Shown: positions 1-64,000 of the stretch, one piece after another | Position numbering within the stretch: position 1 is the stretch's first letter | Layout: the number at the start of each line of letters is the position of its first letter | Origin: Candidatus Latescibacterota bacterium | GTDB lineage: Bacteria; Latescibacterota; UBA2968 | Assembly (NCBI GenBank): GCA_965207885.1 | Contig: OZ242311.1 | Coordinates: 3,232,001-3,296,000, forward strand | Reading direction: 5' to 3' | DNA: 64,000 nt | The notes under the pieces: model-generated | Database searches by the model: none | What the model saw: the letters and a program-made list of their open reading frames with translations, nothing else | What the model was told of the DNA's origin: nothing | Position numbers and translations under genes: made by a program

Positions 1-285
1 GCGCGGATCTCCCGTCAGCCGCCAGGCGAATGCATAATGCTCTATCAGTGCGGTTGCGTACATCCCCGTATAGAACGTCAGGTATAGCTGGTGGTATGGG
101 TGCGGGCTGTGAGGTCGTTCGGGAATTCGTTTCCACGGCCGCTGAAAATAAAAAATCTCGCAATCTGCGAGAATATTCTTAAGGATTCGTTTTCGCGCCT
201 CATCCTCCGGCGGGTCGAATCTGTAATTCGGATCATCCGCGGGATGATACAGCCGGGGATGATCCTCACGCAGAACCTGAACCAT
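1..285 (-). CDS. Partial CDS (runs off the left edge), probable heparinase II/III-like / DUF4962-type N-terminal domain protein
   Basis: Manual translation from ATG 285 is open to position 1: MVQVLREDHPRLYHP...IEHYAFAWRLTGDPR. 'HPRL' and 'AFAWRLTGD' resemble the helical N-terminal domain of heparinase II/III-like lyases. It starts 2 nt after the stop of the preceding gene and is not in the ORF track. Confidence 0.55.
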   Translation of the reverse strand, partial: MVQVLREDHPRLYHPADDPNYRFDPPEDEARKRILKNILADCEIFYFQRPWKRIPERPHSPHPYHQLYLTFYTGMYATALIEHYAFAWRLTGDPR

Positions 286-287
286 AA

Positions 288-668
288 TTATTTCAAAGCC
301 TCATCAATCAAAAATAGATCGGTCAGCAGCGCACGCAAATGGATAGAGGCATTTAAGTTGTCGATCAACTGGGAACTGATGGCGGGCTTGCCCAGCACGA
401 GGTTAATGCCCGCCTGTGCTCTTTTCGCATCGGCATTCATCTCATCCAAAAAATTCCGATAATCCACAAGCTCTCTTTCTTCTGCAATACGCACTGCGGA
501 TTCTCCCAGATTATCGAGCGCGTTATTCATTCCTTTTAGCGCATGTCGGATCTGAGAGTCTGGCCCGTCATCTCCTTCTATACCCTGTGCGGCATAAGCC
601 AGCATCAATTCATAGCCCGACTCTATCGCTTCAATATGTTGCGCCCACTCTGAGAAAACATCTGCCAT
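288..668 (-). CDS. Hypothetical helical protein (126 aa) in the molybdoenzyme operon
   Basis: ORF track; starts 3 nt after the cytochrome b stop; acidic helical composition; no recognisable motif. Confidence 0.75.
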   Translation of the reverse strand: MADVFSEWAQHIEAIESGYELMLAYAAQGIEGDDGPDSQIRHALKGMNNALDNLGESAVRIAEERELVDYRNFLDEMNADAKRAQAGINLVLGKPAISSQLIDNLNASIHLRALLTDLFLIDEALK

Positions 669-671
669 GCG

Positions 672-1298
672 TTATGCGCCTTTTCTTTTTGTATCCCACT
701 TCTCTGGATCGTGATGTGCGCGATATTCCTCGTCTGTAATCCATCCTTTAATCATTGATCGCGTATAAAAAAGTTTCTCTGGGCGTATGGCAAAATAAAC
801 ATGCATCATAATCAGCGGAATAAAACACAGACCCGAAAAATCGTGCAAAACATAAATAATACCCCAGCTTTCGCCTGAGAAAACATAAGGATCGCGCGTC
901 CAGAAAGGCGAATCAATTTTAAGCAACATCAAAATACCCGTCACACAGGCAACCAGACTCATAATCGCCACAATATGGTGATAAATCTTTTGCATCAGCC
1001 AGTATTTGCCGGGCGATACTTTCAAAGCCTTGATCGAACCCGACAGCGAGGAAAGAACGTCTGCAAATTCTCCTCGCGCGATCCACATAGACCGCCAGTC
1101 TTGCCGGGTCATGGCGTAAATAATATGAAACAAAACAGAAGCAGTAAAAATCACCCCAGAAACCCAGTGCAGCGTTACCCATGCAAACTTGATCCCCAAA
1201 ATCGGCAAAAAACCAGTTAGCACCAGAGCGATCATACACGCAGCCATCAACCAGTGATTGATCCGGGTAGCGAGGGTATGTCTCAGCAGGACATTCAT
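672..1298 (-). CDS. Cytochrome b subunit, FdnI/formate dehydrogenase gamma-like
   Basis: Four TM segments with His residues (RINHW, LHW, FHII, YHH, LHD, MMHVY); 'GKY..MQK.YH' and 'SMIKGWI' motifs. Start reassigned to ATG 1298, which overlaps the stop of the upstream small ORF (ATGA). Confidence 0.85.
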   Translation of the reverse strand: MNVLLRHTLATRINHWLMAACMIALVLTGFLPILGIKFAWVTLHWVSGVIFTASVLFHIIYAMTRQDWRSMWIARGEFADVLSSLSGSIKALKVSPGKYWLMQKIYHHIVAIMSLVACVTGILMLLKIDSPFWTRDPYVFSGESWGIIYVLHDFSGLCFIPLIMMHVYFAIRPEKLFYTRSMIKGWITDEEYRAHHDPEKWDTKRKGA

Positions 1299-1450
1299 TG
1301 ACCGTTTTCTTTCACAAAAAAGTGCATATAAATCGCATGCAAAACAATAAACACAACGCCAGCACCTGCAAAATATCCGATCAGATTCCACGAAAGACCT
1401 TCTAAAACCCGCTGTCCCCAGGCATCGCTGGTATATCGAAAAATATCCAT
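1295..1450 (-). CDS. Small single-TM membrane protein (51 aa), below the ORF-track cutoff
   Basis: Manual translation: MDIFRYTSDAWGQRVLEGLSWNLIGYFAGAGVVFIVLHAIYMHFFVKENGQ*. Its ATG overlaps the upstream stop (TGATG) and its stop overlaps the cytochrome b start (ATGA). Confidence 0.75.
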   Translation of the reverse strand: MDIFRYTSDAWGQRVLEGLSWNLIGYFAGAGVVFIVLHAIYMHFFVKENGQ

Positions 1451-2439
1451 CAGCTCTCTCGTATCGCCCGTTTGACCAAACTTTCCATCAGGGGAATCTT
1501 AAACCCATTGTAATTCAGTGGCGTGGCGCCCCGGGTTGCCGCACTCGCCGCGAGATCGGCAGACGCACCATTTTGGAGACTGCCCTTAACCACCTCTTCC
1601 ACAACTGTCAAGCGCAGTGGCACACACGCAACACCGCCGCATGCCATGCGGATATCGACAATCGCATCGTTCTCTACCTTCATCGCAGAGGCAATATTGA
1701 CCAGTGCGAAATCCCAGGTGTTCCTTTCGGCTACCTTTTCAAAATAAAAACGCACATCTGCCCAGGTATTGGGAATCACAATCGACTTGAGCAAATCACC
1801 CGGTTGCAAAATCGTCATGCGCATAATATCCACATCGGGACCAATGAAAAAATCCTCTGCCTGCACCTCTTTTTCCCCATCGCCATTTACAACCACCATA
1901 CGCGCATCGAGAGCAACAAGTGCGGGAGCAGTATCTGAAGGCGACACGGCAATACAACGATCCGCCCCAAAAAGACAATGTTCGCGGTCAATTCCCTCGG
2001 GCGTATCCGCATAACAGGTATTCCCGCCCGCGCGATAACAATCCAGACCATACCGATAATACCAGCACCGCGTATCCTGGCAGACATTGCCTCCAATCGT
2101 TCCCGCATTGCGAATTTGCGGACTGGCGACATGTCGCGCAGCATCGGCCAACACACCGTATTTCTCTTTAATCAGCGCACTTGTCTCAATCTCCGTCAGC
2201 GTGGTCAGTGCACCAATTTCAATCCCATCGGCTGTTTCCCGTATCCCATGCAAATCATCAATACCGTTAATATCGATAACTGCCCTGGGCTTCTTGGCGC
2301 GGTCCTTAAACCAGTCAAAACTATCCTGACCGCCTGCCAGAACCCAACCATCATCGCCATAGCGATCCATTAAATTCAGCGCGTGATCTATTGCAGTGGG
2401 CTGATACAATTCAAAATTAGCCATCATATCTCTGAGCAT
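1450..2439 (-). CDS. Xanthine dehydrogenase family FAD-binding subunit (PaoB/YagS-like) with Cys-rich [4Fe-4S] insert
   Basis: LAGGQD, IGALTTL and ASPQIRNAGTIGGN motifs; insert CQDTRCWYYR...C...C...C as in PaoB and the 4-hydroxybenzoyl-CoA reductase beta subunit. Confidence 0.9.
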   Translation of the reverse strand: MLRDMMANFELYQPTAIDHALNLMDRYGDDGWVLAGGQDSFDWFKDRAKKPRAVIDINGIDDLHGIRETADGIEIGALTTLTEIETSALIKEKYGVLADAARHVASPQIRNAGTIGGNVCQDTRCWYYRYGLDCYRAGGNTCYADTPEGIDREHCLFGADRCIAVSPSDTAPALVALDARMVVVNGDGEKEVQAEDFFIGPDVDIMRMTILQPGDLLKSIVIPNTWADVRFYFEKVAERNTWDFALVNIASAMKVENDAIVDIRMACGGVACVPLRLTVVEEVVKGSLQNGASADLAASAATRGATPLNYNGFKIPLMESLVKRAIRES

Positions 2440-2454
2440 ATCATTTCCCCCTTC

Positions 2455-4851
2455 TCATACCGTATTCACCTGCAGCGCCTTATACGACTGTTCGCGTCCT
2501 GCGGCTGCATTGACAATATGATCGGTCGTCACTGGCATCCGATTAAAATAATGCCCGCCCAGCGCATCTGAAATCGCGCACAAAAGCGCGGCAGCGGCAC
2601 AACCCTGCACAGGCTCACCTATCCCCTTAGCACCAACTGGATTTTGAGGATCGGCGATATCGACCACCTCGGTTTTCATTTCAGACGGAACATCAAGATA
2701 AGATGGCGGCTTGCACTGATAGAGCCCCATATTTGCTGGAAGGCCGTTTTGCGGATCATATACGTACCGCTCCAGCGCAGCCAGGCCAAAACCCATAACT
2801 GCACCGCCTTTGATCTGCGTCTCCAATCCCTGTGGATGTAGCACCGTACCGCACTCTGCAACCCCCACGTAATCCAAAATCTCGTACTTGCCAGTCTCCA
2901 GATCCAATTCAATTTCGATAAGTCCAACGGCCATCGCAGGGACAACGCCTTCGTGCTTCAGATTGTCTTTGGCAACACCGATCAAGCCCGTGCCCGCAAG
3001 CCCAGCCACTGAGGCTTTTGTCATGGCATGGATATCCTCTGGAGCTTCATGACCGTCGTATTTGCCTCCCAGTTCAATTGCGCGTTTTGCAGCATCTGCA
3101 AATCCCATGCTTTTGGATTTATCCGTCTTATGCACAACACGCTCATCGGCCAGATCGTAATCGCCGGGAGAGCCACCCAGGTCCTTTGCTGCAATCTCCA
3201 GCAATTTGTTCTTCGCATCCATAGCCGCAACATAATTCGTGCGCGTCATCGTAAACGAGGTATTGCTCCCCCACTGTGCGTGGTTCCACGGCAAATGACG
3301 GCGGCTATCGCCCCGCTCAATCACGCAATTTTCCCATTTACACGTCAGCACTTCGGCGGCTGCGAGAGACGTTGCAGTGTGCGAAAACGTGCCGAGATTG
3401 CCAACGCCCGAATGAATGTGCAACTTGCCCTCTGGTGTCAAGCGCACCAGGCCATCAAACTTACTCGAACCCGCCGAGTGATAAGCCTGCCCAATTCCCA
3501 CGCCTATAACCTTAGACCCATTTCTTTGGCGGCTTTTTTGCTTTTTTTCTGCCCAATCAAAAGCCTTGCCGCCTTTGTCGAGTGCCTCGCGCATATAAAC
3601 GCTCGTAACAGGTCCTTGCCTGCGCCCGTATTTCGAATCGTTATCGGGTGCATTAATACGCCGAATCGCCAGTTGATCAATGCCCAATTCCTCGGCGGCC
3701 TTGTCGAGCAAAGGCTCGACCACACAGGCGATCTGATTTTGTCCGGGACCGCGCTGTGCCCCCCTGATTGGTGTATTGGTATATACGGGAATCCCTCGAA
3801 AGCGCATGGCTTCGGGCGTATAAACCAGCGAAACCGCATCGCCAGCAGCAGTCCAATCACCACCGCCGCGATAGGCACCATTTTCCTGAATCACGTACAT
3901 ATCCAGCGCACTAATCCGCCCATCGCTGCGAAAACCAATTTTAATTCGCCCCTGAAAACCGTGACGCGCAGATCCGATAAAGTACTCTTCCGCGCGACTA
4001 ATACGCATCATTACGGGGCGTCCGACTTTTTTGGACATAAGCGGCGGAATAGCCATCACGGGATACGCCGTGCCTTTGGAACCAAAACCCCCACCGCAGT
4101 ATTCCGCGATATAGACCAGATCTTCAGAATTCATATCCAGGAGACGAGCCAGATCGCGTGTGGGACGGCTCTGGCTTTGTGTTGCGCCATATACGAAACA
4201 CTTGCCGTTTTCCCATAAAGCCATGCACGACCGAGGTTCCATTGAATGATGCGGATTATTTGCCGTGACAAAGCTCTCATCTACGATCAATTTCGCATTT
4301 TCAAATCCCTGGCCAACCTCGCCATAAGACCACTCAGTTGCGGGTTTGCCCGTTGGACACACATCTTTATCGACAAAATCCCCAGCAGTCCATTTTATTG
4401 TCTCGCTTCCCGAACGCCGGTTGCGAATATTGCCGTCTTCGCGGGCATCTGTACCGCCGGGATAGAGACTCTCCAGAGGATCGAGCGTAAAGGGCAGGGG
4501 TTCATAATCAATCGCAATTTTGTCAATTGCATCCTGTGCAGTCTGCTCGTCGAGCGCGGCAACTGCCAAAATCGGATCCCCTACATAATGGGGATTATTG
4601 GTCAATATGGGATTGTTCGGCGCGTTTTGCTCGGGCACGTCATCAGCCGTTAAAATACCCACAACGCCCTTCATCTTCATCGCTTCAGACACATTGATGT
4701 TGCGAACGCGCGCATGGGGCATCGTGCTCAAAAGCAAGCGACAAAACACCATGCCTTCGGCGCGAAAATCCTCGGCGTATTTTGCCTTACCCGTAACCTT
4801 TGCCGCCACATCTGGCGGCGTAAAATCCTTGCCAATCAATTGATATGCCAT
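2455..4851 (-). CDS. Xanthine dehydrogenase family molybdopterin-binding subunit (PaoC/YagR-like)
   Basis: KVTGKAKYAED, CGGGFGSK, RGPG, QIKGGAVMG and GAKGIGEP motifs; 798 aa. Confidence 0.92.
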   Translation of the reverse strand: MAYQLIGKDFTPPDVAAKVTGKAKYAEDFRAEGMVFCRLLLSTMPHARVRNINVSEAMKMKGVVGILTADDVPEQNAPNNPILTNNPHYVGDPILAVAALDEQTAQDAIDKIAIDYEPLPFTLDPLESLYPGGTDAREDGNIRNRRSGSETIKWTAGDFVDKDVCPTGKPATEWSYGEVGQGFENAKLIVDESFVTANNPHHSMEPRSCMALWENGKCFVYGATQSQSRPTRDLARLLDMNSEDLVYIAEYCGGGFGSKGTAYPVMAIPPLMSKKVGRPVMMRISRAEEYFIGSARHGFQGRIKIGFRSDGRISALDMYVIQENGAYRGGGDWTAAGDAVSLVYTPEAMRFRGIPVYTNTPIRGAQRGPGQNQIACVVEPLLDKAAEELGIDQLAIRRINAPDNDSKYGRRQGPVTSVYMREALDKGGKAFDWAEKKQKSRQRNGSKVIGVGIGQAYHSAGSSKFDGLVRLTPEGKLHIHSGVGNLGTFSHTATSLAAAEVLTCKWENCVIERGDSRRHLPWNHAQWGSNTSFTMTRTNYVAAMDAKNKLLEIAAKDLGGSPGDYDLADERVVHKTDKSKSMGFADAAKRAIELGGKYDGHEAPEDIHAMTKASVAGLAGTGLIGVAKDNLKHEGVVPAMAVGLIEIELDLETGKYEILDYVGVAECGTVLHPQGLETQIKGGAVMGFGLAALERYVYDPQNGLPANMGLYQCKPPSYLDVPSEMKTEVVDIADPQNPVGAKGIGEPVQGCAAAALLCAISDALGGHYFNRMPVTTDHIVNAAAGREQSYKALQVNTV

Positions 4852-5496
4852 TTAAGAAGCCTCCTTTGCCGCATGCATTACTGAGTTTAGATAATTGTCG
4901 TAAGCACCACAGCGACAAAGGTTTCCAGACATGGCAACCCGGGCTTCTTCTCGCGTTGGATCCGGATTGATCTTCAGCAGTGCCACCGCAGACATCACCT
5001 GCCCCGGCGTGCAAAATCCACACTGAGGGCCCAGTTCTTCTATAAATGCTCGCTGAACCGGATGCAACGCGCCATCTTCGCCTTCAAGGCCCTCGACGGT
5101 CACAACCGAACGGCCTCGCACGCGGTGGGTTAAAGTCGAACACGAATACATCGCCACATCATCGACCAGTACTGTACACGCACCGCATTCCCCCCGGTCG
5201 CACCCCAGCTTTGTGCCCGTAAGCCCCAGTTTGTATCGCAAAGTCATCGCCAGTGTTTCCTGTGGCAAAACATCAACGCGACGCACGCGTCCATTTACAT
5301 TGAGAGAAATGAGCCGCTCAACCGCGCCCGGCGCGCTGCCCATATCACCCGCACAGCCTCCAAACACATATCCCATCGCAGAAATAGACGCGCCAGTGGC
5401 AATAATCCCTTTGATAAAATCGCGCCTGGACATCCCCGCTCGACCCATTTCCGCATCATCCAGGAACACGGTCTCGCGAGATAAATTTGTATTCAT
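4852..5496 (-). CDS. (2Fe-2S)-binding subunit with twin-arginine signal (PaoA/YagT-like)
   Basis: SRRDFIK Tat motif; GCDRGECGACTV, QCGFCTPG and NLCRCG cluster motifs; RBS GAGGAGG. Confidence 0.92.
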   Translation of the reverse strand: MNTNLSRETVFLDDAEMGRAGMSRRDFIKGIIATGASISAMGYVFGGCAGDMGSAPGAVERLISLNVNGRVRRVDVLPQETLAMTLRYKLGLTGTKLGCDRGECGACTVLVDDVAMYSCSTLTHRVRGRSVVTVEGLEGEDGALHPVQRAFIEELGPQCGFCTPGQVMSAVALLKINPDPTREEARVAMSGNLCRCGAYDNYLNSVMHAAKEAS

Positions 5497-5541
5497 AGAA
5501 CCTCCTCATGCTTTTTTCTGCCTTTGAATCTGCATTGAACA

Positions 5542-5570
5542 TTTATAGAGAGAAAAAAACAGCCTGTCAA
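5542..5570 (-). promoter_or_regulatory. Putative sigma70 promoter of the molybdoenzyme operon
   Basis: Minus strand TTGACA-17 nt-TATAAA. Confidence 0.6.
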
Positions 5571-5571
5571 C

Positions 5572-6438
5572 TCAGTTTTTAGCACTCGCTTTTTCTTCCG
5601 CTTCGATCAGCGCGGCGACATCTATGCGCCCCGCATTGTGTGGGGGTTGCATAATAGCCTGTTGAAGCGGTGTCAACTCATCCATAAACGGCGCATATTT
5701 CGCGGGATCATTGCCACTCGGCGGGTTGACATACCCCCCTGCGGCATAGCGATATAACAGAGTTCGTCGCTCGTGATCCGCAGTCCACGGCATCGCGCCA
5801 TGTGTCAATGCCTCGGTAAAAATCACTGCAGAACCCGCCTTCATGGGAATATGCTTAAAACAACCCAGGTCCCGCTCCATTCGGCGCACATCCGTCGGGC
5901 ATTCAAAATTTGCCTTATGACTGCCGGGAATACACACAAACCCACCGTCGCCAAGATTGACATCGGCGAGTTGATAACACACGGCAATCAGATTATTCCA
6001 CATCTTCCCATCTTTGCAGAAATACATATGTCCGCCCAAAAATCCACCGCCGCCGTGAAGCAAATGCCCTTCTGCTCCTCTGGTCATGCTAATCCCATTG
6101 GCATTGCCATAGCGAAATCCATTGCCGATCATATCGAGCATATAGTGCATCGTTGGCAAATGAGATAGCAGATCTCGGAAGGGTTGACACCACGGCTTTG
6201 GCCATCTCAAAATACTCCCGATGTCACCACGTCCATGCGTGCCTTCCAGTGCGATAGAAACCTCACTACCGTGTTGACCCGCGCCACCCGACAACCTCAG
6301 TTTCCCCTCTCGAATCCGTATTCTGTCTCGATTGTGATCAATCGCCTCGTTGAGTGCTGCAACCTGATCGGCGGACAAAATATCCTCCACAACCAGATAT
6401 CCATTTACATCAAAAAAATACTTCTCATAAACGTCCAT
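5572..6438 (-). CDS. Phytanoyl-CoA dioxygenase (PhyH) family protein
   Basis: FFDVNGYLVVEDIL, GGFVCIPGSHK, AGSAVIFTEALTHG and ERRTL motifs. Confidence 0.88.
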   Translation of the reverse strand: MDVYEKYFFDVNGYLVVEDILSADQVAALNEAIDHNRDRIRIREGKLRLSGGAGQHGSEVSIALEGTHGRGDIGSILRWPKPWCQPFRDLLSHLPTMHYMLDMIGNGFRYGNANGISMTRGAEGHLLHGGGGFLGGHMYFCKDGKMWNNLIAVCYQLADVNLGDGGFVCIPGSHKANFECPTDVRRMERDLGCFKHIPMKAGSAVIFTEALTHGAMPWTADHERRTLLYRYAAGGYVNPPSGNDPAKYAPFMDELTPLQQAIMQPPHNAGRIDVAALIEAEEKASAKN

Positions 6439-6550
6439 AACAACCTCCTCATGGATTCACCGAAAAATTATAACATAAATTTTAAGTTGAAAACTTCTGA
6501 CCTTCGCCCTATTTTGCCTCGTCATTAAAATGCTTTACACTGGGGGATTC

Positions 6551-8050
6551 ATGTTTGGTCTGCACATCTACGACGTGCTCACACTCGGCGTTTATCTCGT
6601 AGGCATCACCACCATCGGTCTCATTTCATCTCGAGGAGTCAAAGGCACACTCGATTATTTTATGGGTGGGCGCAAGTTTGGCAAAGCCGTGCTCATCATG
6701 CATGCCTTTGGCACCGGAACCCATACCGATGCAGCTGTCAATGTCGTCGGTGCCTCTTACAAAATGGGGATGCGCGGGATATGGTATGCGTGGCTGCCCC
6801 TGTTTTGCACCCCCTTTTACTGGATCATGATGCCTCTTTTCAGGCGCATGCGTTATATCACCACAGGCGACTTTTTTGACGAGCGTTTTGGCAAAGGACT
6901 CGGCCCGGCATATACGGCTTTTGGTGTTCTCTTCTACGTGCTCGCCATGGGAATTATGCTCGAAGGCACGGGAAAAATGGCAAGCGGGATTACCGGCGGC
7001 GTGCTCAGCACGGAAACCTGCATCATTGTCATGACAATCCTATTTGTATCCTATGGCCTGTTAGGTGGCCTACAAGCCGCTGTCATCACGGACTTTATTC
7101 AGGGCATATTCGTCATCGTCCTGTCTTTTTTGCTCTGCCCGTTTCTGCTCGATCAGGTCGGTGGTTTTGCCGGGCTGCATCAAACACTGCCACAGGATGT
7201 CTTTGGACTCACAGCGCCCGATGATCCACCGCCCGGCTATGACCGCATCTCCATCGCATTTGTCATCATACTCACTATCAATACCCTCTTCAACATCCCC
7301 GGGCAGCCCCACTGCATGGAAATGGGTGGCTCTGGCAAAACAGAATGGGAAGGCCGTGTAGGATTTACCTACGGCAACATGATCAAACGCTTTTGCACCA
7401 TTGCGTGGGCATTTATCGGCGTGGGCGCCATGATCATATATCCCAATATAGACGATCCCGAACTCGTCTTTGGCATGGCAACACGCGACCTGCTGCCTGT
7501 TGGTCTCGTCGGTGTCATGCTCGCATCCATGCTCGCAGCTGTTATGTCTTCTTGCGACTCGTTTATGGTCGCCGGATCGGCACTCTTTGTCGAAAATATT
7601 TACAAGCCCTATTTTGCGAAAAAAAAAGAAGACCACCACTATCTCAATGCAGGGCGGATTATGGGCATCCTCATGGTCATCGCGGGCATAGTGGTAACGG
7701 AAATTTTTAGTAGCGTAGTCGAATTGTGGCGTTTTCTCTCGGCACTCCCCGCCTTCTGGGGCATCGCAGTATGGGGCGGCATCTTATGGCGCAGATGCAA
7801 CGGCTACGGCGCGTGGGCTGGCCTGATCAGTTCTGCCCTCGTGTGGTGGATTACCCGCAACTATTTCCATCTGGAGTTCATGGAACAAGTGATCTGGTAT
7901 CTCAGTACGGGCGTTCTACTCACTATTATCGTAAGCCTATCCACACCCCAACAGCCCAAAGCAATACTCGACAAATTCTACACCACTTTGCACACCCCCG
8001 TAGGACAGGAAGACAAACTCAGAGCACTGGGTTACGAAGTTCGGGACTGA
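6551..8050 (+). CDS. Sodium:solute symporter family protein
   Basis: About 13 TM segments; DYFMGGRKFG, GGLQAAVITDFIQG and LAAVMSSCDS motifs. Start placed at ATG 6551. Confidence 0.92.
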   Translation: MFGLHIYDVLTLGVYLVGITTIGLISSRGVKGTLDYFMGGRKFGKAVLIMHAFGTGTHTDAAVNVVGASYKMGMRGIWYAWLPLFCTPFYWIMMPLFRRMRYITTGDFFDERFGKGLGPAYTAFGVLFYVLAMGIMLEGTGKMASGITGGVLSTETCIIVMTILFVSYGLLGGLQAAVITDFIQGIFVIVLSFLLCPFLLDQVGGFAGLHQTLPQDVFGLTAPDDPPPGYDRISIAFVIILTINTLFNIPGQPHCMEMGGSGKTEWEGRVGFTYGNMIKRFCTIAWAFIGVGAMIIYPNIDDPELVFGMATRDLLPVGLVGVMLASMLAAVMSSCDSFMVAGSALFVENIYKPYFAKKKEDHHYLNAGRIMGILMVIAGIVVTEIFSSVVELWRFLSALPAFWGIAVWGGILWRRCNGYGAWAGLISSALVWWITRNYFHLEFMEQVIWYLSTGVLLTIIVSLSTPQQPKAILDKFYTTLHTPVGQEDKLRALGYEVRD

Positions 8051-8072
8051 CAAATCCATTCCGATTTTACAA

Positions 8073-10052
8073 ATGGCCATACAAACAGACATATCCAGAG
8101 AAACCCATCCCGATGCACAGGATCGAGGGATCACGGTACGCGCAGTCATGCTCGGTATCTTGACCATTGCCCTCATGACGATCTACATCACGCATTTTGC
8201 GTGGAACATGATCAAAAACTACATGCCCGTATCGGCTCTGATCCCCTTTGTCGCCTGGGTCGGCATCAACGCCATACTCAAACTCGTCGCGCCAAAACGC
8301 GCCTTATCGCGCACGGAAATGTTGACCATCTTCTTCATGGTCTGGCTCGTGGGCAACCTGCCCACGACGGGTTGGGCGGGCTATCTCCTGGGCAACATCT
8401 CTGCTCCGGTACACCTCGCATCGCCCGAAAACCGCGTGGGCGATGTCATTGCCCCCCTGCTGCCCGACTGGCTCTTTATGCAAAAATCGCCCGTGGTCAT
8501 CGGACAACTCTACGGGGGATTAGAACCCAACACATCTATTCCCTGGCAACCGTGGATCCGCCCTCTCTTCTGGTGGACTGCCGCCTGTTTATCCGTGGTC
8601 ATGGCAGGCTTTTTCTGCAGCGTCTTATTCTTCAAACAGTGGCACGAAAAAGAGCGTCTCACCTTTCCTATGGCTACCTTCCCCACCGAAATGTTGCGAG
8701 AAGAACCCGGCTATCGCCTACCCGTCGTCTTTCACGCCCCCCTATTTTGGGTGGGGTTTGGCATTTCGACCTTTGTGATCTGCTGGAATATCGCGGGTTA
8801 TTTTGTCCACACCCTGCCGCATATTCCCATCTATGATCTCGCTGGACAAATGGCGATAAACATCGGCTATCACTATCCAAGATATTTTTTACGCATGCAG
8901 CCCCTGATAATGGGTCTGGCATATTTGTGTCCGCTCGACTTGCTCTTCAGCTTCTGGTTCTACAACGTCCTAAATATTATCAAAGAGGGGCTGATGAACC
9001 AAACTGGCATCACAGTGGGACTACAGGGACAGCAAGCGACACCGGCAGAAATACTCAGCTTCGAATCCCACGGCGCACTCGTTTTTCTCGTCGCCTGGTC
9101 ATTATGGGTATCGCGCAAACACCTCAAAAACACCCTCGAATGTGCGCTGATGAGCAACAGAGCTGCAGACGATGGAACACCAGTCACCTATCGAACTGCC
9201 TGGCTCGGCCTCGCGGCTTCGGTCATATTCCTCGCGGGCTGGTGTCTGGCCGCAGGCATGGAACTGTGGGCAACCATAGTGCAACTCATCTTGATGTTCA
9301 TCACGCTATTCGGCGTTGCCAAATACGCCGCAGCAACCGGATTCACCTTTTTATCCCCCGGAAGTACCGGCGGACTGGGTGCCGATAAGGGAGGCAATGT
9401 GTGGATGCAGATGGGTGGCACGGCCAACATGTCGCCCGGCACACTCACGACAATCTGGATGATCAACCGCAATGGCTTTGCCGGCATGCCCATTCGCCTC
9501 ACCGCCACCATGTCTGTCCCCCACTATTTTCGCATGCTGGGTAACCACCTCAAGCGGCACCCCATGGTCTGGGCTATTATCCCCATCGCCTACATCACGG
9601 GCTGTATCACAACCGCCACAGATTCGCTGTATCGCAGCTACATGGACGGCGGAATGAACGGACCACTCTATTTGGGCGACTGGAACCATCTCGTGCGCCT
9701 GGTCCCTTATGTAGAAGGCTCGACAATACTCTACTTCGACATCGAAAAGCTGGGCGTGTGGCTCTGGGGATTTGCGATAGCTGGTTTTTTGACTTACATA
9801 CGCACGCGCTTTTCGTGGTGGCCTTTTAATCCCGTAGCCATCGCCTTTCCCACGCGGCGCTATGGTTTTAGCCTGCTCGTTGTGTGGGCGACCAAAGCAC
9901 TCATCATGCGCTTTGGCGGCGTTGCGCTCTACCGCAAATCCCTGCCTTTCTGGTATGGCCTCATGATCGGCTACTTATTGGGCGTTGGCATCTCTACAGG
10001 CGTTGATGCCATCTGGTTTCCCGACGCAGGCCATATTGTGCATGGGTGGTGA
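8073..10052 (+). CDS. Polytopic membrane protein, DUF6785/DUF6784-like putative transporter
   Basis: 659 aa, many TM segments; QWHEKERLTFP, WWPFNPVA, RFGGVALYRK..PFW motifs. Confidence 0.7.
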   Translation: MAIQTDISRETHPDAQDRGITVRAVMLGILTIALMTIYITHFAWNMIKNYMPVSALIPFVAWVGINAILKLVAPKRALSRTEMLTIFFMVWLVGNLPTTGWAGYLLGNISAPVHLASPENRVGDVIAPLLPDWLFMQKSPVVIGQLYGGLEPNTSIPWQPWIRPLFWWTAACLSVVMAGFFCSVLFFKQWHEKERLTFPMATFPTEMLREEPGYRLPVVFHAPLFWVGFGISTFVICWNIAGYFVHTLPHIPIYDLAGQMAINIGYHYPRYFLRMQPLIMGLAYLCPLDLLFSFWFYNVLNIIKEGLMNQTGITVGLQGQQATPAEILSFESHGALVFLVAWSLWVSRKHLKNTLECALMSNRAADDGTPVTYRTAWLGLAASVIFLAGWCLAAGMELWATIVQLILMFITLFGVAKYAAATGFTFLSPGSTGGLGADKGGNVWMQMGGTANMSPGTLTTIWMINRNGFAGMPIRLTATMSVPHYFRMLGNHLKRHPMVWAIIPIAYITGCITTATDSLYRSYMDGGMNGPLYLGDWNHLVRLVPYVEGSTILYFDIEKLGVWLWGFAIAGFLTYIRTRFSWWPFNPVAIAFPTRRYGFSLLVVWATKALIMRFGGVALYRKSLPFWYGLMIGYLLGVGISTGVDAIWFPDAGHIVHGW

Positions 10053-10080
10053 GGAGCGATCAGCTTGTATTCTTCTTTAT

Positions 10081-11457
10081 CTATTCGTCCATCATTGCCT
10101 CGATCCTCGCCCGATAGCTCTCATTCTCTTCAGGCCATTCCACAATCTCTGAATCTGGCGCATTATTCTCGGGCAACCACTGCACCAGAAGTTCTTTGAC
10201 CTCGCGCAGTCCCGGACTGTGCGCCAGATTTTCCCACTCCATCTCGTCATGTCTGTGATCGTAAAGCTCTTCTGACCCATCTGCATAGCGGATATATCGC
10301 CATCGCTCAGACCGTATGGCATGATTGCCACGCCCGTGTGTGGTGATTGCGGGAAAGGGCCAGTTGCGATTGGGATTTTCCATCAGAGGCACCAGACTTC
10401 GGCCTTCCAACCCTGTACGATCAGACAAGCCGCACAACGCAATCAGCGTGGGATAAATATCGATCAATCCCACTGGCTTTGAACAGGTGCCGGGCGAATA
10501 ACCTGGGGCTGAAATAAGCAAGGGCACGCGCGAGGCTTCTTCCCACAATGTGCTCTTTTTCCAGTGGCTTTTTTCGCCCAAATGCCACCCGTGATCTGCC
10601 CACAAAACAATTGCTGTATTCTCTGCATAAGCACTCGCATCCAGTGCATCTATCAATCGTCCAATTTGCGTATCCACAAAACTGATACACGCCAGGTAAC
10701 ACCGAATCGCTTCTTTCCATTGGCCTGCTTCTACGATACGCGCATGCGGTTTTTGATTTGCCCATCGCTGCGCGATTTCGGGAACATCGCCCAGATCATT
10801 CTCCACTGTCTCTGGTAGATGGAGATCATTCAGGTCATAAGCTTCGACATATTTCCTCGGCACATGCCACATCAGATGTGGCAGCTTAAACCCACACGTC
10901 AAAAAGAAGGGTTTTTCGTGTCTCGCCTGCAATTGCTCAACACAATAACTCACAGCTTTGTAATCCTGCATATCTTCATCAGCAACATCCATCGGACCCC
11001 AGTCCAGATTGCCCATACCCGCCATGCCATTTACGGGATGATGATCGGGTCCCGCGCCGGAATGTGACTGATTAAACAAACTCGGCACATAAGAATCCCA
11101 CGACATTGGATCGGGAAATTTGCCGTGATACACCTTGCCACTACCCGTTGTGAAATAGCCATTTTGCCGAAAGTGCTGCGGCAGTGTCACGCAATTTTTT
11201 CCTGCTTCCGAAAATCTGAGCGGCTGTCGATTATTATAAACACCCGTAGTAGATGGGCGCAACCCACTCATCAAACTCGCCCGAGACGGGTTGCAAATCG
11301 GCGCCTGACAATACGCGCGTTCAAATACTGTACATCGCTCGGCCAACCGATTAAAATGAGGTGTCACAGCATTTGGGGCGCGATCTAAAAACCCCACATA
11401 GTGATTTAAATCATCAAACGAAATGAACAACACATTTGGTCGATCTTCTTGTACCAT
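10081..11457 (-). CDS. Cys-type sulfatase (iduronate-2-sulfatase/choline sulfatase-like)
   Basis: PNVLFISFDDL, CNPSRASLMSG (CxPxR), GKVYH, WADHGWHLGEK motifs; start at ATG 11457 with a GAGG RBS. Confidence 0.92.
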   Translation of the reverse strand: MVQEDRPNVLFISFDDLNHYVGFLDRAPNAVTPHFNRLAERCTVFERAYCQAPICNPSRASLMSGLRPSTTGVYNNRQPLRFSEAGKNCVTLPQHFRQNGYFTTGSGKVYHGKFPDPMSWDSYVPSLFNQSHSGAGPDHHPVNGMAGMGNLDWGPMDVADEDMQDYKAVSYCVEQLQARHEKPFFLTCGFKLPHLMWHVPRKYVEAYDLNDLHLPETVENDLGDVPEIAQRWANQKPHARIVEAGQWKEAIRCYLACISFVDTQIGRLIDALDASAYAENTAIVLWADHGWHLGEKSHWKKSTLWEEASRVPLLISAPGYSPGTCSKPVGLIDIYPTLIALCGLSDRTGLEGRSLVPLMENPNRNWPFPAITTHGRGNHAIRSERWRYIRYADGSEELYDHRHDEMEWENLAHSPGLREVKELLVQWLPENNAPDSEIVEWPEENESYRARIEAMMDE

Positions 11458-11565
11458 ATTCTCACCTCTCAATAATTTGGACACTTTTTCAGAATAGCCA
11501 CAGAAAGCACAAACTTTCAGACGCTCAAATTATTCGCGTCTTCTTGTACCATATTCTCATCTCTC
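11444..11565. repeat. 27-bp direct repeat (1 mismatch) flanking a 68-bp insert that has 9-bp inverted ends
   Basis: TCTTCTTGTACCATATTCTCA(C/T)CTCTC at 11444-11470 and 11539-11565; AATAATTTG at 11471-11479 and CAAATTATT at 11526-11534. Confidence 0.85.
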
Positions 11566-11599
11566 GCATATAGGTTTGATATACCGCCTAATTTTTAAG

Positions 11600-11627
11600 T
11601 TTGCCTTTTGCCTTTTACCTTTTACCT
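11600..11627 (+). repeat. Tandem heptamer repeat (TTTRCCT) x4
   Basis: tttgcct tttgcct tttacct tttacct, read directly from the sequence. Confidence 0.85.
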
Positions 11628-11666
11628 TTTTTACGCCTTGTTGGACAAACTACAGGAGGTCCTCCG

Positions 11667-12677
11667 ATGAACGCGATTGCCGTGATAGGAACGGGCTATA
11701 TCGGTGGCGAACACATCAAAGCCATCTCAGCACATCTCAATGCACATTTGCGAACGATATGTACAACGCCACGCAGCGAACATATCGCAAGAGATCTGCA
11801 AGCGACATACGGCACAGATAAAATATCGACAGAGTACGAAAATGTCCTATCCGATTCCGAAATTGACATCATTTATCTCTGCACGCCCAACTCTCAACAC
11901 GTAGATCAAGCCGTCGCCGCGCTCGATGCGGGCAAGCACGTCTTTGTGGAAAAACCCCTCGCGGTTACAGTTGAAGACTGTCAAAAAATCGTCGATGCAG
12001 CCAAACGATCCGGGCGACAAGTTATGGTTGGTCACGGCGCGCGATTTAGCAACATATTTGAAACCATTTACCACCTCGTTCACAACGGCACGCTGGGAGA
12101 AGCCTGTTTTGTGGAAGGTGACTACATCCACGACCTCAAACCCTTCTTGCCTCTGCCCGGTCACGACTGGTGGATGGATACGGAAAAAGAAGGCCAACTG
12201 CCCATTATCGGTGGGGCCTGCCATCCCCTGGACCTCATGCGATGGCTCGCCGGAGAAATCGTTGAAGTTAGCGCGTATGGCGTAAACAAAAATATTCCCG
12301 ATGCGCCCTGGTACGACACGGTTATCTCAAACTTAAAATTTGAATCCGGTGCCCTGGGCAAATGCCTGGTCTCTTGCGGCGCAGAAATTCCCTATAACCT
12401 CAACTTTAGCTACCACGGCACAAGAGGCTCTATTCACAACAACAAACTCTTCATCGGCGGTATGCCCCACGTCGAAGAATGGTCTGAACTCCCAATTGAA
12501 ATTCGCGCAGAAGACCATACGTGCCTCCAGGAACTCGACCACTTTCTATCCTGCATTGAGCGAGGCGTAAAACCGCTTATCGACGAGATTGACGGTGCGA
12601 GGTCAGTCGCCGTATGCTGCGCCATCATTGAATCCATCGAAAACAATCGCCCGGCAACCGTATTCCTGGATTTTTAA
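11667..12677 (+). CDS. Gfo/Idh/MocA family oxidoreductase
   Basis: AVIGTGYIG, CTPNSQH, GKHVFVEKP motifs; RBS AGGAGG before ATG 11667. Confidence 0.92.
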   Translation: MNAIAVIGTGYIGGEHIKAISAHLNAHLRTICTTPRSEHIARDLQATYGTDKISTEYENVLSDSEIDIIYLCTPNSQHVDQAVAALDAGKHVFVEKPLAVTVEDCQKIVDAAKRSGRQVMVGHGARFSNIFETIYHLVHNGTLGEACFVEGDYIHDLKPFLPLPGHDWWMDTEKEGQLPIIGGACHPLDLMRWLAGEIVEVSAYGVNKNIPDAPWYDTVISNLKFESGALGKCLVSCGAEIPYNLNFSYHGTRGSIHNNKLFIGGMPHVEEWSELPIEIRAEDHTCLQELDHFLSCIERGVKPLIDEIDGARSVAVCCAIIESIENNRPATVFLDF

Positions 12678-12680
12678 ACT

Positions 12681-13184
12681 ATGAATAATCGCACAAGCAG
12701 CATCCGCATGCACCGCTCTCTCAGCCATCCACTTCCCGAATACACTGAGCCTGAAGGCTTCACAATTCGTGTGCTTCAGCCCGGAGAAGAAGAAGAATGG
12801 ATTCGCATGAAAAATGAAGCTTTTGGCGAAGAAGGCGGAAAACCCTGGACCATCGACAATTTTCACTCCACATTCACCCGCGAACAGTGTTGCGACTACA
12901 ATCGCATCTTTGTCGGCCTCAAAGGCGATTATATGGTAGCAACTGCCAGCGCGTGGGAAGCCCATTACGGAGGAAAAACAGTTGGCCTTATCCACTGGGT
13001 TGGTACCGACCCCAAATACCGAGGACATGGACTCGGTTATGCCATCTCACTTCTCGCCCTCAAAGAACTCGTTGCCCGCGGATATGCCGACGCCTATCTC
13101 AACACAGCCCTCTGGCGTGAACCCGCTGTGCGCCTCTACAAACGCCTGGGCTTTCGCATCACCCCAAAAACCGAAGACACCTGA
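12681..13184 (+). CDS. GNAT family N-acetyltransferase
   Basis: VGTDPKYRGHGLG acetyl-CoA motif; AVRLYKRLGF. Confidence 0.9.
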   Translation: MNNRTSSIRMHRSLSHPLPEYTEPEGFTIRVLQPGEEEEWIRMKNEAFGEEGGKPWTIDNFHSTFTREQCCDYNRIFVGLKGDYMVATASAWEAHYGGKTVGLIHWVGTDPKYRGHGLGYAISLLALKELVARGYADAYLNTALWREPAVRLYKRLGFRITPKTEDT

Positions 13185-13208
13185 TCCATCCAGTAAACGG
13201 AGAACGCG

Positions 13209-14201
13209 ATGAAAACTCCTATTCGCATTTTGCTCGTCGGTTGCGGGCGCATGGCTTTAGGCCATGCCAGCGGTTTGGAATCCCTGGGAGAACTCGGCGT
13301 CATTATCGCCGGTGTTGATCCGTCCGAAGACGCACGCAATAATCTAAAAACCCAATATGGTGTGTCAACTACCTTTGACAACCTCGACGACGCGCTTGCA
13401 AACGTGAAAGCAGATGCTGCAATTATTGCCGTGCCCAACTTCCTGCACCGCGATTACACCATTGCCTGTCTCGAAAGAGGATTACACACCCTCATCGAAA
13501 AACCCATGGCGCTTACCCTCGCAGATGTCGATGACATGATCGCTACCGCCGAAGCAAAAGGCAAATTGCTCATGTCTGGACAGAGCCAGCGTTTTTCAAA
13601 AACGATTCGCCAGGTCAAAAAGCTACTCGAAGAAAAAGCTGTGGGAAAAATTCGCCACGTCATCCACCGCAGACTTGGATCGGGTCGCGGCGGCGACGAA
13701 AATAGCTGGTTTGCGCGTCAGGAATTGTCGGGCGGCATTCTACCCGGCATTGGCGTCCACTCGCTCGATGTACTCTTATGGTGGATAGACGAAAAAGCCG
13801 TATCCGTCTCGGCAATCGTGCAAAATATCGATCCACACCCCGATATCGACATTGAAGACGAAGTCTCTCTCATCGCCACAACAGAAAGCAATGCCATCCT
13901 CAACTGCGCCCTCTCATTTCACCATCGTGCAGGCACGGAATGGACCGTAATGGGCGATGAAGGCGTCATTCACCTCAACGGCACCAGCGGACCTTTATTG
14001 CTCAATAGCAAAGAACAGCACATACCCGAAACCGTTCACCTCGCAGGCGAGCCCACCATTCACCTCGAATTTCTCACAGCCATCCGCGACAATCGCCAAC
14101 TCGCGCAAGCATCAGCGCAAGATGTACGCAAAACAATGGCACTCATCTTTGCGGCAATGAAATCGGGAAAAACTGGAAAAACTGTATCCGTTTCCAGATA
14201 G
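13209..14201 (+). CDS. Gfo/Idh/MocA family oxidoreductase
   Basis: LVGCGRMA, AVPNFLH, IEKPMA, GVHSLD motifs. Confidence 0.92.
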   Translation: MKTPIRILLVGCGRMALGHASGLESLGELGVIIAGVDPSEDARNNLKTQYGVSTTFDNLDDALANVKADAAIIAVPNFLHRDYTIACLERGLHTLIEKPMALTLADVDDMIATAEAKGKLLMSGQSQRFSKTIRQVKKLLEEKAVGKIRHVIHRRLGSGRGGDENSWFARQELSGGILPGIGVHSLDVLLWWIDEKAVSVSAIVQNIDPHPDIDIEDEVSLIATTESNAILNCALSFHHRAGTEWTVMGDEGVIHLNGTSGPLLLNSKEQHIPETVHLAGEPTIHLEFLTAIRDNRQLAQASAQDVRKTMALIFAAMKSGKTGKTVSVSR

Positions 14202-14221
14202 CGCTCTGGTCTCCAAATGGC

Positions 14222-15682
14222 CTATTGCCTCATCGCCCGCCATCTCGCTGTGCCGTATTCGCGCTGATTCAACGGCCCGGGTGCAGACTGTCCCGAACTG
14301 CCCATTTCAACTTCGCCGCGCATTTCGTCCCCCGACACTGTGCCCACAAACCGATAAGACAGATGGGTTCCCTCAAACCGATGCTGGCTCGTAAATGCGA
14401 TTTTATCTCCATTCACCGAGCCTTTCAATGAATTTTTTAGCCAGCGCGTCTGGTGAGTACCCGTTAAAACGCCAGCAAGCTGCTCGATATCCACGCGATG
14501 ACGCGCTGTTTTTCTAACCAGCGCGATTTCAATTTCCCAGGCACCCGACACATCAACGGATTTTTGCACCTTTTCTTTCGAGGGCAAAGGCGCGTGGGAT
14601 AATGCATCGCGAATATGCCTGCCAACAATATCTGCCTCCCCAGGTTGTAGCGAAAATGGCAAAATAAAAATAGACGTATCTGTCGCCCCTCGATCATCCA
14701 GCATAATGCGTGGATCACCGCACAAAAGTTGTTCGCGCAATTCAAGACCAGTCAGGCCAATGCTATCACCATCCCAACGGATTTCCAACCTGGGAACATC
14801 CGACTGATCAGACGCGAGAATTTCTGCTTCTGTACCCAATAAACGCGTTACATGCCGCACAATCGTCTCGAGATCGGCAATCCAGCCCTCGTATTCCGAC
14901 TCGGGGTCGCGTCCCACCAGCAGATATTCTACGGCCGCTAAAATGCCCATAACTTCCTCTTTACCAATCTTCATTGCACGGCCAAGCGTGTGATGCGGTG
15001 CTGCGTGCACCCAGGCGGCCTCGACAAGGTCGCGATCGCCTAATAACAAGCCCGTAGGCTGAGGTCCGCGCAGGTATTTGCCCCCGCTATAAGCGACCAA
15101 ATTTGCTCCGCGACTGGTATATGGTTCGGGAGATTGGAGATGCTCCGACGCTGCATCGACCAGCACGGGGACACCTCTCGGACGCGCCATGTCAACAATC
15201 GCTTCAAGCGTCATATCCGCCTCCCAGGTCCCCAGCAAGGCGACCATGGCCACTTGTTCCCGATCGAGCACCGCATCCATTTCCCTGAGATTATCCACCT
15301 CCACGATTGTCACGCCCACCGAACGAATGGCGTGATCATAGGTAAATCGGCTTTCTCTGGGCATGACGACCTCGCGCTTCATCCCGCTCGTATCGGGCAA
15401 CCGAAACATCAACTCGGGATCGCCTCCCGTCACACAGGCTGCTGTCGCATGACACAGACATGCCGCCGCACCAGAGGCCACCATTCCCGACTCTGCACCC
15501 GTGAGCAAGGCCAAACGCTTACCCACCCCCGCCATGAGTTCATCCATATTGACAAAAAAGCGCGAAGCAGCCATCATCGCTTCGCGCACCTGCGGCAACA
15601 TCAGCGTCCCCCCGTGAATCGTTCGCGTACCACAGCAATTGATAAATGAACGAACGCCAATCAGTGAATAGGGATCCTGCAT
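14222..15682 (-). CDS. SelA-like PLP-dependent enzyme (DgaE-like) with a C-terminal beta-rich extension
   Basis: INCCGTRTIHGG, VDAAS, YSGGKYLRGPQPTG (PLP lysine) and GRAMKIGKEE motifs. Confidence 0.8.
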   Translation of the reverse strand: MQDPYSLIGVRSFINCCGTRTIHGGTLMLPQVREAMMAASRFFVNMDELMAGVGKRLALLTGAESGMVASGAAACLCHATAACVTGGDPELMFRLPDTSGMKREVVMPRESRFTYDHAIRSVGVTIVEVDNLREMDAVLDREQVAMVALLGTWEADMTLEAIVDMARPRGVPVLVDAASEHLQSPEPYTSRGANLVAYSGGKYLRGPQPTGLLLGDRDLVEAAWVHAAPHHTLGRAMKIGKEEVMGILAAVEYLLVGRDPESEYEGWIADLETIVRHVTRLLGTEAEILASDQSDVPRLEIRWDGDSIGLTGLELREQLLCGDPRIMLDDRGATDTSIFILPFSLQPGEADIVGRHIRDALSHAPLPSKEKVQKSVDVSGAWEIEIALVRKTARHRVDIEQLAGVLTGTHQTRWLKNSLKGSVNGDKIAFTSQHRFEGTHLSYRFVGTVSGDEMRGEVEMGSSGQSAPGPLNQREYGTARWRAMRQ

Positions 15683-15799
15683 CGTCAATCTCCTTTTTCA
15701 TTAAGCGATGAATCTCCACTTACTTTTGAATTGCGGTAAAGGACAATCGTATTAACTTAAGTAGCCCGCAGATCCTTTCCAACCTTATGAGAGGCAAAC

Positions 15800-16531
15800 A
15801 TGGCATACATCAAAAACTGGCGAGACCAGCAACCCGAAGTGGCGCACCTGAGCGCGATTCGCTGGCCGGGGTTAAGACAGAGAAATGCGACGCCCAAACA
15901 CGGTGAAGACGACTCCCCGCAGTTGCACAATATACAGGGCATCGTCAAACACGGACTTCAAGGGCGCAAAACCTCTGACCACCACAAACACCCCAAAACC
16001 GAACAGGCGTACTATATCATCAGCGGCAGCGGCGAAGTCCTCGTAGGAAAAGACCGCTTTGCCGTACGCCCCGGCGACGCCGTGTATTTGCCCGCGGATA
16101 TTTACCATCAGATGTTCAACGACATGAACGACGAATGGCTCGAACACCTCGTCCTCAGCAAAAATATCGACACCGAACCCGGAGGCGAATGTGTGATCCG
16201 CAACTGGGAAGACGTTTTACCCATAAGCGATGGCGCAGGCGCAATTCGCTGGCATCAACTCGGCCCTGCAGGCGAAGAAAACACAGGATGCTTAAAATCC
16301 ATTGCCTTCATCGACCGCGAAGCCGTACAACCCGGTCAGCAGAGCATTGAGCGATGTTACGACGGCATAGAACTCGGCTTCTGGATTCTCGAAAACAGGG
16401 GCATCCTCGTCACATCCGACGGTGAACAGCACATCACAGAAGGCGACGTGGTCCACATACCCTCCGGCATGTCCTATCACATCAAAAATCCCCACAGCGA
16501 ATGGTTTAGCTATATGATCATTGCCGGATGA
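15800..16531 (+). CDS. Tandem (bi)cupin domain protein
   Basis: HHKHPKTEQAYYIISGSG...PGDAVYLP...H cupin motif; a second, degenerate cupin (EGDVVHIPSGMSYHIKN). Confidence 0.85.
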   Translation: MAYIKNWRDQQPEVAHLSAIRWPGLRQRNATPKHGEDDSPQLHNIQGIVKHGLQGRKTSDHHKHPKTEQAYYIISGSGEVLVGKDRFAVRPGDAVYLPADIYHQMFNDMNDEWLEHLVLSKNIDTEPGGECVIRNWEDVLPISDGAGAIRWHQLGPAGEENTGCLKSIAFIDREAVQPGQQSIERCYDGIELGFWILENRGILVTSDGEQHITEGDVVHIPSGMSYHIKNPHSEWFSYMIIAG

Positions 16532-16546
16532 AAAGAAATGATGAGT

Positions 16547-16598
16547 AAAAAAAAGCCCCATCCAAGATCGTGCAAGCGATTTTAGACGGGGCTTCTTT
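16547..16598. terminator. Intrinsic terminator-like hairpin, possibly bidirectional
   Basis: A8-GCCCCATCCAAGATCG...CGATTTTAGACGGGGC-TTCTTT. Confidence 0.65.
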
Positions 16599-16721
16599 CA
16601 GTTGTCAGAAACGAATCAATGTCACCCCATATGATTAAAAGTTTTGGTGGATAATTTCGGAATAAAGCCTTAGATTTTGCAAATCAGTTCTAATATGATA
16701 TACGTGGAGATTCCTTATTAC

Positions 16722-17996
16722 ATGTCCAAATACCGAGAATACATGGCACAGATTCTAAATCATCCCATTCTAAAAAAAAGTCCCATTGCCCAGGTAGCAC
16801 TCTATCTTGCGGCCCTTTTTGTTGGCCTCTATATCTGCACAAAAGCGGCGATCTGGCTCGATGGAGCTATCACCGGACTGCAAGGTGGGCAAGTCCTTCA
16901 GGGGGGAACTTTTTGGAAGGCACTTACCGTCACATTCCAACAACCCGACAATCCAAAGCAAAAAATTGCAGTCACTGATATCCGCTTTAAGAATGTAGAT
17001 CGTTTTTTACCCATCGCCGTAATCGTACACACACAGGGAAGTGACGTAACCTATCATACCGGTACGCAACGCGAATGGATCGCAATACCCGACGTGCCCG
17101 TCGATAGCCTCGTCATTCGTACGCGCAACGCCAGCCACAGTGCGGTGATTGACGATTTGAGTTTTCAGTACAACAACCGGAGCTATGCGATGGACTTTGA
17201 CCATACAGCCGATGGTCCTATTGCGCCCAATACGCAGATGCTCGAATACAAGTTTGAGGACATCCAAATCGCATTTGCAGCCGACAATGCCGTACCCACG
17301 GTTGTTCGCGGCGGTGATTTGGCCGAATCCATCGGACGCTATATCTCCAACATCAGCGGTCCACTTTCTACGGTTTTGATCTTGCTCTTGATTGCCCTGC
17401 CCTTCTATATGGTTGTGCGCTATGCTCAGGTTTTATCTCACGACTTATCACCCGACCGATTCTTCACCAATTCCGATGCGCAAATCGTTCAGAAGCAGGG
17501 TATTAACCTGCTATGGGGCGGTCAATACAACGCCGATTACGCCCTATCTGAAAACACAGAACTCTATGCTATCCTTACATCTGTCGAATCTGAAATCGCA
17601 TCTGACCAGGCCCGATTGGTCGAGCGATGCACCGACAAAATCTATCTTCTCTTTGATGAAATTGAAGATCGCCTATCCGAAGGATTTGGCATGTTGGGAC
17701 TTTTATCGCTCTCCATGGGCCTTTTGGGCACAGTGATTGGCATGATAGACGCCTTCAAAATTTTAGAAGACACCATGAAAGTCGGCGAAGGCCCAGCTCA
17801 AACCCAGCTCAAAATGGCGCATTATATCAACTTTGCCCTCGTCACCACAGCTATTGGATTTCTCGGACGCATTCTATCCATGATCCTCATACGCAAAACC
17901 AAAGCCCGCAGCCTGCAACATCGGGCGCGCATGCTCAACCTTGTTCAGCACTTTTATCAGATAGATACAGGCGAGAGAAAAGAAATAGGAGATTGA
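16722..17996 (+). CDS. MotA/TolQ/ExbB family proton-channel protein with an extra N-terminal TM and a large beta-rich extracytoplasmic domain
   Basis: C-terminal SMGLLGTVIGMIDAF...FALVTTAIG signature. Start uncertain (ATG 16722 or 16743). Confidence 0.85.
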   Translation: MSKYREYMAQILNHPILKKSPIAQVALYLAALFVGLYICTKAAIWLDGAITGLQGGQVLQGGTFWKALTVTFQQPDNPKQKIAVTDIRFKNVDRFLPIAVIVHTQGSDVTYHTGTQREWIAIPDVPVDSLVIRTRNASHSAVIDDLSFQYNNRSYAMDFDHTADGPIAPNTQMLEYKFEDIQIAFAADNAVPTVVRGGDLAESIGRYISNISGPLSTVLILLLIALPFYMVVRYAQVLSHDLSPDRFFTNSDAQIVQKQGINLLWGGQYNADYALSENTELYAILTSVESEIASDQARLVERCTDKIYLLFDEIEDRLSEGFGMLGLLSLSMGLLGTVIGMIDAFKILEDTMKVGEGPAQTQLKMAHYINFALVTTAIGFLGRILSMILIRKTKARSLQHRARMLNLVQHFYQIDTGERKEIGD

Positions 17997-17997
17997 C

Positions 17998-18528
17998 GTG
18001 AGACATCGCAACAGGCGACCTTTGGCAGCACTTTTAGACACGGGCGAAGGGTTTATTGATGTCTTGTTTTTGCTGCTTACATTTTTTATCATTCAGAACG
18101 TGTGGCAAACCCATCTCGCCAATTTACACAACCGCTTTGTCCACGCACAAAAACTCAATTTTATCAAAGCACCCGACGAAAAAGGCTCTGCCCCCCATCC
18201 CACGGATGAACGATTTTTACAGATCATCATCGGTAAATCCTATGTGCAATTTGACAAAGGCGGCGTTGCCACCGAAGAACACATGGTCTTTCAAGACCGC
18301 GCAGACAACGACCAGATTGGTGTTGAACGCGCTGTATTTTTGTCCGTAAAAAAAGCTTTACTCGCACTACAGGCACAACATGGATTTGCGCCCAATGACA
18401 TTTTGGTGCGCCTCTATTTTGAACGCGATGCAACCGTGACTTATACCGTTGGCGTGTACGACGCCCTCAACAACAGTGGATTTAAGACTGTGCAATGGGG
18501 GCTTGAAAGTCAAAAAAGAAAGTTGTAA
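17998..18528 (+). CDS. ExbD/TolR family protein (divergent)
   Basis: FIDVLFLLLTFFII TM segment with the conserved Asp; C-terminal 'VRLYFERDATVTYTVGVYDALNNSGFKTV' fits the ExbD alpha/beta domain; GTG start 1 nt after the exbB-like stop. Confidence 0.82.
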   Translation: MRHRNRRPLAALLDTGEGFIDVLFLLLTFFIIQNVWQTHLANLHNRFVHAQKLNFIKAPDEKGSAPHPTDERFLQIIIGKSYVQFDKGGVATEEHMVFQDRADNDQIGVERAVFLSVKKALLALQAQHGFAPNDILVRLYFERDATVTYTVGVYDALNNSGFKTVQWGLESQKRKL

Positions 18529-18536
18529 AATAGAAT

Positions 18537-19895
18537 ATGTCTCCCCGTGAAAAAAAAATGATCCAGAGCGCTGCTGAAAGCATGCGACGAGATCATCCCA
18601 AATTCTTTGGCGTGTTATCTGCCATACTGCGCGCTCGCAACTTGGCTGAGGCGCGTCGGGCATGTAATTATCCCTCGTCCGAAGACTTTACAAGCGTCTA
18701 TCACCGGGCCATCGAATATCTCTTCAAACAGTTGCGTGACCTGGGGTATGTCCCCCCATCGGAAACCGATAGCTTTGAGGAAAGCATAGGGCAGAGTGCG
18801 CCATCGGGCCATTTCAAATTGCCCTCACGCGAAATCATCAATCGCTTCTACAAAGGCCATATCTTCCACGAAGCATGCGCGCTTGTGGCCATACAGAATC
18901 ACCTGGGGCTTTCCAAACTCTGGGCGCACTTCCCCAAGCGCCGGCATGAAATAGAAATCGCCATCGCCCTTGTTCCGGTCCAGGCGATAGTCCCTCAACT
19001 ACAGTCCATTCGCTTGTCCCATACCCCTATTCAACGCACACAACAACGCTTTTTGTCCGCATTGGCCGGTGCGTTTGCACTGGGCATCGTCTTGCTATTA
19101 GCACTCAGTCCTCCTCAGGGAGGGAGGGCATTCAAAGCCATTGTCACAAATTTTGAAGATATGCTCGTAAGTGCGCAGGGCATCTTTGACATGAGCAAAA
19201 ACGCACGAGAAGACGTCAACGTAACAAAACCAGATCCAGAACCCCGGGTGCAGGCTGCCCCAAAGCCAGCGCCTCGTCCTAAAATCGCGCTGCCGGACAA
19301 ACCGAAATTGGCACTCGCATCTTTGCCCGATATTCCGCGCCAACTCGACAGACCATCGCTCGGTGGATTAAAAGCCCCGCCCCGTGTCTCGACACCCAAC
19401 ATGGACAGAGGTGCAAACCCATCGTCGTTTTTTGGTTCGCGGCCAGAAGTCCATGTCGCTCGCGCCACTATGAGTATGCCCGCCCCTGCCACATTGCCAT
19501 CAACTGGCGCGAGCGCAGGCAAAGATCAGCCCGAGCAACAAGCAGAATCCACCGATCTCAAAGGCTACCGGCCTGCTGGACGCATTGGTTTTTCCAACTT
19601 TCATACATCGGGTGGTCTCTCGGCAGAACTCGTGCGGCTGACCCGTATCCAGCGCGCACTTTCTCGACTGAAAATGCCTCAAAACAGAATATATGAAAAT
19701 GCCCAACTCACATTGGCGCCAGACAAAGCCAGAATACAATTTGCCGACGGTGTTGCATTTATCCTCACATTTCGGCTGGGCCAACTCGACGACATTCAGA
19801 TTTTTGCACGCTCGGGCATAGACAAAGCCCTTCACATAGAAACCGAAGCGCGCCGGGGCATCCGCTTTCTCAACCGCGCCCTGAGCAATTCGTGA
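18537..19895 (+). CDS. Bitopic membrane protein: cytoplasmic N-domain, one TM, Pro-rich linker, C-terminal domain (TonB/TolA-like topology)
   Basis: TM FLSALAGAFALGIVLLLAL near aa 172-190; Pro/Lys-rich KPDPEPRVQAAPKPAPRPK; follows the exbBD-like genes. Confidence 0.65.
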   Translation: MSPREKKMIQSAAESMRRDHPKFFGVLSAILRARNLAEARRACNYPSSEDFTSVYHRAIEYLFKQLRDLGYVPPSETDSFEESIGQSAPSGHFKLPSREIINRFYKGHIFHEACALVAIQNHLGLSKLWAHFPKRRHEIEIAIALVPVQAIVPQLQSIRLSHTPIQRTQQRFLSALAGAFALGIVLLLALSPPQGGRAFKAIVTNFEDMLVSAQGIFDMSKNAREDVNVTKPDPEPRVQAAPKPAPRPKIALPDKPKLALASLPDIPRQLDRPSLGGLKAPPRVSTPNMDRGANPSSFFGSRPEVHVARATMSMPAPATLPSTGASAGKDQPEQQAESTDLKGYRPAGRIGFSNFHTSGGLSAELVRLTRIQRALSRLKMPQNRIYENAQLTLAPDKARIQFADGVAFILTFRLGQLDDIQIFARSGIDKALHIETEARRGIRFLNRALSNS

Positions 19896-19903
19896 GGTCG
19901 CTT

Positions 19904-21289
19904 ATGATTATGAAAAAAATCTTCCTTATCTTCTTCGTTTTTTTGATTTTGCCAGCCCTTTCTTTTGCGCAGGGAAAGGACGACAGCCTCGCCTATCAGT
20001 CTTTTGAGCAGGGCCGCAGTGCTTACGCGCTTGGGCGATATATTGAAGCCGTCGCACATTTTGAGCGTGCGTGCAACCAGGCTCTCATCTTTACCAGTGC
20101 CTATTATATCTGGCTGGGCACGGCAGGCGAGCGTGCCTACGACACGGGTCAGGACGCGCCCAACCGATTGGACCTGCTCAGAAAAAGTGCCGACGCCTAC
20201 CGCACGGCGCTCGACCGCGAGCAAGACCCCGATATTCGCTACGAATTGGGACGTCTCACCGTCAAATACGCGATGGCGCGTGCCAACTTCGTGCTTGAGC
20301 GCGAAAGCAACCGCCAACCTCTGCCGCTGGATTTGCCCCCGCCAGTATTGCGAGACAGCACCTGGATACCCACGCGCTTTCAACCCGCAACAATTGACTC
20401 CCTGCACCGAATATGGCATCTCGCAGAGGGTGGTCTGCGCGACATTTGGATGGCGATTCTCGGCAGAACGCAAAAGGAAATTGTCTATGCTGCGCCGCAA
20501 CGCAGCACCATGAGTGACACCCTTCAGGCTTATTTAAGCGTCTATATCGAAAACAGCCTGAACCTGATCGAGACCGCCGGACAGGCCAATTTTGAAGGCA
20601 TAGAACCCGATTTTTACATCCCCAAAATTGCCGCCGCATCTTCTCGCGGCGTTTTGGGCGATAACCCCGACTGGTTCAATCAAGTGCTCGCTGCCGCGCG
20701 CTTTGATGGCGGTTATAACATGCGCTGTGCCATCTACCGCCTCAAGGGATTGCGCCACAGCAAAGAAGAAGAAGCCAACCGCGCAATCCACGCCATGCAA
20801 CGCGCTCTGGTCTATGCGAGATCCGATACCTCTCGCGCCGCCCTCTATCTCGACATGGCCTTCACCGCGTACCGAGACGACTTGCCCAGAGCCGTTGAAT
20901 ATGCCAAATACGCATACGCGCACAACCAATACGAACCGAGAGTGTGCGATACCTATGGCGGGCTTTCGCTCAGTTTGGCGAGTGTAAAACTCAAAGAAGG
21001 CGCGTACCGCGAGGCGATTTCAACCATTTATCCCGTGACATCCTTTGGATGGCAAGACCGCGGCGAAGCCCTGATCACCCTGGCGATTGCCTATTTCAAC
21101 TCCGACCTGCAAAATGTGGGAGCGAGAGCATACCAGGCCGCGGAAATGGCCTATCGCATTGCGCCAGAACGCTACTGGAAAGAATTTCATCGCATCGCCA
21201 AAAGTCAGGGCAACTATGTGCAAGCGCGTCAACTCGAAGAAAAGCACAGCAGCACGTTGCTCAGCAAAAAACAGGACACCTCCCCATGA
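19904..21289 (+). CDS. Secreted TPR-like helical repeat protein
   Basis: Signal peptide MKKIFLIFFVFLILPALSFAQ; TPR-like segments (FEQGRSAYALGRYIEAVAHFERA, GAYREAISTI, ALITLAIAYF). Confidence 0.75.
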   Translation: MIMKKIFLIFFVFLILPALSFAQGKDDSLAYQSFEQGRSAYALGRYIEAVAHFERACNQALIFTSAYYIWLGTAGERAYDTGQDAPNRLDLLRKSADAYRTALDREQDPDIRYELGRLTVKYAMARANFVLERESNRQPLPLDLPPPVLRDSTWIPTRFQPATIDSLHRIWHLAEGGLRDIWMAILGRTQKEIVYAAPQRSTMSDTLQAYLSVYIENSLNLIETAGQANFEGIEPDFYIPKIAAASSRGVLGDNPDWFNQVLAAARFDGGYNMRCAIYRLKGLRHSKEEEANRAIHAMQRALVYARSDTSRAALYLDMAFTAYRDDLPRAVEYAKYAYAHNQYEPRVCDTYGGLSLSLASVKLKEGAYREAISTIYPVTSFGWQDRGEALITLAIAYFNSDLQNVGARAYQAAEMAYRIAPERYWKEFHRIAKSQGNYVQARQLEEKHSSTLLSKKQDTSP

Positions 21290-22986
21290 ACACCCTGAGA
21301 TTTATTTTTTTTTGCATCCTGCTGACCACACCGCTCCACATCCAGGCTCAAGAAACAGAGCCTGCGCCGAGGATGCTTTTCAAGACGAAAATCCACATTC
21401 GCTCAGAACCCACAGGTGCTCAGGTCTTCATCAATGGGCAGGAAGCGGGTTATACGCCATTTGTCACAGAAAAGCTACTGGACATTGGCGATAAAATTCA
21501 GGCGTATGCACACGGCTACCAGCCCTGGATGCGCACATTTACGACAACCGTTTTGGCAGATACGGTGCATATCGCGCTCATACGTCAGAAAGCGCATTTG
21601 GAGATCCGATCTGATCAACTCGCGGCCTTAGGCGCAGAAATCCACCTTCGGTTTGCAGATCAAGACACGACCATCACCGGGTTTATCAACATCGGACGCG
21701 GCAATGTGGCTTATGAGTCGGACCTTTTTGTGGGCAAATACCGCCTCGAAATCAGCAAACCCGGCTTTAACCTCATCGAACAAGACCTCTTTCTGCCCCC
21801 GCGTGGCAAACTCATAGAAATTAGGCTTACCCGCAATCCGCTGCCACTCACGGAATTGTCCATCCCCGGTCTCGTGGATATCGCAGACCAATACCTCGCC
21901 GAAAGCGCGCAACTCCTCGAGGCTGCCCTGGCCATTGGCGAAACAGTCCCCGCGGTTGAAACCAATGCGTCTATCCGCCTCAGCGACTCGCGCCTGACGC
22001 CTTTTATCGAAGACTTGAAATACTATAGCCACCAGACGCGCGAATTAGAACTCACGCTGAGTCGCCTGGGACAAAGCGAAATCGGCGTGCTGCGCGCCCT
22101 CGCGCAAATTGATGTGTACCATGGTATTGTGCTCGGCAAATACCGCCGCTTCTCAGAAGCGCACGCGCTCTTCCGAGAAGCCCGAGAGCGTTCTCCTTTT
22201 CCCATTGAACAAGAACCCAATCCCCTTCCAGGGGAAAACGAGTCCAGTCTGGGCGATCTCACGCGCTTTGCCGAACAATGGCACACACGTCTCGGTCGAT
22301 TAGATGTCAACGTAAATGCGGCCTGGCTCGCCATTCGCAACATGCACCCCAACACCCTGCGCTTTGAACAGGTGCGCTTCACGCGAGAGGCACCCGTGCC
22401 CCCGGCCACATCACCGCACGAACAAGCCATGTACGATAGCCTCACTACCCTTGCCGAACACATCTTGAACGAGAATATCGCCAATCGGGAGCAAGAGTTT
22501 TCTCTCACCCTTCCCAAAGGCCATTACATGCTCAAAGATACGCAAAACATGGCCATTCCCATTTCATTCCGAGTTTCCGATGCCCCTACTTTTCTACCCA
22601 TCTCACCGCGCGTCAGCCTGTGGTTGCCCACCGCCAAAACCGCGTCGGATACGGTTCGCTTGCAAACCGTCGTCGGGGACGAACTCGGCCCGATTGTTCA
22701 ACCCGACCAAATTACTTTTGGCCGAGAATACGCACTTCTGGTCAAAATGGGCGATTACAAACGCCACCGCGAAAACATCATCCTCTATCCTGCAAGCGGC
22801 ATCAAACCCGTCTGGCCCGGCGTCACCGCCATTGCAGCGACCCCAGGTATGGAATGCCTGTATTACAAAACAGGAAATAAAAAATTGGAGACATCTATCC
22901 TCGGCAACATCCAGGGCAAACGCAGCGGACTTCTCAAATATCTGCTCATCCCCATCGTCGGCATAGGCGTTGCCCTCGCGCTGTGA
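21286..22986 (+). CDS. PEGA domain protein with signal peptide and C-terminal hydrophobic anchor
   Basis: MNTLRFIFFCILLTTPLHIQAQ signal; IRSEPTGAQVFINGQEAGYTP PEGA motif; GKYRLEISKPGF; ends KRSGLLKYLLIPIVGIGVALAL. ATG 21286 overlaps the upstream stop (ATGA). Confidence 0.8.
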   Translation: MNTLRFIFFCILLTTPLHIQAQETEPAPRMLFKTKIHIRSEPTGAQVFINGQEAGYTPFVTEKLLDIGDKIQAYAHGYQPWMRTFTTTVLADTVHIALIRQKAHLEIRSDQLAALGAEIHLRFADQDTTITGFINIGRGNVAYESDLFVGKYRLEISKPGFNLIEQDLFLPPRGKLIEIRLTRNPLPLTELSIPGLVDIADQYLAESAQLLEAALAIGETVPAVETNASIRLSDSRLTPFIEDLKYYSHQTRELELTLSRLGQSEIGVLRALAQIDVYHGIVLGKYRRFSEAHALFREARERSPFPIEQEPNPLPGENESSLGDLTRFAEQWHTRLGRLDVNVNAAWLAIRNMHPNTLRFEQVRFTREAPVPPATSPHEQAMYDSLTTLAEHILNENIANREQEFSLTLPKGHYMLKDTQNMAIPISFRVSDAPTFLPISPRVSLWLPTAKTASDTVRLQTVVGDELGPIVQPDQITFGREYALLVKMGDYKRHRENIILYPASGIKPVWPGVTAIAATPGMECLYYKTGNKKLETSILGNIQGKRSGLLKYLLIPIVGIGVALAL

Positions 22987-23008
22987 GAATGCAACCAGGT
23001 CAAAAAAC

Positions 23009-23042
23009 AAAAAAGCACCCGTTTTTTATTCGGGTGCTTTTT
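23009..23042. terminator. Bidirectional intrinsic terminator between convergent genes
   Basis: AAAAAAGCACCCG-tttttttatt-like loop-CGGGTGCTTTTT. Confidence 0.8.
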
Positions 23043-23074
23043 GTTAATTTTAAATTTCTGTGATAATGCCTATC

Positions 23075-25498
23075 TCACAACCCAATCAAATACGACACCT
23101 TGAGCAACACGGCTCGGCTGGTCTGGTGTAAGTCGCCATCGGTTCCAAACCCGTGATCATAGACAAAGAAAATATCGCTGCCCGGACGGAAACGGTAGTT
23201 GAGCAAAAAGTTTGCGCCCACGGATTCGCTGTCACTATTCCACTGTGCAAAAATTTTAAAAAAGAAATCGGTTGTAAACGAATAAATCAACCGCGTACTC
23301 AATGCCTGAATATTGAGATTGGCCTGTGGCAAGCGAATCCAATTGCCATCGTAAATCAACTCAATACCCAATCTGCCATTGGGCCGATAGGCATTCTCTG
23401 CCGTCACCCGATACAAGTGCCCTGTATAATAAGTCCCCACCAGAAAATCAAAGTCCAACTGCAATTTGCGATAATTTGCCGTATCCGGTCCCAGCCTGAA
23501 CGATGTAAAAGTATATTCGCGCGGCGGAATGGCGACATCGGGTCGCTTGCTCGACGGTCTAAAAGTCCGCGTAACAACATCGCGGGTCCTCTCCACACGC
23601 ACCAAAAAGCGATCAGCTGTCTGAAGGGCGAGCACACCGTCAAGTCTGAACCGCTGGAACGGTACCTCGCCTTCGTCGTCTTCAATCACCTGAATATCGG
23701 GCGTGAATCTCAAATTGCGGATATTGGCTACCCTGGGACGCGGCAAATAAGATAGATTGACATTGTAACGCCGAAATCCCCGAATCCCACGTCGGCGATT
23801 GACAAACCCCGCCTCTGGCTCAAAATTGTCCTCCACCTCCAGAACAGTTGCCGATCCCGCGTATTTGGTTCCACTATACGAAAAACGCAAATATCGCGCA
23901 TCATCCACTTCTTCTGAGTCCTTATCCCAGGTACGCGCGTAAAACGCCTGTACATTGACCGCGGTTGACGGCGAAAAACTGAAATCCAGTCCCCCAGCGC
24001 GATTGTAGTCGCCCCACCCACCTTCGGACACTTCGCTTTGTTTATTCACCCAGATAAATCCCACATTGGACCGTGCGAGCACATCGCGCTTGATCCGCAG
24101 AACGGAAAAATTCCTGCGCGGCAGTGTCTGTGTATCCAGCATCTCAGAATCCGTCAGAACATTTAATGCGCCAATACTGGTGCGTCCGGCTTTGCCAGCC
24201 AATTTCCCACCTGCGAGAATCGGCACGGGCTGCCCCCCATCCAGACCAATTCTCCTGCTGTAAAACAGCAGCGTTGGCGGGCGCACATCTCCACCGCGAG
24301 TTGACGCAGCCTCGCCAAAATCAAATAACTGCGCCCCCTCCAGGAAAAACTCGCGCTTTTCGGGAAAAAACTGGGAAAACTGCGTCAAATTCACCTGCTC
24401 TTGATCGGCTTCGACCTGGGCAAAATCCGTATTATAAGACACATCCAGCGCGAGATTGGACGTCAGGCCATAACGCACATCTGCACCCGCTTCAAACGTG
24501 CGATTCTCCCCCTCATCGCCTGTAAAATTGCGCGAAGTCCCCGGCAACACATACGGTTTGACCTGAAAAAGCCGCTTTCTCTCAACAGCCTTTAATCCGC
24601 GCAACACACCCATGTCGGTCATCTGATACCTCCGCCGGGGCGACGGCGTATGTCGTCCGACAATAAACGCGGTTTCTTCGTTCTTGTGTCCGATATAACG
24701 CCCCATGTTAATCCCCCATTCCATCTCATCAGACGGATTGAAACGGAGTTGATTAAAGGGAATCGCTATTTCGGCAGTCCAGCCCCTCTCATGACGCACA
24801 CACCGCGCCTCCCAGATACAATCCCAATCTTCATTCGTCGTTCGCCCTTCATTTGACAAAAGCATATCTGCCCGCGCGCCGAGCGCATTGACAAAAAAGA
24901 AAACCCCATTCTGTTTGTCATTAAACGGATCGAGCAACAACTGGATATTATCATCACCAGAAAGCTGAGAATCTCGGCGCATATTATTGGTAACAATGAG
25001 GCCGGGATTTTTGTCATAGCATTCAAAACCAAAATAAATTTTTTTATTGTCATAAATAATTTTCACAACCGTTCGTTCAGTAACCGGCATCCAGTATTTC
25101 GGATCGCGTTGCACAAAGCCCTCTGCGGCCTGCGCCTGCTGCCAGACCGCGTCGTCTAACCGCCCGTCAATGCGCGGTGCCGCTGCAACCCGCGTCGCAT
25201 GCACCACCCTGCGCGGTGAACCCGCAAGCGTGCCATCATCGGCCTGAATCCTATCGCCGGGTTTTACCGGCGAACCATTTTCCTCAACCACGCGCGCAAC
25301 CACCACATTGGACAACACCTTGATCACCTGCAAAACCGCACCATCATCGCCTGCAACCCGCAATTTGCCATCCAGGTCAGCCGAAAGCCCTTTTACATAG
25401 ACGAGATCACCCACCACCTGTTGCACCTCTCCCTGTGCATATATATGATCGGGAATTACAATTGTTATCAGTGCGAAAAATAATATCCGAAAACACAT
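23075..25498 (-). CDS. DUF5916 / CBM9-like domain outer-membrane protein
   Basis: APRIDGRLDDAVW, DPFNDKQNG, WTAEIAIPF, NTDFAQVEAD and FFPEKREFFLEG motifs; beta-barrel-like C-terminus; RBS AGGAGGT. Confidence 0.8.
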   Translation of the reverse strand: MCFRILFFALITIVIPDHIYAQGEVQQVVGDLVYVKGLSADLDGKLRVAGDDGAVLQVIKVLSNVVVARVVEENGSPVKPGDRIQADDGTLAGSPRRVVHATRVAAAPRIDGRLDDAVWQQAQAAEGFVQRDPKYWMPVTERTVVKIIYDNKKIYFGFECYDKNPGLIVTNNMRRDSQLSGDDNIQLLLDPFNDKQNGVFFFVNALGARADMLLSNEGRTTNEDWDCIWEARCVRHERGWTAEIAIPFNQLRFNPSDEMEWGINMGRYIGHKNEETAFIVGRHTPSPRRRYQMTDMGVLRGLKAVERKRLFQVKPYVLPGTSRNFTGDEGENRTFEAGADVRYGLTSNLALDVSYNTDFAQVEADQEQVNLTQFSQFFPEKREFFLEGAQLFDFGEAASTRGGDVRPPTLLFYSRRIGLDGGQPVPILAGGKLAGKAGRTSIGALNVLTDSEMLDTQTLPRRNFSVLRIKRDVLARSNVGFIWVNKQSEVSEGGWGDYNRAGGLDFSFSPSTAVNVQAFYARTWDKDSEEVDDARYLRFSYSGTKYAGSATVLEVEDNFEPEAGFVNRRRGIRGFRRYNVNLSYLPRPRVANIRNLRFTPDIQVIEDDEGEVPFQRFRLDGVLALQTADRFLVRVERTRDVVTRTFRPSSKRPDVAIPPREYTFTSFRLGPDTANYRKLQLDFDFLVGTYYTGHLYRVTAENAYRPNGRLGIELIYDGNWIRLPQANLNIQALSTRLIYSFTTDFFFKIFAQWNSDSESVGANFLLNYRFRPGSDIFFVYDHGFGTDGDLHQTSRAVLLKVSYLIGL

Positions 25499-25551
25499 AA
25501 GCACCTCCTGATCCAATGTCCAAAAACAAACTCCCGAAATACGGGGGATTT

Positions 25552-27816
25552 CTAATCGTCCCGTGAGGATTCTGGTCCTGTATTCGTAGAGTCGGGCGCA
25601 ATCGCACCTGTTTGCAACTGCTTATACCATAGAGCCCTCAGCGATTGATGCTCGGCTTCTTCGGGATCATAAGGAACTGTTGTAAGATCCGTCAGTACAG
25701 ATTGCAAATCGCCAGTTGTAAAAACCGTCTTCTTAAATGTATTGCGATGTTGCAAATCGGCCTGATCGTCATAATGGGGAGACTCGGGATCTTCGCTATT
25801 GCCATAAGCGAGTGCGCTCCACGACTGCACTGGCTGCACCAGCGAAACCACCATCCCAAAAGCCGATCCTCCTTCGATAAGCATCGTCCCATCTGCTTCT
25901 ATTCGGGTCAGTGTCTGATGTAATGCCTCTGTGCCAAAAGGTGCACCGCTCATCGGAAAAATGCGATCTCCCCGCTTCAAGTAATGCACCTGCCCCCAGG
26001 GCACATCCAATCGTCCATAAGTCGCGGTCATATATGCGACCGCCTGCTGTAATGCCTCCAATGCGACCTTTTCCCGAACAAAAATATCTCGCTTTTGTGG
26101 AACCTGTGCGAACGACGAATCGAATCGGGCCTTCCAGATCGAAAACAAAAGCGTGCCAACGCTCTCTAAACTCGCCCGATTATCCCATGCTCTGAGAATT
26201 TGAACAGCCCTGCCAACCTCCCAGTTGGGATCGAATAGCACGGGCCAGACGCGGTTATAAGCGCGGTAAATCAGCCCTTTATATTCTTCTGCGTCAACGA
26301 GATAATCGTCCCGAAGCAAAGCCTGCATATCGCCAACCGCAATATTCTGATGCGTGAGCAACCAGTTCACAATCCGCTGTGCGCGATAATTGGGTGTCCC
26401 CCACCCCAAAAACGATGGGAAATCGTCCCTTTTAAGACCGCTATCAATCGCAACCACATCTGGCGAGACATTGCAATTCTGCAAAGAGCCAGAAGGGGGA
26501 TTATGCACCTGCGGCAATTGAGAAAATGCGATCATACCTCTCCACTCTGTCTCAGGCATCCAGCCCGGCACAGGCGCGCGCCAATCGAAATCTTCTGATC
26601 GCACGGGACAGCGACCATTAAACACGTAAAAAATCTCGCCCATCACATCGCCGTATATCACATTAAAAACCGGTAGCTCCAAATGCGAAAGCGCCTGCTG
26701 AAACGCGCCCAGTGACACCGCGCGATTCATCGCCAATAACTGACCCATTGCATCCACGCGATCAGCCACACTCGTACGCGCAGCATAAGCCCAGTTGCCA
26801 ATCGTCTTATAGACTGGACCGTGATCGGTATAGAGAAATTCGCGTTCAACTTCCCGCATCCCCTCCTCGCTATGAATTTTCACGCGCCGCGACACCACGC
26901 GCCTTTTCTCATCTCCATAAAAATAGCGTCTGGGATTGATGGGATCCAGACGCTCTTCGTACAAATCAAAAACATCAATATCATTGGTGGTAATTGACCA
27001 GGCAATGTGACCATTGTGACCGACAAAAATAACCGGCAGACCAAAAAATGTCGCCCCCATCACATCCAAACCCGCATTGCTAACCAGATGCGCCTCGCAA
27101 AGCTGAAAAGGCGTTGTGTATGGCAACTGCACATCCATAGCCAGTACGGGTGCGCCGCTGTCAGACCGGGACGGTCCTGCAACCCATAGATTGGATCCTG
27201 GCAATTTGGGAACCGCAGTCGTCAATCCCACCTGAGCCAATTCGGATTCACCAGTCTGCTCGGCAAACAAAAACAAAATCCACCGCGCAAGAGCCACTAC
27301 ATCTACCGCCCGCACGTCCTGCACCCACTGTGGCAATACCTGTCGATGAATTTCTATATAGTGGTTGATGCCCCCAACAAAAGCCGCGATATATTGCCGC
27401 GTCTCCTCAGAAATATCCCCATATCGTTCACCCGCAACACTGTGAATGCGCCATCGCAAAGCCATTTCATCTAATTTTAAGGCTGAAGCACCCTCGACCT
27501 CGGCCAAACGCCCTCTGGCCTGGCGAAAATTCTTCAACATCTGCAGGAGATGATCTTCTGCCTGTGCATAACCAAAACCAAACGCGACATCCTCATCTGT
27601 GCGTCCATAAATGTGGGGTATGCCATAAGCATCGCGCAAAATACGCGCCTTACCCTCTATAGGAGAAAACAGGGAATCGCCCAGTTTTGCGACCAGTGTA
27701 TCAACCGGGACTTCAGCCAGCAAAACTGCGAGACTATCCCGATTAATCGCACCCTCTTGCGCCCCACTTTGACCTGCAAGAGCAATAGTAAATACGACGA
27801 GAATAAACCACCGCAT
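25552..27816 (-). CDS. Penicillin acylase (Ntn-hydrolase) family protein
   Basis: ILRDAYGIPHIYG, FGFGYAQAEDH, GSNLWV (beta-chain catalytic Ser), GNSEDPESPHYDDQ; signal peptide. Confidence 0.92.
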   Translation of the reverse strand: MRWFILVVFTIALAGQSGAQEGAINRDSLAVLLAEVPVDTLVAKLGDSLFSPIEGKARILRDAYGIPHIYGRTDEDVAFGFGYAQAEDHLLQMLKNFRQARGRLAEVEGASALKLDEMALRWRIHSVAGERYGDISEETRQYIAAFVGGINHYIEIHRQVLPQWVQDVRAVDVVALARWILFLFAEQTGESELAQVGLTTAVPKLPGSNLWVAGPSRSDSGAPVLAMDVQLPYTTPFQLCEAHLVSNAGLDVMGATFFGLPVIFVGHNGHIAWSITTNDIDVFDLYEERLDPINPRRYFYGDEKRRVVSRRVKIHSEEGMREVEREFLYTDHGPVYKTIGNWAYAARTSVADRVDAMGQLLAMNRAVSLGAFQQALSHLELPVFNVIYGDVMGEIFYVFNGRCPVRSEDFDWRAPVPGWMPETEWRGMIAFSQLPQVHNPPSGSLQNCNVSPDVVAIDSGLKRDDFPSFLGWGTPNYRAQRIVNWLLTHQNIAVGDMQALLRDDYLVDAEEYKGLIYRAYNRVWPVLFDPNWEVGRAVQILRAWDNRASLESVGTLLFSIWKARFDSSFAQVPQKRDIFVREKVALEALQQAVAYMTATYGRLDVPWGQVHYLKRGDRIFPMSGAPFGTEALHQTLTRIEADGTMLIEGGSAFGMVVSLVQPVQSWSALAYGNSEDPESPHYDDQADLQHRNTFKKTVFTTGDLQSVLTDLTTVPYDPEEAEHQSLRALWYKQLQTGAIAPDSTNTGPESSRDD

Positions 27817-27819
27817 CCC

Positions 27820-28860
27820 CTACTCCCTGAACAAATGATCTTCAATGGGCAATGCCATGGCAATGCCATTGATCGCAGAAATAAGCCCCGCCTCCATAAT
27901 TTCCTGTGCATTGCGCGACAAATCCGCGCAAGTCACAAAACCGGGCGATGCGCCAGATTGAATACAATGAATAAAATGTTCGGAGGCATTATTTTCCCCT
28001 TCGGGCAATGCATCTGGCGCAATTGTTTTGCCGTCTTTACAATCACGGGTGTACAAAACAACATCGCTTCCCGCAATAATCGTCCCTTCCGTCCCGTGCA
28101 ACATCAAATCGTGCGGCGGCTTGTGCGGCACAGCTTCTGTCCACGTCATCTCCAGCCGGCACATCGCATTTGGATAGCGCAAAATCATCATCCCATTGTC
28201 ATCCACGGGCAAATGTGTTTTCAATAGCCGCCCCGCCATTCCCACCACGCGATTTGGTCGCCCCAAAAACAACACGCACAAACTCGCGCCATATCCCCCG
28301 TAATCGTTAAAAGCACCGGCGCCATTGAGATGGCTATCAAATAGAAAGTCGCAAAAATGTTCGGAACACCCCAACTCATCCGGTCCACAATGCCCACCGC
28401 GCCACAGCAGTTGCCACACCTGTCCGATCGCGCCTTCTTGCACCAGGCGATAAGCTGTGCGGATGCCGCGATTCCACGCCGTTGGCCAATTGACCATCAA
28501 CACCGTCCCCGCCTTTCGCGCAGCCGTCAACATGCGGTCCGCTTGTTCTAAGGTCGCTGCCATTGGTTTTTCAACCATCACATGAATCCCTCGCGGCGCA
28601 CACAATTCCACCACATCGGCGTGATGTGCAGTGGGAGTAAATACAAATACCGCATCAGGCTCCTCATTGTCCAGCAACGCTTCAAAATCATCATATACCA
28701 GTTCACAACCCGTTGCCTCGACGAATTTTTCTCTCAGCTCTGCATTGCCATCTGCACCAGCCACCAGCACGGCATTATCCAGTGCTTTGAGTGCCCGCAA
28801 ATTTGACCACACGTGATCGTGTGCCAGCCCCAATGCGGCCACTTTTACCCTTTCCGCCAT
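27820..28860 (-). CDS. Gfo/Idh/MocA family oxidoreductase
   Basis: LGLAHDHV, GIHVMVEKPMA motifs; RBS GAGGAGG before ATG 28860. Confidence 0.9.
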   Translation of the reverse strand: MAERVKVAALGLAHDHVWSNLRALKALDNAVLVAGADGNAELREKFVEATGCELVYDDFEALLDNEEPDAVFVFTPTAHHADVVELCAPRGIHVMVEKPMAATLEQADRMLTAARKAGTVLMVNWPTAWNRGIRTAYRLVQEGAIGQVWQLLWRGGHCGPDELGCSEHFCDFLFDSHLNGAGAFNDYGGYGASLCVLFLGRPNRVVGMAGRLLKTHLPVDDNGMMILRYPNAMCRLEMTWTEAVPHKPPHDLMLHGTEGTIIAGSDVVLYTRDCKDGKTIAPDALPEGENNASEHFIHCIQSGASPGFVTCADLSRNAQEIMEAGLISAINGIAMALPIEDHLFRE

Positions 28861-28972
28861 AAATACCTCCTCAAATGTCTGAATCAGGATATTACAGTAT
28901 GAAACAGATTTGGCTCCAAATGATACAGCGGAGACTAACATGAGTAAAGAAGAAAAAGGTGATGCAAAAAAC

Positions 28973-29015
28973 AAAAAGCCCGGATAAGTTCCTGCAGAAG
29001 CCATCCGGGCTTTTT
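28973..29015. terminator. Intrinsic terminator downstream of clpB
   Basis: AAAAAGCCCGGAT...ATCCGGGCTTTTT. Confidence 0.75.
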
Positions 29016-29050
29016 ATCATTTAGCAGCCTACAACGAACGCAACGGGTTC

Positions 29051-31660
29051 TCACTTCTCCTCTCCCAGGTCTTTAATCACCAGGTCACCGTCTGTCACAT
29101 CCACCTCAATCTGCGCGCCGTCCGATATATCGCCACTGATCAACGCGCGCCCAATGCGCGTCTCCAATTCGTGCTGTAAGAACCGTTTGAGGGGGCGTGC
29201 GCCAAACACTGGATCAAACCCTTTTCGGGCGATAAATCCCTTCGCGTCCTCTGAAAGGGTAAGATCAATCTGCCTGTTGGACAATCGGTTACGCAAATCC
29301 ACAATAAGCAAATCCACAATTTTGGTGATTTCCGACAACAACAGTGGCTTAAACAGCACCACATCATCTATACGGTTGAGAAATTCGGGCCTGAACTGCT
29401 GTCTCAATTCTGCCATCACCGCATCGCGGGCAGATTCTCGGATTTCACCATCATCGGTCACACCCTCGAGCAAATACGGCGAACCGATATTTGATGTCAT
29501 AATTACCACTGTATTCTTAAAATCCACGACATGCCCCTGTGCATCTGTCAAGCGGCCGTCGTCGAGCAACTGAAGCAAAATATTGAAAACATCGCTGTGA
29601 CCCTTCTCAATCTCGTCGAACAAAATCACCGAATACGGTTTGCGGCGCACAGCTTCCGTCAATTGCCCGCCTTCGTCGTAACCGATATAACCCGGAGGCG
29701 CGCCGATCAAACGCGACACCGCGTGTTTTTCCATATACTCGCTCATATCGATGCGAATCACACTGTCTTCGCTATCAAAAAGTGCCTCTGATAGGGTGCG
29801 TGCGAGTTCGGTCTTGCCAACGCCGGATGGGCCTAAAAAAATGAACGAACCGATGGGACGCCGCGGATCCTTGATCCCCGCACGCGCGCGAATCACCGCA
29901 TCAGCCACCAGAGAAACCGCCTCATCCTGCCCGACGACGCGCTCGTGCAAAATATCGTCCAATCGCAGCAGCTTCTCGCGCTCTCCCTCGACCAATCGCG
30001 TCACAGGAATACCCGTCCACCGAGATGCTATCTTGGCGATTTCCTCCTCAGTCACCTCTTCGCGCAACAACCGATTATCCATCGGTTGAGAATCTTCGGC
30101 GGTTTTGAGTTGTCGTTCCAAATCGGGCAATGTGCCGTGTTTCAACTCTGCGGCGCGGTTGAGATCGTATTGCCGCTCAGCCTCTTCGATCTCACGCCTT
30201 GTCTGCTCAATTTTCTCTCGCAAAGTTCGCACCCCATCTAGTTCCTGCTTTTCATTCTCCCACTGCACGCGCATCGCATCTGCCTGATCTCTCAAATCGG
30301 CCAACTCTCTCTGAAGTGTCTGCAACCGCTCTCGACTCGACTTGTCCTTTTCCTTTTTCAACGCGGCTTCCTCGATCTCGAACTGCATCACGCGACGGGT
30401 TACAGCATCCAGTTCCGAAGGCATGGAGTCGATCTCTGTTCGCACCATAGCACACGCCTCATCCACCAGATCAATCGCCTTATCGGGCAAAAAACGATCT
30501 GAAATATATCGATCTGACAACACCACGGCATTGACCAGCGCATTATCCTGAATCCCCACCCCGTGGTGAATCTCAAATCGCTCGCGCAAACCCCGCAGAA
30601 TCGAAATAGAGTCCTCAACAGATGGCGCATCAATCATCACGGGTTGGAAGCGTCGCTCAAGAGCAGCGTCTTTTTCGAGATACTGGCGGTGTTCGTCGAG
30701 TGTTGTCGCACCAATACAGTGCAATTCGCCCCGCGCCAGCATTGGTTTGAGCATATTCCCCGCGTCCGTAGATCCCTCCGTCTTACCCGCGCCCACAATC
30801 GTGTGGACCTCGTCGATAAATAACAAAATATGACCATCGCTCTGTTTGATCTCATTCAAAACAGCTTTCAAACGCTCTTCAAATTCGCCCCGATATTTCG
30901 CGCCAGCCATCAACGCGCCCATATCCAGCGAAAAAACCGACCGATCTTTGAGCCACTCGGGCACATCGCCCCGCACAATCCGCTGCGCCAGGCCCTCGAT
31001 AATCGCGGTCTTTCCCACACCGGGGTCGCCGATCAGTACGGGATTGTTTTTTGTCTTGCGCGACAAAATGCGAATCACGCGACGGATTTCTTCATCGCGC
31101 CCAATCACGGGATCTAATTTGCCTGCACGCGCCTCGGCAACCAGATCAATACCGTATTTTTCAAGTGCCTCATAAGCTACCTCTGGGTTGGCACTCGTCA
31201 CACTTTGATTGCCGCGGATCTGCGTCAAAACAGATAGAAAATTATCTCGCGTCACATTAAACTGTTTCAGAATGCGCCCCGCCGGGGTTTTATCGCCTTC
31301 ACTTATCAGCGCCAACAGTAGATGCTCCACTGAGACATATTCATCCTTCAGCCTTTCAGCTTCGCCCTGAGCGGATAGAAACAGTTTCTGAAAACGCTGT
31401 GTCACATAAATTTTGTCCTGTTCAACGCCTGGTCCAGAAATTTTTGGCTGTCGAGCCAATTCTTTTTCAACTTCCGATTTTAGGACATCGCCATCCACTT
31501 GCATGCGCACGAGTATGCGAGGCACTAAGCCATCCTCTTGCGCGACCAAAGCAGCAAGCAGGTGTTTCCCATCCACCTCCTGATGTCCATATCGCAGTGC
31601 TATAGCTTGTGCTTGTTGCACGGCCTCCTGCGATTTCTGTGTCAATTTGTTCATATCCAT
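29051..31660 (-). CDS. clpB: ATP-dependent chaperone ClpB
   Basis: Two AAA+ modules ([16 protein letters not shown]), [12 protein letters not shown], coiled-coil M domain, [16 protein letters not shown]. Confidence 0.97.
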
Positions 31661-31674
31661 TTTGTTTTTTCCAT

Positions 31675-31708
31675 AAAAAAGGGCCATCCCGCCCTTGCGA
31701 GATGGCCC
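31675..31708 (-). terminator. Terminator-like hairpin between hsp20 and clpB
   Basis: Minus strand GGGCCATCTCGCAAGGGCGGGATGGCCC-TTTTTT. Confidence 0.7.
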
Positions 31709-31730
31709 GGTGATTGACGAGCTTACTCAA

Positions 31731-32165
31731 TTACGATACCGCAACATCGATCTGCCGAGGTTTCGCTGCTTCGGACTTGGGCAACGTCAAAGTCAAAATC
31801 CCGTCCTTGTAATTAGCAGCAATTTTCTCGGCCTGTACTTCTGTGCCGAGCTTGAAGGCGCGCTTAAATTTCCCGTGGGAACGTTCACGGCGGAAGAACT
31901 GCTTATCCTTCTGCTCGTCTTCATGCTTCCGCTCACCTTCAATTGTGAGCACATTATCTTCGAGCGTCACCTTGATATCATCCTTGTTCAGCCCGGGCAA
32001 TTCGGCGTGAACGGTAAATTCATGATCCGATTCCACTACATCCACGCGGGGATGCCAGCCCGTGCCGTGCCAGGTGTCCAGGTCGCCCCAGAACTTGCTC
32101 ACCATGTTGTCGATTTCGCGCTGAATTGCGAAAGGCTCTCGGGGTTGCCAACGAATAAGTGCCAT
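31731..32165 (-). CDS. Hsp20/alpha-crystallin small heat shock protein
   Basis: PRVDVVE, AELPGL..DDIKV, LTIEGER, ERSHGKFKRAF, YKDGILTLTLPK; RBS AGGAGG before ATG 32165. Confidence 0.95.
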   Translation of the reverse strand: MALIRWQPREPFAIQREIDNMVSKFWGDLDTWHGTGWHPRVDVVESDHEFTVHAELPGLNKDDIKVTLEDNVLTIEGERKHEDEQKDKQFFRRERSHGKFKRAFKLGTEVQAEKIAANYKDGILTLTLPKSEAAKPRQIDVAVS

Positions 32166-32221
32166 CTTACTACCTCCTGTTATTTGGTTGTTGGTTGCTT
32201 GTTCGTCTCGCCCTATTTCTA

Positions 32222-32238
32222 TTGCAAGCCCCGTGCCA
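32222..32238 (-). promoter_or_regulatory. Sigma54 (RpoN) -24/-12 promoter of hsp20-clpB
   Basis: Minus strand TGGCACGGGGCTTGCAA matches TGGCAC-N5-TTGCA exactly, 57 nt upstream of the hsp20 ATG. Confidence 0.85.
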
Positions 32239-32278
32239 CAATTTTCAATTTTTTTAAAAAAACCCATAACATGTTGTA

Positions 32279-32291
32279 AATAAATACTTTA
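32279..32291 (+). promoter_or_regulatory. Putative IHF site
   Basis: AATAAATACTTTA versus the consensus WATCAANNNNTTR (1 mismatch), in the AT-rich tract upstream of the sigma54 promoter. Confidence 0.45.
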
Positions 32292-32411
32292 AATTTTTTT
32301 GATGTTCTGCACCATCTCTCTGCCTGATGATATGGCATAGACAAGCACTCATTTTTGGCATATCATGTCAAATTGCCAGTGTTCAATTGTCAGGCCAAAG
32401 TATTATTTTTT

Positions 32412-32446
32412 AAAAAAAAAGCCCCTGAACCGAGGGGTACAGGGGC
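32412..32446 (-). terminator. Orphan terminator-like hairpin on the minus strand
   Basis: Minus strand GCCCCTG-tacccctcggtt-CAGGGGC-T9. Confidence 0.6.
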
Positions 32447-32522
32447 GAAAAAATAGAAAGCGTGACTGGTCATTTGCCAAAAAGCGTGACCATCAGCCCG
32501 ATAAAATTCACGAGAAAAAACA

Positions 32523-35057
32523 ATGCGATCAACTATCACCTTCACAATTGTATTTCTATGGGCCTGTGCTTGTTCTGCCAGTGATCCGGTACAAACACTG
32601 ACCTATTGCGACAATCTTTCTGGATGGTCCAGTGGTGTACAATTATCTAAAGACGCGCCAGAGGGTCGCTTTGCCGTCGCGGCTTCTCTGCCTGCAGGAC
32701 AGACGGGATTTTTTACCTACAATTTTTTCAGCACAGGCCAGGACATCTCCCAAAGACACAGCTTGAGCTTCTGGTGGAAAGTGGAAGGCAATGGCCTGAG
32801 AGACCTTAAAATCAAAGTTCGCAACTATCCCCTGGTCGGTGGCATGGAAGCCGTATATACGATTTGGGAAGGGCAAACACCGCCTCAGGGCTGGCAACTT
32901 GCCGTTGTAGAACTGGCAAAACCCCAATACGATAACTGGGGAAGAGAACCCGATTACAACCAGCGATATATCGTATTTAGAACCGAAACTAGTCAAATTT
33001 CAAACGCGCGCCTGTTCATTGACCATATTGCAACCGTCAATCAGACCTTTTCATGGCAAGTTGACGCGCCAGTACAGGAAAAAGGCTCCATTGACCATCT
33101 CGATTTTGATGGCAATGGAGCCGTTGGTTTTACTGATTTTCTACTCTTCGCCCAAAAATTCGGTGCAACACAGACCGATGCGGGATATGACCCCCTCTAC
33201 GACCTCGATTCTGACGGACAAATCGGTTTTGGCGATTTTCTCACTTTCGCCGCTGGGTTCGGCTCTGATGGCACACAGTGGTACATACCCATCACATTTG
33301 AGAACCACACCACACAACCCCTGGGCATCGCGGTGGGAACCGAAACGCAGACCCTGTTGACCCAGACCATTCAGACGGGAACAACCCTGATCCGCGTGCC
33401 AATTCCTCGGGATATTATCGCCTCACGCGACCCCACCGATACACATCCTATCCCAATTTGGGCGCAAGTTGCAGATTTTATCCAGACGCGGAGCAATTGG
33501 ATATCCTACCTCCCCCAGCGTGTTCCCGCACGCACCTGGACACAGTTTGTAGCGGCCAAAGAGAATGGCACAGAACCCATTTTGCCCGATTTTTCCTACG
33601 CGGGCTATCACTACTTTGACAAACCCGTTCCAGATATCCAGGGCGACGTATTCGACGTCACAGCTTATGGTGCTATCCCCAACGATGGCCTTTCAGACCA
33701 GGGAGCCATCGTGCGCGCCATTGCCGCAGCCGAGCAAAACAACGGCGGCATTGTCTTCTTTCCCCCAGGCGAATTTCTGGTGAACACCAATGCCGACAAC
33801 AACCAGTCCATCTACATCCGCAACAGCAATATCGTCCTCAGAGGAAGCGGTAGCCGGAGCGGAGGTACAATCATCCGGCAAGTGAACTACATGCCGCCAC
33901 TCAATCCCGAACAACTGTGGACATCGCCCTATATGTTCATTTTCCAACCCCGCAACACCAGCGATAGATCCCTGACCTCTATTACGGAAAGTGCCGATCG
34001 AGAAACCTTCTATATCACAGTAGCAGACGCTTCCAGACTCGTTCCTGGTCAATGGATAACGCTATATATGAACAGCACTGCAGCCATCGCAGAATTTCTC
34101 GCGCCCCACTCGGTAGAATCCATCTGGACGACCATGTTGACCAATGGGATTCAGGTGCGAGAAAAGCACAGCATTGCCGAAATACAGGGCAATCGGATTC
34201 GCCTCAATGAACCTCTGCACACCGATGTCAACCACACGTATAACTGGACCGTGCGCGAATATCAGCACCTTGAGGAAGTCGGCGTCGAAGACATTAGTTT
34301 TCACGGCTCGTGGTTAGATGATTTTGTCCACCACAAAGACGCCATTCACGATGGTGGCTGGAGTTTGCTCCGACTCACCCGATGCGTCAATTCCTGGATA
34401 CGGCGCACGTCATTTATCAACTGCAATCGCGCCCTTCACATCGGTTCGAGTTCTGCCATATCCGTGTACCACGTCACACAGGGCGGAAATCTGGGCCATT
34501 CATCTATTGCCAGCAATGGTGGTTATGGCGTATGGATCGGGCTTTCGGAAGACCTCGCAGGTCACTGGCACGGACCGGGCACGAGCAGTCGCTCTGCCGG
34601 AACCGTGTACTGGCGATATGACATGCGCCCAAATCAACGCATCGATGCCCACGGTGCCCAACCCTATGCCAACCTGCTCGACCGCGTCAATGGCGGTATC
34701 CTGTATGGCAGCGGCGCGTCTCTCGCCAATTATCCCAATCACCTCAAACATTATGTGCTCTGGAATTTCAAACATCGAGGCATTCTGAGACACTACGACT
34801 TTTGGCGACCAGGCGACGCGCGCGACCGTTTCGTGCAACCCATTATCGTCGGCTTACACGGTGATCCCGCCACGTTTAATGAAAGCACCCTCCAGGTAAT
34901 CGAATCCAACGGCAGCCCTGTTGAACCAGAATCGCTCTTCGAAGCCCAGCTCGAATCGCGCCTCCAAACCCTACCCCCCTGGCTCAACGACCTCCGCGCA
35001 GAATGGGAAACGTTTCGCAACACCCCGCTTCCAAATTTCCCAGTACCGAATTTTTAA
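32523..35057 (+). CDS. Secreted modular protein: N-terminal beta-sandwich, dockerin/EF-hand-like pair, DUF4955 / pectate lyase-like beta-helix
   Basis: Signal peptide; DFDGNGAVGFTDF...DLDSDGQIGFGDF; LPDFSYAGY, FDVTAYGAIPNDG..D, GIVFFPPGEF, SNIVLRGSG, PESLFEAQL motifs. Confidence 0.8.
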   Translation: MRSTITFTIVFLWACACSASDPVQTLTYCDNLSGWSSGVQLSKDAPEGRFAVAASLPAGQTGFFTYNFFSTGQDISQRHSLSFWWKVEGNGLRDLKIKVRNYPLVGGMEAVYTIWEGQTPPQGWQLAVVELAKPQYDNWGREPDYNQRYIVFRTETSQISNARLFIDHIATVNQTFSWQVDAPVQEKGSIDHLDFDGNGAVGFTDFLLFAQKFGATQTDAGYDPLYDLDSDGQIGFGDFLTFAAGFGSDGTQWYIPITFENHTTQPLGIAVGTETQTLLTQTIQTGTTLIRVPIPRDIIASRDPTDTHPIPIWAQVADFIQTRSNWISYLPQRVPARTWTQFVAAKENGTEPILPDFSYAGYHYFDKPVPDIQGDVFDVTAYGAIPNDGLSDQGAIVRAIAAAEQNNGGIVFFPPGEFLVNTNADNNQSIYIRNSNIVLRGSGSRSGGTIIRQVNYMPPLNPEQLWTSPYMFIFQPRNTSDRSLTSITESADRETFYITVADASRLVPGQWITLYMNSTAAIAEFLAPHSVESIWTTMLTNGIQVREKHSIAEIQGNRIRLNEPLHTDVNHTYNWTVREYQHLEEVGVEDISFHGSWLDDFVHHKDAIHDGGWSLLRLTRCVNSWIRRTSFINCNRALHIGSSSAISVYHVTQGGNLGHSSIASNGGYGVWIGLSEDLAGHWHGPGTSSRSAGTVYWRYDMRPNQRIDAHGAQPYANLLDRVNGGILYGSGASLANYPNHLKHYVLWNFKHRGILRHYDFWRPGDARDRFVQPIIVGLHGDPATFNESTLQVIESNGSPVEPESLFEAQLESRLQTLPPWLNDLRAEWETFRNTPLPNFPVPNF

Positions 35058-35950
35058 GCGCCTTCCTTCCTGAAATATCCCCTCTGCCGCATCAACAGGC
35101 GATAGAGATTGGGATGCTTCTCAAATGCCTCGCGTCCGTGCAGCCAGAAATGGTTGTTTAGCACCACGAGATGATCGGGCGGCAAGGGCACCGAAACCAC
35201 CCCCTGTGACGCTTCCATCGAATCGGAGAGATCGCGCAAATATCGACCCTGTTCAATAGTTTCGGGATAGACAAACTGATCGATAAAACACACACACGCT
35301 TTGCCGTCTTGCTCGTAGAACGTCGTTTTTTCAACCACAACGGGATAATTCTTACTCGGCGGCGACTGATAGGTCAGGGGAAAAGAGGCCAGCTGATGGC
35401 TGGCAAAGTACTCTAACGCCTCCCAATCATCCAGATGCAACAGCCGCGACTCCCCTCCCACCGCATCGTGTTCTGCCATCTTCATCATCAAAATCCAGTC
35501 TGTGCGCTCGCGGACATACGTCCCATCGGTATGGAGCGTGAACAGACGATATGCCTGACGCAAATACGAATCGCTACTATCCGTATCCTTCACCTCAAAA
35601 CAGGCATAGTAATTCCCCGTCATATCGTCAAAATTGGGAATCCCGATCGCATGCGAAACAGCCGTCCCAAAAGCAACGCGCTGATCCATCGTCTCAAACC
35701 CACCTTCAGCCGCAACGGTGCCCCCCCCTGTTGCGCGGTCTCTAACGATCGCATTGATATGCTCGAAAAAATCGCCACCGACGATATTTTGAAGACAATC
35801 GGCGGCGATCATTCTCAAATATGGCACATAAGTCAATCGCTGTTCCGAAAGATCTGCCACTTCGCGCACAAATGCTGCTGCGGCATCGGCATCAATCGTA
35901 ATATGGTGCAGCCGGTGATGGTCGGGATGTTGTTTAACCGTGTAGTTCAA
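35054..35950 (-). CDS. glaH: Glutarate dioxygenase GlaH (CsiD)
   Basis: DSSDSYLRQAYR, LHTDGTYVRERTDW, GGESRLLHLDDW, FIDQF and NNHFWLHGR...LMRQRG motifs; probable TTG start at 35950 behind GAGGGG. Confidence 0.88.
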   Translation of the reverse strand: MNYTVKQHPDHHRLHHITIDADAAAAFVREVADLSEQRLTYVPYLRMIAADCLQNIVGGDFFEHINAIVRDRATGGGTVAAEGGFETMDQRVAFGTAVSHAIGIPNFDDMTGNYYACFEVKDTDSSDSYLRQAYRLFTLHTDGTYVRERTDWILMMKMAEHDAVGGESRLLHLDDWEALEYFASHQLASFPLTYQSPPSKNYPVVVEKTTFYEQDGKACVCFIDQFVYPETIEQGRYLRDLSDSMEASQGVVSVPLPPDHLVVLNNHFWLHGREAFEKHPNLYRLLMRQRGYFRKEGA

Positions 35951-35960
35951 AACCAGCCCC

Positions 35961-37367
35961 TCATGTTCCAAGATTATACTTATTCATAAACGTCCGCATT
36001 GCCCGTGCCGGATGTCTCTGTTTATACGCACTAAAAACATCGGGGAAATCGCCAATCACGGCATGTGCCCGTTCCAATGCCTGTGCAACGACCTCGCGAG
36101 GTGGATCGCTCAAAGGACTTTTCTCCTCGGCATCCACACTCAAATCGTAAACCGTCGCCTCAGGCGACCTTGTCCCCACATCCATGTGTACGCTATAGCG
36201 ATCATCCCGCACATTAAAGTTCGTTGCCCAACCCGTTGTGATGTAGTCCCGAGCAGGTTCACTCGCACCCGTCACACTTGCCCAGGCATCTGCTCCATCC
36301 ATCTCTTCGTACTCAACGCCCAGCATATTGAGAATCGTCGGCGTAATATCCTGATTCTGCGTCCAGATATCCGTTTGCTGTCCGCGCGGCCCACCCGGAT
36401 GGCGAACAATCCAATTGATCTGCGTATTAAATGGAAACAGCGCATTACCGCCCTTGCCGAATCGTCCCCTATCCATCAGTTGCGTACCGTGATCGGATAT
36501 GAACATCACCACTGTATCATCCCTCAGATTCAATCGGTCAATCGTTTCCAGCAAATGCCCAATCCAGCGATCTACAAATGTGACATAGCCCATATACAAT
36601 GCTTTTGTGCGCTCAATTTCCGCATCGGTCGCATCGCCAATGGACAGGACGCTATGATGGATATAATCCTTCACCGAGGGATCTGAAAAATAAGCATCGG
36701 CATACTGCCTTGGCGGATCCCATAACTCGTGTGGACTAAAACTATCAATCCACAGGAAAAATGGCTTGTTACCCCGATTGTCCTCTACCCATTGCGATGC
36801 CTCGCGGAACACTTGAGCAGCGAGATAATTCTCTTCGCCCTCCTGCCGATCCAGCATATTGAGCAAATACTGAACAATCACCGCATGTTTCCTGGGATCT
36901 GCATCCCCATCCCGTACATGCGCTGCCAGATCGATGCGCGACAGCGGTCCCGACCGATATCCATCTTGTTCCTGCCCGCGAACAAAGCGCCACGACAAAA
37001 AACCCCGCGTGAAATTCTGCGTCGGCTTAAACATGTGATAGGTATCCGCGACCAGGCCCGTAACAAAACCCGCATCGTGCAGGCGTTCCGCAAGCGTATC
37101 CTGATCTGGCGGAATAGGATGCCAGCCAGAGCCTGCTGGCTGAAGCCCTTCATTTGGTGTATCGAACCGCCAGGGGAAAGACGGGATACCCGTAAACACA
37201 CACCGACGAAAAGGAATCGTCGGCAATCCCTCTGCAAAACAGCGATTAAAGACCAGGCCCTCAGAAGCCAACTGATCCAAATGAGGCGTTCTCACATGGC
37301 TCAACTTTTTGCCCGCTCCAACAATATCTGCTCGAAACGTATCGCAGCAAATCACGACCATATTCAT
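35961..37367 (-). CDS. Sulfatase-fold hydrolase with Thr at the nucleophile position
   Basis: VICCDTFRAD, TPHLDQLA, PTIPFRR (TxPxR in place of C/SxPxR), DSFSPHELWDPP, ISDHG. Confidence 0.82.
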   Translation of the reverse strand: MNMVVICCDTFRADIVGAGKKLSHVRTPHLDQLASEGLVFNRCFAEGLPTIPFRRCVFTGIPSFPWRFDTPNEGLQPAGSGWHPIPPDQDTLAERLHDAGFVTGLVADTYHMFKPTQNFTRGFLSWRFVRGQEQDGYRSGPLSRIDLAAHVRDGDADPRKHAVIVQYLLNMLDRQEGEENYLAAQVFREASQWVEDNRGNKPFFLWIDSFSPHELWDPPRQYADAYFSDPSVKDYIHHSVLSIGDATDAEIERTKALYMGYVTFVDRWIGHLLETIDRLNLRDDTVVMFISDHGTQLMDRGRFGKGGNALFPFNTQINWIVRHPGGPRGQQTDIWTQNQDITPTILNMLGVEYEEMDGADAWASVTGASEPARDYITTGWATNFNVRDDRYSVHMDVGTRSPEATVYDLSVDAEEKSPLSDPPREVVAQALERAHAVIGDFPDVFSAYKQRHPARAMRTFMNKYNLGT

Positions 37368-37418
37368 AAAATTCTCCTTTTGTGATTCCTGTATTGATCT
37401 GACCTATCCTATCCCATT

Positions 37419-37447
37419 ATGATAATCTGCGAGTGCCAGCCTGTCAA
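37419..37447 (-). promoter_or_regulatory. Putative sigma70 promoter for the sulfatase-glaH pair
   Basis: Minus strand TTGACA-17 nt-TATCAT. Confidence 0.65.
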
Positions 37448-37512
37448 TATCAGCGGCATATTTCATTTTCAGGTTGACAAAAAATATAGAATATGTGAGA
37501 TTTCTCTCCACC

Positions 37513-37685
37513 AAGAGTAGAGGCGCGTCCCGTCATCAGTAATCTGGCACCAGAAAGCGGATCTGTAGGCCAGATGAAAGGGTCGGGATGCCGAAGCCAA
37601 ATATTCCACCGCAGGGCATTTGGCTGGGTCAGCAGATAATATCTGCTGAACTGTCACGGGAAATAATCCCGTGGGGCGCTCTCTT
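37513..37685 (+). ncRNA. Lysine riboswitch (L-box) aptamer
   Basis: AGAGGCGC start, AGTA loop-E motif, GAAAGGG, GCCGAA, CTGTCAC...GTGGGGCGCT end; P1 AAGAG/CTCTT; lies directly upstream of asd. Confidence 0.92.
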
Positions 37686-37707
37686 GTAGGCTGCTCCTGC
37701 TATAATG

Positions 37708-37751
37708 CAGTCGGCGTGCTTCTACTCTGGCAACCGACTGTTTTTTATTTT
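37708..37751 (+). terminator. Riboswitch-controlled intrinsic terminator
   Basis: CAGTCGG...CCGACTG followed by TTTTTTATTTTT, just before the asd RBS. Confidence 0.85.
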
Positions 37752-37774
37752 TAGATCCGCAGAAAGGAAAACCG

Positions 37775-38851
37775 ATGTCCAGGCTCAAAGTAGGAGTTCT
37801 CGGCGCAACCGGCATGGTCGGACAGCGCTTTGTCACATTGCTCGCCGATCATCCCTGGTATGAAGTCACCGCCGTTGCCGCCAGCCCGCGCTCTGCAGGG
37901 AAAACCTATCGAGAAGCTGTGAAAGGCCGATGGACGCAATGCGATATTGCCATTCCCAGAACAGTATCCGACCTCGTCGTGCAGGACGTGCGCGAAATTG
38001 ACGCAATCGCATCACAAGTCGATTTCGTCTGTTGCGCGCTCGACATGGAAAAAGAAGAGATTTACAAGCTCGAAGAAGCTTATGCAAAAGCCGAAATGCC
38101 GGTGATCTCCAATAATTCGGCGCACCGCTGGACCCCCGACGTGCCCATTCTTATGCCAGAAATCAATCCAGAGCACGCCGAAATCATTCCGGAGCAGCGC
38201 AAACGCTTGGGTGCCCAACGCGGTTTTATTGCCGTAAAACCCAATTGCTCCATTCAGCCTTATGTACCGGCTTTTCACGCATTATCAGAATTTGGGCCTT
38301 CAAGTGCCTCTATATGCACTTATCAGGCCATTTCCGGTGCGGGTAAAACCTTTGAAACATGGCCAGAAATGATAGACAATATCATCCCCTATATCGGCGG
38401 TGAAGAAGACAAAAGCGAAAACGAGCCCCACAAAATCTGGGGCAAAATCGTCAAAGATGAAATTGTGCCCAGCCGCAGTCCGATCATTTCAGCCCAATGC
38501 GTTCGGGTTCCCGTCACAGATGGACACATGGCAGCCGTATCTGTATCCTTTGACAAAAAACCCACGGCAGAGGACATCCTTTCCCGCTGGCAAGACTTCG
38601 AAGGAGACCGCAGAGCTACAGGACTGCCCTCCTCGCCCAAAACATTTCTCGCGTACATCGAAGGGGATGACCGCCCGCAGACGCGCTTAGACCGCGATGC
38701 GGAAAATGGCATGGGCATTACACTCGGTCGCCTCCGCGAAGACAATCTCTTCGATTACAAATTTATCGCCCTCAGTCACAATACTGTACGCGGTGCAGCA
38801 GGCGGTGCTGTCCTGATGGCCGAACTCTTGACCCAGGAGGGATATATCTAA
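37775..38851 (+). CDS. asd: Aspartate-semialdehyde dehydrogenase
   Basis: VGVLGATGMVGQRF, PEINPEH, KPNCS, QAISGAG, RVPVTDGH and HNTVRGAAG motifs. Confidence 0.96.
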   Translation: MSRLKVGVLGATGMVGQRFVTLLADHPWYEVTAVAASPRSAGKTYREAVKGRWTQCDIAIPRTVSDLVVQDVREIDAIASQVDFVCCALDMEKEEIYKLEEAYAKAEMPVISNNSAHRWTPDVPILMPEINPEHAEIIPEQRKRLGAQRGFIAVKPNCSIQPYVPAFHALSEFGPSSASICTYQAISGAGKTFETWPEMIDNIIPYIGGEEDKSENEPHKIWGKIVKDEIVPSRSPIISAQCVRVPVTDGHMAAVSVSFDKKPTAEDILSRWQDFEGDRRATGLPSSPKTFLAYIEGDDRPQTRLDRDAENGMGITLGRLREDNLFDYKFIALSHNTVRGAAGGAVLMAELLTQEGYI

Positions 38852-38853
38852 AA

Positions 38854-39822
38854 CTACGTCACCGCGTTTTGTGTTCGTCCCTCCAAAAATGCGATTACAT
38901 TCTCCACTGCGCCGCTATTGAGCAGATCGACACCTTCTGGCGTCATATCTGCACAATGCGGCGTAAGCACCACATGTTCACACGCAAAAAGGGGATAATC
39001 GGGTGGTGTCGGTTCTTCCTCGTACACATCGATACCTGCTCCGCCGATATGCTCACTGTTTAACGCATTGACAAGAGCGTCCGTATCAACCACTGCGCCG
39101 CGCGCTCCATTTAGCAATAATGCACCTGCTTTCATCTTTTCCAACTCGGCCTCGCCGATCATCCCTCTGGTATCATCTGTTAACGCCACGTGCAGACTGA
39201 CTACGTCAGAAGTTTCGAGCAGTGTATCTAACTCGACAAAACGCACGCCGAGTTTTTCCGCCCGTTCAGATGACGGATGAAATGTCCACGCAATCACCTC
39301 CATCCCAATCGCTCGGGCAAGTCGCGCCATCTCTGCGCCAATATTGCCTGCGCCAATAATCCCCAGGGTTTTGCCTTGAAGCATCACATTATCCCGCCGG
39401 GGCCAGCCTCCCTTTTTCATTTCTGCGGTCAAATATGCAGCGCGTTTTGCAACCGCAAACATCAGCCCAAACATGTGCTCTGCCACAACCGGTGCAGTTC
39501 TTCCCGGCTGGTTGCATATCACAATCCCACGCTTTTTTGCAGCCTCCAGATCGAACATATCTGTGCCAATAGAACACGTCGTAATCATTTTCAACTTTGG
39601 CAATTGACCAAACTCTTGCTCGCCCCACGTCACAGCACCGCGCGTGTTCATAATCACATCGGCGTCCCTTACCCGTTCGACCTTTTCTTTGTCTGACATG
39701 GGTCGCGTATCGTAAAGCGTCACATCGCCATAACCTGCCAATAGTTCGAGATGGGGTGATCCCGCAATCTGTACCGGCTCATCGCCAGGCACCACAATCT
39801 GTACATAATCCTCCACTGCCAT
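38854..39822 (-). CDS. D-isomer specific 2-hydroxyacid dehydrogenase
   Basis: GKTLGIIGAGNIG, SDVVSLH, NGARG, DVYEEEP and TPHCA motifs. Confidence 0.92.
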   Translation of the reverse strand: MAVEDYVQIVVPGDEPVQIAGSPHLELLAGYGDVTLYDTRPMSDKEKVERVRDADVIMNTRGAVTWGEQEFGQLPKLKMITTCSIGTDMFDLEAAKKRGIVICNQPGRTAPVVAEHMFGLMFAVAKRAAYLTAEMKKGGWPRRDNVMLQGKTLGIIGAGNIGAEMARLARAIGMEVIAWTFHPSSERAEKLGVRFVELDTLLETSDVVSLHVALTDDTRGMIGEAELEKMKAGALLLNGARGAVVDTDALVNALNSEHIGGAGIDVYEEEPTPPDYPLFACEHVVLTPHCADMTPEGVDLLNSGAVENVIAFLEGRTQNAVT

Positions 39823-39921
39823 AGTGACTCCTTTCAGAAACATTGCTTCCCAAAACATCCTTTGGTATATTCATAGCTTTCTAAGGCATATAATGCAAAC
39901 CATTTCGCCCAAGGAGTGCCA

Positions 39922-41394
39922 ATGCCTCTGGCAAAATACCAGCGCATCGGACATCACAAAACCGTCGAATCATTCAAAGCACATATCAACAGCCTGGGGA
40001 TTGACCTTCCCTGCGATGACGAAATTCTCAAAGCACCAGAATCTCCACTTGCCCAAACAAGCGAGTGTCAGGACTTTCGCATTGGCAATCGCTTTTGCAT
40101 CCACCCCATGGAGGGCTGGGACGGCGAAATTGATGGCAATCCCTCGGAATATACCCTCCGGAGATGGCATAACTTTGGCCTTAGTGGTGCAAAATTAATA
40201 TGGGGCGGCGAAGCCGTTGCCGTGCGCCATGAAGGACGCGCAAACCCCAATCAACTCTTTGCAGCCGAACATACCAAAGCCGGCCTGGGCAAACTCCGAG
40301 AAGAACTCCTATCGGCACACCGGAAATGCATCGGCAGCACCGATGACCTGCTCATCGGACTTCAACTGACCCACTCGGGTCGTTTTTGCAGACCCAATGA
40401 CAAAATCAAACTCGAACCCCGCATTGTGTATCGCCATCCGATTCTCGACCGCAAATTTGGCATTGACTCGGACGACCCCTTGCTCTCCGATAGCGAAATC
40501 AAAAGCCTGATTGACGACTATCTCAGTGCCGCACGTATGGCGTATGACCTCGGATATCAGTTTGTCGATGTCAAACACTGCCACGGTTATATCGGTCACG
40601 AATTTTTAAGTGCCTTTACCCGACCGGGACCTTATGGGGGCTCATTTGAAAACCGAACCCGATTCCTTCGCGAAATCGTCGCGGGCATTCGCACAGATTG
40701 CCCTGGTCTCAAAATAGGTGTGCGCCTCAGCGCATTCGATTTTGTGCCTTTTTATCCCGACCCCGAACAATCCGAAGGCAAAAAACTCGGACCCGGCATT
40801 CCCGAAGATTTTTCCGAATACCTACCCTATAAATACGGATTTGGTATCGATGAAGACAATCCCATCGCCGCAAATATTGCCGAAACCTGTCGCTTCCTCG
40901 ACTTGCTGCGCGAACTCGATATAGTGCTTGTCAATCTCTCAGCAGGCAGTCCTTACTACAACCCCCACATTCAGCGGCCTGCTTATTTCCCCCCCTCTGA
41001 TGGTTATCAACCCCCTGAAGACCCACTCGTGGGCGTTGCCCGTCAAGTTGGCATTACCGCACAAATTAAAAAACAATTTTCTGATTTGCTCATCGTCGGT
41101 ACGGCTTATTCCTATCTCCAGGAATTTCTGCCCCATGTTGCCCAAACGCTCGTGCGCGATGGCAAGGTAGATTTTATCGGTCTGGGGCGCATGGTGCTGT
41201 CTTATCCCGATTTGCCCGTAGATGTACTCCAAAATGGCGAAACTTCCAAACGCAAACTTTGTCGAACCTTTAGCGACTGTACCACAGCCCCCCGAAATGG
41301 CATGATATCGGGATGCTTTCCACTGGATACCTACTATAAAAAATCCCCCGAAGGCATTGCCCTCAGGGAACTCAAAAAATCGATTCAATTGTGA
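39922..41394 (+). CDS. NADH:flavin oxidoreductase (Old Yellow Enzyme family)
   Basis: [38 protein letters not shown] and CRTFSDC motifs. Confidence 0.9.
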
Positions 41395-41398
41395 CACT

Positions 41399-42205
41399 TT
41401 ATTTGTTGATCTGTGAACTGGTCTTCAGCACAAAGACTTCTTCCAAATTGTGGAAATTTACGCCCGGTGCCAGAATAACCTCTCTAAATAAACCCTGTAC
41501 TTCATCCCCTACTTTGACGACCTGCCCCACGTAAAGTCCTTTTGGAAAGAGTTCGCCCAAACCAGATGATACGATCAAATCTCCAACTTTTATATCCCCT
41601 CGAAGCGACACGTTTTTTAAATAGAATGTGCCATCTTCAAAAGACACAATGCCATTTACGCGGCTGTGTCGCTGCACCACAGCACTGACCCGGCAGTTGT
41701 GATCTATAAGCAATTGTACAATAGCAGTATAGCCGTGTACTTCCACGATACGCCCCACCAACCCATCCGCAGTCACAACAGGCATGCGGGCCTGTATGCC
41801 TTCATTTGTACCGGCATCGATCAATATCGTATTTGCAATTCGCGCGGGATTGCGTGCAATCACCCGTGCAGCGATATAAGATTTTTCAGCCGCCTGCTGC
41901 GACTTGAAATGCAATAAGGCATGGAGGCGTGCATTTTCAAGCTGGGCCTCTCTGAGTTTGAGCAATTCGAGAGAAAGACGCAAATTCTGATCGCGCAAAG
42001 CATCATTTTCGTGTCGCAGCGAAGAAACTCCCATTGGCCAGGCAAAGATACGGTGCCCAATAGATGTCAATCCAAAAACAATATTGTGTGCAAATCGCGC
42101 CTGTATTGAGGAATCGAACAATATCAATATCAGCGACGCCAAAATTGCAACACCCAGCACAACTCCCTTACGGTGAACACGCAAAAAAACATGAATTCGC
42201 TGCAT
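41399..42205 (-). CDS. mreC: Rod shape-determining protein MreC
   Basis: N-terminal TM, coiled coil ENARLHALL, IDAGTNEGI, GLVGRIV, SSGLGELFPKGL; directly after mreB. Confidence 0.95.
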   Translation of the reverse strand: MQRIHVFLRVHRKGVVLGVAILASLILILFDSSIQARFAHNIVFGLTSIGHRIFAWPMGVSSLRHENDALRDQNLRLSLELLKLREAQLENARLHALLHFKSQQAAEKSYIAARVIARNPARIANTILIDAGTNEGIQARMPVVTADGLVGRIVEVHGYTAIVQLLIDHNCRVSAVVQRHSRVNGIVSFEDGTFYLKNVSLRGDIKVGDLIVSSGLGELFPKGLYVGQVVKVGDEVQGLFREVILAPGVNFHNLEEVFVLKTSSQINK

Positions 42206-42207
42206 CG

Positions 42208-43227
42208 CTATTCCAAAACATTCCTGTAGCCATGGATATCTGCAAGTACTTTCCCCGTACCTCGCACCACACAGGTCAATGGATCATCGGCTACCATAAC
42301 GGGTAAGCCGGTCTCATTGACCAATCGCCGGTCCAGCCCGCGCAATAGTGCCCCTCCTCCAGTCAAAATGATGCCATTGTCGAGAATATCGGCGGCCAAT
42401 TCGGGTGGTGTATGCTCGAGTGTTCGGCGCACAGCATTAATGATTGCATTTGTCGAACCGGCCATCGCCTCCCTGATTTCTTTCGAATGGACAGTAATAA
42501 CTCGGGGAATCGCCTGTACCATCTCCAGCCCGCGACACGTATGTTGCAGTTCTTCATCAAGCCCCACGGCAGTGCCAATAGCGCACTTGATTTGCTCTGC
42601 GCTGCGGCTTCCCACTAGCAGATTGTGTTTGCGCTTGAGAAATTGTACAATGACTTCTGTCAATTCATCGCCCGCTGTTTTAATTGATACGGACGTCACA
42701 ATACCAGATAGTGCAATCACAGCGATCTCAGTTGTTCCGCCGCCAATATCAACGACCATAGATCCTACCGCATCCTCTATGGGCAACCCAACGCCAATCG
42801 CAGCCGCCATGGGTTCTTTGATCAAATAAACTTCGCGGGCACCTGCGCGATCAGCAGCTTCTCTTACAGCGCGCATTTCAACAGGCGTAACACCAGAAGG
42901 CACACAAATTACAACGCGCGGCCTGACCAGCAGTTTGTTTTTTTGTACTTTGGAAATAAAAAAGCGCAGCATTTCCTCAGTCACATCAAAATCGGCGATA
43001 ACGCCATCGCGGAGCGGGCGCACTACCTCTATATCCGGTTTTTCGCGCCCAAGCATTTCTTTCGCCTGAGCACCAATGGCCAGGGGTTTGCGCGTATGAC
43101 GCTCAAGGGCAACAATTGAAGGTTCATTGATCACAATGCCCTGCCCTTTGACATAAACCAGTGTATTGGCAGTTCCCAGATCAATACCAATATCATTAGA
43201 AAACAAGTTCGAAAACCAAAAAGCCAT
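42208..43227 (-). CDS. mreB: Rod shape-determining protein MreB
   Basis: IGIDLGTANT, EPSIVA, GVIADF, EPMAAAIG, DIGGGTTE and LTGGGALL motifs. Confidence 0.97.
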   Translation of the reverse strand: MAFWFSNLFSNDIGIDLGTANTLVYVKGQGIVINEPSIVALERHTRKPLAIGAQAKEMLGREKPDIEVVRPLRDGVIADFDVTEEMLRFFISKVQKNKLLVRPRVVICVPSGVTPVEMRAVREAADRAGAREVYLIKEPMAAAIGVGLPIEDAVGSMVVDIGGGTTEIAVIALSGIVTSVSIKTAGDELTEVIVQFLKRKHNLLVGSRSAEQIKCAIGTAVGLDEELQHTCRGLEMVQAIPRVITVHSKEIREAMAGSTNAIINAVRRTLEHTPPELAADILDNGIILTGGGALLRGLDRRLVNETGLPVMVADDPLTCVVRGTGKVLADIHGYRNVLE

Positions 43228-43499
43228 AGCTGAAGTATCTCCCACCGGAATTGATAAAGCGAACAATAATCCGGCAAAATTAGTTGAAAAAATTGGTCTG
43301 TATTTCTCGGTATTCACAACTGCCTATCGGAAAACGTTGAATGGCAGCGAGAAGACGACTTCTGAATAGGGGGAAAATTAACAGAAGTGGAAAAAGGGGA
43401 GAAAAGATGCAGAATAATAACTCTTTAAAAAAATAAAGTCAAGTAACGAGAGACAATATGTTGTGGGAAAATATCCTTGACATTTCTTTCTGGCAATCT

Positions 43500-43532
43500 G
43501 AAATTTGTCATCTAGATCATTTGACAAATTTC
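43500..43532. promoter_or_regulatory. Perfect 11-bp inverted repeat (operator or 5'UTR hairpin) upstream of galU
   Basis: GAAATTTGTCA-N11-TGACAAATTTC, lying between TTGACA (43477-43482) and the GGAGG RBS. Confidence 0.6.
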
Positions 43533-43548
43533 GGTATTGGAGGTCCTG

Positions 43549-44436
43549 TTGAAAATTCGGAAAGCAGTAATCCCCGCAGCGGGGCATGGCAGTCGCATGC
43601 TGCCCGCCACCAAAGCCCTGCCCAAAGAGATGATGCCCATTGTTGACAAGCCGGCGATTCAATACATCATAGAGGAACTCGTCAACTCGGGTATTGAAGA
43701 CATCCTGATCATCACGGGCCGGGGAAAGCGTGCAATTGAAGATCACTTTGATCGCAATGTCGAAATCGCCCATGCATTGCATGAACGCGCAGATCTAAAA
43801 ATGCTCGAAACGCTGGACCGGATCGAACAACTAGCCGACATCCATTACGTGCGACAAAAAGACCAGTTAGGTACAGGACACGCCGTTCTCAAAGCCCGCA
43901 AACATATTGGCGACGAACCCTTTGCCGTTCTTTACGGCGACGACCTCGTTGTTTCGGAGCGCCCTTGCATTGGGCAAATGATAGAGCACTATAACAGGTA
44001 CAGCAGCTCAATCCTCGCAGTCAAAGAAGTACCGCAAGAACACATCAGTAGTTATGGCGTTATTAAAGGCAAACGCATAAACGATGTCTATCTCGTTGAG
44101 GGACTCATTGAAAAACCCGATCCGACAAGAGCGCCATCAAATCTCGCAACCCTTGGGCGCTATATCTTTGGGCCCGAAATTTTTGACTTCCTCGAACAGA
44201 TCGAACCCGCCGAAAATGGAGAATATCAACTCACCGACGCCATTGAATTGATGAGCCAATCCCGAGCGGTTTACGCCTGCGCCATCGAAGGGGAGTGGCA
44301 TACAGTGGGCGATCTTCTTTCATATCTCAAAACCTCCGTGGCCTTTTCCCTCACCCATCCGGCCATTGCCAAAGATTTTCGCAAATACCTCAGAGAACTC
44401 ATCCCGTTGCTCGAAGAAAAAAAGAAATCATTATAG
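43549..44436 (+). CDS. galU: UTP--glucose-1-phosphate uridylyltransferase
   Basis: KAVIPAAGHGSRMLPATKALPKEM, IEDHFD, YVRQ..QLGTGHA, GEYQLTDAI; TTG start after GGAGG. Confidence 0.95.
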   Translation: MKIRKAVIPAAGHGSRMLPATKALPKEMMPIVDKPAIQYIIEELVNSGIEDILIITGRGKRAIEDHFDRNVEIAHALHERADLKMLETLDRIEQLADIHYVRQKDQLGTGHAVLKARKHIGDEPFAVLYGDDLVVSERPCIGQMIEHYNRYSSSILAVKEVPQEHISSYGVIKGKRINDVYLVEGLIEKPDPTRAPSNLATLGRYIFGPEIFDFLEQIEPAENGEYQLTDAIELMSQSRAVYACAIEGEWHTVGDLLSYLKTSVAFSLTHPAIAKDFRKYLRELIPLLEEKKKSL

Positions 44437-44928
44437 GTCGCTCAAAAGCGCGTCCATCTCGCGCACCAGCACGGGCCAGTGTGTCACAATCCGTTTCTCT
44501 TCTGCCGCTATGGCTTTCAAGTCGGCTTCACACAGTTTGCCTTCCCTGTAACACACATCTACATCCTCTCGGTCTAAAACCTCGACAACACCATCTGAAC
44601 TTATCCATATATCCAAAAGCAGATCCAGATAGCTGACCTTGTGTTCTTCCACCTGCACATCTCGACAAATATGAAATAAATGCCCCTTCAGGTTACCTGA
44701 AGGGGCACACATTCGCCACAGAACATGAGCGACGTCCGTTTGGTAAAAAGCCAGCGTTTGAGAACCAGCAGGCAAGAGGGCACCGGCGACTTCCCAAGCG
44801 CGGTTTGACACATAAGACAAGACAACCCAATCTGTGCCACGGGCGACCAAATCGCACATATACGTTTCATCGGGTTTATCGAAATGGCGTTTAAATTCGC
44901 AAAACAACACGATAGAGGTCCTAAACAA
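44431..44928 (-). CDS. DUF402 domain-containing protein
   Basis: YLDLLLDIWI...VLDRED motif typical of DUF402. Confidence 0.7.
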   Translation of the reverse strand: MFRTSIVLFCEFKRHFDKPDETYMCDLVARGTDWVVLSYVSNRAWEVAGALLPAGSQTLAFYQTDVAHVLWRMCAPSGNLKGHLFHICRDVQVEEHKVSYLDLLLDIWISSDGVVEVLDREDVDVCYREGKLCEADLKAIAAEEKRIVTHWPVLVREMDALLSDL

Positions 44929-45076
44929 TGAAATAGCAAATCAGGATCGTCAAACTCGTGATCAGCCAACAGATCCACTGCAATGACCAACCGCGCTTTT
45001 CACCCAGGCCAGAAGAAACACATTGCCCGAGATAACAACCCGTAAAAATGACAAATAATACAATGCCCCACACCAT
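44921..45076 (-). CDS. Small two-TM hypothetical membrane protein (51 aa)
   Basis: MVWGIVLFVIFTGCYLG...WICWLITSLTILICYFIV*; purine-rich RBS; stop overlaps the DUF402 start. Confidence 0.5.
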   Translation of the reverse strand: MVWGIVLFVIFTGCYLGQCVSSGLGEKRGWSLQWICWLITSLTILICYFIV

Positions 45077-45103
45077 AAAAATACCCTTTTTTATATCAGC
45101 TTG

Positions 45104-46301
45104 CATAGTACACGACAAAAAATAAAAGACCTGTGAAAAAAGCTAAAAAGAGTTAGGTTTGAATGTCCCAAGACAAACCTTTCTCATCTTAACAAGGCAC
45201 AGGTCTATGTCTCCTGAAACTATTGAACTTCAAACGATTATGCAAGGATATTTTCACTGGCATAAAGCCCGAATAACGTTTACCGCTGCGTTCATATTGT
45301 CGCTGATAAAATTGCGTAGCGTCAATTTTATGAAACTGGCAAACGCACTCAATGGAACCGTCAAGCAGAAATCTAATTATCGTCGTATCCAACGCTTCTT
45401 TGCCCACTTTGCCTTACCCTATGCGTGTGTGAGACAATTGATCTTGCACTTATTACCTATAAAGTCGGATTTTATAGTCTCAATAGATCGCACCAATTGG
45501 AAGTTGGGAAAATTCAATATCAACATCCTAACCGCAGGCATTATCTATGAAGGGGTCGCCTTTCCTATCTGTTGGCACTTGTTAAAAAAACGGGGCAATT
45601 CCAATAGTGATGAGCGTATCCATTTGATGCAAGAAATGCTCAACTGCATCTGCAAATCGCATATCCGCGTTGTCGTCGCAGACAGAGAATTTATTGGAAG
45701 AGAATGGTTTAGGTGGTTAGACACACAAAATATACCCTTTGTTATTCGCATCAAGGAAAACGCTCTTGTCTCATCAGGCGGTAGAGAGATCCCCATAAGA
45801 AAACGGTTTGAAAATCTTAATATCCATCAGCAGGTCAACTTGTGCAAACGCCACCGCGTTTATGACCTGCCTGTATATCTGTCTGCACTAAGATTGAAGG
45901 ACCAATACCTCATTCTTGCCAGCAACCAAAAAGGTCAAGCCGCATTGGATACCTATAAAAAACGATGGGGCATTGAAGTCCTTTTTGCCAATCTTAAAAG
46001 TCGAGGATTTAATCTGGAAGAGACCCATCTTATACATCAAGACCGCATTGAGAAACTCATCGCGCTTTTGGCCATTGCCTGCATCTGGGCGCATATCATC
46101 GGCGAATGGATAGCAAAAACAAATCCTTTGACGATCAAAAATCACGGGCGGATGGAGAAAAGTCTCTTCCGATATGGGTTGGACTATTTGCAGTATGTCC
46201 TGCTCAATATAAACCAACAAACCCAACAGTTCCTCATATGCATTCGTTTACTGAGTAATCCGCCACTGTTTAAAACAATTTAAGTTTTGTCGTGTACCAT
46301 G
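45104..46301 (+). mobile_element. IS4-family insertion sequence, 1198 bp, 17-bp TIRs, 9-bp target-site duplication
   Basis: Left IR CATAGTACACGACAAAA (45104-45120); right IR reverse complement CATGGTACACGACAAAA (46285-46301); flanking direct repeat ATCAGCTTG at 45095-45103 and 46302-46310; lower GC than the flanks. Confidence 0.95.
45207..46283 (+). CDS. IS4 family DDE transposase
   Basis: SNYRRIQRFF, IDRTNW, VADREFIG, YKKRWGIEVLFANLK (YREK motif), SLFRYG. Confidence 0.95.
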   Translation: MSPETIELQTIMQGYFHWHKARITFTAAFILSLIKLRSVNFMKLANALNGTVKQKSNYRRIQRFFAHFALPYACVRQLILHLLPIKSDFIVSIDRTNWKLGKFNINILTAGIIYEGVAFPICWHLLKKRGNSNSDERIHLMQEMLNCICKSHIRVVVADREFIGREWFRWLDTQNIPFVIRIKENALVSSGGREIPIRKRFENLNIHQQVNLCKRHRVYDLPVYLSALRLKDQYLILASNQKGQAALDTYKKRWGIEVLFANLKSRGFNLEETHLIHQDRIEKLIALLAIACIWAHIIGEWIAKTNPLTIKNHGRMEKSLFRYGLDYLQYVLLNINQQTQQFLICIRLLSNPPLFKTI

Positions 46302-47344
46302 ATCAGCTTGACAACTTCTTCTCGTTCTGCCGAGAGCCTGATTGCATCAATCACGCGAATGGCCTCCAGACACTCCTCCGGTTTGACCAGCAATTCTTCT
46401 CCATGTACAAGTGCTGCGCCCACATTGTCGTAATACGTGCGATAGCTGCCGAACAGAGGCGACACGGGGTGCTCTACAGTTTGTCCGCGATCATTGGCCA
46501 CGCGCAACTGATAACGCGCAGGGTCTTCCGGAACGAGCACGCCAAAAACACCCGACTTCATCGACGCTTCTTGAGGGTCTATGCCATATTTTCTAAAACT
46601 TCCAAGCGCGCCGCGCACATGATAGCGCGGCTTGGCATACATCCACGCGGAGCCCAATTCAATAAAATAGCGCACCCCATTTGCAAATCGCAGATGAATC
46701 AAAGCCAGCGCTTCAACATCGGCCTTGTCCTTGGGATAGCGATATTGCAAATCGGCAAAAACGGTTTCAACAGTTGGGCCGTAAAGTCTGAGAGCCTGAT
46801 CTACCAGATGCGCTCCCCAATCGAGAACGCGTCCTCCGCCGTATTTTTTCCACGCACGCCACCCAACATGCGGACCACCATAAGTTGTAATATTGGACTC
46901 AATAGTATAAATATCGCCCAATATCCCTTCTGCGAGTATGTGTTGCAACGTCAAAAAATCGCCATCCCATCGCCGATTCTGATACACACTTAAAAGCACC
47001 TGATTGCGCTCAGACGCTTCAATCATAGCCAGTGCTTCAGACTCATTCAAACACATAATTTTATCTGTTACGAGATGTTTGCCCGCGTCCATTGCCCGAA
47101 TAGCCATCGGCGCGTGTGTATCGTGTGGTGTCGCCAGCACAACGAGATCGATATTATCATCGTCCAATAGCGCGTCAAAAGAGTCATACGTCGCGATCTG
47201 TGGGAAATCGGCCTCTGCGTCCTGGCGTTTCTCTAATGAACGCGAACAAACCGCATAGAGTTCGAGATCTGGCGCCATCTGAATCAATTGTGCGTGAAAG
47301 ACTTTTCCACCCAAACCATAGCCCACCAGTCCAACGCGAATCAT
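46280..47344 (-). CDS. Gfo/Idh/MocA oxidoreductase (YdgJ/IolW-like); last six residues derive from the IS
   Basis: VGLVGYGLGGKVFHA, ATPHDTH, YQNRRWDGDF, DWGAHLVDQ, GIDPQE motifs. Confidence 0.92.
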   Translation of the reverse strand: MIRVGLVGYGLGGKVFHAQLIQMAPDLELYAVCSRSLEKRQDAEADFPQIATYDSFDALLDDDNIDLVVLATPHDTHAPMAIRAMDAGKHLVTDKIMCLNESEALAMIEASERNQVLLSVYQNRRWDGDFLTLQHILAEGILGDIYTIESNITTYGGPHVGWRAWKKYGGGRVLDWGAHLVDQALRLYGPTVETVFADLQYRYPKDKADVEALALIHLRFANGVRYFIELGSAWMYAKPRYHVRGALGSFRKYGIDPQEASMKSGVFGVLVPEDPARYQLRVANDRGQTVEHPVSPLFGSYRTYYDNVGAALVHGEELLVKPEECLEAIRVIDAIRLSAEREEVVKLIMVHDKT

Positions 47345-47355
47345 GAACTCCCTCC

Positions 47356-47389
47356 AAAAAAAGAAAGGCCGCCTCAAAAGAAGCGGCCT
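47356..47389 (-). terminator. Intrinsic terminator after the cohesin-FlgD gene
   Basis: Minus strand AGGCCGC...GCGGCCT-TTCTTTTTTT. Confidence 0.65.
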
Positions 47390-47443
47390 CAAAAAGAACT
47401 GGCGTGAGAGTTTACAGCCAGTTTACCCTTTTTGAATGCACCA

Positions 47444-48250
47444 TTATTTCAGCAACATCATGCGCTGAACCTTGGTAAAATCGGCCACTGACATGCGATA
47501 AATATAAATACCACTGGCTACCTGCTTGCCAAATTCATCTGTGCCATCCCAAACGACCGAATGAAAACCCGCATCCATTGTCTCTTGAATCAGGGTGCGA
47601 ACTTCCTGACCGAGCAGATTGTAGATCACCAGTTGGACATCACCCGCTTCCGGCAACCGATATTCAATAGTCGTGGAGGGGTTAAAGGGATTTGGTACAT
47701 TTTGTTCGAGGGCATAATCTTGGGGCATGGGCTTGAGAGCACCAATTTCAATATTGGTAATAGCATCAATACCGCCAGCCAAATCAACCATCACCCCATC
47801 GAGAATCTGAAAATCAGAGGCAAGAGGTGTCTGTGTGGTATTAAACGTAAACTCGACCAGAGCGCCATCGCCACTGACAGCTTGACCATCGACCTTCATC
47901 GCGCCAACAGCCACTTGCCCTGGCGTCTTGTTAGACGCGAGAAACAGCGCGGGTTGCCCGCTGTTCGCATCGAGCAGATTTTGATCGACCTGGCGTGCTT
48001 CGACAAATTCATACTTGGATTGATCGTACTGCAGCACAAAACCATAACCCTTCAATTTCTGCGCGTAATTGATAGAGATTTGCAGTTTCAAAACGCCATC
48101 TTCAGCAACAATATTTTGCGTGCGTTGCAGCACCAGACCTGCCAGACTATTCTCGCCGCCCGTAAATTCTATACCCTGTGTCAGGGGTCCAGCAATGGCA
48201 GAGCCGACCAGTCCTAGCCCTAAACATGTCGCAATAATCAAACGTTTCAT
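47444..48250 (-). CDS. Secreted protein with a cohesin-like domain and a C-terminal FlgD-Ig / T9SS-sorting-like domain
   Basis: Signal peptide MKRLIIATCLGLGLVGSAIA; LKGYGFVLQYD...SGDGALVEFTF (cohesin-like); LEQNVPNPFNPSTTIEY...IYNLLGQEVRTL...WDGTD..GKQVASGIYIY...MMLLK. Confidence 0.85.
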   Translation of the reverse strand: MKRLIIATCLGLGLVGSAIAGPLTQGIEFTGGENSLAGLVLQRTQNIVAEDGVLKLQISINYAQKLKGYGFVLQYDQSKYEFVEARQVDQNLLDANSGQPALFLASNKTPGQVAVGAMKVDGQAVSGDGALVEFTFNTTQTPLASDFQILDGVMVDLAGGIDAITNIEIGALKPMPQDYALEQNVPNPFNPSTTIEYRLPEAGDVQLVIYNLLGQEVRTLIQETMDAGFHSVVWDGTDEFGKQVASGIYIYRMSVADFTKVQRMMLLK

Positions 48251-48296
48251 GACGCTTCCTCCTGTTGTATGAAAGTGTTTGCACTTCATCTATATA

Positions 48297-48325
48297 AATT
48301 TACTACTTACCAGCATGTATGTCAA
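48297..48325 (-). promoter_or_regulatory. Putative sigma70 promoter for the cohesin-FlgD gene
   Basis: Minus strand TTGACA-17 nt-TAAATT. Confidence 0.6.
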
Positions 48326-48334
48326 CCGCATTTT

Positions 48335-49831
48335 TTATCTAAAATATGTTACAATTGCTTTTACAAGCCCAGAAATAGCTACCGATGTCTCGTCAAGTTC
48401 GACAACCACATCAAATCCCTGTGAAATTGCTGTTTGGGCTGTGATAGGACCGATACACGCCGCTGGCAAGTATTGCCAATTTTGTCGCGCCTTTTTTAAC
48501 AAACTCGCCAGATTTACAACCGTAGAAGAACTTGTAAAAGCGATCAGATCAATAGCCTCTTTTTCTACCAATTGCAAAAATTCTTCGGGCAAGCATTTGG
48601 GCATAACCGTTTTGTAAACAACAAGTTCACGAACTTCAGCACCGCGTTCTCGAAGCTTATTAGCGAGAACATCCCGAGATTCTTCAGGACGAGGCAGCAA
48701 AAAAGCCTGTCCCGAAAGATCCGCGCCAAAAGCCGCGAGCAAGCCTTCTGACGTGCGATTCGCCGCTTCGAGATCTACATTGAGACGCCACTCGCGCACC
48801 CGTGCCGATGTCGCCGCGCCAATAGTCGCAATTTTTATTTCACCCAATGCGCGTACATCTCGGCCTTGTTTAAACAGACGCCCAAAAAAGCGATCGGTTC
48901 CGTTTGTACTCGTCAAAACAAGCCAATCAAATGCATGAATATCTGCAATAGCACAATCCACATCGCACCAATTTCCGGGTTCGGAAAATGCAATCGTCGG
49001 CACCTCCAGCACTTGCGCCCCCAACGTCCGCAGCATGTTTACCAATTCGCTTGCCTGTGTGCGCGCCCGCGTCACGGCAATCGTTTTGCCGAACAAGGGC
49101 TTAGACGCAAACCAATCCAGATCCATCCCCGCGACCTTCCCAACGACAATGACTGCGGGATTGGTCATCTCGACCGCGCCCATCTCTCCCAATGTCGTTC
49201 TCACAGTCCGCTGCAATGGCAAAGATCCCCACTGTATGGCTGCAACAGGCGTTTCAGGCGGCCGCCCTCCCGCGATGAGACGTCGGGCAATTTCACTGCG
49301 TTTTTGCGTGCCCATCAAAATCAGGAGCGTGCCGCCCACTTTTGCTAACCCCTCCCAATCGACTTTCCCATCGCCTTCAAGCGAAGCCGTTGTTCCCGTT
49401 ACAATCGTCACGTGTGGGGATATACCGCGATGCGTCACGGGAATACCCGCATAAGCGGGTGCTGCTATTGCACTGGTAATACCCGGTACAATCTCAAACG
49501 AAATCTCGTGGTCTCTCAGAACTTCAGCCTCTTCTCCACCGCGCCCAAAAACAATGGGATCGCCCCCCTTTAATCGCACTACCATCAACCCTTTTTGGGC
49601 GAAATCGACCATTATCTGATTGATCTCATCTTGCTGCACGCGCTGAAAACCCGGGCGCTTTTCCACATTGATACACTCGCATTCCCGCCGCGCTTCCTTC
49701 AAAAACTCGGGATTCGCCAACCCGTCATACAAGATCACATCGGCTTCCCGAATCAGGCGTAACCCCTTCACAGTTATCAATTCCGGATCGCCCGGCCCGG
49801 CACCTATGAGATATACACATCCAGTTTTCAT
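48335..49831 (-). CDS. cobA: Fused uroporphyrinogen-III C-methyltransferase / uroporphyrinogen-III synthase (CobA-HemD)
   Basis: GAGPGDPELIT, RLKGGDP, VPGITS; then PLFGKTIAVTR, TSTNG, FTSSSTV and IGPITA (HemD part). Confidence 0.93.
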   Translation of the reverse strand: MKTGCVYLIGAGPGDPELITVKGLRLIREADVILYDGLANPEFLKEARRECECINVEKRPGFQRVQQDEINQIMVDFAQKGLMVVRLKGGDPIVFGRGGEEAEVLRDHEISFEIVPGITSAIAAPAYAGIPVTHRGISPHVTIVTGTTASLEGDGKVDWEGLAKVGGTLLILMGTQKRSEIARRLIAGGRPPETPVAAIQWGSLPLQRTVRTTLGEMGAVEMTNPAVIVVGKVAGMDLDWFASKPLFGKTIAVTRARTQASELVNMLRTLGAQVLEVPTIAFSEPGNWCDVDCAIADIHAFDWLVLTSTNGTDRFFGRLFKQGRDVRALGEIKIATIGAATSARVREWRLNVDLEAANRTSEGLLAAFGADLSGQAFLLPRPEESRDVLANKLRERGAEVRELVVYKTVMPKCLPEEFLQLVEKEAIDLIAFTSSSTVVNLASLLKKARQNWQYLPAACIGPITAQTAISQGFDVVVELDETSVAISGLVKAIVTYFR

Positions 49832-49840
49832 GAATAGCTC

Positions 49841-50020
49841 TCAACTCAGAACAATGCGCTCTGTTTCTCCCCACGCCGTAACGGTGACCTCAATTCTACC
49901 GTCAGCCACCTCGCTCTTTGGATCCGACACATCATCTGGTAGCGCCAGCCGCGAAACGCCGCGTTTCACCTGTCTCCAAAATGTCCTGGCATCGTAGGCA
50001 GGCGGTTCAAATTCGCTCAC
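49841..50020 (-). CDS. Small hypothetical protein (59 aa), missed by the ORF track
   Basis: GGAGGG RBS; GTG start overlapping the hemC stop (GTGA); MSEFEPPAYDARTFWRQVKRGVSRLALPDDVSDPKSEVADGRIEVTVTAWGETERIVLS*; fills the hemC-cobA gap. Confidence 0.6.
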   Translation of the reverse strand: MSEFEPPAYDARTFWRQVKRGVSRLALPDDVSDPKSEVADGRIEVTVTAWGETERIVLS

Positions 50021-50949
50021 CGCGCCCTCCTGTTCCGGTCCAAAATCACTCCTGCACCCTGCTTGAGCAATCTCTTTGCAACGCGCACGCCCAACTGCTC
50101 GGCAGATGATGCCTGTCCTTCTGCCCTCTCCGATATTACCTGACGTCCATCGGGGGTGGCAACAACGCCCGACAGCGACAGAACATCAATAGAAGCCGCG
50201 TCAAAGGCCGCATATCCCCCAATTGGAACGCCACAGTCTCCCCCCAATGTTGCCAGCATCGCGCGCTCTGCCGTAACGGCTTGTTGCGTTTCTGCGCAAT
50301 TCAAAACACCGACGAGTTCTGTAATCCGCTCATCCCCTTCTCGTATTTCTATCCCCAGCGCGGCCTGCCCGGGCGCGGGCAAACAGATATCCGGATCGAT
50401 AAAATCCGCAATGCGATCTCCCAATCCCAACCGCTTCAAACCCGCTGCTGCCAGAATAATACCATCCAAATTTTCCGTTTCGAGCTTTTTGACGCGCGTA
50501 TCCACGTTTCCCCGAATCGCCACAAAATTCAAATCCGGTCGCGCGTGTTTCAACTGTGCTTGTCGCCGCAAACTGCCCGTTGCAACCGTCGCGCCTCCTG
50601 GCAAATCTCGAAACACCCGATCATTTTTGCTGACCAGCACATCGCGCACATCTTCGCGCGCACTCACCGCGCCCAAAACCAATCCCTCTGGCAACCTGGT
50701 CGGCAAATCTTTCAAACTGTGAACCGCCAGATCAATACTGCCCGACAGCAGCGCGTGCTCGATCTCCTTTGTCCACACCTCTTTGCCACCAATTTGGGAC
50801 ACAGGCGTTTCCGAGAGTCGGTCTCCCTCTGTTTTAATCACCTCAATCTCAATACTGAGATCGGGATATGCGCTCGCCAGTTTTCTCCTTGCCCAATTGG
50901 CCTGCCACAAAGCCAGCGCACTACCCCGACTGCCAATAACCAACTTCAT
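50017..50949 (-). CDS. hemC: Hydroxymethylbilane synthase (porphobilinogen deaminase)
   Basis: IGSRGSALALWQ, AVHSLKD, SLRR, RGNVDTR and PAPGQAAL motifs; dipyrromethane Cys in GGDCGVP. Confidence 0.96.
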   Translation of the reverse strand: MKLVIGSRGSALALWQANWARRKLASAYPDLSIEIEVIKTEGDRLSETPVSQIGGKEVWTKEIEHALLSGSIDLAVHSLKDLPTRLPEGLVLGAVSAREDVRDVLVSKNDRVFRDLPGGATVATGSLRRQAQLKHARPDLNFVAIRGNVDTRVKKLETENLDGIILAAAGLKRLGLGDRIADFIDPDICLPAPGQAALGIEIREGDERITELVGVLNCAETQQAVTAERAMLATLGGDCGVPIGGYAAFDAASIDVLSLSGVVATPDGRQVISERAEGQASSAEQLGVRVAKRLLKQGAGVILDRNRRAR

Positions 50950-52238
50950 GAATTGCGCACCTTTTCAATCTCTATGTCCTCAACCACCAGATCAAACAAG
51001 TATGAAAGTGCTGCCACATAAGCCCCACCATCTTCTTCCTCGCCAGCCTCTCTAAGGCGCGTCACCGGTTTGTGCAGCACCTTATTCATAAATCGGCGCA
51101 TCAAATTGGTAACCTGAGCGCGTTGCTCATCTGAAAATTCACTGAGCCTGGCCTGCGCGAGTTCCGAATCCATAAAAGATTGAAAATGTCCACGCAGAGC
51201 CACAATAGCGGGAACAACCGATAGAGAATTTATCCACGCAGAGAAGTTCTCCACCTCTTCTTCTATAATTGTATTGACTTTATCCGCTTCAATTTCTCGC
51301 TTCTCTAAATTCGCGCCAACAACGGACTCCAGATCGTCCAGGTCGTATAAAAACACATTGTACAGGTCACCAACTACCGGATCAATATCGCGCGGCATGG
51401 CAATATCGATCAAAAACATCGAGCGATTATTGCGCTTTTGCATCGCCGCTGCTACATGGTGGCGTTCCAGAACATAAGCTTCCGCGCTCGTAGAACTGAT
51501 AACAACATCTGCCCCGTGCAAACTTCCTATCCCTTCGTCCCAGGAAATGGCGCGCCCGCCTACGCGCATTGCCAAATTTTGTGCCCGCGCTAACGTGCGA
51601 CTCGTCACCAGCAAAGACTTCACTCCATTGTCGGTGAGGTGCCGCGCTGTCAATTCACTCATCTCGCCAGCACCGAGCACCAGAGCTGTATGCCCTTCGA
51701 GATTGCCAAAAATTTTCTTTGCGAGTTCCACCGCTGCAAAACTGACGGAAACAGCACCCGTTGCAATCTCAGTTTCCGTGCGCGCCCGCTTTGAAACCTC
51801 AGTCGCAGTGCGAAATAAGCGATTCAGCACGGTTTTGCTCGTTCCCATAGATAGTGCAGCAGCCCCGGCCTCTTTCACCTGACCTGCAATTTGCGGCTCG
51901 CCCATGACCATAGAATCCAACCCACAGGCGACCCCGAAAAGGTGGCGCACGGCTTCTGCATCGCGATAGACAACCGTGTGCTGTCCCAATGCGTCGGTAT
52001 CCAATCCACTTTGCTCGTTCCACCCCGCGATCACCGCTGTGCGAGCAGCGTGAATATCCGTCGCAACACAATAGACTTCCGAGCGATTGCACGTCGATAA
52101 AACCGCGCATTCGACGATTTCGGGCACGCTGGAAAAGTATTGGAGAACCGCATCCAGAGCCTGGGGCAACACCGCGACCCCATCTCGAATTTCAACAGGT
52201 GCCGTGCGATAACTCAGCCCAATTACGACGAGAGACAT
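50946..52238 (-). CDS. hemA: Glutamyl-tRNA reductase
   Basis: LSTCNRSEVY, GLDSMVMGEPQIAGQVK, GAGEM and DIAMPRD motifs. Confidence 0.96.
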   Translation of the reverse strand: MSLVVIGLSYRTAPVEIRDGVAVLPQALDAVLQYFSSVPEIVECAVLSTCNRSEVYCVATDIHAARTAVIAGWNEQSGLDTDALGQHTVVYRDAEAVRHLFGVACGLDSMVMGEPQIAGQVKEAGAAALSMGTSKTVLNRLFRTATEVSKRARTETEIATGAVSVSFAAVELAKKIFGNLEGHTALVLGAGEMSELTARHLTDNGVKSLLVTSRTLARAQNLAMRVGGRAISWDEGIGSLHGADVVISSTSAEAYVLERHHVAAAMQKRNNRSMFLIDIAMPRDIDPVVGDLYNVFLYDLDDLESVVGANLEKREIEADKVNTIIEEEVENFSAWINSLSVVPAIVALRGHFQSFMDSELAQARLSEFSDEQRAQVTNLMRRFMNKVLHKPVTRLREAGEEEDGGAYVAALSYLFDLVVEDIEIEKVRNS

Positions 52239-52846
52239 ACTTCAATCCGCTCCTCAATTTCAGCCCATTTGCCCTTGCGCGCCAGAGCAAGCGTATCATC
52301 TGTCACCAACTGTTGCCAGAACGCTTGCCTGCGTTCTGGCGCGTTGGGAAATCGCGCATAAACTCTACGCCTTAAATCCGCCATCAAATCCAGTAACTGT
52401 CCATCATCCCAAAAAGCCTCAATTTCTCGACGCAACAGCCTGGCGTAAGCAGGACTATTGCCCCCGGTGGAAATCGCCACCTGTAAGTCGCCACGCCGCA
52501 CAACCGCGGGCACAATAAAATCGCTATCTGTATGTCGATCCGCACCGCAAAACAAAATCCCCCGGCATTTCGCCGCCGCCTGCACCGCCCGATTGACATC
52601 TACGTGATCAGTCGCTGCAATCACGAGCGCGCTACCGTCCAAATCACTCGGCTCAAATGCCCGCTGATAGAGATGGATCACACTTTCATCGGCCAATTTC
52701 AGAATGCCCTCGGTCGCGGTTACACCAACAACTCGAACCCGCGCCCTTGCATCGCACAACCCGCGCACTCTGCGTTCGGCAACGCGACCCGCCCCAACCA
52801 CAACACATAATTTATCTTCTAATTTTAAAAACACGGGATAACGCAT
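52223..52846 (-). CDS. Precorrin-2 dehydrogenase / sirohydrochlorin ferrochelatase (SirC/CysG-B-like)
   Basis: YPVFLKL, VVGAGRVAERR, DFIVPAVVRRGDLQVAISTGGNSP motifs. Confidence 0.9.
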   Translation of the reverse strand: MRYPVFLKLEDKLCVVVGAGRVAERRVRGLCDARARVRVVGVTATEGILKLADESVIHLYQRAFEPSDLDGSALVIAATDHVDVNRAVQAAAKCRGILFCGADRHTDSDFIVPAVVRRGDLQVAISTGGNSPAYARLLRREIEAFWDDGQLLDLMADLRRRVYARFPNAPERRQAFWQQLVTDDTLALARKGKWAEIEERIEVCLSS

Positions 52847-52849
52847 GGC

Positions 52850-53674
52850 TTAAGGTCCTAAATTGTGGGGACCAGAAAACAGGACGCCCATCACGGGAAA
52901 TGCCAGAATTACGAAGACAAAACCCATGATAGACAGAAAAGCCGCTCGTTTGCCCTGCCAGCCACCCCACCACCGTGCGACGAGATTGCCCGCATAAATA
53001 ACCCAGGCAATTAGAACGGGGAAAAACACCGGCTCACGCCATATAGAAAACTGTGAAAGATGTTGAAATGCCCACACCGAACTTGCAATCGTTCCGCCCG
53101 TCAAAAAGACAAACCCAAAAGTGGCAGCTCGGTTAGTGATCTGATTCAACACCTCGAGTGAAGGCAGACGGGAATAAAAAAAACCTAAATGCTTGGCCTG
53201 AATTTCGCTCAAAAGCATCAGATACATCACACCTCCAACACAGGAAATCGCAAAAGCCGTGTACGCAAGTCCATAAGCCAGCACATGCAGTTCAAACCAC
53301 CCACCGCTATATCCCGAGACCTGAATACCCTCAGTACCCAACAATTTTGTAAGCGTCAAAACGTGCAAAACCACCACAATAGGCACAATCAGCACGCCCA
53401 AAGACCGATCTCGCGTACTCACTTCCAGATAAATATAAACAACCGCGACTAACCACGCACACAGCGATGGCAAAACCTGACTGGTCAAAGGTACCTCGCC
53501 AGCAGAAATTGTGATAACGACCAAAAGCACAGTGTGCATACACCAGGCTCCCCATATTCCCCAGGTACACAAGTCACGCCAGTGTGCTCTGGGCTGGTGA
53601 AAATGCAAAGCATAACCCAACGCACTGACGATATACGCTCCTCCTGTTGCAATGAGTAAGATGTCAAAAATCAT
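52850..53674 (-). CDS. ccsA: Cytochrome c assembly / HemX (CcsA-like) membrane protein
   Basis: Multiple TM segments; WFELHV, SRLPSLEVL, SVWA...WREP, GWQGKRAA; first gene of the hem operon. Confidence 0.78.
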   Translation of the reverse strand: MIFDILLIATGGAYIVSALGYALHFHQPRAHWRDLCTWGIWGAWCMHTVLLVVITISAGEVPLTSQVLPSLCAWLVAVVYIYLEVSTRDRSLGVLIVPIVVVLHVLTLTKLLGTEGIQVSGYSGGWFELHVLAYGLAYTAFAISCVGGVMYLMLLSEIQAKHLGFFYSRLPSLEVLNQITNRAATFGFVFLTGGTIASSVWAFQHLSQFSIWREPVFFPVLIAWVIYAGNLVARWWGGWQGKRAAFLSIMGFVFVILAFPVMGVLFSGPHNLGP

Positions 53675-53749
53675 AGCCTTTTCCTCAATCATCCAAACCG
53701 ACATCACAAAAAGAAATATACGCAACGGTGTACAACTGCGCCAGTATCA

Positions 53750-54928
53750 TCAATGCGATGATGTTCCCAACAACTCTGGATTGGGTAGTCGGGCATCCCT
53801 CTTGCCCGGTGTAATAGAGCCTAACACCACTTGTTTATTAGCACCGGTTACACTCGGCACATTGCCCGGGTGCCCATTCAGGGTCTGACAGGCAAGGATT
53901 GCAAATGCAATAGCTTCTTTTGCTTCTGATGCCATTCCCAGATCATCCAGTCGCTTGAATGCGATATTTCCCAGTGCCCGATCCAAAAGATCCATCATAA
54001 CCGGATTTTTGGTTCCGCCCCCACTTACAATCACTTCGTGGATTTCACATCTGGACAAAACAAATCGTTTTAGCCCATGCACAATGCTTTCCACCGTGAA
54101 CTGCACTGCCGTACGCACGAGATCCTCTCGTTTTCCCTCCCAATCGAGAATTTTCTGAACCATATCGGCTCCAAAATCCTCTCGCCCTGTTGATTTGGGC
54201 GGCTCCATATCAAAAAAAGGATGTGCTACAAGCACATCCAAAAGATCCTCACATACCTGGCCTTTGTCCGCAAGTACTCCATCTCTATCGAAACTCTGTT
54301 TGCCGCGTGTTATTGCCTGCACAACCCCATCAATGACCATATTGCCAGGCCCCGTATCAAATGCAAAAATATCTGACACGCCACAGTTTGCGGGCAATAT
54401 ATTGACATTGGCAATACCACCGATGTTGAGCATCGCACGTCCCACGTACTCAGACCGAAACAACAGATAATCCACTAGCGGGACAAGTGGTGCCCCCTGT
54501 CCGCCCACAGCCATATCCCGTGACCTAAAATCCGATACCGTCGTGATTCCCGTGCGCTCTGCAATTACTGCGGGACTGCCAATTTGCAGCGTTGATCTCA
54601 CCTTTTTATCCGCAACAACAGCTAGCGTGGGCAAATGGTGAATCGTCTGCCCGTGCGATCCAATCACATCGACTTCTCCCGCGCTGACATTGGCCTTCTC
54701 GCACACGCGCAGTGCAGCCTCTGCAAACCATTCCCCAAGCGCGGCATCCATGCGACATATTGTATCGACCCGTCCATTTTCACAAAGCGACAAAATCTCC
54801 CTTCTGACATCTTTGGGAAAAGGAATCTCGACATATCCGAGAAGAGACAGATCGGATTCGCCAATCTCCACAAGCGCAGCATCCACCCCATCGGCAGAAG
54901 TTCCAGACATGAGACCGATCGCTTTCAC
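53750..54928 (-). CDS. anmK: Anhydro-N-acetylmuramic acid kinase
   Basis: IGLMSGTSADGVD, GSHGQT, GGQGAPLVP, NIGGIAN, FDTGPGN, PKSTGRE and KEAIAFA motifs. Confidence 0.96.
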   Translation of the reverse strand: MKAIGLMSGTSADGVDAALVEIGESDLSLLGYVEIPFPKDVRREILSLCENGRVDTICRMDAALGEWFAEAALRVCEKANVSAGEVDVIGSHGQTIHHLPTLAVVADKKVRSTLQIGSPAVIAERTGITTVSDFRSRDMAVGGQGAPLVPLVDYLLFRSEYVGRAMLNIGGIANVNILPANCGVSDIFAFDTGPGNMVIDGVVQAITRGKQSFDRDGVLADKGQVCEDLLDVLVAHPFFDMEPPKSTGREDFGADMVQKILDWEGKREDLVRTAVQFTVESIVHGLKRFVLSRCEIHEVIVSGGGTKNPVMMDLLDRALGNIAFKRLDDLGMASEAKEAIAFAILACQTLNGHPGNVPSVTGANKQVVLGSITPGKRDARLPNPELLGTSSH

Positions 54929-54929
54929 T

Positions 54930-55988
54930 TCACGCTCCTATCTCGCGAACGGTTTTGACACCGCGAATAAAATAGTGATAAACTACTGACCCCTTAAAAA
55001 GACGCCGTTCAATCTCGCCATCTCCCACGCTTCTGAACCGCTGGGCTTCTCGCCGTCGCCGCAGGATATTGAACGGATGCAGCAATACCCATAAAAGGCC
55101 AGCTATTGCCGCAACGGGATGTTTCCAATTGCCCTTTAGCAACAAACCCAAATTTGCCAGTTCCATAGCTACGCGAACCGGAAATTTATACAACAGCCGC
55201 GAAAGGGAAAAGTTTTTCAACAACATCACGAGCTGATTGCGGTGATTCAAATACGCTTTTCTATAACTCTCTGCACCCAGCGTAAATCCGCCGTAGTGAT
55301 ATACGAGAGAATCGGGCACATAGACAATGCGATACCCTGCAAGGTGAAACCGCCAGGACAGATCGATCTCTTCCATATGCATTATAAATCCCTCATCTAT
55401 CAGCCCCGTTTTTTTGAGGCAATCCATACGCAAAAACATCGCTCCTCCAATAGCCCAAAAAATATCGCGGGAGTGATTGTATTGCCCCACATCTTCTTCG
55501 ACAAACTCAAATATCCTGCCCTGACAAAACGTAAATCCCCACTTATCCATCAGCCCGCCTGCAGCCCCGCCATAATCAAACATTTTGCGATTCTGTAGTG
55601 ACCGAACCCTGGACTGACACGCCCCAATTTCGGGATCGGATTTCAGGGCATCAATCAGCGGCGGCAACCACCCTTCGCCCACCTCCACATCCGAATTTAA
55701 CAACATCGCATACGCGCCCTTTGCAACCTCCAACCCCCGGTTGCACCCGGCGCCCATCCCCTTGCTCGGCTTTCCATGTCCCCCACCCGTCTTCACAATG
55801 CGAATATCCGGAAACTTTTCCAATGCCCTGTCCAGACTGCCGTCGGAATAAGGCTGATCATCTGCTACAATAACTTCAAAGGGAACATCCGATGTCCGCG
55901 CATAGACAAATGTCAGACATTCGGAAAGAATATCTCCCAAATAATGGGGAATGATAATTGAGACCAATGGTTTATTATACTCTTCCAT
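54930..55988 (-). CDS. Glycosyltransferase family 2 protein
   Basis: VSIIIP, LLNSDVEV, DYGGAAGG, FWAIGGAMF and HMEEIDLSWR motifs. Confidence 0.92.
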   Translation of the reverse strand: MEEYNKPLVSIIIPHYLGDILSECLTFVYARTSDVPFEVIVADDQPYSDGSLDRALEKFPDIRIVKTGGGHGKPSKGMGAGCNRGLEVAKGAYAMLLNSDVEVGEGWLPPLIDALKSDPEIGACQSRVRSLQNRKMFDYGGAAGGLMDKWGFTFCQGRIFEFVEEDVGQYNHSRDIFWAIGGAMFLRMDCLKKTGLIDEGFIMHMEEIDLSWRFHLAGYRIVYVPDSLVYHYGGFTLGAESYRKAYLNHRNQLVMLLKNFSLSRLLYKFPVRVAMELANLGLLLKGNWKHPVAAIAGLLWVLLHPFNILRRRREAQRFRSVGDGEIERRLFKGSVVYHYFIRGVKTVREIGA

Positions 55989-56011
55989 CTGAAAATCTCG
56001 GACTTCCTCTA

Positions 56012-57088
56012 TTAAAACGCTACCTCTACACCCAATTCCTCGGCCGCTTTTTCCAAACCTCCCACATGGGTTTCATGTAGCGGAATCCCCGTCTTTTCCC
56101 ACGCGGCTTTTTTAAGCCACTCAATCTCACCGGGCAAGTAAACGCGATCCACGCCTTCTTTTGGGCGAGACGCTCGAATCGCCTGAATCATCCGATCAAC
56201 TTCTCGTTTGAAATCCGACACATCGCAAAATGTCTCGATCTTGATCGCCTGAAAAAAATGACTGGCCCGTCGCTGCCCTTGATATTCATCTTCCCTATTC
56301 ACCGTTGCCAGACCAAAAGGCAGAATACCGCTCAAAACATCCATCACCACATTAAGCCCCGATCCCTTCGCACCACCGGGAGCTACCAGCGCGTACGCGC
56401 GATGAGGATCATCAGTCACCTGCCCATCCTCATCTAACACCCACTCGCCGTCTAATTTTTTTCCGTACAAACGCATAGTGCCCACCCGCCCCCAGGCGGA
56501 CCGTCCCGTCGCCATATCCAGCACAATGGGATATTCCCGACCCGCCGGAATCGCATAAGCCAGCGCGTGATTCCCCAACAACCTGTCTATCCCGCCATAT
56601 GGCGCCACGCCCCGACTACTGCTCGACACGCAAAAACCGATCATATCCCGGTCCAATGCCATCGTTGCATAACAGGCCGCTGCGCCGTAGTGACGGCTAT
56701 TTATAACTGTTGTTGCAGCAATCCCCAGTTTATCTGCTTTTGCAATTGCCAGTTGCATCGCGCGATAAGATGCCAGATGTCCCAAACACCCATCGCCATC
56801 TACCGTTGCCGACGCGGGTCCTTCGCGGACAACGCGAATTTCGGGTTTGGGATTTGTGTGACCAGTTTGAATGCGCTTTAAGTAACCCGGCACAGCCCGC
56901 GTACCGTGTGAATGAACCCCGCGCACATCTGTCTCAACTTGCAAATCGGCCATCAACCGCGCATCTGCCCTCGGCACGCCAGCCGCTTCATAAAGCCGTT
57001 GCGTCGTCTCTCTCAAATCGCGAACCTGAATCAACCGCTCCTGTTCACCCGCCTCTATCGGCACAATACCATTCACGAGTTCATGCAT
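56012..57088 (-). CDS. Ldh2 family (malate/L-lactate/sulfolactate) oxidoreductase
   Basis: RGVHSHG, NSRHYGAA, VLDMAT, KGSGL and VYLPGE motifs. Confidence 0.9.
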   Translation of the reverse strand: MHELVNGIVPIEAGEQERLIQVRDLRETTQRLYEAAGVPRADARLMADLQVETDVRGVHSHGTRAVPGYLKRIQTGHTNPKPEIRVVREGPASATVDGDGCLGHLASYRAMQLAIAKADKLGIAATTVINSRHYGAAACYATMALDRDMIGFCVSSSSRGVAPYGGIDRLLGNHALAYAIPAGREYPIVLDMATGRSAWGRVGTMRLYGKKLDGEWVLDEDGQVTDDPHRAYALVAPGGAKGSGLNVVMDVLSGILPFGLATVNREDEYQGQRRASHFFQAIKIETFCDVSDFKREVDRMIQAIRASRPKEGVDRVYLPGEIEWLKKAAWEKTGIPLHETHVGGLEKAAEELGVEVAF

Positions 57089-57234
57089 AAAAACCTCCAA
57101 ACTCCTTGCTCAAATTAAAGAGACATTTTAAGTTATCAGCATACCCAATCATTCTCCAAAATAAGACCTGAAAGGGGAAACACGAGAGAGATTGGATCGT
57201 CTTAATTTTACGTCTCATCTCTAAGGAAATCACC

Positions 57235-58614
57235 ATGGATTACGATGTCATCGTCATTGGCGGCGGGAGTGCGGGATACGCCGCTGCGCGCACGGCACAA
57301 GAACTCGGTGCAAAAGTTGCCATTATCGACAAAGGGCCTCTCGGTGGTCTGTGCATCTTGCGCGGCTGCATGCCCACCAAAACCATCCTGCGCTCATCCG
57401 AAATCATGTCCTTGATGCGCCGCGCAAAAGAATTTGGCCTGCGCGCTTCTAATTTGCGCGCAAATCTCGCCGAAATCAACGACCGCAAACGCGCACTCAT
57501 CAGCGAATTTGCAGATTATCGCATCGAGCAACTGCGCAATCCGCGATTTACTCTCATCAACGGCACGGCGCAGTTTGTCAATCGCAACACCATCACAGTG
57601 GAAAAACAAAATATCACCGCGCGAAGTTTCATCATCAGCACGGGATCAACCGTTGCCGACATCGCCATTCCCGGCTTGAAAGAAGTGGGCTATATCACAA
57701 GCGATGAAGCACTTGAACTACGAGAATTGCCAGAATCGATGATCGTTTTAGGCGGCGGACCTGTCGCAACGGAATTTGCGCAATTCTTCTGCCGTCTGGG
57801 AACACACACCACACTCATTCAACGTAGCAATCACATCTTCAGCAGCACAGACGAAGACCTCGCGCGTCCGGTGGAAGCCCGCTTTAGAGAAGAAGGCATG
57901 AAAGTCTTTACCGACACGCAATTGCAAAAATTTACGACCAAAAACAATGCCAAAATCGCCCATTTTCACCACAGAGGCGAACTCCGTCGCGCTTCGGCAG
58001 ACATAATTCTCCATGCTTTGGGGCGTATGCCCGCCATCCAATCGCTCGCGCTTGAAAATGCCGGCGTAAGCGTTGAGCGCGGACGCATTCTCGTGGATCA
58101 TCACATGCGCACCAGCGCGCCCAATATTTATGCAGCGGGCGATTGTACGGGACTCTACGAAATCGTACACATCGCCGTTCAGCAAGGCGAGATAGCCGGT
58201 CACAACGCCGTTGATGGAACCAAAAATCAGAGCATCGACTACAGGCTCAAGGCCGAAGTTGTCTTCACCGATCCGCAATTTGCGTCTGTGGGCCTCACCG
58301 AGAAAGAATGCCGCGAGCAAAAGATCCCCTATCGCGTTGCGTCCTATCCCTTTGACGACCACGGCAAATCCATGGTCCTGGGAGAACTTCATGGATTTGT
58401 CAAAATCCTCTGCCATCCCGAAACAGGCGAAATCATCGGTGGGCATATCGTCGGTCCAGAAGCCGGCGAACTTTTTCACGAACTCATCGCCATCATGCAC
58501 TTTCGCGGCACAGTACAAGACCTCATGAGCATCCCGCATTACCATCCCACACTATCGGAAATACTCACCTATCCGGCAGAAGACCTCGTTGAAGAAATTC
58601 AGTCCTCGCGATGA
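57235..58614 (+). CDS. Pyridine nucleotide-disulfide oxidoreductase (dihydrolipoyl dehydrogenase family)
   Basis: IGGGSAG, GGLCILRGCMPTK redox disulfide, GGGPVATE, AAGD and HYHPTLSE motifs. Confidence 0.9.
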   Translation: MDYDVIVIGGGSAGYAAARTAQELGAKVAIIDKGPLGGLCILRGCMPTKTILRSSEIMSLMRRAKEFGLRASNLRANLAEINDRKRALISEFADYRIEQLRNPRFTLINGTAQFVNRNTITVEKQNITARSFIISTGSTVADIAIPGLKEVGYITSDEALELRELPESMIVLGGGPVATEFAQFFCRLGTHTTLIQRSNHIFSSTDEDLARPVEARFREEGMKVFTDTQLQKFTTKNNAKIAHFHHRGELRRASADIILHALGRMPAIQSLALENAGVSVERGRILVDHHMRTSAPNIYAAGDCTGLYEIVHIAVQQGEIAGHNAVDGTKNQSIDYRLKAEVVFTDPQFASVGLTEKECREQKIPYRVASYPFDDHGKSMVLGELHGFVKILCHPETGEIIGGHIVGPEAGELFHELIAIMHFRGTVQDLMSIPHYHPTLSEILTYPAEDLVEEIQSSR

Positions 58615-59939
58615 ATAACGGGTTTTAACTGATAGGCGAGCATTGCGGCAAATGGGATAAATAATAGGGAAATGCGAAACAAATTCTGATAGGAAATCCA
58701 CGCGACCAGCACTCCGGCCAGCATGGGCAACAAGCCTTGCGGAAACATAAACATATTCATAAAGCTGGTATAAGTCGGCCTTCGGTCAGCAGGCGCGATA
58801 TCGAGAACATACGTCATGCGCCCCGAATACATGCCGCTTTGTGCTGCGCCAGAAAAAATGAACGTAAATGCATACACCACAACTCTCAAATCCACCTCTG
58901 TACCCCAGAAATTGAGGAGATGATTGGGCACATACACGATACATATCGGAATCAGAATGGACAACGCGAGCAAGCAGGTGCCGTACAAAAACAACGCCTG
59001 ATTGCCCTTGTAACGCCCCACCCATGCCCACGCCACATTTGAAAAAACCGAGCTAAACTGCATCGCAATCACATAAAACCCTATATAAACGACTCCAATA
59101 CCCAACCCAGAAATCGCATAAGGCACGTAAAACGGCCCGCCCATCATGCTAAAACCCCACAAAAATTGCACCATGCACAAACGCCTGAAATTCACATCCT
59201 CCTTCATCAAACTCAGCCCACTGATCAAATAATTTTTTAGGGAGAGCTGTGCGCGCGTGCTTTTTTCAATAGGTTCGCGGATCATGCCAAATGTCAGCAC
59301 GGCCAGTGCCGTACCCGAACCAGACAGCATAAATAATACCGCGTAATTATTGGGAAACGCAAGACCGCTCTGCGCGCTCAAAATATAGGAAATCAGAACA
59401 CCTGCAACCATCGACATCACACCACCTGAAAAGCGGCGCAGAGCAAAAACTTTTGCCCGATGCGACGCTGGAATCGCCTTGCCCATCAAATCCATCCACG
59501 GCACATTCATCACGCCCATCAGCGATGTTCCCAAAGCGTAAAACACCATAAACAAAGACAAAAAAATTGCGGGCTTCAACCCGCCGAAAAAAAACGTCAT
59601 CACGCCCACCAGAACCCACATTACACTTCGGGCCATACCCGCCCAGATCAGCAAGGGCATCTTTCGGGGTTTGGGTTCGATAATCCGGGAAATAAAAACT
59701 TGAGGCCAAGCCCAGCCCATTCTCATAAGCGCGCCAGCCATCCCGACCAGAATGCTGGACGTGGTCAGCGTTTGCACAAATGCTGGCATCACCAGATCAG
59801 CGCTGATAAACGTGTAAGCCATCATCACCATGCCGCCGTTGATCACCAGCAACCAGCTATTTCGGCGCGTCTCCCTTTGCGAGCGCCTCGCCGCCACCAC
59901 ATCGCGTAGCGGCGGTCCCCCATGCTGTGCCATTTCCAT
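58599..59939 (-). CDS. MFS transporter
   Basis: About 12 TM segments; WMDLMGKAIP..R and DIAPADRRPTY motifs. Confidence 0.88.
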   Translation of the reverse strand: MEMAQHGGPPLRDVVAARRSQRETRRNSWLLVINGGMVMMAYTFISADLVMPAFVQTLTTSSILVGMAGALMRMGWAWPQVFISRIIEPKPRKMPLLIWAGMARSVMWVLVGVMTFFFGGLKPAIFLSLFMVFYALGTSLMGVMNVPWMDLMGKAIPASHRAKVFALRRFSGGVMSMVAGVLISYILSAQSGLAFPNNYAVLFMLSGSGTALAVLTFGMIREPIEKSTRAQLSLKNYLISGLSLMKEDVNFRRLCMVQFLWGFSMMGGPFYVPYAISGLGIGVVYIGFYVIAMQFSSVFSNVAWAWVGRYKGNQALFLYGTCLLALSILIPICIVYVPNHLLNFWGTEVDLRVVVYAFTFIFSGAAQSGMYSGRMTYVLDIAPADRRPTYTSFMNMFMFPQGLLPMLAGVLVAWISYQNLFRISLLFIPFAAMLAYQLKPVIHRED

Positions 59940-59950
59940 GATTGGTAGTC

Positions 59951-61102
59951 CTATAAGCAATCTGCACCGTCAATAATAGACTGAATATCCACAATCCCAC
60001 ACCCCGGTCCCCCGGGAACACTCATCTTCCCATCTCGAATCTCGAGTGCGGGATCAAACCAATCGCGGTATTTCTCAATTCCCCTTTTGTATTCCTGATA
60101 CCGACCGATATCTGGTGTACAGGCGGCAAAGTGAAGCATATAAATAAACCCAAAGCCACCAGAAATATGTACGGTCGTCGGCATCCTGGCCAGAGCGGCC
60201 ATTCGCGCAACGCGCGTCGAGCGAATAAGCCCTCCGTAATAATGCAAATCGGGCTGCACAATATCCACACCGCGATTGGCAATCATCCATCGAAACCTTC
60301 GGTCGCTGAACTCCTGCTCGCCTCCAGAAACGGGAATATCCAGCGCATCGGCAACCATCTTTGTATCCTCAAGGTGATCAAACGGACATGGTTCTTCAAA
60401 ATAAACAGCTTCAATATCTTCGAGCATGCGTCCCACTTCAATCGCCTGCGGCGGATCGTAAGAGCTATTGGAATCCGCGTGAATATCAATCGCATCACCG
60501 AGGACCTTGCGAGACAACGCGATCAAATTTGGTGTTCGCCCGGGCCTGGCATCTGCATTTTTGCTCATGCGCCCGCCAATTCTAAACTTCACGGCTGGCG
60601 CACCCGTCTCGTCGATCAGACGCTGCAAATAAACCACCTCTTCTTCCGGTGTGCTATCCCTGCGTCCGCTCGCAACATAAAAGGGAACCCACTCGCGCAC
60701 AACGCCGCCCAGGAGTTTGGGAATGGACTTTTGTGCAACCCGACCGAGCAAATCCAACAGCGCCATCTCAACCCACGCCACACAACACCAGAAAGCCAAC
60801 CCCTGCAATTTGTAATTGCTGCTGTGGCGGTACACGCCCCACAGATGGTCTTCGAGATCGCGGGCATCTTTCCCGATAAAATAGGGAATTACCAACTCGT
60901 TGAGAATCGGATACACGTATTGTGCCCGCCCATTTGTAAATGCCAGACCCTCCACACCATCTCTCGAACGCACATGCACGTAATACTCTCGCGCATCTTT
61001 GAGCAACTGAATAGATTCGATCACAACCGGCTCATCCAGCCCATCTAAGACCAGAACGGGTTTTTCAGCCGCCTCATCCAGTGCCGCAATACTCGGTGTC
61101 AT
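59951..61102 (-). CDS. Mandelate racemase / muconate lactonizing enzyme family protein
   Basis: AVKFRIG, ADSNSSY, FEEP, GGEQE, VQPD and PGGPGCG motifs; start reassigned to ATG 61102. Confidence 0.9.
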   Translation of the reverse strand: MTPSIAALDEAAEKPVLVLDGLDEPVVIESIQLLKDAREYYVHVRSRDGVEGLAFTNGRAQYVYPILNELVIPYFIGKDARDLEDHLWGVYRHSSNYKLQGLAFWCCVAWVEMALLDLLGRVAQKSIPKLLGGVVREWVPFYVASGRRDSTPEEEVVYLQRLIDETGAPAVKFRIGGRMSKNADARPGRTPNLIALSRKVLGDAIDIHADSNSSYDPPQAIEVGRMLEDIEAVYFEEPCPFDHLEDTKMVADALDIPVSGGEQEFSDRRFRWMIANRGVDIVQPDLHYYGGLIRSTRVARMAALARMPTTVHISGGFGFIYMLHFAACTPDIGRYQEYKRGIEKYRDWFDPALEIRDGKMSVPGGPGCGIVDIQSIIDGADCL

Positions 61103-61103
61103 T

Positions 61104-62222
61104 TCAAGTCCCCTGCCGCGAATTTTGAATTTTTTCTTGCAATTTTTCAAAGTACAAGTCCCGGTCAACGGGAATATCGACCCAATCGTCCAGCCAGGAA
61201 GACAAAAGCATCGCATTTGATAATTCAATGCCGTGAATGCCTTCAACCCCGGGCGCGAGCAATGGGCTCCCATTCAATATGGCGTCACACCAGTTGTTAA
61301 TTATACCGCGGTGCGCCCCGCCATCTTCGCCGAGAGGAATATCGAGCTTTTCCAACCTGGGTTTGCCAAATCCGCCCGTATATCCCCGAGAGAATTCACT
61401 CAGGGAAACGTTCGAACGCCACCACACAATTTTATTGTTTTCCATAACCACCTTGCCGCGATCCGTCGCTATCTCCAGGCGATTACTTCCGGGAAACTCC
61501 CCAGTCGTGGTAATGAACACGCCCGTCGCACCGCTGTCGTATTCCACATACGCAGTGACATCGTCATCCACTTCAATATCGTGATATTTGCCATAGCTGA
61601 TAAAAGCTCGCACGCGTGAGGGCATCCCGCAGATCCACTGCCACAGATCCAAATTATGCGGGCACTGATTCATCAACACACCGCCCCCCTCGCCCGACCA
61701 GGTCGCGCGCCATTCGCCCTTATCGTAATAACTTTGAGCGCGAAACCAGTTTGTGACGATATAATTCGTGCGCTGAATATCTCCCAATTCGCCAGAAGCC
61801 ACCAATTCTCGCAATTTTTGATGGTGTGGGCGAGTTCGCTGATTGAACATCAGGGCAAACACTTTGCCACTTTTTTCAGCGGCCTCATTCATCTCATAGA
61901 CTTGCCTGGTATATACGCCTGCGGGTTTCTCGATCAATACATGCAAATCGTTCTCAAATCCCTTTATCGCATAAGTCGGATGATCGTAATGCGGCGTCGC
62001 CACAATAATCGCATCAACAGCTCCCGAAGTGATCAGGTCATCGCCATTGTCGAATGTCCGCACGTTTTCCCCGAGAGTTTCACGCGCCCACTGAATCCTA
62101 TTCGGATCGACATCGCAGACCGCTATCAATTCACCATGCGGAATATCGTCCTCCGCAAAATACTTCGCGTGACCTCCCCCTCTGCCGCCAATGCCAATAA
62201 TGCCAACTCTCACCTTTTCCAT
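61104..62222 (-). CDS. Gfo/Idh/MocA family oxidoreductase
   Basis: GIIGIGGRG, ATPHYDH, IEKPAG, WRATWSGEGGGVLMNQCPHNLD motifs. Confidence 0.93.
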   Translation of the reverse strand: MEKVRVGIIGIGGRGGGHAKYFAEDDIPHGELIAVCDVDPNRIQWARETLGENVRTFDNGDDLITSGAVDAIIVATPHYDHPTYAIKGFENDLHVLIEKPAGVYTRQVYEMNEAAEKSGKVFALMFNQRTRPHHQKLRELVASGELGDIQRTNYIVTNWFRAQSYYDKGEWRATWSGEGGGVLMNQCPHNLDLWQWICGMPSRVRAFISYGKYHDIEVDDDVTAYVEYDSGATGVFITTTGEFPGSNRLEIATDRGKVVMENNKIVWWRSNVSLSEFSRGYTGGFGKPRLEKLDIPLGEDGGAHRGIINNWCDAILNGSPLLAPGVEGIHGIELSNAMLLSSWLDDWVDIPVDRDLYFEKLQEKIQNSRQGT

Positions 62223-62250
62223 AATGCCAACACCTCCTTTAAATCTGTCA

Positions 62251-64000
62251 TCATCGCCCCTCGTGCTGCCGATTAAGTTGCGCCTTCAATGCGTTTTCCA
62301 TCGCTTCGGTCGCAATAAAAAAATTATCGGGATAACGCGCATGTTCCAAAAGTGCCGTATAAATCGCATCTGCCTCATAGTTATTCAAACCCAACCCGGC
62401 CAAATACTGGAGCCGCATATTGCGATCCAGATTGATCTGCGCATCTGTGAGCCATTCATCCAGATCATGCGCGCGCCCGGCGTATGTCGAAAGCAGCGCG
62501 ACAGATGATCCCAGAGACACCTCATCAAGCGAGTACCACACCTCCGTGTAATCCTCGCGATCCAAACGCTCCTGCAAAGCATCGACATCGACGGATAGAG
62601 GTCCCTCTTGTCCCAACAGCACAACATCATACCCTTCGCCATCATCTTGATTGCCCCAAATTGTCCCGTGCGGAAACACCTCAAAAAAAGTCGCTATCTC
62701 GCTCTTCACCGCATCTAACCGCGACTCGTAAAGTGGAACCCATTGCGTAATAACACCTCCGGGATTCAAACGCTCTTTGCACAATTCAAAATACTCTTTC
62801 GAATACAGCGCGCCAGCACCCTTAACCCAGGGGTGAATCGGGTCTGACGTAATAATATCGAATTTCTCATCTGTTGCCAGAAGATAATGTCGCGCATCGT
62901 CAATAATGATCGCCACCCGGGGATCATTTAACACATCGTAGTTCTCTGGACCAAAATACACATCGGCTGCTGGCGGAATCAACGGCTCGATCTCGCAGAT
63001 GACAATGCGTTCAACACTCGGATATAAAACATAAGTTCCCGCCGTCACCCCCGCACCACACCCAACCACGAGCACAGAACGCGGTTCCCTGTGCATCAAT
63101 GCAGAAAGATGCCCCAACAGGCGCTGCAAACGCATATCCTGTGGCTCGCTGGAAGCCACAATTTTTCCACTAACGTGAAAATTCCGCACGCCATTGTCCA
63201 ACTCAGACACCGCAACCGATGCATTCATCCCTTCACCCACGTAAATATATGTCGCGTCCTCTCCCCAATCGAGAAGCGAACGCCCGTAAGCAATCAGCGA
63301 TGGCGGCGGTCCCGGCATACTCCACACCAGCAAAGAAACCCCCACCACAACGCCAACCCACCGATCTGACCTGACCCTTCTATCCCCATCTCTCACCTGC
63401 CACAAACTGCGCCCAAACATCAAAACGGCCCCAAATGCAGAAAGGATAAGTAACACCTGTTGCGCTATCTGCGTCCCCAAAAGCGCGATCAAAACCACAC
63501 TAAAACCGAGTGCCCCCACAATTGCACCTGCCGTATTGGCCGCATACACACTGCCAGCCAGCGCGCCGGGATCGCGCCCCTGTAAACGCGCCGCAGCAAG
63601 CGCCAGAGGAAAACTCATGCCCCACAGCATAGTCGCGGGGAAAATAGCCACAAAACAACGCAGCAAATCCAATTGAAATTGCACTGCATAAGTCCCCCCC
63701 GATGTCCAATAGGGAAGCAACTGAGAAAGCGCATAAGCCGCCCAGGCAATTGCGCCAACAAGAAGAAGCTGGCACCACCCAAGTGCGATTTTGGAATTTA
63801 CTTTTGTGCGTGCAAAATATGCCCCCACACTACTACCCACACCCAGCCCGATCAGAAAAACCCCCAGGATAATTGAAAAAGCGTAAACAGTTGCACCCAT
63901 CATAAGCGATAGCAACCGCGTCCAAATTACCTGAGCACCCAGCGCGCACACGCCGGAAATTGCAATCGTCACATAAACTCGCCAGGCCTCTATCATCCAC
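62251..64000 (-). CDS. Fused membrane (MFS-like) / spermidine synthase-like protein, 5' end beyond the window
   Basis: WTRLLSL..GATVYAFS, YAANTAGAIVG TM region; VLVVGCGAGVT, EIEP, DDARHY, DIITSDP SAM-binding domain. Confidence 0.88.
   Translation of the reverse strand, partial: WMIEAWRVYVTIAISGVCALGAQVIWTRLLSLMMGATVYAFSIILGVFLIGLGVGSSVGAYFARTKVNSKIALGWCQLLLVGAIAWAAYALSQLLPYWTSGGTYAVQFQLDLLRCFVAIFPATMLWGMSFPLALAAARLQGRDPGALAGSVYAANTAGAIVGALGFSVVLIALLGTQIAQQVLLILSAFGAVLMFGRSLWQVRDGDRRVRSDRWVGVVVGVSLLVWSMPGPPPSLIAYGRSLLDWGEDATYIYVGEGMNASVAVSELDNGVRNFHVSGKIVASSEPQDMRLQRLLGHLSALMHREPRSVLVVGCGAGVTAGTYVLYPSVERIVICEIEPLIPPAADVYFGPENYDVLNDPRVAIIIDDARHYLLATDEKFDIITSDPIHPWVKGAGALYSKEYFELCKERLNPGGVITQWVPLYESRLDAVKSEIATFFEVFPHGTIWGNQDDGEGYDVVLLGQEGPLSVDVDALQERLDREDYTEVWYSLDEVSLGSSVALLSTYAGRAHDLDEWLTDAQINLDRNMRLQYLAGLGLNNYEADAIYTALLEHARYPDNFFIATEAMENALKAQLNRQHEGR

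Follow-up and report, generated by a model that had tools for sequence, protein, structure and literature searches.

In our tentative reading, which we place slightly short of an even chance, the five-gene operon described here encodes a rare, accessory and lineage-restricted proton motor of the ExbBD/TolQR class, with non-TonB outputs of its own, that would relay the state of the envelope to a sigma-like module in its third protein. Sequence comparisons and structure models together make an energised envelope sensor the most likely function of the operon, with a Tol- or Glt-like mechanical role as the main rival. Since the cytoplasmic part of one partner of the motor includes a sigma-factor-like domain, the operon may turn membrane energy into an envelope signal. 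The motor is very divergent, and its three partner proteins differ from the ones known in motor systems studied so far.

The operon lies in a window of 64,000 nucleotides (the whole stretch of DNA that was analysed), where five tightly packed genes on the + strand occupy positions 16722-22986 between two strong hairpins (Table 1). The earlier note had described this arrangement, and the ORFs, the gene junctions and the folding agree with it. The g1/g2 junction is a 1-nt gap and the g2/g3 junction an 8-nt gap; g3 and g4 overlap by GTGA (or leave a short gap if g4 begins at an ATG), and g4 and g5 overlap by ATGA. The upstream hairpin is located between a cupin gene and the operon, has A- and T-rich runs on either side and is conserved across the aligned loci of the genus. 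It is likely the terminator of the preceding gene and thus the left border of the operon. The downstream hairpin, with A and T runs at both sides, is likely a two-way terminator common to the operon and the convergent DUF5916 gene, marking the right border. A simple consensus terminator scan listed neither of them. When 10 loci of the genus are aligned, conservation upstream of the operon is highest in a short non-coding block before g1, which we infer to be a candidate promoter or operator; a consensus sigma-70 scan gave no + strand site in this block.

Table 1. Coordinates of the operon, its flanking elements and the protein layouts (nucleotide positions in the window; layouts in residues).
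Feature	Position	Strand	Description
Upstream hairpin	16553-16594	+	-23 kcal/mol, z -4.28, 0/200 shuffles as good
Conserved non-coding block	16637-16685	+	37-85 nt upstream of g1
g1	16722-17996	+	424 aa; ATG matches start in other genus loci (ten aligned)
g2	17998-18528	+	176 aa, GTG start
g3	18537-19895	+	452 aa
g4	19892-21289	+	465 aa from GTG
g5	21286-22986	+	566 aa
Downstream hairpin	23006-23045	+	-19.5 kcal/mol, z -5.02, 0/200 shuffles as good
g1 layout			TM1/signal-anchor 22-44; periplasmic domain 45-213; TM2 214-232; cytoplasmic part; TM3/TM4 hairpin 324-390
g3 layout			Sigma-70-region-4-like 1-73 (cytoplasmic); conserved helical 96-146; TM 172-190; juxtamembrane helix; Pro-rich linker 221-340; C-terminal alpha/beta 344-450
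g5 layout			N-terminal leader; PEGA; TPR-like helical ~190-336; beta-rich ~400-530; C-terminal TM 548-566

The earlier note had named a conserved gene order as support for its claim, and the order g1-g5 is indeed kept in 18 of 18 related loci, one of which comes from a second genus and has unrelated flanks. All five genes have dN/dS values of 0.05-0.32, indicating purifying selection. Among 168 Latescibacterota genomes, g1 was found in 21 and g5 in the same 21 plus one fragment; the cassette is present in 2 of 49 genera and missing from 147 of the 168 genomes. Because one single-contig genome of the window's own genus is also without the cassette, the cassette is dispensable. The host is an uncultured, sponge-associated Latescibacterota. 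In 4 RNA libraries from 3 studies, contigs span 26-28 of 30 bins, which is compatible with, and not proof of, transcription; RNA-library contigs also bridge the g1/g2/g3, g3/g4 and g4/g5 junctions, which is no proof of a single transcript.

This accessory and patchy distribution, including the absence from one genus member, would also suit a Zorya-like or other motor-based anti-phage defence, and Zorya uses a MotAB-like 5:2 motor (PMC12505986). However, such a role is very improbable here. Metabolic genes rather than defence islands flank the operon, a long cytoplasmic tail is missing from g1, and no nuclease or other effector domain is encoded in the operon. In PADLOC, g1, g2, g3 and g5 have no defence-family match and g4 has only a chance-level match to Cas8b (E 0.0056).

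The motor itself can be recognised in g1 and g2. As the ExbB/TolQ-like label of the earlier note implied, residues 321-403 of g1 match Pfam MotA_ExbB above threshold (4.2e-11, 43.1 bits vs a cut-off of 22.9). Its pore threonines T337 and T376 correspond to T145 and T178 of TolQ in the alignment and are invariant in the family. An Asp together with a threonine ring is the conserved core of such motors (PMC12204202, section 8). From its sequence, g1 is a divergent channel subunit of the MotA/TolQ/ExbB family, and the tolQ equivalog model gives it only 24.4 bits vs a cut-off of 221. Among 1.84 billion representatives, a profile search with the g1 family reached 63 proteins at E<=0.001, of which 6 passed E<=1e-10 and 4 passed E<=1e-30; family members score 328-772 bits, whereas the highest-scoring outsider has 57. 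The closest relatives outside the family are TolQ/ExbB-like, with 26 of the 27 scanned matching tolQ/exbB models, all below cut-offs. In the tree, g1 forms a clade of its own (SH-aLRT 98, stem 1.57), apart from the two canonical ExbB proteins of this genome, so the stator does not group with these as an ordinary ExbB.

Hydropathy gives four TM segments in g1, which carries an extra N-terminal TM and a periplasmic domain of ~170 aa. At 63% and 42% identity to distant members, this domain is as conserved as the rest of the protein. A comparable arrangement is the 'long' ExbB of Serratia and Alphaproteobacteria (PMC9008036), an ExbB-type protein in which a signal sequence precedes an N-terminal periplasmic extension that contacts the HasB head. 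According to that paper, the extension attaches to a TonB paralogue by its head and may have a part in signalling, and such extensions measure from a few to 150 residues (~50 on average), are Ala/Pro-rich and are invisible in cryo-EM. In contrast, the g1 extension is 169 residues long; Ala makes up 8.9% of it, Pro 4.7% and beta-prone residues 34%, and it is as conserved as the channel part.

For g2, the earlier designation as ExbD/TolR-like with a conserved TM Asp holds for the Asp, D21, which is invariant in 7 of 7 orthologues; the ExbD label itself is below threshold in Pfam (4.9e-4, 20.6 bits vs a cut-off of 25.4). The protein has one TM segment by hydropathy, an N-terminal trans-pore helix. 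When g2 is compared with this genome's canonical ExbD by hhalign, the TM helix alone aligns (18 columns, 61% identity, E 3.8e-6). The PDB sequence search gave 0 matches at E<=10, and neither it nor hhalign detected relatives or ExbD/TolR similarity for the periplasmic domain. Thus, g2 is a putative ExbD/TolR-like axle subunit that has only the Asp-bearing trans-pore helix in common with ExbD.

The third protein is bitopic and Pro-rich, as the earlier note had it, with a single TM segment by hydropathy, 17% Pro in the linker and short conserved motifs in this periplasmic tether. In the AF2 model, the N- and C-domains have pLDDT of 80-92 and the linker of <50. The succession of TM, Pro-rich linker and C-terminal domain suggests a force transducer of the TonB/TolA type whose head is not TonB_C. 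g3 belongs to no Pfam family: none of 17 members matches Pfam at E<=1, a TonB_C or TolA signal included, while the same TonB_C model has 9 matches elsewhere in this genome. No sequence relative was found in the PDB. The head is a small beta-sheet/helix domain with a polo-box as the best match, at only Z 6.5. In the window's genus, the membrane helix is without the His of the SHLS motif of TonB/TolA, and TonB-like docking on the motor is therefore not assured.

[quoted passage not shown] It differs from them in the additional TM and folded-looking periplasmic domain of g1, in the periplasmic domain of g2, in the head, TM and large cytoplasmic part of g3, and in the lack of a receptor, TolB or Pal. 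The overall layout of g3 nevertheless resembles that of TonB, and g1-g2-g3 could theoretically replace ExbB-ExbD-TonB as a specialised energiser of some outer-membrane transporters encoded elsewhere. With 9 TonB_C matches in the genome, multiple Ton systems are usual here, and PEGA, present in g5, is grouped with Ig-like domains of the CP type, which stand ahead of some FCB transporters (see PMC12204202, section 10). We regard this uptake role as improbable: the g3 head has no TonB_C signal in Pfam, no receptor gene lies in or adjoining the cassette in either genus, and Ton systems have no counterpart of g4 and g5. Family searches including Pfam matched no TonB-dependent receptor, TolB, Pal/OmpA or vWA domain in any of the five proteins, which bears out the earlier note on this point. 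No outer-membrane component was identified in the operon, and g5 looks inner-membrane-anchored.

The conserved cytoplasmic part of g3 is 170 aa long, and residues 1-73 align best with 3hug_A in VIA-align (Z 9.6, rmsd 1.7 over 69 residues), a Z score in the range where, by the tool's own warning, a match can come from a common helical arrangement. Sigma-factor entries fill the top 19 VIA rows (1..64 to 1..73 aligned per row). The N-terminus of g3 is accordingly predicted by the model to fold like sigma-70 region 4. This likeness, weak as evidence, is one of structure: Pfam Sigma70_r4 is absent from all 17 g3 members scanned and from the g3 site in the genome search. DNA binding by this domain is doubtful, because the net charge of the helix at the position of the DNA-recognition helix varies from -4 to +3 across 17 rows.

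In the second genus, an ORF of 221 aa between g2 and g3, directly upstream of g3, is divergent ECF-sigma-like; from region 2.4 through region 4, it aligns in colinear order with a canonical ECF sigma encoded in this genome (E 4e-5). The window's own operon is without a sigma gene, and tblastn of the ORF against this genome gave nothing (E>=0.44). The 170-aa cytoplasmic part of g3, the 170-aa periplasmic domain of g1 and this sigma-like gene all go beyond the earlier note. Because of the gene, the g1 domain and the sigma-like domain of g3, signalling is favoured among the three functions proposed there (secretion/assembly, motility and signalling).

Signalling of the FecA-FecR-FecI type relies on a proton-driven motor for relaying an envelope signal to a bitopic regulator and an ECF sigma. 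The sigma-like gene directly upstream of g3 in the second genus is reminiscent of this. However, the present cassette is without any receptor that bears a signalling domain, g3 does not resemble FecR (no Pfam match), the window's operon has no sigma gene, and a single operon, in part even a single protein, unites motor, tether and cytoplasmic module.

As an energised sensor, the operon might work as follows. By analogy with the family, g1 would form a pentameric channel ring and g2 a dimeric axle, with the invariant Asp21 beside T337 and T376 of g1. The motor would pull or rotate g3, whose head may engage three periplasmic partners: the helical scaffold g4, the PEGA-TPR-beta-sandwich protein g5 with its tail anchor in the inner membrane, and the periplasmic domain of g1. 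TPR modules and Ig-like CP domains have been put forward as partners for proteins of the TonB/TolA type (PMC12204202, section 10). The mechanical or occupancy state of the assembly could then pass through the membrane helix of g3 to the sigma-like module, which would hold or free a transcription component. Such logic would be like that of TonB-dependent cell-surface signalling, except that a single operon encodes motor, tether and regulator and includes no gene for an outer-membrane receptor.

The remaining partners are g4 and g5, both with N-terminal hydrophobic leaders by hydropathy. The earlier note called g4 a secreted TPR protein; the leader agrees with secretion, and the TPR label is below threshold (Pfam TPR_2 0.0077, 16.7 bits vs a cut-off of 27). 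Its start may be GTG 19892, ATG 19904 or ATG 19910, and tblastn matches in relatives start at residue 6-7. Many blocks are invariant between the two genera in the alignment. Overall, g4 is a putative secreted, all-helical protein of ~460 aa. In g5, previously described as a PEGA protein with a C-terminal anchor, PEGA is above the Pfam cut-off (6.7e-8, 32.8 bits vs 20.8) and a TM lies at the extreme C-terminus. The AF2 model has pLDDT of 70-89 over residues 240-530 and is poor in the N-terminal 240. Structure matches to the TPR-like part reach Z 9.9, and Foldseek gives Ig-like or pilin-like folds for the beta-rich half, only at E>=3.9e-3. In the ESM Atlas, the neighbours of g5 come from Krumholzibacteriota and Myxococcota and are PEGA/TPR proteins, which are leads only given their scores of 0.82-0.89.

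These neighbours are also consistent with a Tol-Pal-like or Agl-Glt-like mechanical machine, in which the motor would drive g3 to move or tether envelope material. It could serve wall or outer-membrane stabilisation, assembly of a surface polymer or adhesin, or gliding, with g4 and g5 as periplasmic scaffolds and the cytoplasmic domain of g3 needed only to localise or regulate the motor. The order of channel, axle, tethered Pro-rich, TPR-like and Ig-like/TPR proteins parallels tolQ-tolR-tolA and their periplasmic partners, which include the TPR protein CpoB, and no TolB_N match is present in this genome. In the Glt/Nfs systems of Myxococcus, TonB-like and TPR proteins likewise accompany TolQR-like motors. 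The TonB-like bitopic proteins of Agl-Glt/Nfs have cytoplasmic N-terminal domains; these machines count about a dozen parts, outer-membrane barrels among them, as against five genes here, and general searches turned up no sequence similarity to those parts. AglRS is named in PMC12505986, and PorE unites the folds of TPR, TolB, CP (Ig-like) and Pal in one protein (PMC12204202, section 10).

We consider the mechanical role somewhat unlikely. Neither a peptidoglycan-binding protein (OmpA/Pal) nor TolB nor an outer-membrane barrel is encoded in the operon. Moreover, its absence from most genomes of the phylum and from a complete genome of the same genus means that the cassette is not a core envelope function. 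The sigma-region-4-like domain of g3 and the sigma-like gene of the second genus would be unexpected in a purely mechanical device. Finally, the vWA 'force transducer' loci consist of a TPR gene, tolQ-like and tolR-like genes and a membrane-tethered vWA protein (PMC12204202, section 8). Like these loci, the operon is a non-canonical motor-plus-transducer set with a TPR partner and no TonB, but it has no vWA domain in any of the five proteins, a single ExbD-like gene, a different stator clade, and a small beta-sheet/helix domain as the head of its transducer.

In the window, five plus-strand genes, namely g1 (channel), g2 (axle), g3 (transducer), g4 (predicted helical secreted protein) and g5 (PEGA protein), make up a tightly packed block that is enclosed by hairpins at both ends (see the table below). 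From g1 to g5, the genes are separated by 1 nt and 8 nt at the first two junctions and overlap by GTGA and ATGA at the last two. Neither of the bordering hairpins is listed by a simple consensus terminator scan, and promoter-like and terminator-like sites are rarer in the consensus scan than in shuffles. We infer that the conserved non-coding block 5′ of g1 is a candidate promoter or operator. The neighboring genes are metabolic, including a cupin gene upstream, a convergent DUF5916/CBM9 protein, a penicillin amidase, GFO/IDH/MocA oxidoreductases and a sulfatase. All 32 of the 2-kb windows of 1-64000 have a negative GC skew, and the cumulative skew goes to -5.18 although the genes lie on both strands. 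Contigs of two RNA libraries, X15 and X16, lack 6 nt at 19902-19907, between the GTG and the two ATGs of g4. Their absence is compatible with a g4 start at an ATG, or with a strain difference.

Coordinates of the five operon genes, the bordering elements and the gene junctions bridged by metatranscriptome contigs (window positions)
Feature	Position	Strand	Remarks
Upstream hairpin	16553-16594		-23 kcal/mol; z -4.28; 0/200 shuffles equal
Conserved non-coding block, 5′ of g1	16637-16685		49 nt; best-conserved non-coding part across the genus (alignment)
g1	16722-17996	+	424 aa
g2	17998-18528	+	176 aa; GTG start
g3	18537-19895	+	452 aa
g4	19892-21289	+	465 aa counted from GTG; ATG at 19904 and 19910 are alternative starts
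g5	21286-22986	+	566 aa
Downstream hairpin	23006-23045		-19.5 kcal/mol; z -5.02; 0/200 shuffles equal
Junctions g1/g2/g3	17550-19124		bridged by a single contig
Junction g3/g4	19815-20138		bridged by a single contig
Junction g4/g5	20542-21333 and 20470-21605		bridged by single contigs

The gene order and strand of all five genes are kept in 18 of 18 loci fetched from the genome collection. These include L030, the cassette locus from a second genus, whose flanks are unrelated to those of the window and whose proteins are 58% (g1), 67% (g2), 32% (g3), 53% (g4) and 38% (g5) identical to their counterparts. In pairwise comparisons with three relatives, dN/dS is 0.05-0.09 for g1 and g2, which encode the stator (one g1 comparison was left out due to a stop codon in the cut), 0.14-0.18 for g4, 0.15-0.28 for g5 and 0.25-0.32 for g3. 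Contigs of four metatranscriptome libraries from three studies cover 26-28 of 30 bins, such contigs being no proof of transcription or of a single transcript. We regard g1-g5 as a conserved and constrained five-gene unit that is probably expressed. In one locus of the same genus, the tight g1/g2 junction is disrupted by an insert of approximately 900 nt (L026:11221-12124), which by eye resembles a fragment of an IS200/IS605-type TnpB gene. The best g3 match in that locus spans residues 1-243 only.

The window sits in a 6.23-Mb single-contig genome that is 97% complete. A search with the g1 protein alone hit 19 of 20 other genomes in the genus, and none of 20 genomes that represent seven further genera of the family and order. 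Across the phylum, the g1 family profile (E<=1e-15) finds 21 of 168 genomes, in 2 of 49 genera; the second cassette genus is placed in a different family within the class. The cassette is accessory, since a single-contig genome from the window's own genus (G001, 97% complete) carries neither g1 nor g5. The cupin orthologue of G001 lies in a different neighborhood (L053), with no cassette trace within 9 kb. A scan of metagenome contigs gave 6 further short loci only and no new context. Fourteen sequencing runs contain at least half of the sampled words of the stretch, of which 9 are labeled as sponge metagenome, 1 as marine metagenome and 4 by a coded organism name. Because the cassette occurs only in two genera of uncultured bacteria, most of them associated with sponges, experimental tests must be heterologous. 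Two relatives in the protein collections, P0083 (of g3) and P0123 (of g5), are 86% and 99% identical, and one public source assigns them to a 'Gemmatimonadetes bacterium', whereas genome records that carry this cassette bear the title Latescibacterota. Of the two labels for the same cassette, Gemmatimonadetes and Latescibacterota, one is probably wrong.

The g5 profile recovers the same 21 genomes plus a C-terminal fragment, located on a short contig from a third genus. In this locus (L050, G078:C230:1-6493), an ORF at 413-943 (176 aa) corresponds to the C-terminal third of g5 alone, with the terminal transmembrane helix, and the gene after it is the Ig-domain gene also found behind g5 in L030. 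The ORF is either a remnant or the product of an assembly break. The genome concerned, in which the g5-like piece lies on a 6.5-kb contig, has no g1 match, which says little given that it is 91% complete and split into 290 contigs.

In Pfam, g1 matches MotA_ExbB (PF01618) at residues 321-403 only (4.2e-11, 43.1 bits, cut-off 22.9; its L030 orthologue reaches 45.1 bits). It stays far below the cut-offs of the NCBIfam equivalogs, with 24.4 bits against 221 for tolQ (TIGR02796) and 17.8 against 206.2 for exbB (TIGR02797), and its profile finds nothing better than E 0.05 among PDB sequences. By hydropathy, g1 consists of TM1 (22-44), a periplasmic segment of 169 aa, TM2 (214-232), a cytoplasmic part and a TM3/TM4 hairpin, whereas g2 has one N-terminal helix. 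The ExbD model (PF02472) gives g2 4.9e-4 and 20.6 bits, under the cut-off of 25.4, and the L030 orthologue 13.9 bits. An hhalign comparison of g2 with the canonical ExbD of this genome aligns 18 columns, the helix only, at 61% identity (E 3.8e-6), and the Asp is included. Outside this helix, neither that comparison nor the profile search of PDB sequences (0 matches at E<=10) detects any relatives of g2. Nevertheless, the residues of the proton path are in place. Asp D21 of g2 is invariant in 7 of 7 orthologues, while T337 and T376 of g1, which lie in the last two membrane helices and correspond to TolQ T145 and T178 in the alignment to 8odt, are invariant in 10 of 10 family rows. The Asp and the threonine ring are described as the conserved heart of such motors in section 8 of PMC12204202. 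The channel core is intact despite the divergence. Judging by sequence, the stator pair carries an intact proton-path signature, and g1 and g2 would presumably assemble 5:2.

The periplasmic domain of g1 is a further distinct feature. It is 63% and 42% identical to that of two distant family members, with similar values for the cytoplasmic part, while TM1 is only 26% and 13% identical, as expected for a leader or an anchor. In PMC9008036, the extensions of 'long' ExbB proteins are described as unstructured and Ala/Pro-rich. In contrast, the g1 domain, with 8.9% Ala and 4.7% Pro, is not Ala/Pro-rich. The ESM Atlas gave no usable match for it.

The family of g1 relatives is small and well separated. 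In 5.8 billion proteins, a word-indexed search finds 10 relatives of g1. When 1.84 billion representatives were searched exhaustively with a profile, 63 proteins reached E<=0.001, of which 6 reached E<=1e-10 and 4 reached E<=1e-30. The group of six consists of four family clusters and two short N-terminal fragments. The best non-family protein scores 57 bits, compared with 328-772 bits within the family. Among the 27 next-best proteins scanned, 26 match tolQ/exbB models, all under the cut-offs, which indicates that, within the superfamily, g1 is an outlier close to TolQ/ExbB and not to MotA. In a quick maximum-likelihood tree of the C-terminal domain (67 rows), the seven g1-family rows form one branch (SH-aLRT 98, stem 1.57) apart from the two canonical ExbB proteins of the genome, although the position of this clade is unsure because its nearest neighbors are long branches.

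The third protein has the layout of the TonB/TolA transducers: an N-in membrane helix, a Pro-rich periplasmic linker and a globular C-terminal head. Hydropathy places a single helix at 172-190, after 170 residues. The AF2 model, built on a 17-row alignment, has a mean pLDDT of 64.9; it is confident at 1-145 and 344-450 and disordered at 149-176 and in most of 192-338. The linker (221-340), which contains 17% Pro and short invariant motifs, is disordered in this model, and the head (344-450) reaches pLDDT 82-92. Within the cytoplasmic part, residues 96-146 form the densest invariant run. The 52 relatives of g3 in the large protein collection are all at least 55% identical, and none of them has a Pfam domain. 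Pfam itself reports 0 families at E<=1 for g3 and no relevant family at E<=1 for the 17 aligned members scanned, and a profile search of PDB sequences gave nothing meaningful.

By sequence, g3 shows neither TonB_C (PF03544) nor a TolA C-terminal domain, and TonB_C is hit in 0 of 17 family members, while the same model gives 9 matches elsewhere in the genome. The rows that Foldseek and VIA-align listed for the whole g3 model include no TonB or TolA chain, although the head may still have such a fold. In order, the head comprises one strand, two helices, five strands and a closing helix. Its best structural matches are weak, namely a polo-box (Z 6.5, rmsd 2.8 over 79 residues) and a flagellar sheath protein (Z 6.7), and Foldseek finds nothing in the PDB at E<=0.001 (best E 0.078). 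In section 8 of PMC12204202, an S-x3-H (SHLS) motif is described for the TonB/TolA membrane helix. S-x3-H is found in the L030 orthologue only, and the His is missing from the g3 helix in all 16 rows of the window's genus-level group. A receptor family was found in none of the five operon proteins. A specialized Ton-like energizer is an improbable reading.

A mechanical role similar to that of Tol or Glt is the main alternative, though less likely than the leading reading given below. The operon differs from Tol-Pal in that TolB, PD40 and OmpA/Pal are absent from it (Pfam), and TolB_N was not found in the whole genome (97% complete). The cassette also differs from the vWA force-transducer loci described in PMC12204202, as the VWA family is missing in all five proteins (Pfam, E<=1). 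Finally, with respect to Zorya (ZorAB) and other defence systems, PADLOC gives no match for g1, g2, g3 or g5 and only a chance-level Cas8b match for g4 (E 0.0056). With no system match from PADLOC, a defence function is very improbable.

The two remaining proteins are exported partners made of interaction modules. The g4 protein has an N-terminal hydrophobic leader and many invariant blocks common to both genera. Its only family signals are sub-threshold TPR matches (best TPR_2, 16.7 bits against a cut-off of 27 in Pfam), and it is probably helical. In g5, hydropathy indicates an N-terminal hydrophobic leader and a helix at the extreme C-terminus, and Pfam detects PEGA (PF08308; 6.7e-8, 32.8 bits against a cut-off of 20.8). 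The L030 orthologue has two PEGA stretches (47.5 bits). All 24 relatives of g5 are at least 49% identical. The g5 model has a mean pLDDT of 58.6, poor in the first 240 residues and fair at 240-530; given the poor first part, Pfam is the sole source of the PEGA assignment. Residues ~190-336 match TPR domains with Z up to 9.9. For the beta-rich remainder, the Foldseek rows are weak ones with Ig-like or pilin-like folds (E>=3.9e-3), and no Foldseek match of g5 in the PDB reaches E<=0.001 (best 3.9e-3). In the ESM Atlas, its neighbors are PEGA/TPR proteins of Krumholzibacteriota and Myxococcota, at 0.82-0.89, which are leads only as all scores are below the 0.9 mark. According to section 10 of PMC12204202, PorE joins TPR, TolB, Ig-like CP and Pal folds, and Ig domains of the CP type are implicated in TonB contacts. 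By these precedents, a PEGA and TPR protein would be a plausible partner of a tethered transducer. In L030, the gene 3′ of g5 (L030:18244-20229) encodes a 661-aa secreted protein with Big_9 and Ig-like domains, the C-terminus of which looks by eye like a type IX secretion sorting domain. This gene is not found downstream of the window's operon.

The N-terminal part of g3 provides some clues regarding the potential output of the system. When the g3 model was compared with 48,161 PDB representatives using VIA-align, the first 19 rows were all sigma-factor entries, whose region 4 matches residues 1-73. They include SigL region 4 (3hug_A; Z 9.6, rmsd 1.7 over 69 of 80 residues), SigK (Z 9.0) and SigW (Z 8.6). 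Helical domains with Z below ~13 may reflect a common arrangement; we give weight to this likeness in view of the uniform rows, the low rmsd and the coverage of the entire domain. At the sequence level, Sigma-70 region 4 (PF04545 / PF08281) is absent from g3 and its 17 aligned members, and none of the 23 matches listed in a genome search with PF08281 lies at g3. Across rows, the helix that takes the position of the recognition helix varies in net charge from -4 to +3, which makes DNA binding by g3 doubtful and would favor a protein-binding role. In summary, g3 combines a transducer layout and a head that is non-TonB by sequence with a predicted sigma-region-4-like cytoplasmic domain.

There are other data from L030 that bear on this likeness. 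Between the g2 and g3 orthologues, this locus contains an extra ORF of 221 aa (L030:12012-12677). In Pfam it shows only a faint Sigma70_r2 signal (E 0.061), but it is colinear with a canonical ECF sigma factor encoded in the window's genome. The aligned part runs from region 2.4 through region 4, with 27% identity over 121 residues and a pairwise E of 4e-5. In that genome, tblastn detects no counterpart of the ORF itself (E>=0.44). A sigma-like gene directly 5′ of a bitopic protein is the usual sigma/anti-sigma arrangement. We also considered whether the g3 N-domain is a copy of the L030 sigma gene; hhalign against the g3 alignment gave a probability of 0.6%, i.e. no relation, and this origin is unsupported. 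No cognate sigma gene was found in the window's operon or in the scanned neighbors, the divergent sigma-like ORF being present in L030 only. Signaling is ranked first mainly because of this sigma-like gene directly upstream of the bitopic g3 in L030, a gene that the window's operon lacks. The cassette could well be an energized envelope sensor, which is our leading, if tentative, reading. For this sensor, we infer the coupling of g3 to the motor, the contacts among the periplasmic parts, and the output.

A more specific proposal, rather speculative at present, is that the motor is dedicated to gene regulation and that g3 is a force-operated sigma mimic or anti-sigma factor. Theoretically, a proton-driven pull would act on the periplasmic tether of g3, which would be held by g4, g5 and the periplasmic ring of g1. 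The pull would set the state of the sigma-region-4-like module in the cytoplasm, and the module would thereby free or capture a transcription component. If true, this would be the first 5:2 motor with a transcriptional signal as its primary output; a single operon would encode the motor, the tether and the regulator, without an outer-membrane receptor.

Known uses of proton-driven 5:2 motors comprise uptake (Ton), envelope stabilization (Tol), flagella, gliding and Zorya defence. A motor of the ExbBD/TolQR class with a tethered transducer and TPR partners is of an already known kind. This kind was widened in 2025 by vWA-headed transducers (PMC12204202, section 8), and the same survey concluded that more motor-coupled systems are still to be found. 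The cassette is set apart by its stator clade, the periplasmic domain of its channel subunit, a head that is neither vWA nor TonB, and the cytoplasmic sigma-like domain. Such motors would gain a transducer whose head is of neither the TonB_C nor the vWA type, and a stator with a periplasmic domain of its own. The cassette also suggests that a motor-coupled tether is directly linked to a cytoplasmic sigma-factor-like module. If confirmed, the range of uses of such motors would be widened, and the cassette would offer a compact five-protein system for studying the read-out of force or rotation at the inner membrane. We found no published description of the cassette in article texts, while supplements may list related loci; the available parts of PMC4619616 and PMC4454575 contain nothing on it.

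The same genome has four MotA_ExbB matches in total, including g1. Two of them are canonical proteins of 113 bits each, in the orders TonB_C, ExbB, ExbD, ECF sigma, zf-HC2 anti-sigma and, at the other locus, TPR, ExbB, ExbD, ExbD, TonB, TPR. Therefore, the cassette is an extra motor and not the sole one of the cell. Locus L037 (G000:C1:946000-961000), where the canonical TonB_C-ExbB-ExbD set is directly followed by the ECF sigma, the zf-HC2 anti-sigma, an LTXXQ protein and an RND efflux pair, is a second case in this genome line of a motor adjoining a sigma/anti-sigma pair. The fourth match, in L039 (G000:C1:2347000-2362000), is a very divergent paralogue of 252 aa (29 bits). It is encoded between a 446-aa and a 151-aa protein, both without a family match (ORFs 5066-6406, 6406-7164 and 7128-7583), and a HEC-01A/HEC-01B candidate defence pair adjoins it on the opposite strand. 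This locus may represent a separate small motor system.

Follow-up and report, generated by a model that had tools for sequence, protein, structure and literature searches.

A 452-residue protein beside an ExbB/ExbD-type motor in Latescibacterota: a candidate motor output subunit with a predicted sigma region 4-shaped cytoplasmic domain

In the window, the whole 64,000-nucleotide stretch of Candidatus Latescibacterota DNA that we analysed, we found a motor-associated gene module, in the order ExbB-like, ExbD-like, 452-aa protein, TPR protein and PEGA protein, whose third product is the subject of this analysis. We interpret the 452-aa protein, with moderate confidence, as the output subunit, similar to TolA, TonB or GltG, of a divergent proton-driven motor of the ExbB/ExbD type, carrying a protein-binding adaptor with the shape of sigma region 4. 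The motor, the secreted TPR protein and the PEGA protein appear to form a conserved five-gene envelope module, in which the 452-aa protein would be anchored N-in through a single TM helix that may dock on the ExbB-like/ExbD-like stator, as for TonB, TolA and GltG. Its membrane-proximal helix, its Pro-rich linker of ~110 residues and its C-terminal domain would extend into the periplasm, where they could contact the TPR protein, the PEGA protein or both, or else a partner in the outer membrane. The N-terminal domain, judged from its predicted fold, is most likely a protein-binding adaptor and not a promoter-binding domain, because sigma2 and a basic recognition helix are both missing; it might contact the cytoplasmic face of the stator or a protein connected with transcription.

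The ORF of the 452-aa protein begins with an ATG 8 nt past the stop of the ExbD-like gene. It is a genuine gene and not a chance ORF, since it has 52 full-length relatives (identity 55–99%, coverage 96–100%) and orthologues in 17 of 17 related Latescibacterota loci, where the order ExbB-ExbD-X-TPR-PEGA, with X for the 452-aa protein, is kept throughout; one of the 17 orthologous copies is frameshifted. The order is also retained in two distant lineages, G037 and L047, the contig of the latter beginning within the ExbD-like gene. The family is a very narrow one, with 9 matches among 1.84 billion representatives. RNA-library contigs map to the gene and bridge both its gene junctions, with stretches left uncovered in some runs, which, as DNA carry-over is possible, we take as a hint of its expression. 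A promoter and terminator scan returned counts no higher than the shuffled expectation. The features of the module are collected in Table 1.

Table 1. Genes of the module and segments of the 452-aa protein, with positions in the window
Feature	Position	Strand	Basis or remark
ExbB-like stator subunit, 439 aa	16677..17996	+	PF01618 E=4.2e-11, 43 bits
ExbD-like subunit, 176 aa, one TM at ~18	17998..18528	+	PF02472 E=4.9e-4, 20.6 bits, below the 25.4-bit cut-off
452-aa bitopic protein, unnamed family	18537..19895	+	third gene of module
Sigma region 4-like four-helix HTH (predicted), residues 1-73 (H3-19, H21-32, H36-42, H48-68)	18537..18755	+	
Second cytoplasmic helical subdomain, residues 98-145	18828..18971	+	alignments, structure model
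Single TM helix, residues 172-192	19050..19112	+	hydrophobicity scan
Conserved membrane-proximal periplasmic helix, residues 196-222	19122..19202	+	alignment, structure model
Pro-rich linker, predicted disordered, residues 233-340	19233..19556	+	composition, pLDDT, invariant columns
Periplasmic C-terminal alpha/beta domain, residues 341-452	19557..19892	+	predicted model
Secreted TPR-like protein	19904..21289	+	weak TPR matches, N-terminal hydrophobic signal-like segment
PEGA-domain protein, 567 aa	21283..22986	+	PF08308 E=6.7e-8

The gene lies behind ExbB- and ExbD-like genes, the usual place of TonB, which supports the TonB-like protein proposed in an earlier sequence-only reading of this DNA. 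The ExbB-like protein is divergent: it has four hydrophobic segments (at 37, 229, 339 and 387), an extra N-terminal TM with a periplasmic insert of ~170 aa, and a MotA_ExbB core at residues 336-418 that contains GLLGTVIGMIDAF, and its profile score compares with 112–113 bits for the two canonical ExbB genes of the genome. Asp21 of the ExbD-like subunit sits in the TM segment GFIDVLFLLL, and ExbD/TolR proteins bind the proton through an Asp in the TM. With this Asp and the ExbB-like core, the module stator looks active. Separate canonical TonB/ExbB/ExbD sets are present in the genome, and the module is therefore an extra, specialised one. Downstream, the TPR ORF is open from a GTG at 19892, with a likely start at ATG 19904 or 19910, and orthologue alignments begin ~17 codons inside the ORF; this protein is conserved in L047 and G037 too. 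The PEGA protein begins with a signal-like segment, has a TM at its C-terminal end, and is conserved in all loci. PADLOC linked four of the five module proteins to no defence system; its weak match of the TPR protein to Cas8b (E=0.0056) was dismissed. No gliding genes were identified.

A Kyte-Doolittle scan found residues 172-192 (F172...P192) to be the sole hydrophobic segment of the 452-aa protein, leaving ~170 residues ahead of the TM helix. Residues 233-340 contain 19% Pro; the long cytoplasmic part and the Pro-rich linker described in the sequence-only reading were thus both recovered. Within the second cytoplasmic subdomain Y105, H108, H111, E112, W129 and the motif E138-I-E140-I-A142 are conserved, as are A201, I202, N205, F206, E207, S212, A213, Q214, F217 and D218 in the membrane-proximal helix. 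The linker is modelled with pLDDT <50, and the linear motifs IALPxxP, PPRVSxP and FFGSRPEV are kept within it. The C-terminal domain (112 aa) is predicted to comprise one strand, helices, five strands and a C-terminal helix, with pLDDT 87 when modelled on its own. When the nine most distant members of alignment A1 are compared with the window protein, identity is highest in the C-terminal domain (75%) and the TM helix (74%) and lowest in the pre-TM spacer (24%); residues 98-145 reach 66%.

No part of the 452-aa protein matched Pfam or NCBIfam at E<=1, the family profile found no match at E<=10 among PDB sequences, and Foldseek against the PDB gave no match at E<=1e-3 for either the full model or the C-terminal domain model. 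The C-terminal domain had not been recognised as TonB_C from the letters alone, and the profile searches bear this out: the TonB_C HMM PF03544 had no match at E<=1 in the 452-aa protein and none at E<=10 in 19 of 19 family members, and in the genome it found nine stretches in seven reading frames (1e-5 to 1e-21), none of them at this gene. The best 50 VIA matches of the full model and of the C-terminal domain include no TonB_C and no TolA entry, and TonB/TolA entries are likewise absent among the matches listed for the C-terminal domain (VIA wide, Foldseek), an absence that does not exclude the fold. In the ESM Atlas the best score of this domain was 0.81, to unnamed clusters.

The sequence-only reading had further proposed a sigma region 4-like N-terminus, quoting the string RARNLAEARRACNYPSSEDFTSVYHRAIEYLFKQL, which forms residues 32-66. 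This claim held for the predicted fold but not for sequence homology. The N-terminus is modelled as a four-helix HTH with pLDDT 83–93 over residues 1-80, and its best structural matches in VIA are sigma region 4 domains. Among the best 50 matches, 34 align to residues 1-73; all 34 are HTH proteins and 25 are sigma or RNAP-initiation entries, the first six with rmsd 1.3–3.0 Å over 58–69 residues. As judged by one structural aligner on one predicted model, the domain has the three-dimensional fold of sigma4. Foldseek, however, gave no sigma4 match for the model of the 452-aa protein, and the ESM Atlas gave no usable match among named clusters for residues 1-75. The sigma4 profiles PF08281 and PF04545 left the protein unmatched, none of the 22 PF08281 matches in a genome scan lies at its gene, and no sigma family matched at E<=10 in any of the 19 members. 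Aligned by hhalign with 16 ECF sigma4 domains of its own genome, the whole family yielded no hit, and probabilities stayed at a non-significant 1.0–1.5%; forced on the N-terminal 75 residues, the probability was 1.5% (local) or 0.3% (global).

This lack of profile similarity and of a Foldseek match would be expected if the sigma4 likeness were a generic arrangement of small helices and the N-terminus a lineage-specific cytoplasmic domain unrelated to transcription, one that might plug or dock onto the cytoplasmic cage of the ExbB-like protein. A parallel is the FHA domain of GltG, which is modelled on the cytoplasmic face of its motor (PMC11761067). We nevertheless consider a generic arrangement unlikely, given how uniformly the structural matches to residues 1-73 fall on HTH proteins, most of them sigma or RNAP-initiation entries. 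The forced alignment, though non-significant, is also co-linear over 71 columns, and the buried positions of the sigma4 recognition helix (V, L, A and L) are occupied in it by residues invariant in the family (F51, Y55, A58 and L62).

Alternatively, the 452-aa protein could be a membrane-tethered transcription factor of the ToxR/CadC type, with its HTH on promoter DNA and its periplasmic part as the sensor. The order of HTH, TM and periplasmic domain fits, an HTH is confidently predicted at the cytoplasmic N-terminus, and the basic residues R34 and R41 are conserved on helices 2 and 3. The charge pattern makes this reading highly improbable. Across the 19 members the equivalent of the recognition helix carries a net charge of -8 to +3, negative in 13, whereas the recognition helices of the 16 genuine ECF sigma4 domains that this genome encodes carry +1 to +8. 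The first HTH helix likewise has its charge inverted relative to genuine sigma4 domains, and the whole N-terminal domain is at -6 to -7 in distant members. A recognition-helix equivalent that is neutral to acidic, unlike that of genuine sigma4 domains, argues against classical DNA binding. Moreover, we know of no case in which sigma4 binds DNA specifically without the rest of the holoenzyme. The sigma2 domain PF04542 had no match in the 452-aa protein or the 19 members, and the sigma4-like fold, which begins at residue 1, leaves no space for an upstream sigma2. The N-terminal domain is present in all relatives, none of which begins just before the TM helix, and no homologue has the full ECF sigma fusion that the sequence-only reading had suggested looking for.

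A sigma4-shaped domain may also act on transcription through protein contacts. In such a trans-envelope sigma regulator, TonB-like and anti-sigma-like roles would be united in one chain: the domain, possibly together with helices 98-145, would bind an ECF sigma, an anti-sigma or the RNAP flap, and the partner would be freed or captured in response to an envelope event sensed by the motor or by the periplasmic domain. Membrane anti-sigma factors are laid out as a cytoplasmic domain, a TM and an extracytoplasmic linker or sensor, a plan that the 452-aa protein resembles in its cytoplasmic domain, TM, Pro-rich linker and sensor-like C-terminal domain, and the predicted sigma4-like fold points the same way. 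Elsewhere in the window's genome, a canonical tonB-exbB-exbD set directly precedes an ECF sigma gene and a zf-HC2 anti-sigma gene. A precedent for a sigma-like domain that works through protein binding alone is PhyR (PMC5830050).

The distant lineage G037 adds a further argument. There the homologue of the 452-aa protein, P0054, falls in another family within the class, and P0061 (221 aa), encoded between the ExbD-like gene and P0054 and ending 30 nt upstream of the latter, matches the sigma70-ECF model TIGR02937 (E=1.5e-10, 159 of 165 model positions), which gives the pair the classic arrangement of a sigma and an anti-sigma gene. However, P0061 scores 41.0 bits, slightly under the cut-off of 42.9, and is an orphan apart from one relative; no homologue of it was found in the window's genome. 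An upstream sigma gene is found in G037 only, being absent from the window, the 17 close loci and L047, and no sigma-gene remnants were seen where the ExbD-X gap is enlarged (L015 and L016). In the window no ECF sigma gene was found within the module, and no anti-sigma HMM of Pfam or NCBIfam matched the 452-aa protein or the 19 members. We regard a sigma regulator as possible but doubtful. The hhalign comparison of P0061 with the 452-aa protein family gave no match. A resemblance of the C-terminal half of P0061 to the N-terminal domains came down to an 11-residue RxHE[IL]EI motif that was reached in 13 of 300 shuffles, and it was dropped. As a more specific and rather unlikely proposal, the 452-aa protein would be a single-chain TonB-like force transducer and sigma-regulatory module, in which mechanical or periplasmic events make a motor-tethered sigma4 mimic bind or let go of an ECF sigma, an anti-sigma or the RNAP flap, so that the mechanics of the envelope would act straight on transcription. 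Residues 1-73 and helices 98-145 could then be a fossil sigma4/anti-sigma pair fused into one polypeptide.

The 5:2 motors (ExbB/ExbD, TolQ/TolR and MotA/MotB-type) are turning up with a growing number of outputs, from nutrient import and envelope integrity to gliding and phage defence. As the output subunit of such a motor, the 452-aa protein would supply one more, in an uncultured phylum, with cytoplasmic and periplasmic domains that are both new beside such motors, and its family, which lacks a Pfam entry, has two domains modelled with confidence. Should the sigma4-shaped domain contact the transcription machinery, it would link a proton-driven envelope motor directly and physically to sigma-factor control, roles that classical cell-surface signalling divides between TonB and FecR-type proteins. 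Should it act only as an adaptor, the sigma4 fold would have been reused outside sigma factors.

Compared with known systems, the 452-aa protein differs from ECF sigma region 4 (Sigma70_r4_2) in being membrane-anchored, in its inverted HTH charge, and in having neither sigma2 nor HMM or profile similarity. Like PhyR it has a degenerate sigma-like domain for which protein binding is the probable role; PhyR, however, is soluble and combines sigma2- and sigma4-like parts with a receiver domain. With membrane anti-sigma factors of the FecR/RsgI type it shares a cytoplasmic regulatory domain, a TM and an extracytoplasmic linker or sensor, but anti-sigma domains are not sigma4-shaped and the window's gene has no accompanying sigma gene. 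TonB and TolA resemble it in being third after the stator genes, and in having a single strongly conserved TM, a Pro-rich periplasmic spacer and a globular C-terminal domain. The TM of TonB and TolA carries a Ser/His pattern, whereas the TM helix here has no S-x3-H pattern and no His lies anywhere in residues 165-200. Its C-terminal domain, a predicted six-stranded sheet with helices, is not recognised as TonB_C or TolA-III. TonB proteins generally have no cytoplasmic domain (PMC8262864). The TonB anchor lies at the extreme N-terminus, behind a short cytoplasmic stub at most, whereas the 452-aa protein is predicted to have two folded subdomains in the cytoplasmic residues before its TM. Closest in architecture are GltG (FHA-FHA-TM-linker-TonB_C-like) and GltJ (ZnR-GYF-TM-linker-TonB_C) of the Myxococcus Agl-Glt gliding machinery, which work with a TolQ/R-like motor and TPR-containing periplasmic partners (PMC11135422, PMC11761067). 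All three proteins combine at least one folded domain in the cytoplasm with one TM, a long disordered stretch in the periplasm and a folded periplasmic domain at the C-terminus. The cytoplasmic domains of GltG and GltJ are FHA or ZnR and GYF, against a sigma4-like one here, their C-terminal domains are TonB_C-like, against one in which TonB_C was not detected, and their motor is of the TolQ/TolR type, against an ExbB/ExbD-like one encoded directly upstream. No FHA, ZnR/GYF or TonB_C Pfam match was found in the 452-aa protein or the 19 members, nor any sequence relationship to GltG/GltJ. The likeness is one of architectural class beside a TolQR/ExbBD-type motor, not of homology family.

X, the gene under study, comes third in a tight row of five genes on one strand and starts 8 nt past the stop of the preceding ExbD-like gene (see table); a terminator scan found no convincing + strand terminator within the block. 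The ExbD-like protein has one transmembrane (TM) helix with Asp21, in GFIDVLFLLL. Ahead of a three-TM MotA_ExbB core, its ExbB-like neighbour carries an unusual extra N-terminal TM helix and an inserted periplasmic stretch of about 170 residues, the latter without a family match. A hydrophobic signal-like segment stands at the N-terminus of the TPR-like protein. The mechanical ORF starts of the TPR and PEGA genes (window:19892-19913 and 20944-21283) probably lie too far upstream. Alignments of TPR orthologues start about 17 codons inside the GTG-started ORF, and in three runs the RNA-library contigs are missing 6 nt at 19902, which speaks for the ATG at 19910. For the PEGA gene the most likely start is the ATG at 21283, which overlaps the TPR stop, rather than the GTG at 20944.

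Coordinates of the module genes in the window and of a sigma gene inserted in a related locus
Feature	Coordinates	Strand	Evidence
ExbB-like gene	16677-17996	+	PF01618, E=4e-11
ExbD-like gene	17998-18528	+	PF02472, E=5e-4, below cut-off
X	18537-19895	+	ORF, ATG start, 452 aa, without family match
TPR-like protein	likely start 19904 or 19910, to 21289	+	weak TPR matches
PEGA-domain protein	21283-22986	+	signal-like N-terminus, C-terminal TM
P0061, 221-aa ECF-type sigma gene	L060:8478-9143	-	TIGR02937, E=1.5e-10; between ExbD-like gene and P0054

The genes flanking the module (GFO/IDH/MocA oxidoreductase, cupin, DUF5916/CBM9 protein, penicillin amidase and ClpB) appear unrelated to it. Elsewhere the same genome has two canonical ExbB genes (112–113 bits) and, as its fourth MotA_ExbB match, a weaker one at 30 bits; TonB_C is matched nine times, over seven reading frames. 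Since canonical ExbB/TonB systems are thus separately present, the five-gene module is an additional, divergent one. As a separate observation, each 2-kb bin of window:1-64000 has a negative GC skew (−0.08 to −0.27) and the cumulative value falls monotonically, so the + strand is rich in C along its full length, regardless of gene orientation.

A sequence-only reading had described X as a TonB-like protein with a long stretch before its TM helix, a Pro-rich linker and a cytoplasmic N-terminus resembling sigma region 4. The factual observations behind it were correct: a hydropathy scan placed the single hydrophobic segment at residues 172–192, with about 170 residues upstream, proline makes up 19% of residues 233–340, and X had no match at E<=1 in Pfam or NCBIfam. 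The string compared with sigma region 4 is residues 32–66. An AlphaFold2 model built from a 16-sequence alignment has three confident parts, namely helices at residues 1–80 (pLDDT 83–93) and 111–145 (pLDDT 85–90) and an alpha/beta domain at residues 343–450 (pLDDT 80–91), with low confidence in the TM region and linker.

A word-indexed search returned 52 relatives of 434–463 aa (55–99% identity, 96–100% coverage). When 1.84 billion representatives were searched exhaustively with an HMM, only nine matched at E<=1e-3: the representative of the family itself, three distant relatives with the full architecture (P0053, 495 aa; P0054, 529 aa; P0059, 542 aa), four fragments and a 1279-aa repeat protein, which is spurious. 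No full ECF sigma fusion, which the earlier reading had raised, occurs among these nine, and homologues beginning just before the TM helix were looked for and none does. All 17 genome loci retrieved for X are titled Latescibacterota or Latescibacteria. Within a phylum scan X was present in 22 of 168 genomes, the window's own included: 19 of the 20 other genomes of its genus, 0/10 from other genera of its family and 2/3 of one other family. Gene order is conserved in 17/17 loci, and the metagenome contig with P0053 also has X-TPR-PEGA, preceded by the last part of an ExbD-like gene. Across the 17 loci X is the fastest-evolving member (58–92% identity; ExbD-like 86–99%, ExbB-like 84–96%, TPR 73–99%, PEGA 68–96%). 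One copy (L017:8001-9357, that is G090:C2:3095915-3097271) is broken in two by a frameshift and has two in-frame stops in its second part; it may be a pseudogene or else reflect an error of long-read assembly. Metatranscriptomic contigs labelled 'sponge metagenome' map to X at >=95% identity (for example 18549-19072, with 5 differences); one (18464-18792) bridges the ExbD-like/X junction and others the X/TPR junction. These contigs, which reveal neither strand nor a single transcript and come from libraries that DNA can contaminate, lend weak support to expression of X.

Is the N-terminus a sigma4 domain? Among the best 50 structural matches to the predicted, not solved, model, 34 aligned to residues 1–73 (25 sigma or RNAP entries, six LuxR/FixJ-type HTH domains, three others), 11 to long TM-region helices only and five to the C-terminal domain, the aligner's own note cautioning on middling Z for helical models. 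The fold part of the earlier claim stood in the model; at sequence level no homology was detectable. Foldseek gave no match at E<=1e-3, none of the 22 PF08281 matches in the genome is X, 0 of 19 family members matched a sigma or HTH Pfam family at E<=10, and a profile of these 19 gave no match to a profile of 16 ECF sigma4 domains from the genome. Limited to residues 1–75, the profile comparison was non-significant (probability 1.5%), yet co-linear across 71 columns; the forced alignment sets invariant F51, Y55, A58 and L62 onto the V, L, A and L of the sigma4 recognition-helix core, with one extra residue in the turn. We consider the predicted fold sigma4-like and homology to sigma4 unproven. 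That the resemblance has no functional meaning is improbable. The recognition-helix equivalent (47–68) has a net charge of −8 to +3 in the family vs +1 to +8 in the 16 genuine domains, and the first HTH helix +1 to +2 in 16 close members and −1 in three distant ones vs −5 to 0. The electrostatics are inverted relative to genuine sigma4 domains. Classical −35-type DNA binding is unlikely, and a ToxR-like DNA-binding regulator, for which an HTH-like fold would be apt, is very improbable.

The module of genome G037, which belongs to a different family in the same class, runs ExbB-like, ExbD-like, a 221-aa gene (P0061), P0054, TPR, PEGA. P0061 ends 30 nt ahead of P0054 and aligns to positions 7–165 of 165 of TIGR02937 (sigma70-ECF superfamily; 41.0 bits vs a cut-off of 42.9). 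Sigma/anti-sigma pairs are standardly laid out in this way, a sigma gene directly followed by one for a bitopic protein. However, among 5.8 billion proteins P0061 has just one relative; the window's genome contains no homologue of it, and it shows no detectable similarity to the X family. It is absent from all other loci, the insertion being confined to one lineage, and is an orphan and divergent sigma gene of ECF type. That X is a TonB/anti-sigma-like hybrid or a sigma mimic, a concept known from PhyR (PMC5830050), is a doubtful reading. The ExbD-to-X spacer is enlarged in two lineages (about 550 nt at L016:7452-8000, about 175 nt at L015:7826-8000); it contains short repeats whose translation has recurring strings, ELAIASC and NWLSPVV among them, and in neither lineage an ORF related to P0061. 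A canonical operon of the window's genome (L063, G000:C1:950500-956500, minus strand) encodes TonB (282 aa), ExbB (216 aa) and ExbD (137 aa), directly followed by an ECF sigma factor of 202 aa, a zf-HC2 anti-sigma factor of 157 aa and an LTXXQ/Spy-like protein of 128 aa, so at this place a TonB system and a sigma/anti-sigma pair lie together.

For the nine most distant sequences in the family alignment, identity to the window protein was 75% for the C-terminal domain, 74% for the TM helix, 67% for the post-TM helix, 66% for helices 98–145, 53% for the sigma4-like domain, 52% for the Pro-rich region and 24% for the pre-TM spacer. Because the TM helix is so well conserved, analogy with TonB-ExbB and TolA-TolQ suggests that it may have a specific intramembrane partner. 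Invariant short motifs in the linker (IALPxxP, PPRVSxP, FFGSRPEV) argue that it is probably more than a spacer. Folded alone, the C-terminal domain gave pLDDT 87 and pTM 0.80, with a predicted layout of a single strand, then short helices, five more strands and a long helix at the C-terminus. The best-supported reading, which we judge an even call, is that X is the output subunit of a divergent proton-driven ExbB/ExbD-type motor; the sigma4-shaped domain of X would most likely be a protein-binding adaptor.

No Pfam or NCBIfam model exists for the family, and among the papers listed on ExbB/ExbD with PEGA domains, on TonB in Latescibacteria and on ECF sigma factors with fused or transmembrane extensions none was seen to describe it or its architecture; the main text of the ECF reclassification paper (PMC7826278) mentions neither 'ExbB' nor 'ExbD' and 'TonB' once. 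Evidence of a link to the transcription machinery would make X more interesting. TonB proteins generally have no cytoplasmic domain, according to a paper on the TonB-like SjdR (PMC8262864). In architecture X is like TolA and TonB, and especially like GltG and GltJ, in which cytoplasmic adaptor domains and one TM helix are combined with a long disordered stretch and a C-terminal domain in the periplasm, and which function together with TPR partners and a TolQR-like motor (PMC11135422, PMC11761067). Motor-coupled bitopic proteins that carry cytoplasmic adaptor domains are already known.
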